Source: Diplonema japonicum (Eukaryota > Protista > Euglenozoa: Diplonemea). Taken from it: a stretch of DNA of 64,000 nt. This document shows positions 1-64,000 of this stretch, one piece after another. The notes under the pieces were generated by a model. That model did not search any database. It saw nothing but the letters and a program-made list of their open reading frames with translations, and had not been told where the DNA came from. A program made the position numbers and the translations under genes. Position 1 is the first letter of the stretch. Each line of letters opens with the position of its first letter. Location of the stretch: the NCBI GenBank assembly GCA_964019335.1, contig OZ025677.1, forward strand, positions 556,252-620,251, in the 5' to 3' direction.

Positions 1-959
1 TGCTATGCAAAAAGGAAATAACTCGCTTAAGGAGAGGTGTCGTACCCAGCCAAGGTCTTGTGCCCCTTAAAAAAAAAAAGAAAGAAAGAAAAGGGGGGAG
101 GAGGGGGGCTGAGCCCCCTAAACATTCTTTTTTGTACTCCTTACCAGAATAACTTTTTTTTGTTTTTGGCCTCCCCCTCCTTTTCTTTCTGTTTCCCGGA
201 GAAGAAAAAGAAATACAACTCTACTAAAGAGTAAAAAAAAAGAAAAACTTTGATAAATCTTCGGTGTGCAGGGTGGGCGCTCACCGAAAAGAATTGAAAA
301 CCCTCTTAAAAAGATAGTGGGAGGCGTTGCGAGAATAAAAAAAATAAAAAAAATAAAAAAAGGGTTTTAAAGGGGGCCCTCCGAATCATCCCGTTTTGCA
401 AAATGGAATATTGACATCGGGCCATGAAAGAAAGCAAATGCTGGATAAGTTGTCAACACATGAATCCCTTCAGCAACGCAGAAGCACCACAAAGCGTCTT
501 CGAATTGAGTAGTTCCGTGAAATTTTGAAGTCCCACAACAACCCCCCCTTGTTCAAAAGATGCAAAAAAAGAACTGCTCGTAAGTGCCCAAAACCGGGTG
601 GAAATCGACTTTTTGGTCGCTGGCGCCGTAATAAAAGAGCTCATTACGCTTAAAAAAAAAAGAGGATTTATTTGGGGAAAACACATTATTTGGGATGGAA
701 TTATTCGGGACCCCCCCTTTATTTTTGATTTGGCACCGGAGTGGCTGCAACTGGGTAGACAAAATATATGCCCCCACGCCACTGGTTTCCACCAATTCCA
801 TTACTCTGAAAGGGGAGAGAGGCTTGGGGAAGAGGAAAGGGGAATAAACAAAAAAAGATCTAAACAGTAATAGAAATATTTCTTTTTTTTTTCTTCTCTT
901 CCCTTTTTTCCCCTCCCGAGGGAAAAGACGAAGAAAAAGAAATCGAACATTGGTAGGTT

Positions 960-993
<34 letters not shown>

Positions 994-1606
994 ATAAGAT
1001 GTAGTCGATACATAGCATTTGAAAGGAAAGGGGGAATTAAAAAAATTCTTTTTTTAAAAATATGAAAAACAAAAAAAGGGGTTTCTTTTTTTTTTTCTCT
1101 ATTTTGCAGAAACAATGATTTGTGATATTAAACCCGTAAAAGAATGTATTTTTTGTGGTTTTTCTTTTTTTTTTTTTTTTTTTTTTTCAAAACAACACAG
1201 TTGGCCACAAGTGCCAAGGTTTGCCTTATTCTTGTCTCTTAGAGGGAGGTGTCGTGCGCACCTAGACCAGTCCAAAGGTCTTGCAGCCCCTATCCGAGAA
1301 GGCGGAAAAAGTCAATGTAGAAAAAAAAGGGGGGGAAAGAAACTGGGCATTTTAAAACTTTTTTGCAAACTTAACACCCCGGACCCGTTAAGTGACCCCA
1401 CAAGAAATCGCAAAATGACGGGCTAAAAAAAAATTCCCAATGGACCCAATGTGCGACACGTGGACTTTCTGGAAAAACTTTTTCGAGTGAACTTTTGGAC
1501 TTTTTTTTTTTTTGCTTTCCCCCTGTGTGGCCCCTGCGGGCCCACTGGAAGAAACCACTATGGATCACAGGCCGTAGGTCACATAACGGATATCCGAAGC
1601 GTAACG

Positions 1607-1637
<31 letters not shown>

Positions 1638-2030
1638 AAAGTGCCAAAAAAAAAAAAAAAAGCAAACGCAGAGAGGAAGGAGATCGAAAAGACCAAGGAC
1701 AAGTAGTGCGCAACACAGCAGAGAGGGGAGAGGGAGGGGGTGCCTACTGAAAACGCAAGTTCTTTGAAAGAACACATCTTTTCTTCTTTTTCTTCTTTTT
1801 CTTCTTTTCTTTCTTTTCAATTCATATCGCATTTTTTTTTATTCCTCCAGCGAGGGAGGAGGAGAGGAGAAAGAAAAAAAAAAACCCCCCCCCACCATCT
1901 GATTACCACGGAACTGACTGAAACGGCTTAAGTCGACCATTACCAAGAGAAAAAATAACGAAGAGAAAGAAAAGAAAAGAAAAACAAGTACAAGAATAAG
2001 GAGGAAAAAAAAAAAAAAACTCGATCTATT

Positions 2031-2676
2031 TTTGCGGTGCGCTGGTTGGTGCCCACCGTGGACGGGGGATCCTACACGTGCCTGTCACCATTCTGCGGTT
2101 GCATCCTGGTGCCGGCCGTCGGGGTTTGCCTGTCCGTCATGGACGGCATCTGCGCTAAGAACATCGGTCGCAGTCCCTCCAAATAGGGGGCTGTTTGGGT
2201 TGACGAGAACAAGGGTCTCTTGTCGTAGCCATGCATCGCTGGTGCGCCCAGGTTTCTCAGGGAGTGTACTCTGGTCATCCTTCTTGCCGGGAAGCCGCTT
2301 TTGTTGCCCGTATAAGGATATACCGGTCGTCACCGTCCTCTCCGCTGCTCTACTGTCACGCAACGCCACCACTCGCACCAGGTAGCTCTGCACCAGTCGC
2401 GCTTGTTTCTGCACTTCCGCTCCCGTTCCTCTCACCACTACACCGTGTAGCGCCGTTGCTTTCGGCAGCCCTTCTCTTTTGACCTCCGCGTACACACTTT
2501 CCTGCTGCGCTTGTCTCGCAGGGACACACTCCCACAGCGCGTGCTCTGTGATCTGCTCCGTCGTCTCCGCCTGGTGGTCGCAGACATCACATGTGAGCTT
2601 GTCTGCCACATCAAGCTTGCTCCATACTTTTGGGTGTACCGTGAAGATCGCTCCACAGATGACCCTCCTCGTTCTG
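2031..2676 (-). mobile_element. 5'-truncated non-LTR retrotransposon fragment (LINE family 2), ORF2 C-terminus with CCHC-type zinc motif
   Basis: Frame reads RTRRVICGAIFTVHPKVW...TCDVCDHQAETTEQITEHALWECVPA...LHGVV, which aligns with RRIISGAVFYINPRGW...HCDICGQEQQLPNMLEHALWECEKA...LHGIL in the full LINE. The 5' junction abuts an A-run on + at 2677. Confidence 0.8.
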
Positions 2677-2790
2677 AAAAAAAAAAAAAAAAGGAAGCTA
2701 GAAAGAAAGAAGGAAAGAAAATACGAACATGAACAACAAATGATTCATTTTTCTGAGATGAAAGAGGCCTTTTTGTAAGACAACCAATAA

Positions 2791-3855
2791 TCACCAAGCC
2801 ATGGAACGGGCCTCCTCTACAAGGTTTGAGACCCTGCAGTCGCCGTCTTGCGGTTCGGTTCTAGGGGTGGTGGGGGGGGTATAGTAGTTAACTGTAGAAT
2901 CACAGTCCGTCATTGGCGTAACAAGACCTTCGTGATCATTAGACAAATCTGAGACACATGTATTCACAGCAATAGGCTCCCTGTTCATGAGCCCTATGAG
3001 AGCCTCAGCACAGGTGAAGAGCATGACCTTGAAGGCGTAAAGAGCCTCGACTGCTGTGCTGGATGCCTGGACAGCATCTTGAGAGCACAGTTTGGAGAGG
3101 GAAGCGGCGGCCTCGCCTGTCATCCCTTTGATCTCCCCTTGGCTGCTGATCACCTTGTACTTGCTGAACTCCTCGCCCTTCCCGTACCTTTCCCCTACAA
3201 GGTTCACTACAACCTCAGCCTCCCTGTCACCATCCTTGATGCGCAGTGCACCTTGGAGCAAGACCCTTGTTTCCCTTCTTGTCAGTCTGAAGTTGTCAAT
3301 TGCAACGTAAATAGGGAAATCGACAAATTTTGTCTGTACAGCACCTCCGCCGCCTAGCGCGTGGAGCTCGTCTAGAACCTCGCCGAACACGGAGCTGCTC
3401 TCAACAGCTGCCTCAACAATTACGTCGCCTGCTCCGCATGACTTCAGCGCGTCTTGAAGAACCTGTGCTGTCTGGAGCACCGCTGCACCTTTGCCTTTGA
3501 CCTCTTCCCTCTGCTTTGCTTCTTCAACTTCTTTTTCCTTCTCCTCGAATATCTTTTCTTGCATTTCTCTAAAATGGGGGTGTGCCTCGATCGCGTCCCA
3601 AAACCAGTCCTTCTTCACCAGCCACGAGCAGACCTCCTCTTTTTGATTCTCATCCTCCTCAAGCCCCTGTAGCTGCGATACGATCTTGCTGCCTCTGCGG
3701 GCCTTCGCTGCGGGTTTCCCCTTCAGCTCCCTCACCAGCCCGTCGATGGAGCTGATCTGCTCGATGCCAAGGTTCTGCAGTTCCGTCAGGGCGTTCAGTG
3801 CAGCCTGCCTCTCATTCCTCCCCAGCCTTTGGACTAAAAAGCTTTTCGTGCGCAT
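2791..3855 (-). CDS. Hypothetical protein (354 aa), paralog of 24913-25962
   Basis: Long ATG-initiated ORF with coding-like composition; core near-identical to the second copy. Confidence 0.8.
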   Translation of the reverse strand: MRTKSFLVQRLGRNERQAALNALTELQNLGIEQISSIDGLVRELKGKPAAKARRGSKIVSQLQGLEEDENQKEEVCSWLVKKDWFWDAIEAHPHFREMQEKIFEEKEKEVEEAKQREEVKGKGAAVLQTAQVLQDALKSCGAGDVIVEAAVESSSVFGEVLDELHALGGGGAVQTKFVDFPIYVAIDNFRLTRRETRVLLQGALRIKDGDREAEVVVNLVGERYGKGEEFSKYKVISSQGEIKGMTGEAAASLSKLCSQDAVQASSTAVEALYAFKVMLFTCAEALIGLMNREPIAVNTCVSDLSNDHEGLVTPMTDCDSTVNYYTPPTTPRTEPQDGDCRVSNLVEEARSMAW

Positions 3856-4199
3856 TTATATTTCTTTGTTTTTTTTTTGTAATATCCTATTTGATACTTT
3901 ACGTGAACGGTCAGATAGCGGTAAGGGGAGGGGGGTGTCAAAATGAAAACGCACAATGCTGTTGTTACATCGAGTGCCACTCTGGTTAGCACTCATGTGG
4001 AAAGAAAGAAAAGGAGGAAGAAAGAATGAAAGAACAAAATTGGTGAGGAAAGAAAGAACCGAAGGAGTCATTGTTTGCTGCGTAAGAAAAAGAAAAAGGA
4101 AAAGGCGAAAAGATAACCGGTACCTTAAAAAAGAAAGGAAAGCACAATGAAAGAAGGAGAAAAGGAACTACGTTAAAGGATCAAAAGAATACCTACTAC

Positions 4200-6296
4200 C
4201 TACTGCCTTGCGCCGATGCTGATCTGCTGTTGGGTGGAGTAGGAGACAGGGGTACCGACGTGGAGGGCTGTTTGGTTGGCGTAGAGGGAAGGTGCCTGTG
4301 CTCCGCAGGAGTCGATGACGACAGAGAAGGTGTCTGGGTGGATGTCAACAGTGAGGAGGCAGCCCAGGTAGTAGAGCTTGGAGAGGGTGAGGCGGTCGGA
4401 GCCGCCGGAGGGGGGCGCGGGCTTGGTGATGGTGAGGGCGCCGTCCGTGAGGCGGACGCCTCCGAACCCTGCCCACACGGACTGCAAGAAGCCGCCGGCC
4501 GCGGTGAGGAAGTTCGGGCAGCCGCTGTTCTCCTCGTACTCCCCCCAGGTGTGGAAGGGCCCCGACGGGTTGTTCTGCCTCACCGTCGCGTCGAAGGCCT
4601 TCGCCGCCTGGTCGTCGTAGCCGATGCTGCGGTAGCCGATGGTGAAGATGGCCCAGGTCATCGCAACGGAGTTCCGCGTGTGGTTCCCGTAGAAGTTCAG
4701 GTCGTTGAAGTAGACGTTGTGCGGCATCGGGAACATCAGGGGGTACCCCATCAGCACCACGTCCGCCTGCTTCACCATCCCCTCCTTGTACCCCTCGTAC
4801 TCCGGGTGGTACTGCTTCGTCGTGTCGAACGGGATCACCAGCTTCGCCTCCACCTCGTCCCACCCCGCAGGGGTCGTCTTCCCCAAGATCGCAGCCGCGA
4901 GCTTCGTCCACACGAAGGTCTGCTTCGCCACCGCGTTCGTGTACGCCGAGTTGTTCACCCCGTTCGCGTCCTCGTCAGGGCACATCACGTTGTTGATGGA
5001 GTAGGTCCCGTCCCTGTTCTGCACCACCCGCGACGCCCAGAAGGTCGACACGTTGTACAGCACGGGGTACACCATGTCCGCCAGGAGCTGCTTGTCGTGC
5101 GTCGCCCGCCACATCTGCCACATCGCCTGCGCCACGTCCCCGCTGATGTGGATCTCCTGGTACTCGTAGATGCTGTTGTAGCACACCTCCTGCCCCGTCT
5201 CACCGGACTGCCACGGGAACTGGTACCCCTTCCACCCCTGCATCTCCGCGTTCTGGCGCGCCCCCTCCCTCACGTTGTACCTGTACTGCATCTGCGACCG
5301 CCCCAGGTCGTGGTGGAACAGCAGCGCGTTCGGGTAGATCCACGTGTCGCTGTCCCAGAACACGTTCCCCCAGTAGCCGTTCGTGGAGAGGCCCCCGGGA
5401 GACGTGTCCCACGGCACCTCCTTGTGCAGCGCCGACAGCACCCCGTAGAAGGAGGCGTTGATGGACTGCGCGAGGTCGTGGTCCCCCTCCACGAACATCC
5501 CCGCCGCCGTCAGCTCCGTCCACTCCGCCGTGTGCGTCGCGTACAGGTTCGCATCCCGCGCCGCCCCCTTGTACATCGAGATCGCCTCCTCCTCCATCCC
5601 GTTGCTTGTGCTGCTGTTCGCGTCCAGCGAGGTCACCCTCACAGAAAGGAAACGCCTCACCCCTCCCCCGAGCTCCACAGGCTGGTCCACAGCCGTCCGC
5701 ACCACCACGAACGAGATCAGCGGCGACCCAGGGTACTCCCTCCGGTCGATCGTTCCCGTGTACACCTCCATCTCGGAGGTCGACGACCCTGCTTTCGTGT
5801 ACTCCATGTAGCAGTTCCCAGGGTCCTCGTCCGTCGCGTGCGTGCAGTCCACTGAAGGGCGCCTCCCCGCCCCGTCCTGGTAGCGGTCCGACCCGGTCCC
5901 CCCGATGAACTCCGTCACCAGCAGGTTCTTCTGCACGCGGTGCGCGTACCACCTCTGCAGCACCCCGTTGGAGTAGATGCGCTCCGCTGTCCCGAACTGC
6001 ATGTCGAGTGCGTACCCCGCAGGGCTCGCTCCCTCCAGCGCTATGTTCGTCGATGCGGGGAAGGTGGCCCGCGAGGACTGCGTCTTCGCCTCCCAGTTGT
6101 ACACCCCTGCAACGTACTCAGCGGGGTTCGTCACCAGCGTGCTCACGTACCCGTTCCCCACAGTCGGCAGCGCCTTCCAGTTGCTCGTGAAGGACGTGTC
6201 CATCGTGTACATCAGGCTCGCCGTCTTCTCCTTCGCTACCCACTCCGCAGGCGGGCTTACGGCAAGCACCGCCCCTACTAGCAATACGGGGTGCAT
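4200..6296 (-). CDS. Secreted glycoside hydrolase family 65 (acid trehalase-like / PGGHG-like)
   Basis: Signal peptide; GH65 motifs GYWGNVFWDSDTWIYP, YQFPWQS, EIHISGDVA, CPDE (catalytic acid), KQADVVL, NFLTAAGGFLQ. Confidence 0.9.
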   Translation of the reverse strand: MHPVLLVGAVLAVSPPAEWVAKEKTASLMYTMDTSFTSNWKALPTVGNGYVSTLVTNPAEYVAGVYNWEAKTQSSRATFPASTNIALEGASPAGYALDMQFGTAERIYSNGVLQRWYAHRVQKNLLVTEFIGGTGSDRYQDGAGRRPSVDCTHATDEDPGNCYMEYTKAGSSTSEMEVYTGTIDRREYPGSPLISFVVVRTAVDQPVELGGGVRRFLSVRVTSLDANSSTSNGMEEEAISMYKGAARDANLYATHTAEWTELTAAGMFVEGDHDLAQSINASFYGVLSALHKEVPWDTSPGGLSTNGYWGNVFWDSDTWIYPNALLFHHDLGRSQMQYRYNVREGARQNAEMQGWKGYQFPWQSGETGQEVCYNSIYEYQEIHISGDVAQAMWQMWRATHDKQLLADMVYPVLYNVSTFWASRVVQNRDGTYSINNVMCPDEDANGVNNSAYTNAVAKQTFVWTKLAAAILGKTTPAGWDEVEAKLVIPFDTTKQYHPEYEGYKEGMVKQADVVLMGYPLMFPMPHNVYFNDLNFYGNHTRNSVAMTWAIFTIGYRSIGYDDQAAKAFDATVRQNNPSGPFHTWGEYEENSGCPNFLTAAGGFLQSVWAGFGGVRLTDGALTITKPAPPSGGSDRLTLSKLYYLGCLLTVDIHPDTFSVVIDSCGAQAPSLYANQTALHVGTPVSYSTQQQISIGARQ

Positions 6297-6586
6297 TTCT
6301 TTTCTTAACCTTTTTGGAAGTATATAGGGTACCGAAAAATGTTAGTTCTAATTACTGCATGCACTGGTGGTGGTTAGTGTTTAAGACTTTTTATCGAAAG
6401 CTAGAGCGATGCTGGTCACGGGAAGACAGGGCGGGAAAGCGTGTTGATACACCGGAAGTGCAAAGCTGGAGACCGAAAAGAACTGGTTTAAAAAAACGAT
6501 GAATAACATACACAGATGATGTGAAGAAGAAGAAAAAAACGGGGCTTTGGTTGCAAACACTCGCTAGCGTTAAGTGTGCAACGTAG

Positions 6587-6790
6587 CAAGAACTGTCTAC
6601 TTGATTACAGTAGCTTCTTCTGTAACCTGCGTTGTGTCCTTAATGCGTGTGGTGTGCAGCTCAGCCTAGCCGGGGCGACCCGGGTAACCAAGATTCCGCG
6701 TTCGTGCAGTTTGCTGCTTCGTCACCCTGAGCATCTGCGTTACATTCTTCCACTCGGGCGCTACAGGAGGTCAACAGCGAACACATCTGA
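6587..6790 (-). repeat. Partial copy of SINE-like family B
   Basis: Matches 41310-41560 with internal deletions (caagaactgtctacttgattacag ... ggaggtcaacagcgaa). Confidence 0.8.
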
Positions 6791-7075
6791 CGACACAAAA
6801 ATTAAAAAAAAAAAAAATAAAAAAGCAAGATAGGAGATAAGCCGGGACGCGAAGGCCTGAACAGAACTAATCTATGGGAATGGGTATGGGTGGGCAGACT
6901 TACTTTTCACTGTTTTCTTTTTCTATTTTTTTTGTTTCGTATTTCCTTTTCATTTATCCCTTAGAGGTCCGATTCTGTATCTGTTAAGCGAGTTTCGCTA
7001 AAGAAATGACATATATGATGGGAGAAAGAAAAGCACTAAGGGTCCACTGTAGACCACCTAAGACAGCCGGGTTAG

Positions 7076-9118
7076 TCAGAAGGCCATATTGTATGTATCG
7101 GCACGCCGTGTTGCAGTAGCAGCCACAGGGCGGCCTCTTCCTATGGAGCGGCCTGAGAGGCTGTTCATAGGTGCCCAGCCTGCTGTGTAAGACTTCTGCT
7201 GCATGCGTGACGGTGGGCCTTCATCGTCCTGCACCATAGGGCGCATGGTATTCGGTTGTTTCACCGGTGCAGGCTCAGGTTCGGGATCGTGTAGCGGCTC
7301 ACGCAGAGATTTCTGCATCTCATCAATCTCTGCCTGCGCCCGTGATGTCACTACACCCGTCCCAACGTCCTCATGGGGCACACTCTCCATTTCCACATCC
7401 TTCCCGTTGTTATTCTGTCTCCTCAACAGAATGACTCCAACTACACAGCAGCTTGCCGCCGTCAAGATACCCGCCAGTGCCAACACGTACCACGGATAGG
7501 AATCGCTGCTGCTTGGCGAAGGCGTCGGTACGGTAGTGGGTGAAGGGGTGGGGACGTCCTGCCAAGACTGCGCCGCTTGTATAACAAACGGGCACCCCAC
7601 TACTAAAGTGTCAGCCATGACGGAGCTGCAGTAGGCGATGGCAGCCAGCTCAGACCCCAAGGCAGGTTGGCAGGTGACGTTTGCGGCAGTTCCCTCGAAC
7701 TCGGCACATGTCATGTTAGAGTTGATGATGGCATCGATCCTGTCGCCGCCGGCCTGCCAGTACGCAACATCCAAGGGAGACATGTCCAGTGTCTGGGCAA
7801 CGTTCACACGTAGTTCCCAGTCTGCCAGGAGCTCTGCCTTTGCACGTTCATATGACACCTTGAAAGGTGTTTGTGGCGTTGCCACCTTGCCCGCCACCAA
7901 CTCTTGGCACCCTGGCTTAATGCCCATTGACTGGAATACCCCCCCATTGTTCTTTAAATCGGCAGCCAGCGCACCTGACACAGTCGCCACGATAGTGCTA
8001 CAGAGGTAACCTGCTTCCGCTTGCAACTTGAAGTACGCCACAGACCCGCACCCTGACCCTGTGTCGGGGGCAACGGCCATATCTATTATGTTGCTAACAG
8101 GCACATTGGCCACCTGCGCGATCGCCGTAGTAATAGTTTTGGACAGCACATACTCTGGTGTCCGTGCCACGCGCATGGAAAACTGAGCAAGGACGGGGCT
8201 CAGCCTTGCAGTTACGGTCATGCGCAGTAGATTGTACTGTCGGGCCTCAAGCGCCGTCCTCAGACCAGTGCTGACATTCGCGGCGAACGTCTGTGGCGTG
8301 ATGTCCCCGACGCTGCTGCGCAGCACCAAAGTGAAGACCTGCAGTCCGAGCGACCTGGTCCCGCTGATGCTCACGACACGCTCTTCTGTGATGTCCTGCA
8401 CGTCAGCCTTGACAGTGTTGGAGCTGATCCTGGAGTTGCTCACTTCCATCATAATCACCGCGCGTACAGCGGGACCTCTCTGCACCACCACAAGGGAGCT
8501 CATGGGGTAACCAGCAGCTGCAAGGACTCCATCGGGAGACGCCATGTCCGCTTGCAGGCTCTTCGTGACACTGGCCTTGCACTCAGGGCTGCTCTGGTCT
8601 GTTCTCGTAACAACAAAGCTGCAGAGCGTGCTTGTGGCCGTGGGGGTAAGGGATAAAGGGCTAATAGTGGGGGTACTGCCGAGCACCTGGGTAAAGAGAG
8701 CGTGAAGGTGGTAGCCGGCAGAGCCAGCATTTTGGTTGCCAAATGTGACGCGCACGAGGCTCCTGCCGAATGGCTCTTCGCAAAGGTTGTCAGCAGTGAG
8801 GTCGTCAGGCAGGCAGGCGGAAGGGAAGCTCGTGTCGTAGACAGCCTTCGTGTAGGCAGTGTCGCGTAGCATGACCACAACGGCCTCTGAGGGGGACGTG
8901 CAGTCGCCAACACCAAGGGATGCTGATACATCTTTTTTATACGCGTCTGTGCCCCACGAAGGCCCCCCCGCAACTACCTTTACAGCACCACTAGCAGGTG
9001 CCACGGCAGCATCCCACCACCACGTCTCTGTTTGCGTCAAGGTCGGGGTGAGCGAAGCAGTTCGCGTTGCTGTTGGGGACTGGCACGACACAACGTGCAC
9101 CATGGCAAGCAGCCACAT
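7076..9118 (-). CDS. Type I membrane / cell-surface protein of unknown function
   Basis: ATG at 9118 gives a signal-peptide-like start (MWLLAMVHVVSC); Cys-containing ectodomain, PTPSP stalk, TM helix WYVLALAGILTAASCCVVGVILL and a cytoplasmic tail. Confidence 0.8.
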   Translation of the reverse strand: MWLLAMVHVVSCQSPTATRTASLTPTLTQTETWWWDAAVAPASGAVKVVAGGPSWGTDAYKKDVSASLGVGDCTSPSEAVVVMLRDTAYTKAVYDTSFPSACLPDDLTADNLCEEPFGRSLVRVTFGNQNAGSAGYHLHALFTQVLGSTPTISPLSLTPTATSTLCSFVVTRTDQSSPECKASVTKSLQADMASPDGVLAAAGYPMSSLVVVQRGPAVRAVIMMEVSNSRISSNTVKADVQDITEERVVSISGTRSLGLQVFTLVLRSSVGDITPQTFAANVSTGLRTALEARQYNLLRMTVTARLSPVLAQFSMRVARTPEYVLSKTITTAIAQVANVPVSNIIDMAVAPDTGSGCGSVAYFKLQAEAGYLCSTIVATVSGALAADLKNNGGVFQSMGIKPGCQELVAGKVATPQTPFKVSYERAKAELLADWELRVNVAQTLDMSPLDVAYWQAGGDRIDAIINSNMTCAEFEGTAANVTCQPALGSELAAIAYCSSVMADTLVVGCPFVIQAAQSWQDVPTPSPTTVPTPSPSSSDSYPWYVLALAGILTAASCCVVGVILLRRQNNNGKDVEMESVPHEDVGTGVVTSRAQAEIDEMQKSLREPLHDPEPEPAPVKQPNTMRPMVQDDEGPPSRMQQKSYTAGWAPMNSLSGRSIGRGRPVAATATRRADTYNMAF

Positions 9119-9210
9119 GTCGCCACCCCCCACACCACCTTTTTCTTGTTTTTTTTTTTTTGTTCCCCTTCAAAAAAATTTTTTCTTTTATTATTATTAT
9201 CGAAACAACA

Positions 9211-10026
9211 TCACAACATGTCCATGCGGACCCTGTCGTAGAAGCCCTCCGTGGCTGGGGACAGGGTGACTCCCGCGGTGGACTCATTCTGCATGCGTAG
9301 GCATTCTTGGAGAATGAGGTCGTTACACACGGGGGGCTCTGCACCGTCTGAGAACTCATGAACGGAACAAGAAGCGGGGCCGAGCGGCACCACAACGACG
9401 GACGAGCGAGAGCTCAAGACGACTATGTTTGGGTAGCAGACCGAGGCGTCGACCCTCTTGAGCAACACGTGAACAACCAGCTTCCAGTTACAATGGGCGA
9501 AGTGAGATGAAATCGAAGCCGATACATCAGGGAGAACAGGGAGGGCAGGGGTCGTCGTTTCGGCACTTGGTTCACAAATGAGGAGGAGCCCGTTGTCGCT
9601 GGATGAGGACGCGAGTCCAAGGGAGCGGAGGGGGTGCTTGCCCTTATTTTTATAAGGTGCCCCTGAAGTTAGGTCGAATTGCCAGCCGTGGAATGGGCAT
9701 TTTATCCAACCTTCCCCGCAGAGAGTCACTCCCTTTGCGTTAGGTGGTGCCGTTTCGGGGGCTACTTTCAGTCCTTGGTGTGGGCAGCTGTTCTCGTAAG
9801 CCACTGTGTCCCCCGCTCTGCTCTTCCCTATGATGAAATCTGCCCCGAAAAGGGAGCCTTTCAGTACCCCTTTGTGGGGCACATCTGTGGGCCTGAACCT
9901 TGTGGGGACCCAGTTTTTTCGGATAATCCCCCGTTCGTTTGTAAAATGGTGTTTGCTGCGAAACCACTCTTTTGGTATTTTTTTCATTTTCCCTCCCTTA
10001 GCTCTGGTAGTATACGTAAAACACAT
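9211..10026 (-). CDS. Rieske [2Fe-2S] domain protein (oxygenase-like, short C-terminal domain)
   Basis: Rieske ligand boxes CPHQG and CPFHGWQFD. Confidence 0.85.
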   Translation of the reverse strand: MCFTYTTRAKGGKMKKIPKEWFRSKHHFTNERGIIRKNWVPTRFRPTDVPHKGVLKGSLFGADFIIGKSRAGDTVAYENSCPHQGLKVAPETAPPNAKGVTLCGEGWIKCPFHGWQFDLTSGAPYKNKGKHPLRSLGLASSSSDNGLLLICEPSAETTTPALPVLPDVSASISSHFAHCNWKLVVHVLLKRVDASVCYPNIVVLSSRSSVVVVPLGPASCSVHEFSDGAEPPVCNDLILQECLRMQNESTAGVTLSPATEGFYDRVRMDML

Positions 10027-11856
10027 GGGAATAAAAAAAAAAAAAGATAAGAAAAAAACGGAAAAAAAAAAATAAATAAAGATGAAAATACGAAAAAAGA
10101 AATGTGGTTGGGGGGGGAGGAAGGAGAGGGGGAATGGGGGAAGGGATGAAACCGGGTAGTGATGAAAGAGAAAAAAAGAAAAAAATAGAGGGAGGGGGAA
10201 AATAAAATCGAATATGCTAATGTAGTGTTTTTTCTGTTTTTTTTTTTTTGTTTTTTCTTCCGTTGTTGTTCACCCCCGGGTGGGAGCGGAACAACTCTGA
10301 CATTCTTGCCTACATTACATAAAGGGCATTTAAAAAATAAAATAAAAATAAAGAAATAGGTGGGTTTGAAGAGAAAAATAAGACCAGATATGCATAATAA
10401 CCCCGGACCTTGATCCTTTTCTTTTTCTTTTTTCTTCTGTTTTCTAACATCCTTGAGCCAAAAGCGGGGATAGGGGGGAGACTCTAGTTTTCTTGTTTTG
10501 TTTTTTTGTTTTTGTTTGCCAGGCCTTTTTTTTATCCCACCAAAGAAAGGAGATAGGGGGTAAGAGAAAAGAAAAAGAAAAAAAAAAAAAGGAGTAAAGG
10601 GAGGTGAAACGGCCGGCTTGAGAGCGTAAAAAAAGAAAAGATTTTTTTTTCCCCCACAGTTTTTTTTTAATTTCTTTCCAAAGCAAATACGATGAAGTAC
10701 ATAGGGCTCCACGTCGTTCACTCTATAAAGTATAGATAGCCCAGCGCCTACCAAATCCATTGCATGCTTTGAAAAAAAAATAAACTGTGAAATAAAAACG
10801 GCATTATTCCAAAAGTAGGGGTTGACAATTTGCCTTGGCCCCAACCAATATTCCACAATCTGTCAGAAGGAAGATAACCCCCCCCCCCCCCCTACTTTAT
10901 TGCCCCGTAATGAATATTTTTCTTCTCATATACTCTACTGGCAACCTGAAAAAAAAGGAGGGGTGGGGGTGGGGGGGATATAAAAATTAACTGTGAAAGG
11001 ATGACCTTGAAAAAGCCAATGGATAAAAAACCAAATGGGGGGGGGGGGGGGGGTTTGTACTGCTGAGGTGCTTTCATATTTCTTTTTTCTTTTTTTTTTT
11101 AACTCATCTCACTTTATATCGTTCACATTCCAGTGACAGGGCGGCCCTTGGCGGGGGAATGAAGCGAAACTGAGGATAGTAAAATAAAAACCACCATATG
11201 TTCTACCTAGGAATGAGTATTTGTTCACTTTTCTTGAAACAAAAAAAAAAATCACTAGAGACCTTCGGCCTCTCGTGAACATTTTCTTTTATTTCAGAAA
11301 GTGACATAAATTTTTCATCATTTTCGCTGTGGAATGAAAAGCTACTCGTGTGCTTCTTTTCTTCTTTTTCTCTTCATGTTTGGAAAAAAAAAATAAAAGT
11401 CTCTCAGCAATATATTTGAGGAAGAAGATAGAAAAAAAAAACGGGGTGGGGGGAAAGAAAACAACACACACACACACACAGGCAAACACGAAATTTTAAT
11501 TTTAAGAAATCGCTCCAGTAAGAAAAAAAGCTTCTGTCATTGCACATTCCAACATTCTTGTGTCTTTTTTTTTTTTTTTTTTTTTTTTTTGCGCCCAAAA
11601 AAAAAAGGGGGTTTTTCATATTTTCTTAACTGCTTCTTAAAGGTTCCTTGTTGGAGAATTCTGCGTGTAGTTTTATGATAAAAAAAGGGCCTGGGTGTTT
11701 TCTTTTTAAAAAAAGAAAGCCCAAACACCAATTCTGACAATTGCTTCCTCTCTCACTGATAAAATAAATACAAATGATAAAAAGAAATATAAAAAATAAA
11801 ATAAAAAGAACAAGCAATTCTTTTTTCGTGATTAACCACGAGGGAATGCTAAAACT

Positions 11857-11891
<35 letters not shown>

Positions 11892-11896
11892 TTCCT

Positions 11897-11931
<35 letters not shown>

Positions 11932-12251
11932 CTAGAAAAGTCTGGTGGGCAGAGTTAAAATGAATTTAAAAAAAAAAAGAGACGGAAAAAAAAAAAAGTG
12001 CCAGACTGAAAAACAAATGGTTGAGGCCACTGGGAGGGAGCTTTTGGGGGCATCGTCCCGTTTATCGCAGTCCGACATTTTCTTTTTTTATTTTCCCCAC
12101 CTTTTTTTTTTTTTTTTTTTTTCCCATGGTAACAGTAGTTTGTTGTTGGTTTCTTCGCACATTTTTTTTCTTTTTTTGTGTGTTGCTTTGCTTTTCTTTT
12201 TCTTTTTTTTTTTTTTTGCTTTGCGTTTTGAAAGGGTGCATTTCGTTATAT

Positions 12252-13271
12252 GAGCTCGTCCGGAAAAAAATGTCAACAAATGACCCTCCTATGCGGCGTA
12301 AAACCCCCGTTAAATTTCTAAGTAAAAAAGTAGCCCGACACCACTTTGTGTGCAGAAATGCAGTCTAAGCTTGAACACCATATAGGTCAAAATGCTCGCC
12401 GTTTGTTTTATTTTTAAAGGACACGTGCAAAAACATGTTTTTAGAATGGTTTTTGGCAAACGATTCAATTTGGAAGTTACAAATAACCCAGACTCCATTT
12501 TCTATTTTCGTTTTTCGGTGAAAAGCGATAGGAGGAATGGATGCAGATTGAAAATCTGTGAAACCTTTGGGTGGGCTGGACTCTAAATCACTATTAAAAT
12601 GGGGTGGGGAGAACTTACCCTTAAAGTGCCATTTTGGCCTATTTAAGGCTAAAATCCCTTTAAAACCCCTTGAAAAAGCAAAATTTTCACTTTTAAAGTA
12701 TTATGAGTGCAAAAGAAAAGGAAAAACCTCAGCAGATGGGTAGGGAATGAAAGTTTGACCCCAAAGATACCAATGTCGAAGCTCTGCATGAGCAGGCAAG
12801 TGTTAAGAATTGGTTTTTCTGAAAAAGGCCAAAATCCCTTAAGAACCCCTTGAAAAAGCCAAAAAATAGGGTTTAAAAAAACCGGATTTTCGGGGGGCTA
12901 TGCGGCGCCATATATTTTTCGCTAAGTACTTTTAACAGTAACCCGACCCTGGGTTGTACCCAGGGGTCACAAGTGCGCTTGAACACCAATTTTATGCACC
13001 CTAGATGCTGCATTTTAAGCAATGAAATTGCATTTTAAACATTTTTCGCCGTTTTTTTGACCTCTATTTTTCGCTTCCCGGGGGCAGCCGGTTGCAAAGC
13101 CTGCCACCCTCATGGCAAAACAAGCATCGCAATTGAAAGAACGGCGTCACGTACACCATGTATGTCATCTTCCTATGGTTGCATGCTACCCTTTTTTTGC
13201 TCAAATAATCAAAACAAGAAATTTTCGGAGGTGCCCAAAAAAAGTGTTGACATTTTCGTCCGGACGAGCTC
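12252..13271. mobile_element. MITE family A, copy 1 (~1.0 kb, non-coding)
   Basis: TIRs GAGCTCGTCCGGA...AAAATGTCAACA at both ends, ATAT on both flanks; second copy at 28902-29837. Confidence 0.85.
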
Positions 13272-16248
13272 ATATATTATCTTCATATGTTCTAGAGACA
13301 AAGAAACAAAGAGCAAAAGAAGAAAAAAGCTTTTGATGAGGGGGGAAGGGGAAAATACTGATAGGAGCGGTGTAAGAGATTCTCTGGGAGGGGGGCGAAA
13401 TTTCGCATTTGCTTGGAGTGTGCCCAGTACACTGAGCATAGCTGTGAGATGTTGTAAAGTCCTCCAAGGAAGAAGAACAAAACAAAAAAAAAAGAAAGAA
13501 GAAAAAAGCAAAAAAAGGGTGTGGCAGTTCCCTTTGTATGACTCCAATGCTTGAGCGAACAAAAAAGCTGGCCTCTGCCCTTTTTTTTTGCTTTTTTTTT
13601 TTTCTTTTTCTTTTTTCTTCTTTTGTATTTTTTTTTCTTTTTAAACGATATTTCTTCCTAATTGAGGGAGAGAGAGAAAAGAAAATTAGAAAAAAAAAAA
13701 AAAAAAACTATTGATTTCCATGTAACCAAAGTATACAGGGCAGCGCTGCGGTAAATGTCAAACAGAAAAACCAGAAATTTGTAAAAGTTGTATTTTTTCA
13801 ATTAAAAAGAAAAAAAAAAAACATTTTCTGAGACCATAAAACACGGAAAAGAGCACTTCAAGGTATAACTTACAAACAACAACTAATTTTCTTTTTTTTT
13901 TTCCTCTCGGTTTCTTCAAAAAAATTATTGTAATCTCACTCCTGTAAAAAAAAAGTGGGGAGGGCTCATCAAAAGAAATAAAAATACTGTCTCAAAGTAA
14001 TTCCTCATTCTCTACAATGCAACAGCCTCAGCTACATAAAAAAAAAAATTAAAAAAAGCCGGTGGTAGACAGAAGCAATGTAGAGAAGGGAAATGTAAAC
14101 ATTTCTTCTTTTTTTTTTTGACTATTTTCTTTCTTTTTATGTCGTTTCGGGACACTTCCCTCTCTTTTTAAACTTTTTATTTCTTCTTTTTTTTTTTTTT
14201 CGTGTCAATTTTTTTTTTTTAATTAAAAATCAGGAGGGGGTGTGGCTCCAGCTAATGAAAGTGGAAAAAAAAAAAAAAAAAAAAAAAAAAAGTCAGGGAA
14301 AAAAATATTAAGGATACGTTTTATTCTTTTTTAATTTTCTTCTTTTTTTTTTTTTTTATAAAAATATATTTCAAAAAAGAGCAACCAGATTTGAGAATAT
14401 GTGCTGACTGTGCTTACCGGATATTGACTTGCTGCCAAGGGGGCGCCTTTACCGAAGTACAACGGCAAAGTAGGATTAGTACACTAATATTTTATTCCGG
14501 ACCGGAAGAATAATGGGACTTTTTCTTTTTCTTTTTTTTTTTCTCGGCACAACATAGTGTTTCCAAACTCAGCAGCTCTTAGATGAAAATCACTTTAATA
14601 TTCTTTTCGTTTTTCTTTATCCTTTTTTTTAAAAATGTGTGGAACAATCGAGTTATATGTACATGCCGGTGTTGAAAACCTGGGGGGGGGGGGGGAAATA
14701 AAGAGATTATGACACCATGGCACTTTTTTTTTTTTTTCTTTTATTATACTAATGTTCGCGCACTTTTTTGTTACAAAAAAAAAAAAAAAAAGAATAACAA
14801 AAATCGTTCGTAAAAAAAAAAAAAAAAAAGAAAAAAAAGAGCAAAAAAAATTCTAAAAAAAAAAAAAAAAAAAGAAAATGCTTAGGTAAAAAAAAGAAAA
14901 ATTTAATTTTGGTGACAGTAATAGGCAATGAAAATACTTAAAGGGGGGGAGAGAAAAAAGATTTTCTTCCATCGGGGGGGGGGGGGGGGGGGGGATCTCT
15001 TTACCGGTCTCCAAGGCTAAAAGCCTCTGGCCGACTCGAATTCAGAGAGCCAAAGCGACAGCATAACGATCCTGTCGATCATGCCCCACTAGCCCCGGAC
15101 GCAGTCGTTTCCCTTTTCTTTTTCTTCTTTTTCAAACATTTGCACACTGAATAAATAATAATCTGAAACGCGTTGCCTGTAATATTCTAACCTTCACTTT
15201 CAAATTTTGTATTTCGCATTGCACTTAACCACTAAACCCACATGTCATATATAAATATATGACACTAAAAAAAAAAAAAAAAAAAGAAAAAAAGGAAAAG
15301 GTGACAACAAGGAATACAGAAACTCACCGATAGCCTATAGTGTTTTTATGCTTTTTTAATGTCAAAAATCATAAGGTCAAAAAGCCAGCTCAGGGTGAAT
15401 GTCTCCAGAGGTCACTTCTCCATAAAAAAAAGAAAACTTTTTTGTATGGTTAAATACTGCCATTTTTTTTTTTTTTTTTTTGAATTACTTTTTCGGTTAT
15501 TAGCCCTGTGGGCTTAGTGGTTTAAAAAAAAAAAAAAAAAAGAAAAAAAAAAAGAAGGTTAAGAAAAGTCAAAACTCCGGATAGATTACTAACTTCAAAA
15601 AAAAAAAAAGAAATCGGTATTGCACAAGGAAAAAAAAGGGGGGGGAATACACTCCCCCCCCCCCCCCCCCCAGCTGACACGAGATTTTTTTATTAAAGAA
15701 TTGTCTTCTTTTTTTTTTTTTCTTTTTTAAAAGTGGCGCTAAAAAATGAAAGGGCACAACCCAGACACTCCAACTAGCCGCCGTAGGGTCAAGAGTACCT
15801 CAGCCATTGCCGAAGAGGGTAAAAATAGAAAGTGTTTTTTCTTTTTCTTTTTTTTTTTTTCCTCTTTTTTTTTTTTTTTAAATAAAAAACTTACGTTGAT
15901 AAGGTGCAAAAGGCTTGTCAAAAAAAAACAAAGATATCTCGAGCAAATAAAAAATAATAATAATAAAAAAAAGTGCCAAGCAAAGGAGCATTACACTAAG
16001 AAAAGGGAAAGGGATTTCTGAGGGGGGGATAAAAAAAAAACATCATATTTCTGTCTGTATTTCTCGCATCGTACTTACGCTCATCTCAAAGGGGAAAAAG
16101 ACAAATAGCTTCGGGGAGGGGAGGGGGGGGAGGAACTAGAAAAAAAAAAAGAAGAAGAAAAAAAGAAATATAAAAGAAGGAGCCTAGTTTAGGTAATTAG
16201 TAATTATAACGAAAAAGAAAAAGGGAAAAAAGGGGAAGAAATAACTTG

Positions 16249-16301
<53 letters not shown>

Positions 16302-16601
16302 GAAAAAGGAAACTTTAAGGGATCACATAGATGGAGAACAGAGAGTACATATTACCCCATGTTCCTAGTCGAAAAAAAGAAGAAAATAATTGTAAATTAA
16401 AAAAATAAAACCCCCCCACTGAGAAGAAGGGATTTTTCTTACTTCTTTTCTTTCCCCCCCCCATTTTTCATTTTATTCTTTCGTTCTTTTTTTTTTTTTT
16501 TTTTTTTTTTTCCCTCGTTCCACGGAGCAGCAGGTGATGAAACATTGTTCCAGAACCTTGTTTTTTTTGGGGGGGGTTTTTTTTTTTAAATCTCTTGGTT
16601 C

Positions 16602-16628
<27 letters not shown>

Positions 16629-16633
<5 letters not shown>

Positions 16634-16742
16634 ACTGGCCGTTGTTTGTACATGCCGGGTAAAAACCTGGAGAAGTTTGTAAACCCGAAACACGTTGCCA
16701 ACGTTCCCCTTTTGTATAGACAAGTCAAAGACTCGTTTGTCT
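16629..16742. repeat. Short interspersed repeat family C (~115 bp)
   Basis: gaggaactggccgttgtttgtac...gacaagtcaaagactcgtt; six copies in the window. Confidence 0.85.
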
Positions 16743-17004
16743 ATAAAAAAAAAAAAAAAACCAACCCGTTGGTCTGGAACAATATTCCCCTATACCTCCA
16801 TAGAGATGTTTTCATTTCTTTTTTTTTTTCTTTTCTTTCTGTCATGAAAGTTTAAAAAAAAAAAAAAAAAAAGAAGAAGAAGAAGAAGGGAAGAAACCTT
16901 TTCACTATGTCTTGCAGTTGGTAGTACTTTTACTTTTGCGTAACCTCCTTTTTCTTTTTTTTTCTTGAAAAAAGGAACCATGCCAAAAAAGAAGAAAATA
17001 GAAA

Positions 17005-17115
17005 GAGGAACTCACCATTGGTCTGTGCTGGGTAGAAACCAAAAAGTTTGTCAACCCGAAACACGTTGCCAACGTTCCCCTTTTGTTTAGACAAGTCAAA
17101 GAGTCGTTCTTGTCT
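17005..17115. repeat. Repeat family C copy
   Basis: Same consensus, diverged left part. Confidence 0.8.
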
Positions 17116-17424
17116 AAAAAAAAAAAAAAAGAAAAGAAAAAAAAAAAAAGAAAAAAGAATATGGCATTACTTTTCACTTCTTTGAAAACGAAAGGCGGAG
17201 CTTGATCAAGGGAGGACCCAAGGGTGCATTATTTTCGGATTTCTTATTTTCTTGTGACTACTTCTTTTGAGGTAAATATTGAGAGAAAAAAAATGGGGGA
17301 AGGTATTGTGAACTCGCACTTTTGTGCAAAACCCAAAAAAAAAAAAAGAAAAAAAAAAAAAAGAAACATCACGAAAGGGGAAGAGGTTTCTTTGAGATTT
17401 TATTTTTCTGTTCTTTTCTCATTT

Positions 17425-17457
<33 letters not shown>

Positions 17458-17731
17458 CAGATTTTGGCAGATTTCTTTCTTTTTAAGTTCAACTCTTTTT
17501 AAATTCTAAAACCATCTTTTGCGTCACCAATGCACCAGGTCAGGAGGCGAGAATGTGCACAGGAAGTGTGCCAGAGTCCGTTGTTCGTGATGAGGTGATA
17601 AAATATCTGTAAAATCTGGGAATAGAAGAAAAAAAAAGGTTCTTCTCTTTGAATAACTCACACGTCACCTTTCGAAAAAAAAAGAAAAAAAAACTCAAAG
17701 TACAGGACAAGCCCCCCGCTAGAGGGCCGCC

Positions 17732-17763
<32 letters not shown>

Positions 17764-18209
17764 CCTCACATCCTGCATATGCCCAAAACCGCTATTATCA
17801 GCACCTCTTTTTTTTTTTCTCTTTTTATTTGAACAAGACGAACGACTTGCAAAGGAAAGAAGGAAAGAAGAAAAAAGAGAGGAGGAAAAAAAGGAGAAAA
17901 AAAAAAAAGGAACTTCGCACCACAGAGATCTGGACTTCCTGTGGCAAGAAAAGAAGAAAAAATATTTTTTTAAAAAAAAAAAAAGTACCCCTCTCACACC
18001 TTACAGAATATACCAGTAAAGACCGGGCCCGTTCATTTTTTTGAAAGAAAACAAAAACTCTCCTTTTTTTTCCCCCCCCCCGTCCAAAAAAAATGGTTAG
18101 TAAAAAGATTTCTTTTTTCTTTTTTTTTGGACAAAGTATATGTTCGGGCCTCACTTCTTTCTTTTTTTCCCCCTCCTTCTAAAGGAGAGGGAAGGGAAGG
18201 AGGGGTAGT

Positions 18210-18247
<38 letters not shown>

Positions 18248-18588
18248 TCTTCCCTCTAATTTTGTCCCGTTCAAGAAGAAAAATGACATGGAAAGATAAC
18301 GCAGAAGATACGCACTGTCTTCCTTCGAGACTTAACAGAGGGTGCGAGAGAGGGTCAAGTATACACAATCTACAAATCTTATGAGGGGGGGACTGTGGAT
18401 GTAGAAACAAAAGGGATAAAACTCATATCCACCCAGTTGAACTTTCACTCACTACGCTGCTTTCTTATCCTCTTTTTTTGTTTCTTTTTTTTTTTTTTTT
18501 TTTTCCCTCAAAAAAAAAAAAAAAAAAAAAAAAAGAAGAGAGAAGAAAGACAACACGCGAGTATTACGCAGGCTGCAGAGGGTCTTTA

Positions 18589-18635
<47 letters not shown>

Positions 18636-19369
18636 AAGAAAAAGTAGAGGGAAAGAGGAGAAAAATAAAAAGAAAAGAAGAGGACAAGAATGTAAAGGTC
18701 AGTTGATTATACGGGGGGGAGGAAAAAAAAAAGGGGAAAGAAAACAACAGCGAGACTGACAGGAGGTCAAAAGGGTCTCAAGCAATAAAGGAAAAAAGAG
18801 AAAAGAAAAAAAATTATTTTTTTAATAAATAAAGAAACAGAACAAGAATAAGTGCCTTTTTCTACTGCCACTGGCATTCAAAAAGCTGGATGAATAATAC
18901 GTTCAAAGGGGTCACTTACGGCCTGCGGAGAGCGGCGAGGTATCTAGAAGATAAAAGAACAATAACATAAAACTCATTTTTGTCATCATCTTTTCTTTTT
19001 TTTCTTTGTTAAAGATACAGACAAAAATTTGAGCTTTTATTTTTTTCTCTCTTTTTCTTCCCTGCCCCATTCCGATTTCTTTCCCCCCCCCCCCCCCTCT
19101 TCTTCTTTGTATTGCTTTTATTTTTTTAAACCGAAACAGAAAAACAAAATCAAAAAAAAAAAAAAAACATGGCTTTTTTTTTTTAAAACGACAAAAGATT
19201 CTGTCATTTTCGAATTCGAGGAGCACGTACCTCACAAAAAAAAAAAAAAAAAAAAAAAAGAGAGAGAGAGAGACACAAAAATGGTATTTATTTTTGGTCA
19301 CACATAAAAAAAAATAAAAAATAAAATCTTTTTTCTCCCTTTTGTTTTAAAACTTTTTCAGTAACGAAA

Positions 19370-19482
19370 GAGGAACTGGCCGTTGTTTGTACGTGCCGGG
19401 TAAAACCTGGAGAAGTTTGTCAACCCGAAACACGTTGCCAACGTTCCCCTTTTGTTTAGACAAGTCAAAGAGTCGTTCTTGC
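19370..19482. repeat. Repeat family C copy
   Basis: Near-consensus copy. Confidence 0.85.
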
Positions 19483-20084
19483 AGAAAAAAAGGCATGAGA
19501 TAGTCTGTCGTGAGGCAAAAAAACAAAAAAGAACTATGATAGGAACGAAGTGGTTAGCAACGACCCGCGAAAAAAGTAATATGGTAATAAGGTAATAAAC
19601 TTGTAGTGTAAATTTTCCGCTCGAGTCAGGGGAAAAAAAAAAAGCAAAGGAAAGCTTGCAAACTTTTTTTTTTTTTTTATTTCGCCTAAAACTATTGTCT
19701 TTTGGTAAAAGAATCATCCTGTGGTTTCCATAGACATTAACGGCGCGCTAAATAGGCACATGTAAAATAAAATATAAAAAAAGCAAAGTCGGGCCCCTCC
19801 CCCCTCCTCCTCTTCCTCCTCCATTGTATTCTAATACCTCTTCTTCGGGCGGCCCTTCAGGCTGGCAGCCTTCTCCTGCTGCTTAAATCTCCTGCAAAGA
19901 CTCCTGAAAGGGAAAACCTTAAGTTAATAAGGAATTTGAGTTTCAAAAAAACTTTTTTTTTTTTTTTTTTCCAGTTCCATTTTTTTTCCATTTTTTTTTT
20001 TTTTTTTTTTTTTGGCAGATTTTTCAAAAAATTTCAATTTTGTACAATGAAAAAAAAAAAAAAAAAAAAAGAAGATAAATTACA

Positions 20085-20350
20085 GGTGTGCAGGGTGGGT
20101 GCTCACCGTTCAGAGAAGAATTCACACCAATTGGTCACTGTTCTGCGGTTGTTGTCTGGTGGTGGCTGTTTGTCGCGATGAGATGGACGGCACCTGAGTG
20201 TCGGCCCCCAAGACGTTGTAGGGGTGTGTACCCTTGTCTTGGTGCTGGCTGAGAAAGCACTCTTTCCCTACTTCCTGCCTGCGTACCATCTAGGTTTTGC
20301 TACGTTCGATTTCAACAGCTCCACCGCTACCGATGTGGAACTGGTGTACT
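20085..20350 (-). mobile_element. Degenerate LINE 3' remnant (family 2-like)
   Basis: Shares ggtgggtgctcaccg, ttctgcggttg and atggacggca with 2034-2150, and gtgtgtacccttg / cagctccaccg with 38595-38790. End stubs also occur at ~263-286 and ~30423-30452. Confidence 0.55.
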
Positions 20351-22159
20351 TCTTATATTTCCAAGTCATGCCCCACCACAAAAAACTTGTGAAAGATTGG
20401 TTTCTTCCTTATAGCTGTATTTTTCCTTTTTTTTTTTTAATTAATTAATTAAAAAAAATGCAAAAAAAAAAAAAAAAAAAAAAAGAAAAAAATGTAGTGG
20501 TTTCTTCATTGTTCCTTGTTCTTTCCATTTTTTTTTTTTTTTCCTTTTTTTTTTTGTGCATATATAAAATAAGAGGCATAAAGATTAATCGCGAAAGTGA
20601 AATTTTGTTTAAAACAAGTTTCGCAGATTAATTTTCTTCTTTTTTCTTTCTTTTTCTTTTTTGTAATTACAGGCGGCAACCTCCTGTGACCGTCTTCTTC
20701 TTAAAAATGAGGAAAATAAGAGGGGGGGGGGAGGGGGGCGAGGTGTTTTGTTAACTGCCGGGAAAATAGGGGGGACAAAAAAAAACCAAAAATAAGATGG
20801 GGAGAATTTAACTTTTTTTCTTTCCGGAAAAAAAAAAACTTATGGGGGGTAATACTTCCAGTCTTTTCACTTAGAGATAGAAAATAAAAGAAACTAACCT
20901 CCCCCCCCATAATAAAACCTTTGGAAAGAGAAAAAAAAGGTTTTCTTCTTCTTCTTTCTTTCTTTCTTTCTTTCATTTTTATGAGGGCTTCCTTCTTTTT
21001 TTTTTCCTTTCTTTTTTTTCTTTTTAAAATATTGAGAAATACCAAAATAGAATTCGTTCGAGTTAATATGCCCACGCAATGATGAGCAAAGGCTATAAAA
21101 AAACGAAAAGAAAAGTAGAAAGGAGACAAAAAAAAAAAAAGAGACATTTAGAAAAAAAAGAAAGAACTAGTTTGGCCTCCCGCTCTTTTTCTTTTTTTCC
21201 TCTTCTTTTTTTGCGAAATAGGTCAATGAGAATAGAGATTTTGCATGTATCCCTAAACTTCAGGTTTTTTTATCCTGATGCCAATCACTCGGCATTTGTC
21301 CTTTCTTTCTTTCTTTTTTTTTTTTTCTGAAGCTTTTGTGACAACAAAAAAAACAAGAATAAAGAAATGTTTTTTTTTTTTTTTTTTTTTGCTTTTTCCC
21401 ACACTTTTTATTTTAAAGAGGGGGTTGGGGAGGGAGGGAGGGAGGGGGAGAAACGAGAAATTTCCTTTTTTTGGTTTTTTTCTTTTTTTTTTTTTGGTTG
21501 AATTTTTCTTTTTCTTTTTTTTTTTTTTTTTCTTTTTTGGAAGTATAGGGTTTTGCGATTTTGTTGTTGTTTTTTTTTTTTTTTTTTTTGGCGGTTGGGG
21601 GCAGGGAAAATAAATGGAGAGAGAAGAAAAAGAGAGAAAGAGAAAAGGAAAGGAGGCTAAAAAGGAGCAACCAGCACTCAATATGGCTCAACCCGAGAAA
21701 ACGGGAGCACATTCTTTGAGAAGTATGACCCCATTTCTTGAATGAGGGAACTGAGTGCGGTTTTCCATTCTGTTGTTGCCCAGCCTTTGAATAATAAAAA
21801 AAAAAAAAATAGACTAACTTTCAATAAGAACAAATAAATAAAATAAAAAAAAATAAAAAAAGAAAAATAGATATAGTAAGCGGGTGGAGGGAGGGGGATA
21901 TAAAAAAAAAAAAAAAAGCTAAGGCAACAAAAAAAAAGGGGGGGATTTTGTTAAAAAAGATTAGGTGCCCTGAAAGCAACCAGAGAATTTTTTTGAAAAG
22001 AAAAAAAAGGGGGGGGGTGGGAGGGAATGGAAACAAATAAAAAATAAAATAAAATAAAAAAAAGCCGTATCGCAGAAAAAGGGAAAAAAAATAATATTAA
22101 TAGAGCCGCATTTGAGAAACAAAATACAAGTCCAGATTTCCCCCCTTGAAAACAGGGGG

Positions 22160-22190
<31 letters not shown>

Positions 22191-23550
22191 TGACACAACA
22201 TTCGTTGTGTCTAATTGCAAAGGACCGCTGCGACACTAAAATGGCGAACTGTCACTTTACTAATAATTTAACTGGCAAATTATTTCAATAAATGCGGCAA
22301 TATAAAAAAAATAAGGTAGTTTTTTTTTTTTTCTTTTTCTTTTTTTTTTCCTTTTTTTTTTCCCCCCGTTCTTTTACAAAACCCCTCCTAGCATCCCAGT
22401 TTAAAAAAAAAAAATTTTTTTTTTTCTTCTTTTTTTCTTTTTTTTTAAACTGGACATCACAAACACAAAATCCCTTTTTTTTTGTATGTGGAGAAAAAGC
22501 GATTGAGTAAAGTAACGCAAAAATGGGTTTGGGAAGTAAGAAGAGAGGGGCAAATAAAAAAAATGGAAAACTTCCCTGTTGCAGGCAAGGTTGAATAACT
22601 TAAAGAAAAGAAAAGGGGGGCAAAAGGAGGTGAGTGGAGGAGAAAAGGAGCAGAGTATTAAGATAATGAAAATAAAAAAAGGAGGGTAAGAATTTAAAAA
22701 AAAAAAAAAATTACAACAATATAAATCTTGGGCAAATGAGTGGCTTTTTCTTTTTTACAAGGACAGAAGAGAGAAAGGAGAGGGTGAAAAAAAAACTTCT
22801 TTTTCTTTTTTGTTTCATGAGAAATTAGCTAGAGTGAAAGGCTTTACTGCCGCAGCAGTCGGCCCCAGTAGAAAAACTGTACTTAATCACAATGAGAAAG
22901 ATGACCCAAAAAAAGAAGTAAGCGCTGTATTTCTTGCGGTAAAATTGGGTAGGGGTTTTTGAAAGCAAGTTTACCACCTCCCAATTGTCACCTCTACCAT
23001 TTTACTTTTTTTTTTTGACGATTATTAGAGAAAGGAGAAAAAATATAAGAAAGAAAAAGTAGAAAAGCATCTGTCACCTTTTCTTTTTGTTCGAAAAATT
23101 ATCCCGCAAAAACCACAGGATGTATAGTAAACCTGCAGTTTTCCTAACGAATATTCTTGCTAATACAAAAAAAAAAAAGTTCTTCAGAAGAAAAAGAGAA
23201 ACTCCCCCCTGTATTTCTGTATTTTTTTTAATTTTTTTCCCCCACATTTTATTTTTTTCCAAACAACAATGGGAGGAGAATTACTCTCTTTTATCATTTA
23301 AACTCTTTTTCTTTCTCTTTCTTATCCCCCCCCCTCCCCCTCCCCCCTTTCTCACTTTTCTTCTCTTCGAAAAAAAAAAACCAGCCCCTCTTTTTATCCT
23401 TTTCCTAACTAATAAAAAATCTTTCACTATTGCTATAGGTGAACCAAAATAGCAACAGCCCCCCCCCCCCCCCCCCCCCCATAAATAAATAATAAAAATA
23501 AATTTGCATTTTCTTTTTAAAGAAAAGGAATCACCCGAAGAAGTAAATAT

Positions 23551-24659
23551 GGGTAAAATTCAAAATAGGGGTACAGAATTTAGCCCTTTTTTGGATTTGG
23601 CCATAAAATGACCTAAGGTGAGGAAGAACACCTCACGGTTGTCACCAAAACCACCCTGTGGGCCCATTCCTGGGTGACAACAGTGATTGGCGCACGTATT
23701 TTGGGAATATTTCCCTGTTTTTGTGTGTTTTTGGGCCCTTTTTGGGACTTGTCAAGAATGGACAGATTCTCCTGTTTTTCGTAGGTGCGCCAAAAAAATG
23801 GAAAAAATACATGTTTCAAAGTTGAGTGGGGGTGGGTTGTACCCAGAGGTGTCGCAGGGTGTGAAACATGCCATTTCCACACCCCAGGGGGGTCATTTTA
23901 TGAATCAGAAAAAGAACTGGAAACCCCTGACACCCCCTGTCACCCCCCCCTGTCATAGGGGGCACCCCCTGACACCCCCTATGACAGGGCTCAGAACACC
24001 GTCCTTTTGACATGTTGCATGTCAAAACACCATATTTTACCCCAAAAACACCGAAACACCACGAATACCACCCCATGGGACCCTTGAAAACATGTCTAAA
24101 ATCGACTTTGCAATCCTGGAAGGGGAGCGGTTTATGGCCAAAACTCAGGTACAAAAGCGCCAGTTTTGCAGCTTGAAAACAGAGGAGATTGAGGAGTTAC
24201 GTAAGACATGGAAACTGGACAAATCGAGTTTTAAATTTGTTTCTGCAGCATATTAAGAACACAACACTCTTAAGAAAGGCTGGAAAGAGGAAAGAGGTTC
24301 AGGTGCTTCAAGTGCAGCCACACAACAGAAGGTTGCGCATTGTCTCGAGAAGGTTCTGTGTCGTCAACAGAGTCAAGCCCCGTAAGTCCTGCAAGTCCTG
24401 CTAATGAAAGTCCGCCTGAACAATCGCAAACAAGGTGCAACAACTTGCAGCTGAGTATAGTAACCCCATTTAGCGAACGGACCAGAGGGCGAGCTGATCG
24501 TCCTCAGTTTTATAATCAAGCTGGGTTCGCATTTCTGGGTTTCACTGCCCATTATTTAGAAGGCAAGGAAACAAAAGTCCATCACTTTTACTTCTTATTA
24601 AGGCCCCACATCAGGGCAATCCAGGGCTAAATTCTGTACCCCTATTTTGAATTTTACCC
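23551..24659. mobile_element. MITE family E (~1.1 kb) with perfect 37-bp TIRs
   Basis: GGGTAAAATTCAAAATAGGGGTACAGAATTTAGCCCT at 23551-23587 and its exact reverse complement at 24623-24659; ATAT on both flanks; no credible ORF. Confidence 0.9.
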
Positions 24660-24912
24660 ATATAAAAAAAAAAAAAAAAATAAAGAAAAAGAAAGCTGTT
24701 TGCCACAATGGCAAAATCTTCTTTCTCTCCACCCCCTTTTTTTCCTTCTTTTTTTTGTATAAAAACAATATTTAATTCCCCCCCCCCCCCTCATCCAAAA
24801 CACACTAAAGAGAGAGAAAAAAAGAAAAAAAATCACGAGAACACGTCATCAATTAGGACAAAAAAAAAAGATCTTTTCAAAAATTAACTTTATTATTATT
24901 ATATATATATCA

Positions 24913-25962
24913 TCATGCAGTCATTGGCCGACACACCCTCTCAAGGTCATCATCACCTGCTGTAGCATACCCACTGTCATCAAGAGATTTCACAGTGCAC
25001 ATACTACCATTGGCGCTCGCGAGGGAATAACTGAATTCTTCCTCTTCAGAGTCTCTTGCGCTCTCTTCCTTCAACTCTGTGGACACATTGATGAGAGCCT
25101 CAGCACAGGTGAAGAGCATGACCTTGAAGGCGTAAAGAGCCTCGACTGCTGTGCTGGATGCCTGGACAGCATCTTGAGAGCACAGTTTGGAGAGGGAAGC
25201 GGCGGCCTCGCCTGTCATCCCTTTGATCTCCCCTTGGCTGCTGATCACCTTGTACTTGCTGAACTCCTCGCCCTTCCCGTACCTTTCCCCTACAAGGTTC
25301 ACTACAACCTCAGCCTCCCTGTCACCATCCTTGATGCGCAGTGCACCTTGGAGCAAGACCCTTGTTTCCCTTCTTGTCAGTCTGAAGTTGTCAATTGCAA
25401 CGTTTAAAGGGAAATCAACAAATTTTGTTTGTACATCGCCTTCGTTGCCCAGCTCGTGGAGCTCGTCTAGAACCTCGCCGAACACGGAGCTGCTCCCCAC
25501 AGCAGCCTCGACAATTACGTCGCCTGCTCCGCATGAGCGCCTCAAAGCGTCTTGAAGAACCTGTGCTGTCTGGAGCACCGCCGCACCTTTGCCTTTGACC
25601 TCTTCCCTCTGCTTTGCTTCTTCTTCTTTCCTCGCTGCTTCTTTTTCCTTCTCCTCGAATATTTTTTCCTGCATTTCCCTGAAGTGAGGGTGGTCCTCGA
25701 TCGCGTCCCAAAACCAGTCCTTCTTCACCAGCCACGAGCAGACCTCCTCCTTCTCGGTCTCGTCCTCCTCAAGCCCCTGTAGCTGCGATACGATCTTGCT
25801 GCCTCTGCGGGCCTTCGCTGCGGGTTTCCCCTTCAGCTCCCTCACCAGCCCGTCGATGGAGCTGATCTGCTCGATGCCAAGGTTCTGCAGTTCCGTAAGT
25901 GCGTTCAACGCAGCCTGCTTTTCCTGTCTTTTCAGTCTTCTTATCAAGTGTGAAGTCACCAT
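24913..25962 (-). CDS. Hypothetical protein (349 aa), paralog of 2791-3855
   Basis: Long ORF; core near-identical to the first copy. Confidence 0.8.
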   Translation of the reverse strand: MVTSHLIRRLKRQEKQAALNALTELQNLGIEQISSIDGLVRELKGKPAAKARRGSKIVSQLQGLEEDETEKEEVCSWLVKKDWFWDAIEDHPHFREMQEKIFEEKEKEAARKEEEAKQREEVKGKGAAVLQTAQVLQDALRRSCGAGDVIVEAAVGSSSVFGEVLDELHELGNEGDVQTKFVDFPLNVAIDNFRLTRRETRVLLQGALRIKDGDREAEVVVNLVGERYGKGEEFSKYKVISSQGEIKGMTGEAAASLSKLCSQDAVQASSTAVEALYAFKVMLFTCAEALINVSTELKEESARDSEEEEFSYSLASANGSMCTVKSLDDSGYATAGDDDLERVCRPMTA

Positions 25963-26144
25963 TGTACAGTGTAGTTACAACGCTGTGAGGGGGATGATGG
26001 GGGGTGATAACAAGAAAAATAAATAAAGGGGGGGGGGGAAGGAAAACTTTCATTTGGCGTTTTTGTGCGATTTTAGAGAAAAACCCACGTTGCCAATGAA
26101 GAGTGTTTCGTTTCTTCTTTTTTTTTTCTGGGAATGAAAAGACG

Positions 26145-26242
26145 TTTGTTTTGTGCGCACGAGCGGGTATTTTTACCTAATAAAATAACTCATGACCGCC
26201 ATCAACTAGTTTTTAGTCTCGACAATGTCGTATTGTTGAAAC
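26145..26242. repeat. Short repeat family D (~110 bp)
   Basis: gtgcgcacgagcgg...ttttacctaataaaata...gccatcaactagtttttagtctcgacaat; also at 40843 and 62336. Confidence 0.75.
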
Positions 26243-26572
26243 AAAAAAACAAAAAAAAAGAAAAACAGTAAAAAGAAGCGGAGAAAAAAGGTGGTCACAG
26301 TTTTGCTGCCGCCTAAGGGTGAGCTTTGCCCATAAAAAAAAAAAAAGAATAGGCAACTACTTGTTTCTTTTCACTTTACGTTAGGATGAACCAAACTAGG
26401 GGAAAAGTCCTAGTTTTCTCTCTCTCTCTTTTTTTTTTTTTTTTAGTAGGTAAAAATAAGCTAACAAAAAAAAAAAAAAACAAAAAAAAAAAAAACGTTC
26501 AGTTTTTTGGAGGGAAAAAATTCATTCACTCATTTATCATTCTTACATTCCCCCCCCCTCCCCTTTCTTCTC

Positions 26573-28201
26573 TTAGGGGTTGTTATAATATCCCCACCTG
26601 TCCCAGAAGTCACAGACATCCTTCTTAAGGTCTTTCTTCATCATTGTCGGGGTCATGAACGACATGAAATTGTCCGTCCCATCAGGCGCTACCCCGTACT
26701 CAGCCCAGGTCAGCCCATTGCAGTTTTCACAAACCGGAGATTTCGAATCAGTCAATGATGACCAAAAGGAAGACATCACTGCAGACAAGGCATGGTCAGA
26801 CGGCAGCCAATAAGAAGCAGGAAGGTTCCAAACATAAGGAATCTCACTGGAGTGACTATCCCCTGTAGTGTTGTAGCTCGGGGTGTTGAGCGTCTGGTTA
26901 AATTGGTAAGTGAACACAGGCTGGCTCCGCTTGGAGTTACCCCGCAACGCACGGAGAAGGTGCCTGGTTGGGCAGGCAAATATAAAATCGGTGATCAAAT
27001 TCTGACACTTCACCTCCACAGTGGGAAAACCCAATCCAGAGTAAAACTCATCGACCGCTTCCGACATGGTCTCATTGAAGAAATGCCTCAGAGTTCTCTC
27101 CCACCCGTTTTTATCAAAAAACGCTGGAAAGTCACCGTTCACAACAAGCGGGATAATAGGCGAAAAGGCAGTACCCTCATCGTGACACGTGCCCATGACA
27201 ATCGGTACGTCGGCAGCCTCACCCTTCACAGCAGCTTCGTAAGGACGCATAGTCAAAGCGGAACCATCGATGACAGGGAAGTAAGGCATAACAGGCATCA
27301 GACGGGGCATGATGCCAATATCGTTCTTTGGGAAGAGATGTCTCCATTCTAATAAAGGCGACATGACATCGCCCAGCGGCATGGATCGCAGGCAATGGAG
27401 TTGGTTTGGACCTGATGGACAGCCTACTTTTTGCGAATACACCTCGCCGAATTCTGTTGAGTTCTTCAAGGGTGCGAAAGAGATGTCCGACACCGGTACA
27501 GAACTCTCGCACACCGCAGCGTGGAACAGGCCACGTGAACCGGGCATGGCAAGGTGCGCTGTGACGGAGATCGCTCCTGCAGACTGTCCGAATATCATAA
27601 CATTGTCCTTGTTCCCTCCAAACGATGCGATATTGTTCTGCACCCATTTCAAGGCGTATTGTTGGTCGAGGAGACCGTAATTCCCGGTGGTGTTGTGCTC
27701 CTTCATCAGGCCGTCCAGGGCGAGGAAGCCCAGGTTTGAGAGGCGGTAGTTCATCGCCACGACGATCTTGTTGTGCTTGAGCGCAAGGTTCTTCCCGTTG
27801 AACGCATTCCCTGCGTCTTCCGAACCAGTCACAAAGCCACCCCCGTATATCCATGCCATCACACCTAGGTTTTGGTTAGCACTCGCGTTCGCAGGACGGT
27901 AGACATCTAATGTAAGGCAGTCTTCTTCGCCGAGAAGGATGCCTTTGTAGATATGGATTTGTGGGCATTCGGGTGGTTGTGTTCTGTCGTTAAGTCGCTT
28001 AACGCCGTTCCATTTTTGAGCAGGGGTGGGGGGGGCGAACCTGTTCTGGCCCACGGGTGAGGCCGCGAATGGGATTCCCCAGAAGTATTCTGTTCCCGTT
28101 ATGCTGTCTACATGGCCTTCGACCTTCCCGTACTGTGTGTCCACCACCAACCCGGCGTTGCAGGCGGACAGGGCCGCTGCGAGCGTTATCGCTTTTAACA
28201 T
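26573..28201 (-). CDS. Secreted type-B carboxylesterase / cholinesterase-family hydrolase
   Basis: Signal peptide; FWGIPFA, EDCLTLDV, oxyanion hole YGGGF, NYRL, GNYGLLDQ, nucleophile elbow GQSAG, putative triad Glu (DEG) and His (GDSHSSE). Confidence 0.95.
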   Translation of the reverse strand: MLKAITLAAALSACNAGLVVDTQYGKVEGHVDSITGTEYFWGIPFAASPVGQNRFAPPTPAQKWNGVKRLNDRTQPPECPQIHIYKGILLGEEDCLTLDVYRPANASANQNLGVMAWIYGGGFVTGSEDAGNAFNGKNLALKHNKIVVAMNYRLSNLGFLALDGLMKEHNTTGNYGLLDQQYALKWVQNNIASFGGNKDNVMIFGQSAGAISVTAHLAMPGSRGLFHAAVCESSVPVSDISFAPLKNSTEFGEVYSQKVGCPSGPNQLHCLRSMPLGDVMSPLLEWRHLFPKNDIGIMPRLMPVMPYFPVIDGSALTMRPYEAAVKGEAADVPIVMGTCHDEGTAFSPIIPLVVNGDFPAFFDKNGWERTLRHFFNETMSEAVDEFYSGLGFPTVEVKCQNLITDFIFACPTRHLLRALRGNSKRSQPVFTYQFNQTLNTPSYNTTGDSHSSEIPYVWNLPASYWLPSDHALSAVMSSFWSSLTDSKSPVCENCNGLTWAEYGVAPDGTDNFMSFMTPTMMKKDLKKDVCDFWDRWGYYNNP

Positions 28202-28411
28202 TATTTTTCTCCCCCGTTTCTAAAATGTGCTGAAAAAGTGGGGGTAAAAAAAAAAAAATGATTGGGACAATCATCTCAAACAGCGGTTTCGAGTTTATAA
28301 TGTTATAAAAAAAAAAAAAAAAAAAAGACTGTTGCAAATGCAACGATGGAATGGGGGAGAATAAGTGGGGGAATGGGGGAGCGATTAGAGTGTTAAGAGC
28401 AGGTTTCCCAC

Positions 28412-28446
<35 letters not shown>

Positions 28447-28474
28447 CGGGTGAAAGGGTTTCACTAGACTGCAA

Positions 28475-28516
<42 letters not shown>

Positions 28517-28901
28517 TTGCTGTTGCCGATGTTTGTGTTTGGAAAAAAATCTACAAACGTATACGTTTCCACCCTTTTTTTGTTTACGGGAAAAACTTGA
28601 AATTTTCAAACATTCAAATATTTTGTCCACCACGGTTACCCATCCACGGTTATCGCGCAAAGATTTTACAGCGTGCAGCTTAGTTAAAGATTCTAATCGG
28701 AGGGAAGAGAGGAGGTGAGAGGGGCACAACCATAACACGTGCAAACACGGATATGCCACTGAGCGCACTGAGGTAGTTTTTCTTTCTCGTTTTCTTCTTC
28801 TTTTTCTTTTTTTCTTTTTCTTTTGACGTTGTGTAATATCTCTTCAACCTGGGCGTCGCCTTGCAGGTTCCAGAAGTGCAGTGCTTTTTTTTTCTTTCTT
28901 T

Positions 28902-29837
28902 GAGCTCGTCCGGAAAAAAATGTCAACAAATAACCCTCTTTTGCAACGGAAAATCGTCGGAAAATTTCTAAGTACAAAAGTAGTCCGACACCACTTTGTG
29001 TGCAGAATTACGGTCTAAGTGTGTTCACCATATAGGTCACAATGCACGCCGTTTGTTTCATTTCTAAGACGCGCGATGCAACATGCTTTTTAGAATGGTT
29101 TTTTTTAGTTTTTGGCATTCGGAAATTGTAAATGACCTCCATATTTCTTTTTGTTTTCTTCAATAGAAAGCGAGAAGAAATGGACGCAGATGGGAAATCT
29201 GTGGAACTTAAGGGGTCATTCTGGGTGTTTGGGCTCTTTATCGCTATTAAGATGGGGTGGGGAAAATACTGCCATTTTGGCTATTTTAGGCTACAATGCC
29301 CATTTTAGGCTAAAATCCCTTAAGGGCCCTTTAAGCAAACTTCTCTATGATCGATGGGTAGATAATGCATATTTGACCCCAAAGAGATGTTGAGCAGGCA
29401 AGTATTAAGAATTGGGTTTTCAGGAAAATGGGCCTTTTAGGCAAAAAATAGGGCTAAAAAAAACGGTTCTTGGGGGGCTATGCAACGCCATATATTTTTC
29501 GCTAAGTACTTTTAACAGTAACCCGACCCTGGGTTGTACCCAGGGGTCACAAAGGTGTGTGTTCACCACTTTTATGCACCCTAGGTGCTGCACTGCATTT
29601 TAAACATTTTTCGTCGTTTTTCTGACCTCCGTTTTTCGCTTCCCGGGGGCAGCCTGTTGCAAAGCCTGCCACCCTCATGGCAAAACAAGCATCGCAATTG
29701 AAAGAACGGCAACAGGTACACCATATATGTCATCTTCCTATGGTTGCATGCTGCTCTTTTTTTGCTCAAATAATCAAAACAAGAAGTTTTCGGAGGTGCC
29801 CAAAAAAGTGTTGACATTTTTTTTTTCGGACGAGCTC
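28902..29837. mobile_element. MITE family A, copy 2
   Basis: Collinear with 12252-13271; same TIRs; ATAT on the right flank only. Confidence 0.85.
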
Positions 29838-29906
29838 ATATATTTTTTTTTTCCCCCTTTTCTCTTCACTTCCCTTTTTTGCTTTTTTGCTGGGAAGAAA
29901 GCAAAA

Positions 29907-29939
<33 letters not shown>

Positions 29940-30883
29940 AAAGAAAGAGAGAAAAAATAAAAAAAAAAGAGTCCGTATAAAGAAAAAAAGGCATTTTTTT
30001 TTTATCTGTGCGCACATCCATAGAGATTCTTAATAAGAAAAAGAAATAATTGTTTATGAATATATGTTCGCGCGAGCACGCGTGCATGTAGTCATAAAAT
30101 CACCTCTTTTGTTCTCAGTAGATACTTCATTCGCCATTCTCAACATCCTCTTATTAACTGACAAGCTGGCTTTCCAAATGGAGTTTCGGACTGAAGACGT
30201 TTAGTTCTTCAGCAACATGCCAGACAAAAGGAATTCGAGAGAAAGCAGCATATTTTCTTTTTTTTTTTTTTTGGAAAGCAATGAAAAAAAAAAAAAAAAA
30301 AAGAGTTGATTTTTTCAGCATTCGCAATTTGCGCAACACAGTGGGATAAATACTGCATGCTACCATTTTTCTTTTTTTTTTTTTTTTTTGCTAAAAAAAA
30401 TACAAAAACAAAAAGATTGATAAGTGTACGGGTGGGTGCTCTTCACCGTTCAGGGGCGGGGAGGGGGATTCACATAATAAAAAAAAAAAAAATAAATAAA
30501 AACGAACCCATAAAAGATTTATTGATAATATACAAAGGCAGGGGCCCCCGAACGGGTTTTTTCCCCGTTAGACCTGCAGTATTTTTGGCTGATTCTTGGA
30601 CCCTTTTTTAAAGTGTATGTTAAGTGGGCCTCTCAGCCAGCACACTATTAAAATCTTTTTCTTTTCTGTGCTTTTCCTGCAGAAACTCAGCTTGCCAGCA
30701 TTCCACGTATCATAAAACTGTGCTGATCGCCAAAAGACGATTCAGCTTCTCAGGTTTCATTGCTGTCCTGAGCCCTGAAACTGTACTGCCTAAAAGGGGG
30801 CCTACCGCGGGTACAAGAAAAATACGTAAACCGGCGATTTCAAAAAAGAATTGCTTAGAGAAATAGTTCAAAAGCTAGGGGTA

Positions 30884-30913
<30 letters not shown>

Positions 30914-30917
<4 letters not shown>

Positions 30918-31792
30918 TTAAAATCTTCATCTCCATGTTCCATCCTGTGCTCCGTGAGGTCCGCATAAACAGGAATATTGAGATCCCTGCACTCCTTCAG
31001 CGTCGGGTCGGGGCGGGCGGGCATATCAAACAGGAGGTGGAAAGAAAACTCAAAAAAAAACCCATCGAGCCCATTAGTGTGCTCGAGCATGTGCCCGGCC
31101 ATAGAAAGGTTTTGAATAAGCCTGTAGTCGGCAAACGTTCTCCTATCGAGGACCCTCTTGGGAACAATAAACTCCCCGCAACACCACGCAGTCCAACCTG
31201 TAGGACTTCCTTTGTAAGACTCCACCAGCCTTGGGTAGTTCAACGAAGCAGGAAGGCTGTTCATGATATTTTCCTCGATTTTCCAGTGTTCTTCAGGCCT
31301 CCCAAACCAACCTGGGTTGTAGGTGTTTGCAACGGGTGTGAATATGCCCCGCCGTTGAGCGCATTCAACAGATCGGTGCAAATATGTCTGGACAGGTATT
31401 TCACTTGTGTGCCATGACCATGTGTGGCCGTGGAGGAAGACTACCCACTCAGCAGTGGGTTTGGCAGGATCGGGGTCTTGTAGGTATGTGTAGTAGCCAA
31501 AGGCCTCTGTGCAGCGGTGGTGATGTGGGGAGATGCACCGTTTCGCTCTAACCCAGACGTTGTAGCCTTTGTTGATGATCTTTGGGAGGAACAGCTTGAC
31601 CTTTTGCAGGTCGCCGCCTAGCACCACGATGACGTCCTTTCTGTTGTCCTCATTAACCCACCAGTATCCCATCGAGTTGTACCCTGTCGGTGTTGGGGCT
31701 TTTTTTGACAGTTCCGACCTCTTGTCGATTTTGCTTAATGTGAACAGCGACATCATTATCGATAAGAGGATCGTGACCTTTGTGAACTTCAT
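30914..31792 (-). CDS. DUF3431-like protein with N-terminal membrane anchor
   Basis: EAFGYYTYL, VVFLHGHTWSWH, CCGEFIV and GFFFEFSFHLLF resemble the conserved blocks of DUF3431 (recognised from memory); hydrophobic N-terminus. Confidence 0.7.
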
Positions 31793-31855
31793 GGTTTTTT
31801 TTTTTTTTTTTTTTTTTTTCCCCTTTTTTCTTTTTTTTTTTTTTTTTGTGTTGAA

Positions 31856-31886
<31 letters not shown>

Positions 31887-31899
31887 TAAAAAAAAATGA

Positions 31900-32231
31900 C
31901 TATTTGTCCTGGAGCTCCCTAAGCCTCCTGATGGTGGACTTCACGGTCGAGCTGTTTACGGTGTGCAGGGACCAGGCGCCGCCGGCGAAAGTGATCTTGC
32001 ACGGTCCGTTGCAGTGCCAAATACCAACGGCCTTCCTCTTGATGGAGAACTTTCCGCACTGGGCGCAGAAATGCTTGGAGTGCTGCGAGATTTCGATCTT
32101 CTTCACACGCTTCCTCAGGTTCGCACCGTACCTTTTTTATTTATTTATTTTCTTCTTCTTTTTTTTTTTTTATAGAAATACCTGGTACCGAACTTACCAG
32201 TGATGCCAACTTTAACAGTCCTCTTACCCAT
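31900..32231 (-). CDS. RPL37A: 60S ribosomal protein eL43 (L37a), two exons: 32231-32182 and 32131-31900
   Basis: Spliced product [44 protein letters not shown]...GIWHCNGPC...AGGAW (93 aa) after removing a 50-nt GT-AG intron. Confidence 0.97.
32132..32181 (-). other. 50-nt spliceosomal-type cis-intron (GT...AG)
   Basis: Removal restores the conserved GKFGTRYG motif in frame. Confidence 0.92.
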
Positions 32232-32964
32232 TTTTGTTTTGGTTTTTTTTTTTTTTTTTTTTTTTTTTTTGTTCTCCTGAGGGGGATTTCTTTTTTTGTT
32301 GTTGTTTGGAAAAAAAAAAAGAAGAAGAAAAAAAAAACTTTTGAAAAAAGAGTTGGAGGAGAAACAATGACGAAGGTTTGAAGGGAGAGGGGTGGGGAGA
32401 AAAATATAAAAGTTCTTTCAGTTTAAAAAAAGAAAAGGATGAAAAAAAAAAAAAAAAAGAATCCGCTGGTTTTTGTTTGGGGAAAATTGGTGGAGAGTGA
32501 AATCTGTCCACATCAAAATAATACAACATATTTTTTGATTTTCTTTTTGTTGGTCTTTGTCGTTTTCAGACGGAATTTCTTTTTTTTTTTTTTTTTTTTT
32601 TTTTTTGTGAACAAAACTGAAGTAGAAATAAAGGGGGGGGGAAAAGAATTAAAAAAAAATGCATGGCATTTTTTTAGGTTGGCTTAAAACTTGTAGCTTT
32701 TCGCTCTACTGCTCCGCCCTTAAGCAACAATCGATCTCCTTTTTTTGCGAGGATTTTACCTTCTTGCCTCTGGGGAAGAAAGTGTTCCTCGTCGCAATCT
32801 TGTGCTCCTGGGCTGCGCAATTAACTCAAGAAAGTGGCGCAAATCAACCATCCTGGAAAAAAAAAAAAAAAAAAAATGCTTCGTACCCAATTTCACCAAC
32901 TGTTTCCCTTACTTTCCCCACCCCCCGAGATGCCAAAAAGTCAGGCAACTTTTAAGCCCTTATG

Positions 32965-33005
<41 letters not shown>

Positions 33006-33984
33006 TAAACTCACACCATTATTGCCTTTTTCCGCCATGTTCGTCGCAGATTAAATAGCAATTTCTGTGGAGTACAGTGACTCAAATGACGAAAAAGGGT
33101 ATAAAAAGACCTTACACACGGCTTAACGAGCCATTTCTTAACTCCAGTTGCCCGTTTTCTTTCAGTGACAATTTTTATTTTTAAAAAAAAAAAAAAACCT
33201 TACATATATAGAGAAAAAGGGAGCTGACAAAAAAAGAATTCCCAAACACCCGCCTTTAGTTTCTTTAGTTTAGTAGAGACACTTTTTTTTTTCTTTTTTT
33301 TTTTTCCTTTTTTTTTTTCTTCTTTCCATTTTCTTTTTTTTACAGCATTTTAAATAATTTAACTGTCTTAAAAACAACGTGTGTATCTTGAGTAGCAAGA
33401 TCCCCCCCCCCCCCCCCCCCCGACTTCTTATGTACACCATATAGAGGGAGCAAAGGGCGAAAAACTGGGGTGGGGTTGGCATTAAATAAAATTCTTTCGA
33501 CATTTCTTTTTTGCATTCTATTTTTTTTCTTCCAACAAAAAAAAGATAAAAAGCTAGTTATGGTGCACCACAGTTAAAAAAAAAAAAGAGAAAAAAAAAA
33601 GTGGAATAGGTACATAGGTATGAAACAAAGGTAGCTAAGAAGGGATATAAATCGTGGGTAAACTCCGGGTATGGCCTCCCTATCCCCCCCCCCCCAACCC
33701 CAACCGTCTCAAAAAATAAGGAAAAAAAGATCTTTATGGCATGCAATACTATATACATTTCTTCTTTCCTCTTTTTGAGAAAACAACGTAATCAACCTTC
33801 TCCCCCTTTCCCCCCCTGATTTTTTTTGCTTTTTTGCTGGCTTTAGTAGCCAAGTTTTTTGTTTTGGTTTGTACGTTGAGTTCCTCTTTCCCCCCCCCCT
33901 TCTTCCTTTTTTTCTTTTTTTTCTTTTCCCCCAAACATTAAAATTGAAGAAGGTTTTTCAAAGAAAACAAAAAAAAAAAAAATA

Positions 33985-35635
33985 CTGTAAAACGAAAAAC
34001 TCCCGGACGGAAAAATGTCCGAGTTTTTTTGGCGTCCGGGAATTTTTCCGTCCGGGAGTTTTTCCGTCCGGGAATTTTTTTTAGGTAAGGCCGTCAGGGG
34101 GCCTGGTCCACTACCACCTACATACTGGCCTGGGCTGCAAACGGCAACCGCGCGAAGAAACCCCCAGGGTTCCCTTTCTGCATCTTTGTCCTCCCTTGCT
34201 GCCCCTGAGGCAATCAGCTTGTCGAGCCTTCGTGTGGCCTACTACCTTTCTTAATAGATGCTTTACAGCTGCGTTCAACCCAATATCCATCGGTTGAACC
34301 ATGTAGGTGAGCCCAGGGGGACAAAAGCAATGTGCACGTTTGCGCCTGCGAACCACTCTACGAACCCATAGGCATAGGTCGTATGAGAGTTGTGGTCGCC
34401 GACAAGCAGCAGAATCGGCCCGTTCGGCAAAACCATGGGAATCGATGATTTATAGCAAAAAGGAAGAAACAGCTCCGTAACCCAGATACCGAGTATCATA
34501 ATTAGCCCAATGATTGGGCGATGCCGTTAGGCTCCATTCGGTGGGCGGGTGCTTGACCGGGGCACGGATAATCCCTGCCGGTTGCGTTTCCGCTTTGCCT
34601 TTGTATTTAACCATCCAGCCAAGGAAACAGCCAGCTGTTCGGTTATAGCCCGTTTTGTCCCCCAAGCCACGGACTTTTACGACCTTAGCACCCCTTTTTT
34701 TTGTTTTGGTTTTTAACCCCGTATTCCAGACCAATTCCGGCCTTACTTTATGGGTGTCGATTATGGACCTGAATTCCATGGTGAAACAGCGTGCCTTCTC
34801 GTTGTCCTTCTCGTTTCCGGGCTTTCCGGAGGTGGCTTGCGGCTTTTGTCTTTCTTGCTGCAAAATTTTGTCAGCCTAGCCAGTGGAAAAGGACAGTGCC
34901 CCACCAAAGTCTACCAGTCTGTCTTTCGGGCTGGATTGGCGCACAGCAGCCCTTCTGCATAGGTGCATATTTGTTGTGCTGGGATAGGCTCACCAAGCCC
35001 GTTTACCTATCGACTCAAGCAAAAACCTTTCAGCCCCCGAAGGATGCTAAATCCCGTATTGGGCGATACGCAGCTATCACGGCGTCGCGGCGGCCAGGGT
35101 GTGGTTGGGTGGAATAGCAACGTCCAGTATTTCCGTCTGGAAGAAACCGGGGGCTCTGTTGAACCTGTTGCTGCCGTCTTCTGACCGAGGCAGAGGCCGC
35201 CAAGCTGCTTTCGGGGGTTTGTACTGGCCCGGTGTAAGGGGTTTATCTCCTCCACCTCTCGGGGGTGAGCTGGCCGGGGGTGTCAGCACCAAAGTTGGGC
35301 CCCTCACAAGCCAGCTGCTCAACGTGCCATGGGTAGTCGAACTGGTCAATTTGACGAAAGAAGTATGGGTTTATGAGAAGTTAAAGATCCCGTGGGTGCT
35401 GTTTGCTGGTGCATTGAAAGGGGAAGAAAAATTCAAACTGCCACGCAGGGTGACATTTTGGCTCTGCACAAGGAATAAAGCCCTTCCAGGCAAACGTGGT
35501 GGGAGCTGCTACCCCCCTTAAGTAAAAAAACTTCTTCCCAGAAAAACTCCCGGACGGAAAAATGTCCGGGTTTTTTTGGTGTCCGGGAGTTTTTCTGTCC
35601 GAGAATTTTTCCGTCCGACATTATTCGTTTTACAG
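33985..35635 (-). mobile_element. Decayed pogo-like (Tc1/mariner superfamily) DNA transposon
   Basis: TIR CTGTAAAACGAA at both ends, TA on both flanks, subterminal CCCGGACGGAAAAA repeats, frameshifted DDE_1-type transposase pieces. Confidence 0.85.
34200..34870 (-). pseudogene. Frameshifted pogo/DDE_1 transposase remnant
   Basis: Fragments in different frames: PELVWNTG, LLLVGDHNSH, PPGLTYMVQPMDIGLNAAVK. Confidence 0.8.
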
Positions 35636-35637
35636 TA

Positions 35638-35677
35638 TATATATGAGTTAAAGGAGGCCGGTGTTGGCGGCGCCCTT
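35638..35677 (-). repeat. 3' stub of SINE-like family B
   Basis: atatatgagttaaaggaggccggtgttggcggcgccct, identical to 41271-41308. Confidence 0.85.
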
Positions 35678-35820
35678 AAGAGAAAAAAAAAAAAAGAGAA
35701 AAAAAAAATAAAAAAGAAAACTTTAAAAAAAAAAAAAAACAGAATAGAAATTCTTTTTTTTTTTTTTTAAAAAGGGGGTATCAGAGATCCTCCCTGGAGA
35801 GCTTGTTGATATGTGTGGAA

Positions 35821-35873
<53 letters not shown>

Positions 35874-35881
35874 TAGCACTA

Positions 35882-36079
35882 CTGTAAAACAAAACTATCG
35901 CACGGACAACATAACAATTTTATTTGTTGTCGATTTGTAGCATATGTGTGTGCACGCGGCATATATTCTGTGGAATAACTACTGGATGCTTCCACTATTT
36001 GAGCAGTTTTGCACAAAGGTGGGCCGTTTTCTTTCAAGCGGCCAAGGCCTGCAGGTTTTGCCCCGTTTTGTTTTTACAG
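35882..36079. mobile_element. ~200-bp MITE with pogo-like ends
   Basis: TA|CTGTAAAACAAAAC ... GTTTTGTTTTTACAG|TA. Confidence 0.65.
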
Positions 36080-36110
36080 TATTTCCTTTTTTTGCAAGTA
36101 TAAAATACAA

Positions 36111-36385
36111 GAGTTAAAGGAGGCCGGTGTTGGCAGCGCCCTGCACAAGAACTGTCTACTTGATTACAGGGGGTGCACCGCGGCCGAGTTGTAGCTTCTT
36201 CTGCGTTCCGCGTCGTGTCCTTAATGCGTGCGGTGTGCAACTCAACCCTAGCCGGGGGCGTCCCGGTAGCCAAAATTCCGCGCTCGTGCTCTACCACTCG
36301 GGCGCTACCGGTGATGACCGACGAGGAGGTCAACAGCGAACAACTCTGATGTACTTCTTTATATTTCCATGTTATCCCCACCACT
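36111..36385 (-). repeat. SINE-like family B copy (internal deletion)
   Basis: Collinear with 41271-41594. Confidence 0.85.
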
Positions 36386-36429
36386 TGAATAAAAAAAAAC
36401 AAAATAAAAAAAAAAATAAAAAACCCCAC

Positions 36430-36466
<37 letters not shown>

Positions 36467-36534
36467 CAATGTGACGAGAGAAGTGTTAGTAAAATGCCGC
36501 CCCTGTTAATTGTTGTTGAAAAAAGAAATTTTCA

Positions 36535-36566
<32 letters not shown>

Positions 36567-36658
36567 TCAACAGCATGAAACCGCCGCCAGAGGTGAAATG
36601 GATCAAAGGGCTTGCACTTAAAAAAAGAAATAATAATAATAATAATAACATAAAGGAT

Positions 36659-36835
36659 AAAGGAGGTCAGTGTTGGCGGCGCCCTGCACAAGCACGTGTC
36701 TACTTGATTACAGGGGGCGCACCTCGGCCGAGCTGTAGTTTCCTCAGCAGTGTGCAGCTCAACCCCAGCCGTGCGAACTCGTGCCCACAAGGAGGTCAAC
36801 AGCAAGGAGGTTAACAGCAAACAACACATCTGATG
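36659..36835 (-). repeat. Degenerate SINE-like family B copy
   Basis: aaggaggtcagtgttggcggcgccctgcacaag...aacacatctgatg. Confidence 0.75.
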
Positions 36836-36864
36836 TACTACTTATATCTCTGGGAACAAACAAA

Positions 36865-36907
<43 letters not shown>

Positions 36908-36945
36908 ACCCACTGTCATGTGTCTCCTACGGAAAACTGCTCGAA

Positions 36946-37041
36946 GAGGAACTGGCCGTTGTTTGTACATGCGGGTAAAACCTGGAGAAAGTTTGCCAAA
37001 GTTCCCCTTTTGTTGAGACAAAGTCAAAGACTCGTTCTTGC
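36946..37041. repeat. Repeat family C copy
   Basis: Consensus match with a short internal deletion. Confidence 0.8.
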
Positions 37042-38339
37042 AAAAAAAAAAAAAAAAAAAAAAAAAAGAAAGAAACACTGCCAGGATCCTGTCCTGATGG
37101 TGACCTTAGGACATGCCTAAGGCCATTAAAACTGTTTTTGAATTCATGATCTCAAAAACGGATGAAAAAGATGTTATTGTGCCCCCCCCCCCCCCCCCCC
37201 CCCCCGCGACGCCGAGATGACAGCAACGGTGTGAGATTGAGTTTCTTTTCGGGTTTTTTTTTTTTTTTTTTTTTTTTTTTTGCCATTCGAATTAGTTTGT
37301 GCTGTGAAAAAAAATATTATCGGCTTTTTCCGACGGGGGGGGGAAGGGGGGAGAAGAAGAGCTCTGGCAAAAGAAAAACAGCAACCCCAGCCCTTCAACC
37401 CCGCCCCCTGCGACGCAGAAGCGCGGCTTGGGAATAATAGAAAAGAAGAAAACTCGATAACTTATGTGCGAGACAAAGGAATCCAGAGGGCGCCCTGCAC
37501 AAGCACCTCTACTTGATGACAGGGCCGCACTTCTCTTCAATACGTTCTTCCACCAGGGCTATACTGGCGTTTTCAAGCTTTTTTCCTAAGAAAAGAAGGG
37601 AACACGTTTCCTTAAGTATCTGAAAAATAAGGGAAACGGATACGGAAACGGCAACATAGCCGCGCCCCCTCCCACCCTTTCCGCAATATGCTGCCCTTTT
37701 CTGTATGAGTACCAAGATTTCTGAACATGTTGCTGAAAAAGACCCAACAAAACAAAGGGAAAAGATAATTCAGACAATTTTAAAAAGGAAGAGAAGAATA
37801 AGGGAGGGATACACAAAAAAAACTAAAAAAGAAAAGAGTCAGTTGGTTGTTGTTTGTGCACAGCCGGGTTTAACCTTAGGATAAGCCCAACAATGCTACC
37901 ACCACTCTTTTTAGCACCAATTCTCTATCAATTTTATTGTTTTTCTTGTTCATCCAAAAAAGAAGAAGAAGGCAAAGGCTTTTTTTTTTTTTTCTTCTTC
38001 CTCTTTTTTTTCACTCAACTATTAATTTCTGGCGACTTCCCTTTCCGGGGCAATTTTCTTTGGGCACCAACCTTGCGGGGCGGCCTACAACACCACAACA
38101 ACTTTCTCCCCCCTCCCCCTTTTTTTTTGCAAACTGCATGACCACGCCCGTCCAATTTCATTTTTTTTTCCCTTCCCCTTCAATATTTTTCTTTTGACAG
38201 AATAAAAGAAATTCCGGGGGGGGGGGGGGGGGGGGTGGGGGAGAAGGTAAAGAATAAATAAGATCACTTTGCCGGAGTGGGTGGTAATTACTGCAAATCT
38301 CTTTACCTTGTCCTGGAAGGATAGCGTCCCGGAAAAAAA

Positions 38340-39273
38340 ATATATGAGTTAAAGGAAGTCTTTGTGAGACGCCCCCTTGTTCTCATCTTCTACCTGCACC
38401 TATCCCCTTTCAGCAGCGGTTTCTCCTCCTTTGGTGGTCTTGCCGGCCTTCTCCCCAGCCTGGCCGCTCTTTCTCTTCGTTCTCTCGCCCATTGTCCTTT
38501 CAACGCCTCTAGGTCATGCTTGGTCTTCGGTGATGCAAATATCGCCCTCCTGTTCCATCCGATCACCGCCTTTGTCCTCCCGATGGATCGTAGTGTGTGC
38601 ACCCTTGTGCTCGGCTCAGCTGGGAAGGCCCTCCTTCCTTTCACCTTCTTCAGTACCCTCCCTAGCTCCCATGTGTGCCAGATCTTCTTCATCAGTCCAT
38701 GCAATCTCCTCGCTTTCTGCTGTACTTCTGCGAGATCCCCCAGCTTCCCTCCAAGGGTCTTCCCGGTCACGTTCTCGAAATCCAGTGCCAGCTCCACCGT
38801 CGACACTGACGTGTTCCTGCTGCCTGCATACCAGCGCAGTTGCCGCATCCACCTCAGCACCTCCTTCGTGTCCTCCCGTAGGACATCCCCTGCCGGTAGC
38901 TTGCCGAAGTCCTTGTCCGACGGTACTGGGTGTTCTTGACCTTGTGTGATCTCCAGCCACTGGTGTGTGTGGTACACCTCCTGCCTCTTCGCTTGTAGGG
39001 CTGCGTCCTGCTCCCCCACCACCGCCAGCAGGTACCTCTGCGTTCCTTCGAGCCTTTCCCTGACATCCTTCCCTGCTCCCCTTGGCAGGATGCCATGCAG
39101 CTTCGTACACGGTTCCAGCCCCCTGCGCGTCATGCCTTCGTGTTCTTCCCGCTGTTGCACTTCCTTGGCCTTTTCGCACTCCCACAGTGCGTGCTCCAGC
39201 ATGTTGGGCAGCTGTTGCTCCTGACCGCAGATGTCGCAGTGTGCCGTCGTGGGTTCGGCCTGCTTAGCTTCTT
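38340..39273 (-). mobile_element. 5'-truncated copy of LINE family 1 (3' ~930 bp)
   Basis: Almost identical to 42056-42731 plus an extra 258 nt; A-runs on + at both junctions. Confidence 0.95.
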
Positions 39274-39592
39274 TAAAAAAAAAAAAAAAAAAAGAAAAAA
39301 AGATTGTATGGCTCAGGCAGGGTAAGAAAACAGGGGAAGTCTTGTTAGCAAACAACAAAAAAAAAAAAAAAAAAAAAAACGAAACAATGTGAATGTAAAG
39401 TAACAATAGAGCGGTCCACGTGCCCACAGCCAAGTGCTTACTTCATTTCCACCATAAGGTGGGCTATTAGGCTAGAAGTGAGCCAAGCTGCGACACGCAT
39501 GCCCCAGTGATAAGAGTCAACGGAAAAAAAAAAAAGAAATGAAAGAAAAAAAAAAAAACGAAAGAAAGGGGTAAATCTTATTAAACATTCGC

Positions 39593-39629
<37 letters not shown>

Positions 39630-39770
39630 TGTCTACCTGCAAAGGGATTGTAAGTTTTCCACAAACAGTAGTAAAAAAAAAAATTCCAAATTCCACAATA
39701 ATAATCCCAAATTCGGTTTTGAAAAAAAAAAAAAAAAAGTATTATTTAAGGGTGCCTGAAGTATGTGACA

Positions 39771-39980
39771 GGGCGCCCTGAACAAGCATTGTCTACTTGA
39801 TTACAGGGGGCGCACCTCGGCGTAACTGTAGCTTCTTCTGCGTTCCGCGTCGTGTCCTTACTCCTGGCCCGTGCAGTTTGCTGCCGTTCGTCACCTGAGC
39901 ATCTGCAGTACCATGACTGACGCGGAGGTCAACAGCGACAATACCATTATATTTCCATATTTTTGTGTTATCCCCACCAC
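39771..39980 (-). repeat. Degenerate SINE-like family B copy
   Basis: gggcgccctg...tgtctacttgattacagggggcgcac...ttatccccaccac. Confidence 0.75.
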
Positions 39981-40757
39981 CCCCAAAAAAAAATAATATG
40001 GTGTTTTACGCCATAAAAGATCAGATCCATTGCCCTGTGGTCATCGGGGGGTCGTTCATAAGCCTCATTTGTTCCTGTTGCCTGCAATTGTTTCATCCAC
40101 TGAATAGGACTTCCCCCTACAGGGAACCCAGTGCTCGTCTAATAATAATAACAATTAAATAAAAAAAAAGAAATCACAATCTTTGTGGAGAAGCCCTCAG
40201 GGACGTGTTTCGTGTGGTGGACCCCATTTCCGGAATTTCTTTCTTTTTTTTTTTTCGAGCAACAAGCATCTCCATCGTCCTTGTCACGTCGGTCGGAAAA
40301 AAAAAAAAAAAAAAAGAAGAAATAAAAAATACAGGGACAACAATTAAAATTAAAAATTCAAGAAATAGAAAGGGGGGGGGGGGGGGGGGAAGAAAGAAAG
40401 GAGAGAGAGAGAGAGAGAGCTGGCAAAGACATAAGAAAGTGTTCCGCTGAAGGGGAGAACATGATTAAGCCCTTCAAACCCAAAGGATTATTGGAAAAAA
40501 ATACTTTTTCCATCTTTCTTTTTAAAAAAAACCCTCGCCTAGCACCCCCTTACCCGTATTTATTTACGAAAAAAACTTGACCTCTGGATGCGGTTGTTGT
40601 AATATTATCGCCACTCAAATGTTCAGGAGCCTGGCTTCTGCGGGTGGGTGTCGACGTGGCACAGCCTTCAAAAATAGAAATACGTAACCCAGTCGCCCAA
40701 CTGGGGGAGGGGGGAATTTCCCTTTTTCATTTTTTTGGTCGTTTCTTCGGGGGAATA

Positions 40758-40802
<45 letters not shown>

Positions 40803-40842
40803 CCCGAAAACGACCAGGGAAAAAGAAAAAAAAGAAAAAAAA

Positions 40843-40955
40843 ACTAGTTTGGCGCTCCATTTGTTTGTGCGCACGAGCGGGGTTTTACCTAATAAAAATA
40901 GCTCATTACGCTGCCATCAACTAGTTTTTAGTCTCGACAATAATATTGTTAAAAC
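40843..40955. repeat. Repeat family D copy
   Basis: Near-identical to 62336-62445. Confidence 0.85.
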
Positions 40956-41127
40956 AAAACAAAAAAAAAAAGCGATGTTTAAAGGGCAAGTCCCGCGTTC
41001 GAGGACCCACCCTTAAGAAAAAATGGGGGGGGGGGAAACAAAGAGAAAAAAGAAGAGGGAGCCGGAAAAAAAAAAAAATTAAGTAAAAAGTTTTTAAAAA
41101 AATGTTTTCCAGAGGAAAAGAGAGAAA

Positions 41128-41240
41128 GAGGAACTGGCCGTTGTTTGTACGTTCCCGGGTAAAACCTGGAGAAGTTTGTCACCCCAAACACGTTGCCAAA
41201 GTTCCCCTTTTGTTTAGACAAGTCAAAGACTCGTTCTTGC
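41128..41240. repeat. Repeat family C copy
   Basis: Near-consensus copy, directly adjacent to the family B tail. Confidence 0.85.
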
Positions 41241-41242
41241 AA

Positions 41243-41270
<28 letters not shown>

Positions 41271-41273
<3 letters not shown>

Positions 41274-41594
41274 TATGAGTTAAAGGAGGCCGGTGTTGGC
41301 GGCGCCCTGCACAAGAACTGTCTACTTGATTACAGGGGGCGCACCGCGGCCGAGTTGTAGCTTCTTCTGCGTTCCGCGTCGTGTCCTTAATGCGTGCGGT
41401 GTGCAGCTCAACCCCAGCCGGTGCGTCCCGGGTAACCAAGATTCTGCGCTCGTGCAGTTTGCTGCCTGTTCGTCACCCTGAGCATCTGCATTATGTTCTT
41501 CCACTCGGGTGCTACCGGTGATGACCGACGAGGAGGTCAACAGCGAACAACACATCTGATGTTTTTCTTATATTTTCATGTTATCCCCACCACC
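41271..41594 (-). mobile_element. Longest copy of SINE-like family B (~320 bp) with an (AT)n tail
   Basis: Multi-copy, non-coding, no TIRs; terminus TCCTTTAACTCATATAT is shared with LINE family 1. Confidence 0.8.
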
Positions 41595-42105
41595 TAAAAA
41601 AATTTGTCTCGATTTTAGTGGTGCCATGCAGTATGTGACACAGCGGCCACCCTTGTGAAACTTCGCCCCGAAGCCTCCCAAGTCCCCTGTGGTCCCGTAG
41701 AAAGTAAAAGTGGAGAGGTAAAGAAAGCTTGGAAATTGAAATAGGGAGAGGGGCCACAGAAGCAATTAAACACCAACTGGAGAGTTGTGGGAGGCTTGCT
41801 TCACTGGCACGATGCCGCGGGGAGGCTACTTGCCTGACCTGGTGAAGCCACCTCCTTGTTCGATGTAATGGGATAAGGGACTCTCCGTTGAGGGCGATGC
41901 TAACTGGCGCCACGCGTAGGGTGGGCTCTCCACCCCCGTCCAGGTTTCCCCACGTGTACGGCTTTAGAACGAGAGTTTCCCTTTCGCTTGTGTTTCTCCA
42001 AACCACAATTACCAGGAACCACCACAGGGAGGTTGGAAACATTGGTCCTCAAAAAATATATGAGTTAAAGGAAGTCTTTGTGAGACGCCCCCTTGTTCTC
42101 ATCTT

Positions 42106-45100
42106 CTACCTGCACCTATCCCCTTTCAGCAGCGGGTTCTCCTCCTTTGGTGGTCTTGCCGGCCTTCTCCCCAGCCTGGCCGCTCTTTCTCTTCGTTCTC
42201 TCGCCCATTGTCCTTTCAATGCCTCTAGGTCATGCTTGGTCTTCGGTGATGCAAATATCGCCCTCCTGTTCCATCCGATCACCGCCTTTGTCCTCCCGAT
42301 GGATCGTAGTGTGTGCACCTCCTTCGTGTACTCCCGTAGGACATCCCCTGCCGGTAGCTTGCCGAAGTCCTTGTCCGACGGTACTGGGTGTTCTTGACCT
42401 TGTGTGATCTCCAGCCACTGGTGTGTGTGGTACACCTCCTGCCTCTTCGCTTGTAGGGCTGCGTCCCGCTCCCCCACCACCGCCAGCAGGTACCTCTGCG
42501 TTCCTTCGAGCCTTTCCCTGACATCCTTCCCTGCTCCCCTTGGCAGGATGCCATGCAGCTTCGTACACGGTTCCAGCCCCCTGCGCGTCATGCCTTCGTG
42601 TTCTTCCCGCTGTTGCACTTCCTTGGCCTTTTCGCACTCCCACAGTGCGTGCTCCAGCATGTTGGGCAGCTGTTGCTCCTGACCGCAGATGTCGCAGTGT
42701 GCCGTCGTGGGTTCGGCCTGCTTAGCTTCTTGCTTCCTCGCCTCCGCAATCAGCCACTTTTCGGTGTCCTGTCCTTCCTCTTCTTCTTCTTCTTGTTCAT
42801 CTTCAGCCTCGTCTTCATCCTCGTCTTCTTCTCCTTCCGCCATCGGGATGTGCTCCACCGTGTCCGTGCGCCATCCCCGTGGGTTGATGTAGAACACTGC
42901 CCCCGAGATGATCCTTCGCACGTCCCTTGCTGCAATCGGGTCCGTCACCACCAGCTTCCTCCACAGCGCGTTGGTCTCCGCTGCTGCCGCAGCTTCCATG
43001 CCCCCCATGGTGCTCCGTTTGCTCATGATTTCCTGTGCTTCCGCCCGCCTGAGTCGGTCCCTGATGTAGTGCTTGTAGGGCTCCTTTTCCAGTGCGTGGG
43101 TGTCCTTCAGCTGTGCCCAGCTTAACTTGATCTGAGGCAGCCACCTTTCCATCATGATGCCCACCGGTCCCACCGGTATCTTCTTCCCGCTGTACCGTTT
43201 GGCAATGGCGTCGCAGCGTGTCCACAGCTTGTCGTCCTTCTTGCAGGCTCTGTATAGGAGCATAAGTGCTCTGTATGCGGCTGTCATCTGTGGGTGGCTC
43301 GTGTGTCCCGGCAGTGTCACGGATAGTACTGTGCCTGGGTTCCTGGTGCAGTACTTCTGCCCCCAGAGCGCGTACGTGGTCTCCTTCACCAGCGTGGCCA
43401 TTTGTCCCGTTTTCGGCGGTGAGAATGGGCAGTCGTAGAGGCAGCTCGGTAGGATCGTGCTGCTGATGATCTTCGCCTTCTGCTGAAAGGACAACGGCGT
43501 TGCTCCCAGCCTGCTCAGCGTCCCGAGTGCCTCCGCCGTCCTGTCGCCGTTGGTTTGCGGCCTGCCGTCTGTCCGCAGCTTGGCTCCCAGTACTCCTACA
43601 GTCCGTGTCGGCTGCAGTTCCTCGCCTTTCACCTTCACCTCCGGTGTCTTCCTGTTCACTGCAAAGGTCTTCGTCTTCCTGGTGTTGAGCTTCATCCCCA
43701 CCTGTTTGCAGAAGGCTTCCACTGCGTCTACGCCTTCCTGCAACGCCGCACCGAGCCGTGCCAAGAGATATGCATCGTCCGCGTAAGACAGCGAGCGGAC
43801 CCCTGTGTCGTTCTCCACCTGCTTCATTAGTACCGCCAACAGCGCGTTGATGAGTACCACTGAAATCGGGCATCCCTGAAGGATTCCATTGGTTGTGTGG
43901 AACTCCTCCCCCACGCCTGCTGCGTACCTGAACCGTCTTCGCATGCCTGCGTACATTCCTTTCAGTGCCCTGAGGATGCCTGTGTCCATGCCCATGTCCT
44001 CCACCAGCTCCAGAACCAGCTGTTGCGGTACACTGTCAAAGCATTTCGCAAAGTCGAGTGCCACCCCGACTAGCGGTTTCCCCTCCAGAATGGATTCTTC
44101 GATGTCAAGGGCGAGGTCCAAAAGTGCGTCCTCTGTCCCGAAACCCGTGCGGAATCCGTATTGCTTGTCGTGTATCCATTTCTCCTGCCAGATGAGGATA
44201 TCAGACAGTCGCGCGCATGCCCAGAGTCTGTACACCGCAGATGTGACTGTGATAGGCCTGTGCTCCAGTGGTCCCGCATCGTCGCACTTCGGTACGAGGG
44301 TAACCAGTGCCGTTTTCATGGCTTCCGGCCACCTCCCCGTTGCTTCGATCGCATGGAAGAGCATCGCCCAGGCGTCTAGTACTGACTCTGGTAGTTTCCG
44401 TAGCTCTAGCATCCTCCACCCGTCGATGCCTGCCGCGCTTTTCTTGCTTTTCTTTCTGAGCACTTCCCTCAGCCTTGCTCCCGTCAGTTGTGTCCTCTCC
44501 ATCTCATGCCGTTGCACGAACTTGCTGTACTTTGCCTTGAAGGGGGCATAGAGGGGCTCCGGTCGGGACTCGTATTTCGCAAAGACGGTCTTCCACGCCT
44601 TGCGCATGACGCTGTCGATCAGTCCGGGGGACGCAAAGAGCACCATCCCTTCCTTGACCGCCCTGGTTCCGTCGCTTTGACGTTTGCCTTTCGCGACTTT
44701 TACCAGTCTTGTTGTCTCGCGTCCTGCTGCAACCTCGGCCAGGTATTCTCGTCTCCGTGACGTGTTCGCCTCGGTCCTTTTCTTCCGTTCCTCAGCTGCA
44801 ATTGCGTCTTCCATGTTCAGCGCTGCTGCCAGCATGTCCTCTATGAGAACAGCGTCGTGCGGCACCGGTTCAGCTGGTACTGCCAGAGCCTTTGCTTCCC
44901 TGTTCACGTTTCTTATCGTGTTCAGGGTCGGCTTGCTTAGCCCCTTGTCCTCAACTGCTTGCTCGAGCTGTTGTTGCAGTGTCCGCGTCTTGAGCTTCAG
45001 CTTTTCCAGTCGCGCTTGCCATGTTGTAGCTGCACCCACCGTTCCCGTCGTCGTTGGTGCACACACTTCCTTCTCCTTTGTGCTGGTGTGTTTGCCTCTT

Positions 45101-46197
45101 CCGACGTACGCTGCCCTCCCCGGCGTCCCCACTGGTTGGTCTATGAGGAGGTCTTCGGTGCACCGGGAGAGGGTCTCGAAGGCTTTTGTTATATTTCCTT
45201 CGTGCAGGTACTGTCGGAATCCGGCTGCTTCCACTGCTTCGGCTCCTTGTTCTTCCGTTGGCTCATCTGCCGTCTCCAGACCCCTCGGCAGCATGTATCG
45301 TTGTACCGTCATCCTGAATCTGTCGAGCTCAAGTGCAACCGTCAGTGTCCGGTGATCCGTCCCCTTGATCGCTTGGTTCACTTGGCATCCGGTGATGGCC
45401 GGTACTGCCTCCGGACTTGCCAGTATCCTGTCGATCCGCGTGGCGCAGTTCTCCCGTACAAACGTTGGATCAGGTTGTTTCCCTCTCCATTTTGCGCATA
45501 GGTCCGCTGTGTCCGCCCATCCTGCCTGCAGTGCCTTCCGCAGTTCCGGGGATCTTGCCTCGTCGGTGTTGAAGTCGCCAACGACGAGTATTGGCACATT
45601 GCCGAGCTCCTTCGCCTTCTTCCGCAGGATGTAGTGGAGGAGGGTCTCCCTCTTTGCGGTCTCTTCACGTCCTGTTCCTGCCGGGCAGTATATCGATATG
45701 ATATGTAGCCATCTGCGTTTGCCATCGATTGCGACCTGAGTGTGCAGCCACCTCCTGCGTTGTTCTTCAGATTGGTCGTTGGTGTCCAGAGAACCTGGCA
45801 ATGCTGTCCTGGGTTCTCGGATTAGGGTTGCCAGTCCTCCCCTCTGAGCTACCCAGTTCGAAGCGATTCCCTCCACCTTCCTTCCCGGCTGCGGCGGTCC
45901 CCACATCGGCTTCCACTTCTTCTTCGTCTTCTTCCCGAGCTCCCGCTCCATCTCCTGCTGCCCAGCTAAGGTCAGCGCCGTCTCCTGCGTGCAGATCACG
46001 TCGACGTCCAGCTTCGTCGTAACCTCCTCTATTTGGTTGCGTAGGGAGGCCACGTTCACTGTCGACACGTACATGTTGGGCCCAGGGTTCGGATGTATCC
46101 CCTGCGCCGTGAGCCTCGCGAAGTCCTCTTCCTCCTCTGACCCCGGTTTCCGCCTCCCCGTTTTCAGTTGGGGAGGTTTCCAATGCAGCTCACGCAT
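42106..46197 (-). CDS. LINE ORF2: 2A-like peptide, apurinic endonuclease, reverse transcriptase, C-terminal CCHC motif (start uncertain)
   Basis: APE motifs TVNVASL, ICTQET, ISIY, VGDFN, RIDRI, TDH; RT motifs KSAAGIDG, RPITV, QYGFR, LDFAKCFD, GILQGCPIS, YADD; C-x2-C...H-x4-C. No RNase H motif seen. Confidence 0.92.
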   Translation of the reverse strand: MRELHWKPPQLKTGRRKPGSEEEEDFARLTAQGIHPNPGPNMYVSTVNVASLRNQIEEVTTKLDVDVICTQETALTLAGQQEMERELGKKTKKKWKPMWGPPQPGRKVEGIASNWVAQRGGLATLIREPRTALPGSLDTNDQSEEQRRRWLHTQVAIDGKRRWLHIISIYCPAGTGREETAKRETLLHYILRKKAKELGNVPILVVGDFNTDEARSPELRKALQAGWADTADLCAKWRGKQPDPTFVRENCATRIDRILASPEAVPAITGCQVNQAIKGTDHRTLTVALELDRFRMTVQRYMLPRGLETADEPTEEQGAEAVEAAGFRQYLHEGNITKAFETLSRCTEDLLIDQPVGTPGRAAYVGRGKHTSTKEKEVCAPTTTGTVGAATTWQARLEKLKLKTRTLQQQLEQAVEDKGLSKPTLNTIRNVNREAKALAVPAEPVPHDAVLIEDMLAAALNMEDAIAAEERKKRTEANTSRRREYLAEVAAGRETTRLVKVAKGKRQSDGTRAVKEGMVLFASPGLIDSVMRKAWKTVFAKYESRPEPLYAPFKAKYSKFVQRHEMERTQLTGARLREVLRKKSKKSAAGIDGWRMLELRKLPESVLDAWAMLFHAIEATGRWPEAMKTALVTLVPKCDDAGPLEHRPITVTSAVYRLWACARLSDILIWQEKWIHDKQYGFRTGFGTEDALLDLALDIEESILEGKPLVGVALDFAKCFDSVPQQLVLELVEDMGMDTGILRALKGMYAGMRRRFRYAAGVGEEFHTTNGILQGCPISVVLINALLAVLMKQVENDTGVRSLSYADDAYLLARLGAALQEGVDAVEAFCKQVGMKLNTRKTKTFAVNRKTPEVKVKGEELQPTRTVGVLGAKLRTDGRPQTNGDRTAEALGTLSRLGATPLSFQQKAKIISSTILPSCLYDCPFSPPKTGQMATLVKETTYALWGQKYCTRNPGTVLSVTLPGHTSHPQMTAAYRALMLLYRACKKDDKLWTRCDAIAKRYSGKKIPVGPVGIMMERWLPQIKLSWAQLKDTHALEKEPYKHYIRDRLRRAEAQEIMSKRSTMGGMEAAAAAETNALWRKLVVTDPIAARDVRRIISGAVFYINPRGWRTDTVEHIPMAEGEEDEDEDEAEDEQEEEEEEGQDTEKWLIAEARKQEAKQAEPTTAHCDICGQEQQLPNMLEHALWECEKAKEVQQREEHEGMTRRGLEPCTKLHGILPRGAGKDVRERLEGTQRYLLAVVGERDAALQAKRQEVYHTHQWLEITQGQEHPVPSDKDFGKLPAGDVLREYTKEVHTLRSIGRTKAVIGWNRRAIFASPKTKHDLEALKGQWARERRERAARLGRRPARPPKEENPLLKGDRCR
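46078..46140 (-). other. 2A-like (StopGo) peptide SEEEEDFARLTAQGIHPNPGP
   Basis: Invariant NPGP ending, immediately before the first APE strand; differs from the DxExNPGP consensus at two positions. Confidence 0.7.
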
Positions 46198-47921
46198 TGT
46201 TCCCGCCTGCAGTTCTCCATGGCGCACACCCTCGCCCTCCTGCCTTTCAGCTGGCCATGACATGACCCGCATTGACCCTGTGAGGCTTGGTAGGTCGCAG
46301 ACCAAGCATGGACATGCACCTTCTGCTTCTTCTTCTCCTTGCCTTGCAGCTTCCCTTCCGACGAGGTTGTTGGCTTCCTGTGGCCGGGGCTGCTGGGGTC
46401 GGGCTTCTTCGGCGACGGGGAGGGTGAGGGAGTCTGGCTCCTCTGTCGCTTCGGTGACGCTGCCTTGTTCGTGTTCGTGTTCGTGCTTGTCTTTTTCGGG
46501 GACACTGCACCTGCCGCCGCCGCCGTCGCAGGCTTCTTCTTCGCCGTCGGCGTCTCCGTGTTCTGTTCCGGAGTGCCGCTCCTCTGCCGCTTCGGGGATG
46601 CAGCGCTTGTCGTGGCTGCTGGGGTCGTCGCGGCCCTGTTCTCCATCGCCCTGCGTGCCACCTTCCTTAGCGCATCTTTGAGGCGGTCGACTTCGCTCTG
46701 CAACTTCGTGACGAGCATTTTGTATTGCTCTAGCTCTGTTGCGTTGATCGTGGTGTCCTTCTGTTGCTGTTGTTGTTGTTGTTGTTGTTCTTGCTTCTGC
46801 GGCTTCTTTGTCTTCTTCTTCTTCTGTTCTGTGGTCGTGTCCGCGGTCGCGTCCTTCTGCTCCCGTTCCTGCAGCTTCTCGGGGTCGGCGGCCGCCCAGT
46901 ACTCCTCGCCCTTGTTCTTGCCGTAAAAACAGAGGAACTCGGGCTTGGAGTATCGTGTGTCGCAGTTTTCGTTGGGGTCCTTCCTCGTTTCCCCTTTCGC
47001 CACCACCATTTGCAGTGGTTGCTGCTTCCACGCCGCCGTCAGCGCCATCCGGTGCTCCCCCACCTGCACCTCGCCGAACGGGGGCTGCCCTGCCGACTGG
47101 ACCACCGCCAGTTGCCGCCCCTTCTTCGGGATGACGCGAATGACCGTCGCGTCCTTCCACCCGTTGTTCCGTAGCAAGCCCTGCACCTGCTCGCCCGTGA
47201 TCCCGCGTGGCACACTGTGGAGGTCGAACTTTCGTCCGGCCCCTGTTCCCACCAGCAAGCCGGCCTCCTGTGCTTTGTGTCTGGCGTCGTCGCTGTCCAG
47301 GTTCCCGTCTTGCACCAAACCGAGACCCCTCCCGTTGCTTGTGAGGGTGGCCGTAGGTCCTCCGATCCCCCGCGCCGCCGCCACGTCCCACGTCCTCAGC
47401 CATAGTGGTGGCTGCTTCTCTCGCTTCCTCCTGCGGTCCTCTACGAACAAGCCCCCCGCACCAGCCTGCTTCGCCTTCCCTTCTTCGTTGGCCGCCACGT
47501 AGACCAGGAGGTCCAGCTTGGTCAGCTGTCCCTTCCAGGCCTCGCCTCTTGGCTCTGAGATCCCCCGCAGGGTGACTCCCAGCGCCTTGAGTGCCTTCAC
47601 CGTCTCGTTCTTGGCGTCCGCTTGCACCTTCGCCCACCCGTCCTCCCCGGATGCGGCTCTCCACCAGATGGCTCGCAGTACGATCGTGCTGCTGCTGCTG
47701 CTGTCGTTGTCGTCGTCCTCGTCCATCCACTTCTCCTGCACCTCCTGCACCTGACGAGAAGGCCATTCCTTCGCCGTCACCTTCTGCGCTTGCACCGGCT
47801 TCACTGACCTCGCCATTCGCGCCACCTGCACCCATGTTGATGATGCTGCCTCCTTCTGGGGAGTTTGCTCCCCCCCCTTGGGAGGGGACCCAGGGCCACC
47901 ACGTGGAGGTTCCCCAGCCAT
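46164..47921 (-). CDS. LINE ORF1 (585 aa): poly-Q, coiled coil, SPK repeats, C-terminal Cys/His zinc finger
   Basis: First ATG after the SL; ends HVH-x12-CxxC-x11-C-x4-C-x4-CxxC. Confidence 0.85.
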   Translation of the reverse strand: MAGEPPRGGPGSPPKGGEQTPQKEAASSTWVQVARMARSVKPVQAQKVTAKEWPSRQVQEVQEKWMDEDDDNDSSSSSTIVLRAIWWRAASGEDGWAKVQADAKNETVKALKALGVTLRGISEPRGEAWKGQLTKLDLLVYVAANEEGKAKQAGAGGLFVEDRRRKREKQPPLWLRTWDVAAARGIGGPTATLTSNGRGLGLVQDGNLDSDDARHKAQEAGLLVGTGAGRKFDLHSVPRGITGEQVQGLLRNNGWKDATVIRVIPKKGRQLAVVQSAGQPPFGEVQVGEHRMALTAAWKQQPLQMVVAKGETRKDPNENCDTRYSKPEFLCFYGKNKGEEYWAAADPEKLQEREQKDATADTTTEQKKKKTKKPQKQEQQQQQQQQQKDTTINATELEQYKMLVTKLQSEVDRLKDALRKVARRAMENRAATTPAATTSAASPKRQRSGTPEQNTETPTAKKKPATAAAAGAVSPKKTSTNTNTNKAASPKRQRSQTPSPSPSPKKPDPSSPGHRKPTTSSEGKLQGKEKKKQKVHVHAWSATYQASQGQCGSCHGQLKGRRARVCAMENCRREQCVSCIGNLPN

Positions 47922-47967
47922 CTTTGATTGCGATTATTTTGATTAATTCCAACCCAAATTACCAGCC

Positions 47968-48005
47968 CAATAAAGTACAGAAACTGTAGCTTTAGAATCG
48001 TTGGT
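47968..48005 (-). other. Spliced-leader (mini-exon) sequence, 38 nt
   Basis: Minus strand reads ACCAACGATTCTAAAGCTACAGTTTCTGTACTTTATTG. The 3' half CAGTTTCTGTACTTTATTG matches the conserved kinetoplastid/diplonemid SL and the 5' ACCAACGATT is diplonemid-like (from memory). It is not followed by a GT donor. Confidence 0.93.
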
Positions 48006-48312
48006 AAAAAAGAAAAGAGCTCGTCCGTAAAAAAGAATGCAGCCCCGGAAAATGTCGGTGTCTCAGCTTTGCACAAACCATTTCTCAATATAGTTTTAAT
48101 CCGGGCAAGATCTTTTATGAGAAAATCAAAATCGCTCCCTCCACACATTTCCTCTATCTAGGAAAGCCGCAAAATTATAGACTGTAAAACAAAAGAAATA
48201 GTGAGGGCGGGGACTATGCTATAACCCAATGCCTTCTAATACAAGCTTCCCCCCCCTCCCCCTGAATCTACAATCGTTTTTGTCTTTCTTTTTTTTTGTT
48301 GTTTTACAGTAA

Positions 48313-48345
<33 letters not shown>

Positions 48346-48905
48346 GATTGTTCCAATGCTCGAGGTAATGATGTGACTACCGCAAAGAGTGATTTTCTTT
48401 TCTTTTTTCTTTTTTTCTCCCTCCCCTTTCTCTTTTTTTTTTTTTTTCTTCGGAAATATGAAAGTGGGTTGCGGCCCACTCCTTTTGAAGGGTTAATTCT
48501 TTTTTTTTTTATGCGCGATATGCTAAAAAGGGAAAACAGAACGAACAAATTAGGGGTGGTGGTTTATTCATTGCAGTCCTTTATCACCTCCACATTACGA
48601 ATGCATATGTTGCCCTTGAGTTCTATGGTAGCCCCGCAAGAGGAGTCGTAAGGACGATTTATGGTGAAGCTAAAAAAGAGTGGGAAACCATAAATGCAGA
48701 TATGACTGCAAAAGAAAAGAACAAACTGTTTTTTTTTTTTTTTCCCTCCTTCTTTTTCCATTTTTTTTTTGTTTAAGAGTTGCCGCAGTAAGAGCACCTA
48801 AAAGAAACAGTGAGGGGAGGGGGGGGGGGGGGGGGAGAAACATACACTTTCCCCCCCTTTTGTTTTTTTTTTCTTCTTTTGACTGCGGTATTTAATTGCC
48901 ATACA

Positions 48906-48930
48906 ATATATGAGTTAAAGGAAGTCTTTG
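48906..48930 (-). repeat. 25-nt 3' stub of LINE family 1
   Basis: atatatgagttaaaggaagtctttg, identical to 42056-42080, followed by an A-run. Confidence 0.8.
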
Positions 48931-50069
48931 AAAAAGTCACGCTTTGCATTTCCTTTCCACAACTTTACTTTTCTTTCCCTTTACAATGGCTTTTCTCTCT
49001 CTCTCCCTCTCTCTCTCCCTGGCAGCAGCTAAGGTGCGATTTCTAAGGCGCACAATCTTAGAAGGAAGAAGAATGAAAATAGCGGGAATTCCTTCTTTTT
49101 TTTTTTGTCAGTAGATTTTCTTTCCCCCCCCCCCCCCCCCACTCCGACACTATTCGGGCACGTTAAGTGGAATAGGCCAACAGCTGCATGCCCGGCCCAA
49201 TCGGTTCTTTTTCTATCGCTGAACAACCAACGAGAAATCTTTAAGCCAAAGAACCGGAACAAAAAAAAAAAAAGAAAGAAAAAAAAAGAGGAAAAATAAA
49301 TGAATAGCGAGAGGTCTCTGCCTCCATTAAAAACTTCTGTGCCTGCTTTGGCTTGAAGATAGAAGAAGAAAAAAAAAAAAAAAAAAAAAAAAAAACAAAG
49401 AAGAAACCCGAGTGATCAGCCTCAAGGGGGGGATCTTAAGTCTTCCCTCCCCCCTTTTTTAAAATTAGATTTTTTTTTTCTTTTTTCTTTTGATTATAAA
49501 ACACTCTAAACCCGAAAAAAGAAATAGAAAAACAAACCCCAATCGAAAAGGTGTGTATGAACTGCATCCCCCTTTCCCGCTCCCCCCCCCCCCCCTCCCT
49601 GCAAGAAGAAATAAAAAAGAATAGACAGAAGGGTGCTTACTTTACACTTTCATTTGTGTTTGATGACATACCCCCCCCCCCCCCCCCCCCCCAGGAATCT
49701 ATATCAAGGTTAGAAATTCCATTTTTCACTGAAGTTGACCAGCCGTGTTTAGTAATGAAAATAACGCAGGTTTTTTTTAGAATATTTCCCTGCACTTATT
49801 ATTCGCGGGTTTCCAGTTCTGCATGGCGGCATCGAACCATGAAACTGCAAAAAAAAAAAAAAAAAAAGGAAAGGCCAAACCGTTAGTTTTTATTTGGAGC
49901 TTTGTTTCTTCGTTTCCTTTTCTCTCCCCCCCCCCCCCCCCGGCTTTGAGTCAACCCCCCCTACCCGCCTAATCCCCCCGGCTACCTTTTTTTTTTAAAA
50001 AAGAAATATTGTCATCCCACCCCCCCAAACCCCCTCCCTTCCCTTTTTTTTTTTGGTTCCCCCCCCTCT

Positions 50070-51191
50070 TCAATCGCTTTCTTTTGGAATGGATGCCAAC
50101 AGAGCAGATAATCTTTTACAATTTGTATCAACAACAGGTTGCTCTTCAGGCGTTGACCGGTCGGACGCAGGTATGTTCAGTAAAGGTGCCCCAGCGGGTT
50201 TACGGCTGACCGGGACACGCTGCAGGTCCTTGATGGTGTTAAGCCCGCTTGTAGCTTTCAGATCAGGGAGGTTGTGAAGGATCTCACTGTTGTTGGATTG
50301 CAGGATGGCAATGTTGATCTTGTTAGAGCGCTGATCCCCTCCCTCGTGGAAGGGGATGCAGTAAAGATCGATATCGTCGGGCTTGAGCATGGCACGTGCC
50401 AGGGCGAGACTCTTAATGGCGGTGTTCAACAAGGGTGACGATGAGCCAGGCAACAGCATCCCAATGATGGACTCCGACCCGGCAGTGCGAAGCATCTTGG
50501 CTAGGCTGCCTGCAACCTTTGCCACCTGCGACCCTTCCAGAACCTTCCGGGTTGACGTGAATGTAATATTTTTACAAACAGGTTTCAGCGTGCCCGACAC
50601 ATGGTACGCTATGAACCGAAGCCCAGGGTGGTCAGGCAACACCCCACCATCCTTCCCCACCCCTGAAGGGGTCGAGATTGATTCTATCCGCACCATGAAG
50701 TATTGAGAAACCTGTATGAGGAACAGCCGGGCGAGGGCGAGGCTCAACACTGCAGTTGCAACGGAGTCTGCTCCCATGGCTTCGATAGTGACTTTCTTCG
50801 ATGACCTCAGACGTTTTGTGATGGCTCCTGCGAGGCCTGTTGTCTTGGTCTTCCCGGAGACGCGGAGGGGCTCAGTGTCTATGTGTGGTTGCCGTTGTTG
50901 CTGTTGCTGCGGTGTCGCTTGTTGTTGTGGCTGCTGTTGTTGCTGTTGTTGTTGTTGTTGTTGTTGTTGCTGTTGTGGTTGTGGCTGTTGTTGCGGTGCG
51001 ACAGGTGTCGTCGCTGTCACCATGGTCGGCTGCTGGATCAAAACCTGCTGCATTGGTATCTGAGCCACCAGCCCACCCCCCATCTGCGGTACTGCGTACA
51101 TCATTGTTGCAGGTACTAAATAAGAGCCACCTACTTGGCCGACCTGCCCCACCTGATTCACGAGCTGAGTCTGAAGGTACCCAGGCTGCAT
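50070..51191 (-). CDS. Protein with Q-rich N-terminus and two tandem SpoVS-like (Alba-fold) domains
   Basis: LRVSGKTKTTGLAGAI...IEAMGADSVATAVLSLALAR and KVAGSLAKMLR...LNTAIKSLALARAMLKPDDIDLYCIP resemble bacterial SpoVS (LKVS...VAGALA...IQAIGAGALNQAVKAVAIAR...DLICIP). Confidence 0.8.
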   Translation of the reverse strand: MQPGYLQTQLVNQVGQVGQVGGSYLVPATMMYAVPQMGGGLVAQIPMQQVLIQQPTMVTATTPVAPQQQPQPQQQQQQQQQQQQQQQPQQQATPQQQQQRQPHIDTEPLRVSGKTKTTGLAGAITKRLRSSKKVTIEAMGADSVATAVLSLALARLFLIQVSQYFMVRIESISTPSGVGKDGGVLPDHPGLRFIAYHVSGTLKPVCKNITFTSTRKVLEGSQVAKVAGSLAKMLRTAGSESIIGMLLPGSSSPLLNTAIKSLALARAMLKPDDIDLYCIPFHEGGDQRSNKINIAILQSNNSEILHNLPDLKATSGLNTIKDLQRVPVSRKPAGAPLLNIPASDRSTPEEQPVVDTNCKRLSALLASIPKESD

Positions 51192-51343
51192 GGGGAGAAT
51201 ATTTTTTTTCTTCTTCTTTTTTTTTCGTTCCCCTCCCTCCCCCTCCCCTCCCCCTTTCTTTTTTTTTTTTTTATATTTAGTTTCTTGAGAAAAAAAAAGG
51301 GGGGAAAGGTAATATCTACTAAAATAAAGTCTATTTATCTACC

Positions 51344-53965
51344 TCAATGGTGGTCCCGGTCCAGAATCACCTGCAACCTGTCGAGGACGTCGGTCTTGTG
51401 CTCGTGGAGGGTTTTTTGGTACGCCTGGGGTTTTTGCGATTTGAAGCTTCCCCGTCCGGTCTGGCCGGACCGCGAGCGGTGTTTTAAAATGGTTGGCCTG
51501 AACGTGCACTCCGGGTCAGTGGCCTGGTTGAAGGCACTCACAGCGAATTGCTTTCTTTTGGAACGCTCGGATGCATCCTCAAAGAGCTTCTGATGAAGGT
51601 TATGAGGTGCTTTAACATCCGCAGGCTGAGGCGGGGCGTACAGCTCCCTAGACAGAATCTTCTTCGGGTGGAACGGTCCATGCATGCCCGCTCCCACTTC
51701 CACCACATCGTCCAAGGACACTTCTTCGCTATCAGCACATATAACACGTTTCGTCAGTAAAGCATCAATCAGCATCCGCCCGTAACCATCTGCCTTCAAT
51801 CGTGACAACATCACCTTTTTCGAACCGCAGTGTGTCTCCATGCCTGTTAGATATTCATCGATTTCCCTCCGTCTCCTCTCCGCCGCCATGACTTTGGAAT
51901 TGTCGGAAACAACAGGAATGGGCTTGGCGGCAACCTGTTGCAGTGTGTTTTGCCGGATTCGTTCCTTTTCGGCTGCGTGGGTGGAGGCTGTGTTGAGAAC
52001 ATTGGCGGTGGATGGAGGATGGCATGTTGTGGTAGCTTGCTTGCGGATCTCGTCTCGTATCTCCCCGCGTACTGCCTCCAACATTTCACGCTGTCCTACA
52101 TACGAGTACGACAGCCTGTCCAGCCAAGCTGTGGTGTCCTCCGAGTTTACGTTCACAACCTTTGAGACGAACCTTTGTGCTGTGGTGGCGCGTAGTTGCA
52201 AAGCTTGTGCGGATCTGATTTGCTTCGAAGCCGCGTCAGTGTGCAGCCTTTCGAACGCTTCAGACGATGCGCCCCCCTTGCCTTCGTTGATACGTGGTGT
52301 GAATGTGCATTGGAGTATCTCCTTGTCCTCTGTTGGCATCGGGGGTTGTTTTCTGTACTGTCGTTCCTTGCTCAGTGCTCTTGACCTTTTCGACATTGAT
52401 TTCGCGTAGTCGGATATCGCCGGGACTTGTGTGTTGGCCTCCATCTCCCTCCTCCTGCTGATGACGCGTTGTGCTGCTGACCATTCGTCTTTTAGTAGGT
52501 TCATTTCGAGGCCTTCCTCGTAAAGCCGTTTGCAGTGTTTCACTGTCGTCTTCGACCGCTTCCCGATAAGGTCCATCTCGGCACGCTTCGCAGGTGCTGA
52601 CCTTCCCCTTCCCCGTCTGAACTCCCGGCGTCTCGCTTTTTTCTGCTGCTCGCGGTGGGCTTCAAGGTTCTTCCACACCTTCTCTTCCGTTTCTGTCATT
52701 TTGGGTACTTTTACTGATGTGACGTCCATCGCCATTATGGGCATGCCAGGCGTTCCACTACGTCCTCTGGAACTCTTTCTTTTCTCGTTGTTCTTCATCG
52801 CTTGCATGAACCTGTCCTTGTTCTCCAGCCTGCGCTGATGTCTTTCTTCTCTTTCCAGTTCTAGTGAGGCTTCCAGGTACTGTAGTCGCTCGTCCTCGCG
52901 TTGCTTCTTCAGCTTCACGGCGTGTGTCTGTGCTTTGCCCAGCGACGTGTAGTGTGTGCGCTGCTCTTTCGCAAGCATCTTGGTCAGCATGGCCAGGTCG
53001 CTCTTGTGGGTTGTGTTGATGTGCTTCATTGTCCGCTTGCACTGCTGGATGCTGCGCAGTTCCTCTTCGTTCTCCTCGTCGTCCTCGTCGCATGTGTCGT
53101 CTGCACTGTCAGCGCCCTCCCCCTGTGCCTTCACCTCCGTCACGAGATCGTGCGACACCACTGGCCACCTCCCAGAGTGTGAAGACCCTGTCGTCAGGAC
53201 TGCGTCCTGCCCCTCGTCGTCTGCCTCCTGCACAGGTGCGGGAGCCACCACGGGCACCCCCACAGCAGGCATTGTTGTGGACAATGACACGGACGGTGCA
53301 TCCGTGTCGGAGCCTGTGTCGATGTCGGTGTCTGTCTGCCCTTTGGTGTCACTGGCTATGCACACAAGCTGAAGCGACTCCGACTCTTGGAGCGAAAGGG
53401 ATTCCCTCGTAGTGGTGGTGGTGGTGGTGGTGGGTGTGCTGTGCGCGGGTACTACTGACTGTTCTGTGTTTGTCCCAAGTTGGATAGACTCACCGGACTT
53501 GCTTCGTGTAGGGTCAACTGGGTCAGCTGTGGGCTCGACCGATGGAGTGACCGATGGGGTGTCAGCGACGCTTGCAAGCTGCAGCGAGTCAGACTCAACG
53601 GACAGAATGGAGCTGGCCACACTCCGCACAGGCAGCGCGGGGGGCTCCCATGGTGGGAGCGGCTCGGGTGAAGGACTGGACGTGCCTGACATGACGACAC
53701 CTTGGCTGCCGTGGCTAGAACGCCGCGAGAGGTACGAACGGAGGGACTCACCTTCCCCAATGCTGTGCTCCGTCGTCTTGCTTGACATGGAAAAGGCTGC
53801 GATTTGCTTGGAGCTTGTTTTACTTGTTTTGCTGCTTCTGCTGCTTTTACTTCGACTACTCTTGCTGCGCCCACCTGACGTCCCCTTAGAACTGCTCTCT
53901 ACTTCAACAAGATTCACGCTTGACGTGGCACTGCTGCTGCTCGTTCTGCTGCTCCCCGACAGCAT
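51344..53965 (-). CDS. Hypothetical protein (873 aa): S/T-rich N-terminus, coiled coil, CTFxP motifs
   Basis: Long ORF; QCTFTPRIN and ECTFRPTI repeats with FERLH-type motifs, as seen in protist cytoskeleton-associated proteins (inference). Confidence 0.8.
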   Translation of the reverse strand: MLSGSSRTSSSSATSSVNLVEVESSSKGTSGGRSKSSRSKSSRSSKTSKTSSKQIAAFSMSSKTTEHSIGEGESLRSYLSRRSSHGSQGVVMSGTSSPSPEPLPPWEPPALPVRSVASSILSVESDSLQLASVADTPSVTPSVEPTADPVDPTRSKSGESIQLGTNTEQSVVPAHSTPTTTTTTTTRESLSLQESESLQLVCIASDTKGQTDTDIDTGSDTDAPSVSLSTTMPAVGVPVVAPAPVQEADDEGQDAVLTTGSSHSGRWPVVSHDLVTEVKAQGEGADSADDTCDEDDEENEEELRSIQQCKRTMKHINTTHKSDLAMLTKMLAKEQRTHYTSLGKAQTHAVKLKKQREDERLQYLEASLELEREERHQRRLENKDRFMQAMKNNEKRKSSRGRSGTPGMPIMAMDVTSVKVPKMTETEEKVWKNLEAHREQQKKARRREFRRGRGRSAPAKRAEMDLIGKRSKTTVKHCKRLYEEGLEMNLLKDEWSAAQRVISRRREMEANTQVPAISDYAKSMSKRSRALSKERQYRKQPPMPTEDKEILQCTFTPRINEGKGGASSEAFERLHTDAASKQIRSAQALQLRATTAQRFVSKVVNVNSEDTTAWLDRLSYSYVGQREMLEAVRGEIRDEIRKQATTTCHPPSTANVLNTASTHAAEKERIRQNTLQQVAAKPIPVVSDNSKVMAAERRRREIDEYLTGMETHCGSKKVMLSRLKADGYGRMLIDALLTKRVICADSEEVSLDDVVEVGAGMHGPFHPKKILSRELYAPPQPADVKAPHNLHQKLFEDASERSKRKQFAVSAFNQATDPECTFRPTILKHRSRSGQTGRGSFKSQKPQAYQKTLHEHKTDVLDRLQVILDRDHH

Positions 53966-54123
53966 CGCGTGGCGTGGCCCGCGTCCCTGTCCCTAGGTGT
54001 AGTACAGTGATTGTAAAAAAAAAAAGAGTGTTACAAAAGAATATAATGTGAAACTGAACAGAATGTTTTTTTAGGAAAAGAAATGTGTAAAATTAATGGG
54101 TGTTCAGAAAAAAAAAACCTTTC

Positions 54124-54399
54124 TTAATTTTTAGACCTCTTCCTCGTTGGCCTTTTCCTTGTGCTATTGGGGTTCCTGAACGCTTCCGAAAAGCGGGGCA
54201 TCACCATTATCACAATGCCCAGCACGATGAACACAATCGTCATTGCTTTCATTACCCAACTTGAACGGCTGATCGGGGGCTGCACTGCCGTTATTTCAAC
54301 TATAGTTCCCAAGTGGCCTTCTACGACTTCAGTATTGTCTATCATTCTGTCTGTGGATGACTCCCTCTTTGCAAGGATGCCCCCCGATCCCCCTGTCAT
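54124..54399 (-). CDS. Small single-pass membrane protein (91 aa)
   Basis: ATG at 54399; TM segment AMTIVFIVLGIVIMVM with a basic tail; coding-like island between homopolymer tracts. Confidence 0.6.
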   Translation of the reverse strand: MTGGSGGILAKRESSTDRMIDNTEVVEGHLGTIVEITAVQPPISRSSWVMKAMTIVFIVLGIVIMVMPRFSEAFRNPNSTRKRPTRKRSKN

Positions 54400-54550
54400 T
54401 TTCTTTTTCTTTTTTTTTTGCAAACCTTTTTATTTATTTTGATAATTTTAGGGGGGGGAAGGAAAAAAAAGATTTTCCCATACCGTTCTAAAAAAAAAAA
54501 AAAAAAAAGAAAAAGAAAAAAAAAAAGAAAAGAAACTTCCTCTTCAGGAG

Positions 54551-54581
<31 letters not shown>

Positions 54582-55259
54582 GTTTATTTCCCTTCGTCAT
54601 GTTCGGGGGACTTATTATTTAACGCTGATCGCCAATTATTTAACGCGAAACGCCCATTATTTATCTAGTTAAATAATGTGATTTTGGAGTAAAATATTGG
54701 CGCTTCAGAGTGAAAAAATGAGCCGGGGTATATTGACTATTTTTAGCCATCTGAGGCCATTCCGGCCCTTAAAAGTGGGAAGAAGTGCTTTACTCCCCTT
54801 TAAAATGCCACGGGAAAAGCAAAAGAAACAAGAAAACTGGGGTGGGGGGTCGCCACCAAAAATAAAAGGGCGAAAAAAAAAAAGAAGAAGAAGAAAAAAA
54901 AAAAAACACCCAATAGCCTTTATTGCTGGCGCTATTTTGTGTGTTCCCCCCCCTTTTTTTTTAAACAAAAACAATGGCAAAGAAACCTCAAAAAAAAAAG
55001 GATTTAAGAGAAAATAGATTCATCAGAAGCAATAAGCGAACAGGTTCAGGAGGAGGGGGGAGTGTATAGGCGAAAGACGTAAAAGAGAATTTCAACATAG
55101 TTGACATTTTGCGGAGGGGGGGGGGGGGGGGGGGGATGAAGGAGTGGGTGTGAACGTGTATTTTCCCCCCCCCCCCCGAAAAAAAAAGAATCTAAAGCAG
55201 CTTTGAATTCGCGCCAGCGTTCTTTTTTTTTAAAAATTTCTTTTTATTTTCTTTTCATT

Positions 55260-56396
55260 TTAAGCCTCTTTCAAAGGCTGATACAGCCTACCCCTATAAC
55301 AACCAAGGTAATAAGGCCCGTTCCCAGTGGACGGTCCCATGACGGTGTTGCAAATTTTCGTTCCTTCCAAGGAGAGCAGGGTAACCTTGATATTTAACGC
55401 TCGACACAACGCAAGCAGCACCCTGCGGTCCCCTGGCTGGCCAAGCGTCTTGATTTGGTACAAGTACGTCCCAAAGTCTTCATGAACATGTTTGTACATC
55501 CGATCATTGGAGTGCATCTCATCGCAAGCTCTGTTTCGCAATCCCTGAATGGTGTCGGGTAAGGTAACACCGTAGACCAACGAGCTGATCGCCCGGAAAA
55601 GTGTGTGTTCGTCTTCAGGCAACAACATTAGATTCAAACCGAATTTCTTCGTTTCCCGTTTGAGAAACTCGTACCCTGTAATGGTGGGCGAGCCGACTTT
55701 GATAATTGTTGGGTTCAACGCGTCGATTTTAAAACCGGGGATTCCTGATATATTACGTACTTCACCTAGCTCCGCGGCGGCCATATAGTGCATTTCTTGT
55801 ACGTAAGCAAGATATACTGTTCTTTCGGGTTTGTCAGAAGTGCAGATTTCATGAACACGAATGGTCTCTTCAGGTGGGTTGGGAGCAGCGATTACGAATA
55901 TTTGAAGGTGGAGTGTATTTGCGAGTGCTTGTAGGGTGAGGTGGTCGCCCCACGTGTAGGATCTTGCCATGGAGTCGCAGTACTCTTCATATGTAACGTT
56001 CTCAACGCAGTGTTTGTACATGTTCTTGAAAGATCGAAGCTCAGCTACGGCTTGTGCTCTTATCTGGTCTTTCTTTTCCATGGTTCCGTGGAGGAGGACG
56101 CTTATGCTTGAGAACTGGCAGTCCCCGTCTCCTGGAACATCAATACCCACAAACCCATACTGTTTCAGCACTACTTTCATTCGATCGAGTTGGAAGCTGT
56201 ATCCGTCCTCCGGTCTCATTAAAGGTGGAACAGCGGGTCGGGTCGGTCGGGCGGGTGGTGTTGTTGTAGTTGTTGTTGTTGTTGTTGTTGAAGTTGCAGC
56301 TTCCTCCGGCTTTTCAAGTTCTCCATTCTCGAACTCCTCCAGAGCCCTTAGGAAAAACTCTGCTTCACTGCAACGTGTTTCGGCCACTTCTGTCAT
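55260..56396 (-). CDS. OTU-family deubiquitinase-like protein with a second degenerate OTU repeat
   Basis: VPGDGDCQFSSI, WGDHLTL and MHY in repeat 1; LPEDEHTLFRAI, PGDRRVL and RLYQPL in repeat 2. Confidence 0.85.
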   Translation of the reverse strand: MTEVAETRCSEAEFFLRALEEFENGELEKPEEAATSTTTTTTTTTTPPARPTRPAVPPLMRPEDGYSFQLDRMKVVLKQYGFVGIDVPGDGDCQFSSISVLLHGTMEKKDQIRAQAVAELRSFKNMYKHCVENVTYEEYCDSMARSYTWGDHLTLQALANTLHLQIFVIAAPNPPEETIRVHEICTSDKPERTVYLAYVQEMHYMAAAELGEVRNISGIPGFKIDALNPTIIKVGSPTITGYEFLKRETKKFGLNLMLLPEDEHTLFRAISSLVYGVTLPDTIQGLRNRACDEMHSNDRMYKHVHEDFGTYLYQIKTLGQPGDRRVLLALCRALNIKVTLLSLEGTKICNTVMGPSTGNGPYYLGCYRGRLYQPLKEA

Positions 56397-57016
56397 ATTT
56401 TCTTTGAAAAAAAAAAGTTTTTTTTTTTGAGAATAAAAAAGAGAGGGAAAAAAAAAAGGAAAAAAAAAAGAGCTAGAAAATATATAAAAGGGAATTCAAT
56501 CACTATGATGGGGGAGAGGGGAGGGGGGAGAAAGCAAAAAATCGAAGTTCTTTTTAAAACGACGACCCCCCCCCCCCCCCCCCCTTCAACCCCACCCATC
56601 AAAGAAAAAAAAAGGGGATGGGGGAAAAGGGGAATGGGAAAAAAAAAATTAAATAAAAAGAGGGAGGGAAGCAATATGTTTTTTTTTTAAAAAAAGGGGG
56701 GGAGGGGGAAAGGTACGTTCGTCATCCTGTGCAGAAATTCGCCTCGGATATATTATTGATTTCTTTGCAACAAGATTTTCTTTTTTTTTTTTCTTATTGA
56801 AGTACAAGACCAACTCCCCTTTTTTCTTTAAAAAAAAAGAAAAGAAATTGTTTTGGTGTTTTCCCCCGTTTTCCCCACCAATTAAAGACGGGGGGGGGGG
56901 AGAAAAAAGGCGATGTTAAGGGGTCCCACATGAGGACCACCCTCGCAAAAAAAAAAAGGGAAAATAACAGGGTGTTGCAATAAGCACCAGGGGAGCTTCA
57001 GTCACCTGTTAGAATG

Positions 57017-57049
<33 letters not shown>

Positions 57050-57493
57050 CTTTTGAAATTTCACTTTCTCCGCTCGTTTATTTCTTTCCCTCTTCTTAAG
57101 CGCTAGGTAAACAAAACCGGTGGGTGCAAACTTAGCGTTTCTCCACATAGGTCGGAGCCCCCAGCCTTTTTAGTTAAACGAGAGAAACGAGCAGCAATGC
57201 AATTAAAAATACAAGGGGGGGTTTTTTTTGTTCCATTGAAAGAAGTGAAATCGTGAAAGAGAAAAAAGAGAAAAAAAAAAAGAAAAGAAAGTATGAAGGA
57301 ATTGGAAAGTCTTTTTTCAAAGAAATTCTTTTTTTTTTTTTTTTTTTTTTTTTGCGCCTTGTTGGGGTGGTGTTTGCGGTTCTTTTTTTTTTTTTTCCTT
57401 TTAACAATAAGGCGTTTCTTCACTGTGTCCAAGCAACCAGCCAGCGCTGGAATGTATGACATGTTCAAAAAGATACAGAAAAATATAATCATT

Positions 57494-57543
<50 letters not shown>

Positions 57544-59051
57544 TGAGAGACATTTAAGGGTACCTGCGGTATGTGACAGGACGCCTGATCTTTTTCAAAG
57601 AAAAAAAAATAAAAAAAAAAGATGAAGCCCTTTCCCCATGGGAGTCTGCCAGGGGATTTCAAATGAAATCAAAAAAAAAAAAAAAAAAAGAAAACGAGGG
57701 AAAGAGAAGATCCATCCCAGCTGCCCCCTAAAAAAAAAAAAAAAAGGTGTTTCATTTTTTACATTCTTTTAAGAAAAAAGAAGAAAAAAAACACCCTAAT
57801 TTTTTTTTTTTTTGGAAAGAAATGAGGAAATAAGGGTTTTTTTTTTAAAAAAAAAAAAAGAAAGAAAATGGAGGAATATGTTATGTTTGAGTAGAAATGT
57901 GAAGAAGAAACGAAATATTTCGGAGTCAAAGAAGTTAAAAGAAATATATATATGAAGCAAATTCCACGAAATTAACTAAGGTTCTCAAGACAAAAAGCCA
58001 AAGAAAAAAAAACCGGGAAGCGGCTTGAAAATATAATATTTATCACTTTTCTTTTCCCTTTTCCTACTATGAAGGGATAATTGAGCACGCCATCGCTTTT
58101 GCTTCAAAATAATTTTTAAAAAAAAAAAGAAAGAATACCACAAAATAAAAATTTTCTTTTTTTTTGAGAATCTTTTTTTTCCCCATAAATAACAACGATC
58201 TTTGCCCAGGGCGATACGAGGGAAAATAAAAATAAGAATTTAAAAAAAACGAAAAGAAAAGAAAAGAGGGAAAGTGTTTGTTTGCTTTTTTATTCGTTTC
58301 TTTTTTTTTCATATTTTCTTTTTCTCCCTACTAAAAGATTGTTTTCGGCCTTTCTCAAAAAAGATTTTTATTTTTTATCTTCTTTTTTCTTCTTTTATTT
58401 CTTTTCAAGGGGGGGGGTGCATTTTTATTTTCATCATCCTTGTAACTGCTTTCGATGCACAGTGGAGAGAGGAGGGGGTATTTAATTCTTTTTGCTTTTT
58501 TTTTGTAGTTTTTTTGCTTCCGCTCCACCGTTATTTAAAAAGTTAACATAAAAATGGTAGCTTTTTCTCTTCTTTATTTCTTCCCTTCTTTATTTTTATA
58601 TTTTTTTCTTTGTAAAAAAAAAAAAAAAAAAAAAAAGAAACTTAGAAAGAATATCACCATTTCTATTCTGTTTTTTTTTTTCTTCCTTTTTATCTGCCAG
58701 CTTTTTCTGCCGCAGAAACGCCCAGGCGACTTTAGTGTTAGTTTTCTTTTTTTTTGTATTTCCTTCTTTTTTTTTTTATTCTCCAGAAGACGCGGGAAGA
58801 ATATAAAAAAAAACTAAATACTAGAAACAATGTGGAGATAAAGGTGCACAACTTGCCCTTTTCCCAAAAAAAAAAAAAAAATAAAAAATGAAAATAAAAC
58901 AATGGAATATGGTAAAAATACCAAATAAAAAATTATAGAGACCATAAAAGTGCTTGTTATTTTCTTTTTTGTTTTTTTTTTACATTGGCACAGAGGAATA
59001 TAGTCGTATTCAATAGCAAAAGAAAAAAATGTGAAAAAAAATAGAGATTTT

Positions 59052-59090
<39 letters not shown>

Positions 59091-60015
59091 CCCAAACATA
59101 AGCCAAACAACAGACGAGAATACATCATCATAAATGGCAAAAAAGATGTGAGGGACAACGGCGAAAAAAAATATATAAAAAAAAATAAATAAATTCTTCC
59201 TTCTTCAGTATTCCCTTGTTTGAAATCTTTAAGGTCCGAAGGAGTATAAAAATCTTTTTTTTAAAAAAAAAAAACATTGGCGGTTTGTAGATTGTGAAAC
59301 AGAGCCTCACAGCACCAGGCAAATAGGTAGGGGAAGGAAGAAGGTGGGGGGGGGGGGAGGGGGGGAGACGCGGGGGAGGGGGAAAGGAAGGTAACAAAGG
59401 GGAAAAAAAAGTTTTCTTTTCCATCAACCTTATTATGATTTTCCACTCCTTTTTTTTTTCTTCTTCTTTTTCTTTCTCCTCCCCCTATTTTTACCCCTTC
59501 TTTTTTTTCTTTGTTTCTTATTGTTTTTTTTTTTCTCTTTTTTTTTTTTTTCCTTTTTCAGATAGGTTCCAGCTAATAACTGAAGCATAAGTTATTGCTT
59601 AACCCATTTAAAAAAAAAAAAAAGAAAAACTCAAAAAAAAAGGGTTTTTCCTTTTTTTTTTGAGTTTTTTTTCCCCCCCCCCCCGCTCCCTCAGTTCCTT
59701 CGTTATCGTTCCCTCAACTAAACAACGTGTGGGTGAAAACAGAAAAATAGAAAGGGGGTGGGGGAGGAAGAACTTCCAGTTTCGAAAGAACTCTTTTCTT
59801 TAATGAATTAAAAAATTCCAAAAAAAAATTTTTTTTAAAACAGCCATGAGCCGTTTTCTTCATTTCATTCTTTTTTCTTCCCCCTTCTTTGCAAGCTAGC
59901 ACATAAACTCTCAAGTGAGGGATATAACCCTCCCCTTTATTATTACTTTTTTTTGATTTCATGTGTTTTTTTTTTTTTTTTTTTTTTTTTTCCTTTCAAG
60001 TTTCTTTTTTAAAGA

Positions 60016-60094
60016 GAGGAACTGGCTGTTGTTTATAACCTGTAAAAACACGTTAACCAAAGTTCCTACTTTTTGTCAAAGACTCGTTCCTTGC
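60016..60094. repeat. Degenerate repeat family C copy
   Basis: gaggaactggctgttgttt...gtcaaagactcgttccttgc. Confidence 0.6.
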
Positions 60095-60177
60095 AAATAA
60101 AAAAGATTTTTTTTTTTTACTTCGCTTCTCATCATTCAAGGAATGTGTTCCACGGTGGGGTGTATGTTCTTCTTTTT

Positions 60178-60209
<32 letters not shown>

Positions 60210-60484
60210 CTGTTCTGCGTTTTCTTTTTTTTTTTCTTTCCTTTCAAATTTTTTTATTTTTTTTTTTAAAACTTTTTTTTTTCTTTTTTTTTTTTTTTCC
60301 AAGATCAAGGTTTTGCAGAAAATAAAACAAAAAAAATAAAATAAAAAATAAAAAAAAATGAATTCTTTTCGGAGAAATATACCATTTCCCGATAAAAAAT
60401 GTCGTACTAAATAAAATATAAAAAAAAGATTTTTTTTTTTTTTTTTTTTTTTTTCTTCTTAAAATTTTATTTCTCTCTCACCAT

Positions 60485-61291
60485 TCACGCAAAGGTGATA
60501 CCTTCACCCCAGGTGTATGGGTCGTGTGTGTACGATGTCTTTTCCAACTGTTTGCTCCCGACACTGTTGTTATCCTCCTCTTCGCCTGCCTGAGAGGACG
60601 ACGACGAGGGCTGTGAAACATTTGACACCTTCTCATATTTCTCAAGAGGGAGAAAAAGAAATTCTTCAGCAGATATAAGCGACGAGTCAGCAAGGGGGAG
60701 GACTGTGAGCTGCACAGTGGAGCCGACAGGGTAGGCGGTGAAGGACACGTCGACCATGTCATGTTTGAGCATTGTGCGGGTGAGGGCAATGGACTTGACT
60801 GCTGTGTTGACCGTGGTAGGGGAGTCATCAGTGAGAACAAGCCCCACGGGGGTGAGGGAGGCACGGATGATCTTCGATATGGAACCAGCGACCTTCGCTA
60901 CGTGTGAGCATGACTTAAGCTTCCTGACAACTCTGTGCCCGCATGCTGCTTGGCCCGTCACCCCTTCAGGGAGGTCCTCCAGCTTCATGATGAGCCGCAG
61001 GCCAGGGTGCTCCCGTGCCCCGTCCCTTGCCACCGTCGACATGCTTTCTACAGTCGCCCGTACAATCTTCCCTTGGCCCCACATCCTCTTGTTCACCAGT
61101 CCCAGCGCACCGAGAACCGTTCCAATGCTCCCCGCACCCATCCCTTCCACCGCCACGAACCCCTTCGCCTTCAACCTCCCTTCCATCGCACTGCTCAGAA
61201 GCCCCGGCTTTGTCGTTCCACTCGCCCTCAGCGGGTTGCACAGGTCTCCCGCAGTGGGGTCCTTCTTACCAAGTGGTGATGTGGGGTGCAT
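60485..61291 (-). CDS. Second tandem SpoVS-like domain protein (268 aa)
   Basis: PLRASGTTK...VEGMGAGSIGT...HPGLRL and VAKVAGSISKIIR...VNTAVKSIALTR are collinear with the 50070-51191 protein. Confidence 0.78.
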   Translation of the reverse strand: MHPTSPLGKKDPTAGDLCNPLRASGTTKPGLLSSAMEGRLKAKGFVAVEGMGAGSIGTVLGALGLVNKRMWGQGKIVRATVESMSTVARDGAREHPGLRLIMKLEDLPEGVTGQAACGHRVVRKLKSCSHVAKVAGSISKIIRASLTPVGLVLTDDSPTTVNTAVKSIALTRTMLKHDMVDVSFTAYPVGSTVQLTVLPLADSSLISAEEFLFLPLEKYEKVSNVSQPSSSSSQAGEEEDNNSVGSKQLEKTSYTHDPYTWGEGITFA

Positions 61292-61797
61292 TGTGGACGC
61301 CGTTATTATTTTTTTTTTTTTTTTAAAAAAAAAAAAGAGAGAGAAATAAAAACAAACGGAAAAGATTAAATAAAAAAAAAGGATGTGAGATGGGATGTAA
61401 AAAAAAAAAAAAAAAAAAAGAAAGAAAAAAAGTGTTTTTTTTTTTGTGTGTGTATTTAGTTACCTGTTGGGGTTTTGTAATGTTAGTAAAGTTTAAAAAA
61501 GAAATGTCAAATGAGAGGGGGGGGGGGGGATGTGGGTTGTTAAAAAAGAAGAAAAAAACAAAAGAGGAAAGAGGAAAAGTTAATATGATGGGAGAGGGAG
61601 AGGGGGGAAGTGTTTTTTTTTTTAAAGCAAAAAATATTTGCGCCCAAGTAGTCCTTTTTTTTTATTAAATCTTATTATTTTTTTATCTTTTACCATTTCC
61701 CTATTTCTTTTTTTTCTTTTTCAATGAAATCTTCTAATTTTTTCTTTTCATTCTTCAAAAAAAAAAAAAAGAAAAGAAAGAAAAGAAAAAGAAGAAG

Positions 61798-61846
<49 letters not shown>

Positions 61847-62335
61847 CCAGCTGCGCACAAATAAAGGCGATGTTTAAGAACAAATCCCACTTTAGGACTC
61901 AATTCCCTCTTTTTCTTTTTCTGAAAAAATAATCAAATACTGTAAATCTCTTAATTTTGTCCGGGGAGGAAAAACCTCGGGGGAAAAAAAAAAAGATTCT
62001 TGGAGGAAATTACCCCCCCCCCCCCGTTTCGTTTTTTTTTTTTAAATCAGGAATGCAAAGGTCATCCCGTGAGGCAAAGCGAACAAGCTACAGTACAGGA
62101 AAAAAAAAAAAAAAAAAGAAATCCCACCCTTCCGAAACAGCGTTTTTTTTTAAAGCAGGTTTGTTCTTTCTTACTACGTGTGGAGTCGGATATAAGGGGG
62201 CCTGGAACTGCTAAATCAGGTGGCTGAAATCATTTTCCTCCGTCCCGCCCCCTCCCCCCACTACCTGAATTTTATAAAATAAAAAAAAATATAACTCGCT
62301 TCGCTCGTGAAATTCAAAAAAACGAGTGAAAAAAA

Positions 62336-62445
62336 CTAGTTTGGCGCTCCATTTGTTTGTGCGCACGAGCGGAATTTTACCTAATAAAATAGCTCATTAC
62401 GCTGCCATCAACTAGTTTTTAGTCTCGACAATAATATTGTTAAAA
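62336..62445. repeat. Repeat family D copy
   Basis: Near-identical to 40843-40955. Confidence 0.85.
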
Positions 62446-62712
62446 ACAAAAAAAGATTCCGAGTAAAAATCTGGCTGATTTTTATTTAATATGATATTTT
62501 ATTTAATTTTTGTAAAGTTAAATGAGGAAATTTCGGACACTGTGAACCCTTTATGTTCACTTCTGCGAAATGTTCACACTGATAGGTAGTAGGCCGAATT
62601 TGGCTTAAAAAAGTGCTGTAAAAATCAGGTAAAATCTGATTTTTACTCTGAGCAATTTTCGGGCTTTTTCGGTATTCGTCTTCATTTTTTGCATCTGGTG
62701 GCCGCTGACACC

Positions 62713-62780
62713 GCCATAGGTCAGTGGTCAGGACCCTCGGCCAGGGTTTCAGGGGTCGAGGGTTCAAACCCCGAGGGACC
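62713..62780 (+). pseudogene. tRNA-like / Pol III A-box and B-box head
   Basis: TAGGTCAGTGG (A box-like) and GGTTCAAACCC (B box); no clean cloverleaf. Confidence 0.5.
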
Positions 62781-62814
62781 GTTTTTTTGACCCCGATTTT
62801 ATCGAAAATTTTCG

Positions 62815-62889
62815 GGTCCAGGATTTGATCTGGCGTCTCCAGGAGACGAGTGCGACGACATAACCACTGAGCTACCACTGAGCTACGGC
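62815..62889 (-). pseudogene. tRNA-like head with duplicated A box
   Basis: GCCGTAGCTCAGTGGTAGCTCAGTGG ... GATCAAATCC (degenerate B box). Confidence 0.5.
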
Positions 62890-63404
62890 ATGTTGCGCTT
62901 TTACAAACGTCGCTCGACACATACATCGCCTCGCAAAATATGAGACGTAACCCAACCAACCCAAACCACAGTCAGGTATCTGAGGCAAAAAACAGTCAAG
63001 CATCCGAGGCAAAAGAGGCATAAACACACTTTACCACGTTTTCGGGCCACCAAGCATCACACCTGAGGCTGGCAAATGCCGAAAATTACACTGGCCATGC
63101 ATACAGGCGTTCTTTTGCACAATACTTTGTTGATGAAGGAACCTGCTATTTTGGCTGGAAGTCAGACCTGATCAAGCCCCCGCACAAAACCAGCAGTTTC
63201 TGAAGAGCGATGATCAAGTGCCGACACAAATTGCACAAAACCTACAGAATTCTGTCAATTTGACATCATCTTCTCAGGCAATCAGGCTGATTTTTATTCT
63301 TCACTTTATTTTTACTCGTGAACGGTAAAGTGATTTCTGATTTTTATGGCTCTTTAGGAATTTCCTCATGTAACTTTACAAAATTAAATAAAAAATAAAA
63401 ATTC

Positions 63405-63790
63405 ACTATGATAGGAACGAAGTGGTTAGCAACGGCCCACCGCGGTGGCCGTGCCTACCTTATGATGCCCCCCTTTTTTTTGGGGCGTAGCTGACGTTTT
63501 ATATCTTCCAATCCTTTCTTGCTTAGTCGCCGTCAGTCCCGATGCAAACAGGGCCCTCCTATCAAAGCCAACGACGTGGTCGCGGCCAAATGAATCGTAG
63601 TGATCTCACCTTCTTGCATGACTGCGCCGGAAAAGCGCGTCTCCTCTTCTCCCTTAGCCATGTCGCCTGCAGCGTATCCAGGATCCGCTTATCGACCTCG
63701 CACTCCCAAAATTCCCCGCTGGTCGTCGCTTTGTCCGTCCTCCTCCTCCCCTATCCGGGTGGCCGGCCTCTGCCTCGCTCCCCTCACTCT
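63405..63790 (-). mobile_element. Degenerate LINE 3' remnant (family 3)
   Basis: Translates to KRRRAFPAQSCKKVRSLRFI / VVGFDRRALFAS, matching GRRAFPAEPSTRVHTLRSIG...VIGWNRRAIFAS of family 1. The 30-mer at 63405-63434 recurs at 19533-19562. Confidence 0.65.
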
Positions 63791-63882
63791 AAGGAAGTCT
63801 TTGTGAAACGCCCCTTGTTCTCATCTTCTACCTGCACCAATCCCCTTTCAGCAGCGGTTTCTCCTCTTTTGGTGGTCTTGCC
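63791..63882 (-). mobile_element. 3' stub of LINE family 1
   Basis: Matches 42068-42160; 5' junction abuts an A-run on +. Confidence 0.85.
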
Positions 63883-63902
63883 AAAAAAAGAATAAAAAAA
63901 AA

Positions 63903-64000
63903 ATATATGAGTTAAAGGAGGCCGGTGTTGGCGGCGCCCTGCACAAGAACTGTCTACTTGATTACAGGGGGCGCACCGCGGCCGAGTTGTAGCTTCTTCT
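63903..64000 (-). repeat. SINE-like family B copy (runs off the window end)
   Basis: Identical to 41271-41368; preceded by an A-run. Confidence 0.9.

What the first reader, a model, noticed from the sequence alone, without database searches (positions are those of the whole stretch)
47921..48011. A LINE whose 5' end is the host spliced leader
Seen: the first 38 nt of the element (48005-47968, minus) are ACCAACGATTCTAAAGCTACAGTTTCTGTACTTTATTG, joined directly to a 46-nt UTR and the ORF1 ATG. No GT donor follows it and a T-run precedes it. Known: euglenozoan mRNAs receive a capped ~39-nt SL by trans-splicing. Trypanosomatid SLACS/CZAR/CRE elements insert into SL-RNA genes but use a restriction-like endonuclease, and L1Tc/ingi make their 5' end with an internal promoter/HDV-like ribozyme. 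Inference: this APE-type element was copied from an SL-trans-spliced transcript to within one base of the cap. It may have no promoter and instead be cut out of the host polycistronic transcript by trans-splicing.
Basis: partly seen in the sequence, partly recalled or inferred. Interest (0 to 1): 0.92.

Follow-up and report, generated by a model that had tools for sequence, protein, structure and literature searches.

The report
Retrocopy of a trans-spliced LINE mRNA
One young copy of an active jumping gene (LINE) in a diplonemid protist starts with the cell's own 38-letter mRNA spliced leader, while about 26 sister copies carry a splice-acceptor signal at that spot, so it looks like a DNA fossil of a trans-spliced LINE messenger RNA.

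Summary
Window 48005-47968 (minus strand) is an exact copy of nt 2-39 of this genome's own spliced leader (SL). The same 38-mer heads the SL RNA genes that lie next to a 5S rRNA gene. Here it is joined directly to a 46-nt UTR and ORF1 of an APE+RT LINE. No SL intron or SL promoter flanks it. An exact TTTTTT sits on both sides of the SL+LINE unit.

The title over-generalises. Of 16 copies that carry this 5' UTR, 15 have a T-run plus xA(n)GG, a polypyrimidine-AG acceptor, directly before the first LINE base. Only the window copy has the SL. A sister subfamily shows the same pattern: 11 acceptor-type heads, one with at least the SL 3' part, and one fused to a whole SL RNA.

My best reading is that the LINE has no recognisable promoter or ribozyme. 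It lies co-oriented with host genes and is trans-spliced at its own portable acceptor. Most new copies come from unspliced RNA; a few come from the mature SL-mRNA. A one-G offset at the junction is unexplained.

At least 300 SL-tagged DNA copies exist genome-wide, including copies of a SINE partner. The scan had already noted SL-headed LINE families elsewhere in this genome (s1-859342). I found no RNA-level proof of the junction. This is a new variant of known kinds.

The parts
48006..48016 (-). Upstream T-run TTTTCTTTTTT. Its last six T (48011-48006) match the T6 after the 3' end, so this is a putative target-site duplication.
   Evidence: the upstream flank 48006-48280 is single copy in the assembly
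47968..48005 (-). DNA copy of nt 2-39 of the host spliced leader
   Evidence: identical to the exon of the SL RNA genes next to 5S rRNA
47922..47967 (-). 46-nt LINE 5' UTR, GGCTGGTAATTTGGG.... In 15 other copies it is preceded by T-run + xA(n)GG.
46164..47921 (-). ORF1, 585 aa, no Pfam match, Cys/His-rich C-terminus
42106..46197 (-). ORF2, counted from the ATG at 46197, which overlaps the end of ORF1 in another frame. It has a 2A-like ...HPNPGP at 46089-46078, an APE domain at about 46062-45352, an RT domain at about 44268-43630 and an HCDICGQ Cys/His motif at 42699.
   Evidence: 100% identical to a transcriptome-derived ORF (P0001)
42315..42319 (-). Junction of an in-frame 258-bp deletion relative to the full-length copies. 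It has the 5-bp microhomology GGTGC and is not a GT..AG intron.
42057..42105 (-). 3' UTR ending ...CTTCCTTTAACTCATATA, with no poly(A). The tail is shared with a SINE-like family.
42051..42056 (-). T6 directly after the element (putative TSD / T-run target)

Best explanation
The window holds a very recent retrotransposed copy of a mature, SL trans-spliced mRNA of an active APE/RT LINE.

Shown:
- The family's usual genomic head is a T-run plus xA(n)G(G), a polypyrimidine tract with an AG acceptor, immediately before GGCTGG.
- The window copy has SL nt 2-39 at that place, and T6 lies on both sides of the SL+LINE unit.
- The element ends in ...CATATA(TA)n followed by a T-run, not poly(A).
- Copies lie almost always in one orientation per chromosome, and in the window that orientation is the same as the genes.

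Inferred:
- The LINE has no promoter of its own and is transcribed as part of host polycistronic or read-through RNA.
- It is released and capped by SL trans-splicing at its own acceptor, and translated from that mRNA.
- Its proteins then recognise the 3' tail and prime reverse transcription at nicked T-runs.
- The template is mostly RNA that still carries the acceptor leader. Daughters therefore inherit a portable acceptor; about 26 of 29 heads are of this type.
- Occasionally the template is the mature SL-mRNA, giving SL-headed copies such as this one.
- Reverse transcription stops one nucleotide before the SL's first A, as expected if the cap-proximal nucleotide is hypermodified.
For: - SL identity and junction.
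- Census of subfamily 1: 15 acceptor-type heads against 1 SL-type.
- Census of subfamily 2: 11 acceptor-type, 1 SL-type, 1 SL-RNA chimera.
- The window copy is 100% identical to L050 over 5653+263 nt and to L050 and L056 over the first 5654 nt.
- The same before/after pair exists in the SINE partner: xAG|GTGGTGG in about 75 of 100 listed heads, against SL|GTGGTGG in at least 7 copies.
- It also exists in another multi-copy family: AAAAG|AAAAGAATCATG against SL|AAAAGAATCATG.
- Leaders are inherited. Five SINE loci share T(n)ATTAAG. LINE groups L048/L049, L051/L056, L053/L059, L055/L061 and L047/L057/L054 share leaders at different loci, and L047, L054 and L057 also share the C at alignment position 4343.
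- Retro-type SL copies start at ACC with no preferred preceding base, and often directly after a T-run.
- There are at least 352 LINE 3' ends. On contigs with 3 or more of the 100 listed ends, only 3 of 76 are on the minority strand.
- 17 of 18 window ORFs of 250 aa or more are on the LINE's strand, and all 7 element tails in the window are on the minus strand.
- No Rfam family and no fold signal at the 5' end.
- An identical ORF is present in a transcriptome assembly.
- D. japonicum 3' splice sites are CAG with an A-rich tract (PMC12621601), like the leaders.
- L1Tc and ingi RNAs are reported as unspliced (PMC1874656), so this behaviour differs from the known euglenozoan LINEs.
Against: - The acceptor-type copies read AG|GGGCTGG. 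Canonical splicing would give SL+GGGCTGG, but both SL-type LINE copies read SL+GGCTGG, one G short.
- No RNA read showing the SL-LINE junction was obtained.
- L003 shows that the reverse transcriptase can append SL RNA by template switching.
- A 5'-truncated copy (window 39273-38341) also has a T-run + AAAG before its truncation point. An inherited leader does not easily explain this.
- T-runs are only 1.25x more frequent on the coding strand, so the orientation bias is not explained by target asymmetry alone.
- Most copies descending from unspliced RNA conflicts with simple cis-preference.
Confidence: 0.7

Rival explanations
1. Template switching. During target-primed reverse transcription the RT reached the 5' end of a LINE RNA and jumped onto an SL-containing RNA, either the free SL exon produced by step 1 of trans-splicing or SL RNA. 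This would be like U6-L1 chimeras in mammals, and the LINE RNA itself would never have been trans-spliced.
For: L003 (G000:C2:150557) is exactly such a product for the sister subfamily. It has SL nt 2-39 plus about 88 nt of SL intron, no SL promoter, a T-rich upstream flank, and is fused to AGGGGCTGG.... The one-G deficit at the junction fits a 1-nt microhomology jump better than AG splicing does.
Against: The SL ends exactly at the donor G. That requires a cleaved SL exon, which is a transient intermediate. The same exon-only SL sits exactly at the AG-defined first base in the SINE (at least 7 copies) and in another family. Two LINE subfamilies give the same junction.
Confidence: 0.13
2. Cis-splicing of a chimeric locus. 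A transcript of an L003-like SL-RNA/LINE chimera used the SL exon's own GT donor and the AG before the LINE, and that RNA was then retrotransposed.
For: L003 has the donor G|GTACCC and ...AACTAG|GGGCTGG about 90 nt apart. It lies in the same subfamily as the second SL-type copy, at C27:396674.
Against: None of the 16 subfamily-1 heads has an SL intron. The model predicts the same extra G as trans-splicing does. It cannot explain SL-headed SINE and other families.
Confidence: 0.05
3. Site-specific insertion of the LINE into an SL RNA gene or an older solitary SL relic, as SLACS, CZAR, CRE and NeSL do.
For: Only the adjacency of the SL and the LINE.
Against: There is no SL intron or promoter; the upstream 120 nt are unrelated to the SL gene upstream block. 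The SL is complete up to its donor G rather than interrupted. The endonuclease is APE, not restriction-like. About 26 other heads are not next to an SL. The T6 duplication brackets SL+LINE as one unit.
Confidence: 0.02
4. Assembly or chimeric-read artefact.
For: The junction was not inspected in raw reads.
Against: Contigs of runs from two studies hold 0.82-0.91 of the words of the 901-bp stretch. The upstream flank is unique and contiguous. Hundreds of analogous SL-headed copies exist.
Confidence: 0.02

Closest known systems
Relict-SL retrogenes of dinoflagellates (recycled processed cDNAs; Slamovits & Keeling 2008, cited in PMC7789003; PMC5585692, PMC6050394)
   Same: A DNA-encoded spliced leader sits at the 5' end of retroposed copies. 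Tandem partial SLs arise by re-splicing at the AG inside the SL. Here these are SL+TTTCTGTACTTTATTG and SL+CTACAGTTTC... in other families.
   Different: This is a euglenozoan 39-nt SL. The tagged RNA is the LINE's own mRNA and its SINE partner. The insertions have no poly(A) tail and lie in T-runs. The unspliced acceptor-bearing parents are present side by side with the SL-tagged copies.
L1Tc / ingi (trypanosomatid APE LINEs)
   Same: A euglenozoan host with polycistronic transcription, an APE+RT element, a 2A-like NPGP before the endonuclease, and non-autonomous partners.
   Different: L1Tc and ingi RNAs start at +1 from the internal Pr77 promoter and are reported to lack the SL (PMC1874656). 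This element has a 46-nt UTR, no detectable ribozyme or structure, an upstream PPT-AG leader and an SL-tagged retrocopy. Its nearest proteins are diplonemid LINEs at 37-53% identity.
SLACS / CZAR / CRE / NeSL (SL-gene-specific retrotransposons)
   Same: Physical association of a non-LTR element with SL sequence.
   Different: Those elements interrupt SL genes at a fixed site and use a restriction-like endonuclease. Here the SL is a complete exon copy with no gene context, and the enzyme is APE.
U6-L1 and other small-RNA/LINE chimeric retrocopies (template switching; from my own knowledge)
   Same: L003 joins a whole SL RNA to the LINE head.
   Different: The window copy carries only the spliced exon, ending at the donor site.
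Stringent-type LINE/SINE pairs that share a 3' tail (for example eel UnaL2/UnaSINE1; from my own knowledge)
   Same: The LINE and a SINE family with at least 588 heads share ...CCTTTAACTCATATA(TA)n.
   Different: The tail is followed by a T-run instead of poly(A), and the heads carry splice acceptors or the SL.

Membership tests
APE-type non-LTR retrotransposon (LINE) | AP-endonuclease and reverse-transcriptase domains in one ORF | tested here: met
   Pfam Exo_endo_phos 2e-12 and RVT_1 9e-26
APE-type non-LTR retrotransposon (LINE) | Many 5'-truncated copies that share the 3' end | tested here: met
   At least 352 3' ends against 16 + 13 heads; a truncated copy lies at window 39273-38341
APE-type non-LTR retrotransposon (LINE) | Target-site duplication | tested here: inconclusive
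   T6 lies on both sides of the window copy and T-runs on both sides of the other copies, but homopolymers cannot be told apart from a T-run target or an inherited leader
L1-like poly(A)-tailed LINE | 3' poly(A) tail | tested here: not met
   The element ends CATATA(TA)n and is followed by a T-run in all copies
SL-tagged processed retrocopy | The leader is identical to the species' own SL exon and ends at the donor site, with no SL intron or promoter | tested here: met
SL-tagged processed retrocopy | The SL is joined at the position that follows an AG acceptor in unspliced parental copies | tested here: inconclusive
   26 heads have T-run+xAGG at the site, but the junction is one G short of AG|GGGCTGG. 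It is exact in the SINE and in another family.
SL-tagged processed retrocopy | The corresponding SL-bearing RNA exists | not testable with these tools
SLACS/CZAR/CRE/NeSL | Insertion at a fixed site inside SL RNA genes | tested here: not met
   No SL gene context; the other copies are dispersed
SLACS/CZAR/CRE/NeSL | Restriction-like endonuclease, no APE | tested here: not met
   An APE domain is present
L1Tc/ingi clade | Pr77 internal promoter / HDV-like ribozyme at the 5' end, transcripts without SL | tested here: inconclusive
   No Rfam match and fold z-score -0.34. Pr77 itself was not compared. An SL-tagged retrocopy argues against SL-less RNA only.
L1Tc/ingi clade | 2A-like peptide upstream of the endonuclease | tested here: met
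   The motif ...GIHPNPGP|N lies at 46089-46078, directly before the APE domain. Only the motif is shown; its activity was not tested.
snRNA-LINE template-switch chimera | A full-length small RNA, including unspliced parts, fused to the LINE | tested here: not met
   The window copy has the exon only. The feature is met by L003, not by this copy.

The most novel reading that the evidence does not exclude
A LINE/SINE system built for a polycistronic, trans-splicing genome. The elements carry a portable polypyrimidine-AG acceptor as their head. They integrate at T-runs, co-oriented with host transcription, and need no promoter, because SL trans-splicing caps their mRNA. Their reverse transcriptase works mainly in trans on unspliced nuclear RNA selected by a (TA)n tail. 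SL-headed copies are the rare retrocopies of the mature mRNA. They may be the raw material from which the other SL-headed LINE families of this genome arose, where the leader became heritable.
Probability: 0.45. Interest if true: 0.8.

Novelty: new variant of a known kind. Interest (0 to 1): 0.62.

Why it matters
A long-standing puzzle is how retrotransposons express themselves in euglenozoans, which have almost no gene-specific promoters. The known answer, from L1Tc and ingi, is an internal promoter/ribozyme and SL-less RNA. This locus puts side by side the acceptor-bearing 'before' copies and an SL-bearing 'after' copy that is identical in sequence. That is genomic evidence for a second strategy: riding host polycistronic transcription and using trans-splicing.

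It also extends SL-tagged cDNA recycling, so far described in dinoflagellates, to diplonemids, and it points to the active LINE whose 3' tail the SL-tagged SINE copies share. The claim is directly testable with existing D. japonicum RNA-seq. SL tags could then be used to date and count retroposition events in this abundant marine group.

Tried and rejected
- **Spliced intron.** The 258-bp segment missing from the window copy is not a spliced-out intron. It is in frame and coding-like, it is flanked by the 5-bp repeat GGTGC, and no register gives GT..AG.
- **Ribozyme or structure at the 5' end.** There is no Rfam hit at E<=1 in 47400-48200 and the fold z-score is -0.34.
- **Antisense poly(A) RNA as the transposition intermediate.** It would make the T-runs look like canonical A-tails. 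I rejected it because a complement of the SL cannot be spliced onto an antisense RNA.
- **Acceptor nucleotides as target-derived TSD.** The right flanks do not repeat xAG.
- **Acceptor nucleotides added de novo at each insertion.** Identical idiosyncratic leaders recur at several loci, and SL-type copies mostly lack such nucleotides. The truncated copy still fits this idea.
- **T-run strand asymmetry as the cause of the orientation bias.** It is only 209 against 167 runs of 8 or more T.
- **Empty-site search.** The upstream flank is single copy, so no empty paralogue was found.
- **Not done.** The LINE clade was not resolved beyond 'diplonemid LINEs, 37-53% identity'.
Full report
**Observation**

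On the minus strand, window 48005-47968 reads ACCAACGATTCTAAAGCTACAGTTTCTGTACTTTATTG. This is one exact hit, against 0 expected by chance. It runs straight into GGCTGGTAAT..., a 46-nt UTR, and the ATG of a 585-aa ORF1 at 47921. A second frame follows. It carries a 2A-like ...HPNPGP (46089-46078), an AP-endonuclease domain (Pfam 2e-12) and a reverse transcriptase domain (9e-26). The element ends at 42057 with ...CTTCCTTTAACTCATATA and has no poly(A). TTTTTT lies directly before the 38-mer (48011-48006) and directly after the tail (42056-42051). No GT follows the 38-mer.

**Is the 38-mer the host spliced leader?**

The assembly is 62.5 Mb in 132 contigs. It holds 215 copies of the 38-mer and 323 copies of its last 13 nt. 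Nine of these continue GTACCCAATCTGATCC.
- At C15 and C59 these units are repeated about 350 bp apart near contig ends. In L022 (C15) they share a conserved upstream block ending ...GGGAGGTTA|ACC and a 93-nt intron ending in a T-run, and a 5S rRNA gene (102.6 bits) lies about 350 nt downstream of the pair.
- SL RNA genes linked to 5S rRNA genes are known from Diplonema papillatum (PMC10161547).
- With the preceding A, the SL is 39 nt. It differs at two positions from a published euglenozoan SL (PMC3795323). From memory, that one is the Diplonema SL.
- Assembly size matches Diplonema japonicum YPF1604 (62.3 Mb; PMC13598402). The nearest named proteins are D. papillatum LINEs.

So the species' SL does equal the 38-mer. 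The window copy has neither the SL intron nor the SL upstream block.

Sixteen places carry this 5' UTR. In fifteen of them the base before GGCTGG is preceded by a T-run and a short A-rich stretch ending in AGG. The variants are CAGG, CAAGG, CAAAGG, AAAAGG, AAAAAGG, TAAGG and CGCAGG. Only the window copy has the SL.

Nine of the other copies run the full length (5.6-6.3 kb; the intact ones are about 6169 bp). L050 and L056 are 100% identical to the window copy over 5654 nt. The window copy differs by an in-frame 258-bp deletion bounded by a 5-bp repeat, which is not an intron.

A sister subfamily (GGCTGGATATTGGG...) repeats the pattern. It has 11 T-run/AGG heads, one head preceded by at least the last 16 nt of the SL (C27:396674), and one fused to a whole SL RNA.

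About 352 LINE 3' ends exist, so most copies are 5'-truncated.

**The same 'before/after' pairs in other families**

A SINE-like family with at least 588 heads shares the LINE's tail, CCTTTAACTCATATA(TA)n followed by a T-run.
- Among 100 listed heads, about 75 read T-run+(A/C/T)AG|GTGGTGG and three read SL+G+GTGGTGG.
- The SL census adds at least 7 copies reading SL|GTGGTGG, which is exactly the base after the AG.
- Another multi-copy family reads AAAAG|AAAAGAATCATG in five places and SL|AAAAGAATCATG in one. This shows that the SL ends in G and that the AG acceptor is canonical here.

Other SL-led families are numerous, especially near contig ends. Some carry tandem relic leaders, SL+TTTCTGTACTTTATTG or SL+CTACAGTTTC.... 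These are the pieces that follow the two AGs inside the SL, and they are the signature of repeated rounds of splicing and retroposition known from dinoflagellates (PMC5585692, PMC6050394).

Retro-type SLs begin at ACC with no preferred preceding base, often straight after a T-run. This fits reverse transcription stopping one nucleotide short of a modified cap-proximal A. That last point is an inference by analogy with the trypanosomatid cap 4.

**What the acceptor leaders are**

They look like this species' 3' splice sites, which are CAG with an unusually A-rich tract (PMC12621601). They appear to be inherited with the element rather than made anew.
- Five SINE loci share T(n)ATTAAG.
- LINE groups at different loci share idiosyncratic leaders. 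L048/L049 have C-T10-A5-GG. L053/L059 have AAGCCCCA before the T-run. L047/L057/L054 have TTTTCTTCTTT and also share the C at alignment position 4343. L051/L056 and L055/L061 also pair.

Most daughters therefore descend from RNA that still had the leader, that is, RNA not yet trans-spliced. SL-type heads are about 2 of 29 for the LINE and a few percent for the SINE.

This argues that the proteins act largely in trans on nuclear RNA chosen by the 3' tail. How the 5' junction always falls in a T-run is inferred, not shown. My suggestion is microhomology between the target's T overhang and the cDNA copy of the leader's U-run.

One 5'-truncated copy (39273-38341) also shows a T-run+AAAG before its break. 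This remains unexplained.

**Context and expression**

- All seven element tails in the window are on the minus strand, as are 17 of 18 ORFs of 250 aa or more.
- Genome-wide, on contigs with three or more of the 100 listed LINE 3' ends, only 3 of 76 ends are on the minority strand.
- T-runs of 8 or more are only 1.25x commoner on the coding strand. The bias therefore needs selection or a link to transcription.
- In L054 the LINE sits in the sense orientation inside a small GTATGT...CAG intron of an Fe-superoxide dismutase gene.
- No Rfam family (E<=1) and no fold signal is present at the 5' end.
- A transcriptome assembly holds an ORF 100% identical over the searched part of ORF2 (residues 40-900), so the family is transcribed.

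**Difficulties**

Acceptor-type heads read A-GGGG-CTGG, whereas both SL-type LINE heads read ...ATT-GGG-CTGG. That is one G fewer than SL(...TTG)+GGGCTGG. SL-type SINE heads scatter by +1 G or -4 nt in some copies, so junction noise exists, but I cannot explain it.

L003 shows a different route. There, SL nt 2-39 plus about 88 nt of SL intron, without the promoter, is fused to AGGGGCTGG.... This is a template-switch chimera like U6-L1. That route could in principle give the window copy if a free SL exon were the acceptor. I rate this lower, because exon-only leaders sit exactly at AG-defined sites in several families.

I could not lay reads. 

**Comparison and verdict**

This is not an SL-gene-specific element of the SLACS, CZAR, CRE or NeSL type. 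It also behaves unlike L1Tc and ingi, whose RNAs are reported to be SL-less and promoter-driven (PMC1874656). It works like the relict-SL retrogenes of dinoflagellates, but the recycled RNA is the LINE's own messenger and its SINE's RNA, in a diplonemid.

The papers held here on the D. japonicum and D. papillatum genomes do not mention this. The scan itself had already noted SL-headed LINE families elsewhere in this genome (s1-859342 and others). This report adds that in the present family the SL head is the exception, and that the acceptor-bearing parents are visible.

Noticed in passing
L003 (G000:C2:150557-150700): A whole SL RNA (exon nt 2-39 plus about 88 nt of intron, without the SL promoter, T-rich upstream) is fused to AGGGGCTGGATATT..., the head of the sister LINE subfamily. 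This is a template-switch-type chimera like U6-L1.
   Followed up: partly
G000 contig ends, e.g. L007-L009, L015, L019, L030; C24:7156-39091: Large families read SL|GTCGTTCGTG... and SL|GTCGTCTGTG.... They concentrate near contig ends. Some are stacked head to tail with partial SLs and GCAAACCC-like repeats, and one lies in a 10.66-kb tandem array. They look like telomere-associated SL-headed elements.
   Followed up: no
G000:C8:849418, C12:811871, C20:399041, C58:506922, C60:376459: Tandem relic leaders occur: a full SL followed by TTTCTGTACTTTATTG or CTACAGTTTCTG.... These are the parts after the two AGs inside the SL and indicate re-splicing and repeated retroposition.
   Followed up: partly
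genome-wide: LINE 3' ends are almost all on one strand within a contig (e.g. C7 14-/1+, C28 11-/1+, C32 6+/0-). This implies chromosome-scale unidirectional organisation and sense-only insertion or retention.
   Followed up: partly
L054 (G000:C78:258400-266900): A 6.27-kb LINE lies in the sense orientation inside a short GTATGT...CAG intron of an Fe-superoxide dismutase gene. Both exons are intact in the flanks.
   Followed up: partly
window 42106-47952 (-): The ORF2 frame stays open through the whole of ORF1 (1948 aa without a stop). Transcriptome ORF callers pick this frame (P0001). It is probably a consequence of T-poor, purine-rich coding sequence rather than a real fusion protein.
   Followed up: no
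window 41594-41251 (-) and 36393-36105, 63919-63791: SINE-like copies have a T-run+AG head, the LINE's terminal CCTTTAACTCATATA, a long (TA)n and then a T-run. There are at least 588 heads genome-wide.
   Followed up: partly
window 39273-38341 (-): A 5'-truncated LINE copy is preceded by T6CT20 + AAAG. This is an acceptor-like junction at an internal truncation point, not explained by an inherited leader.
   Followed up: no
whole window: Homopolymer runs are extraordinarily dense: 167 T-runs and 209 A-runs of 8 nt or more in 64 kb.
   Followed up: no
G000:C30:484543-484609: A full SL RNA copy (SL|GTACCC...) is preceded by TTTTTTTTTCTTT instead of the SL promoter block. It is probably a retro-copied SL RNA, so fewer than nine of the SL|GTACCC units are real genes.
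   Followed up: no
window 48907-48922 (-): The tail of another element family (...TTTTTCAAAGACTTCCTTTAACTCATATA) lies 900 nt upstream of the SL-headed copy. It is followed by only TT rather than a T-run.
   Followed up: no
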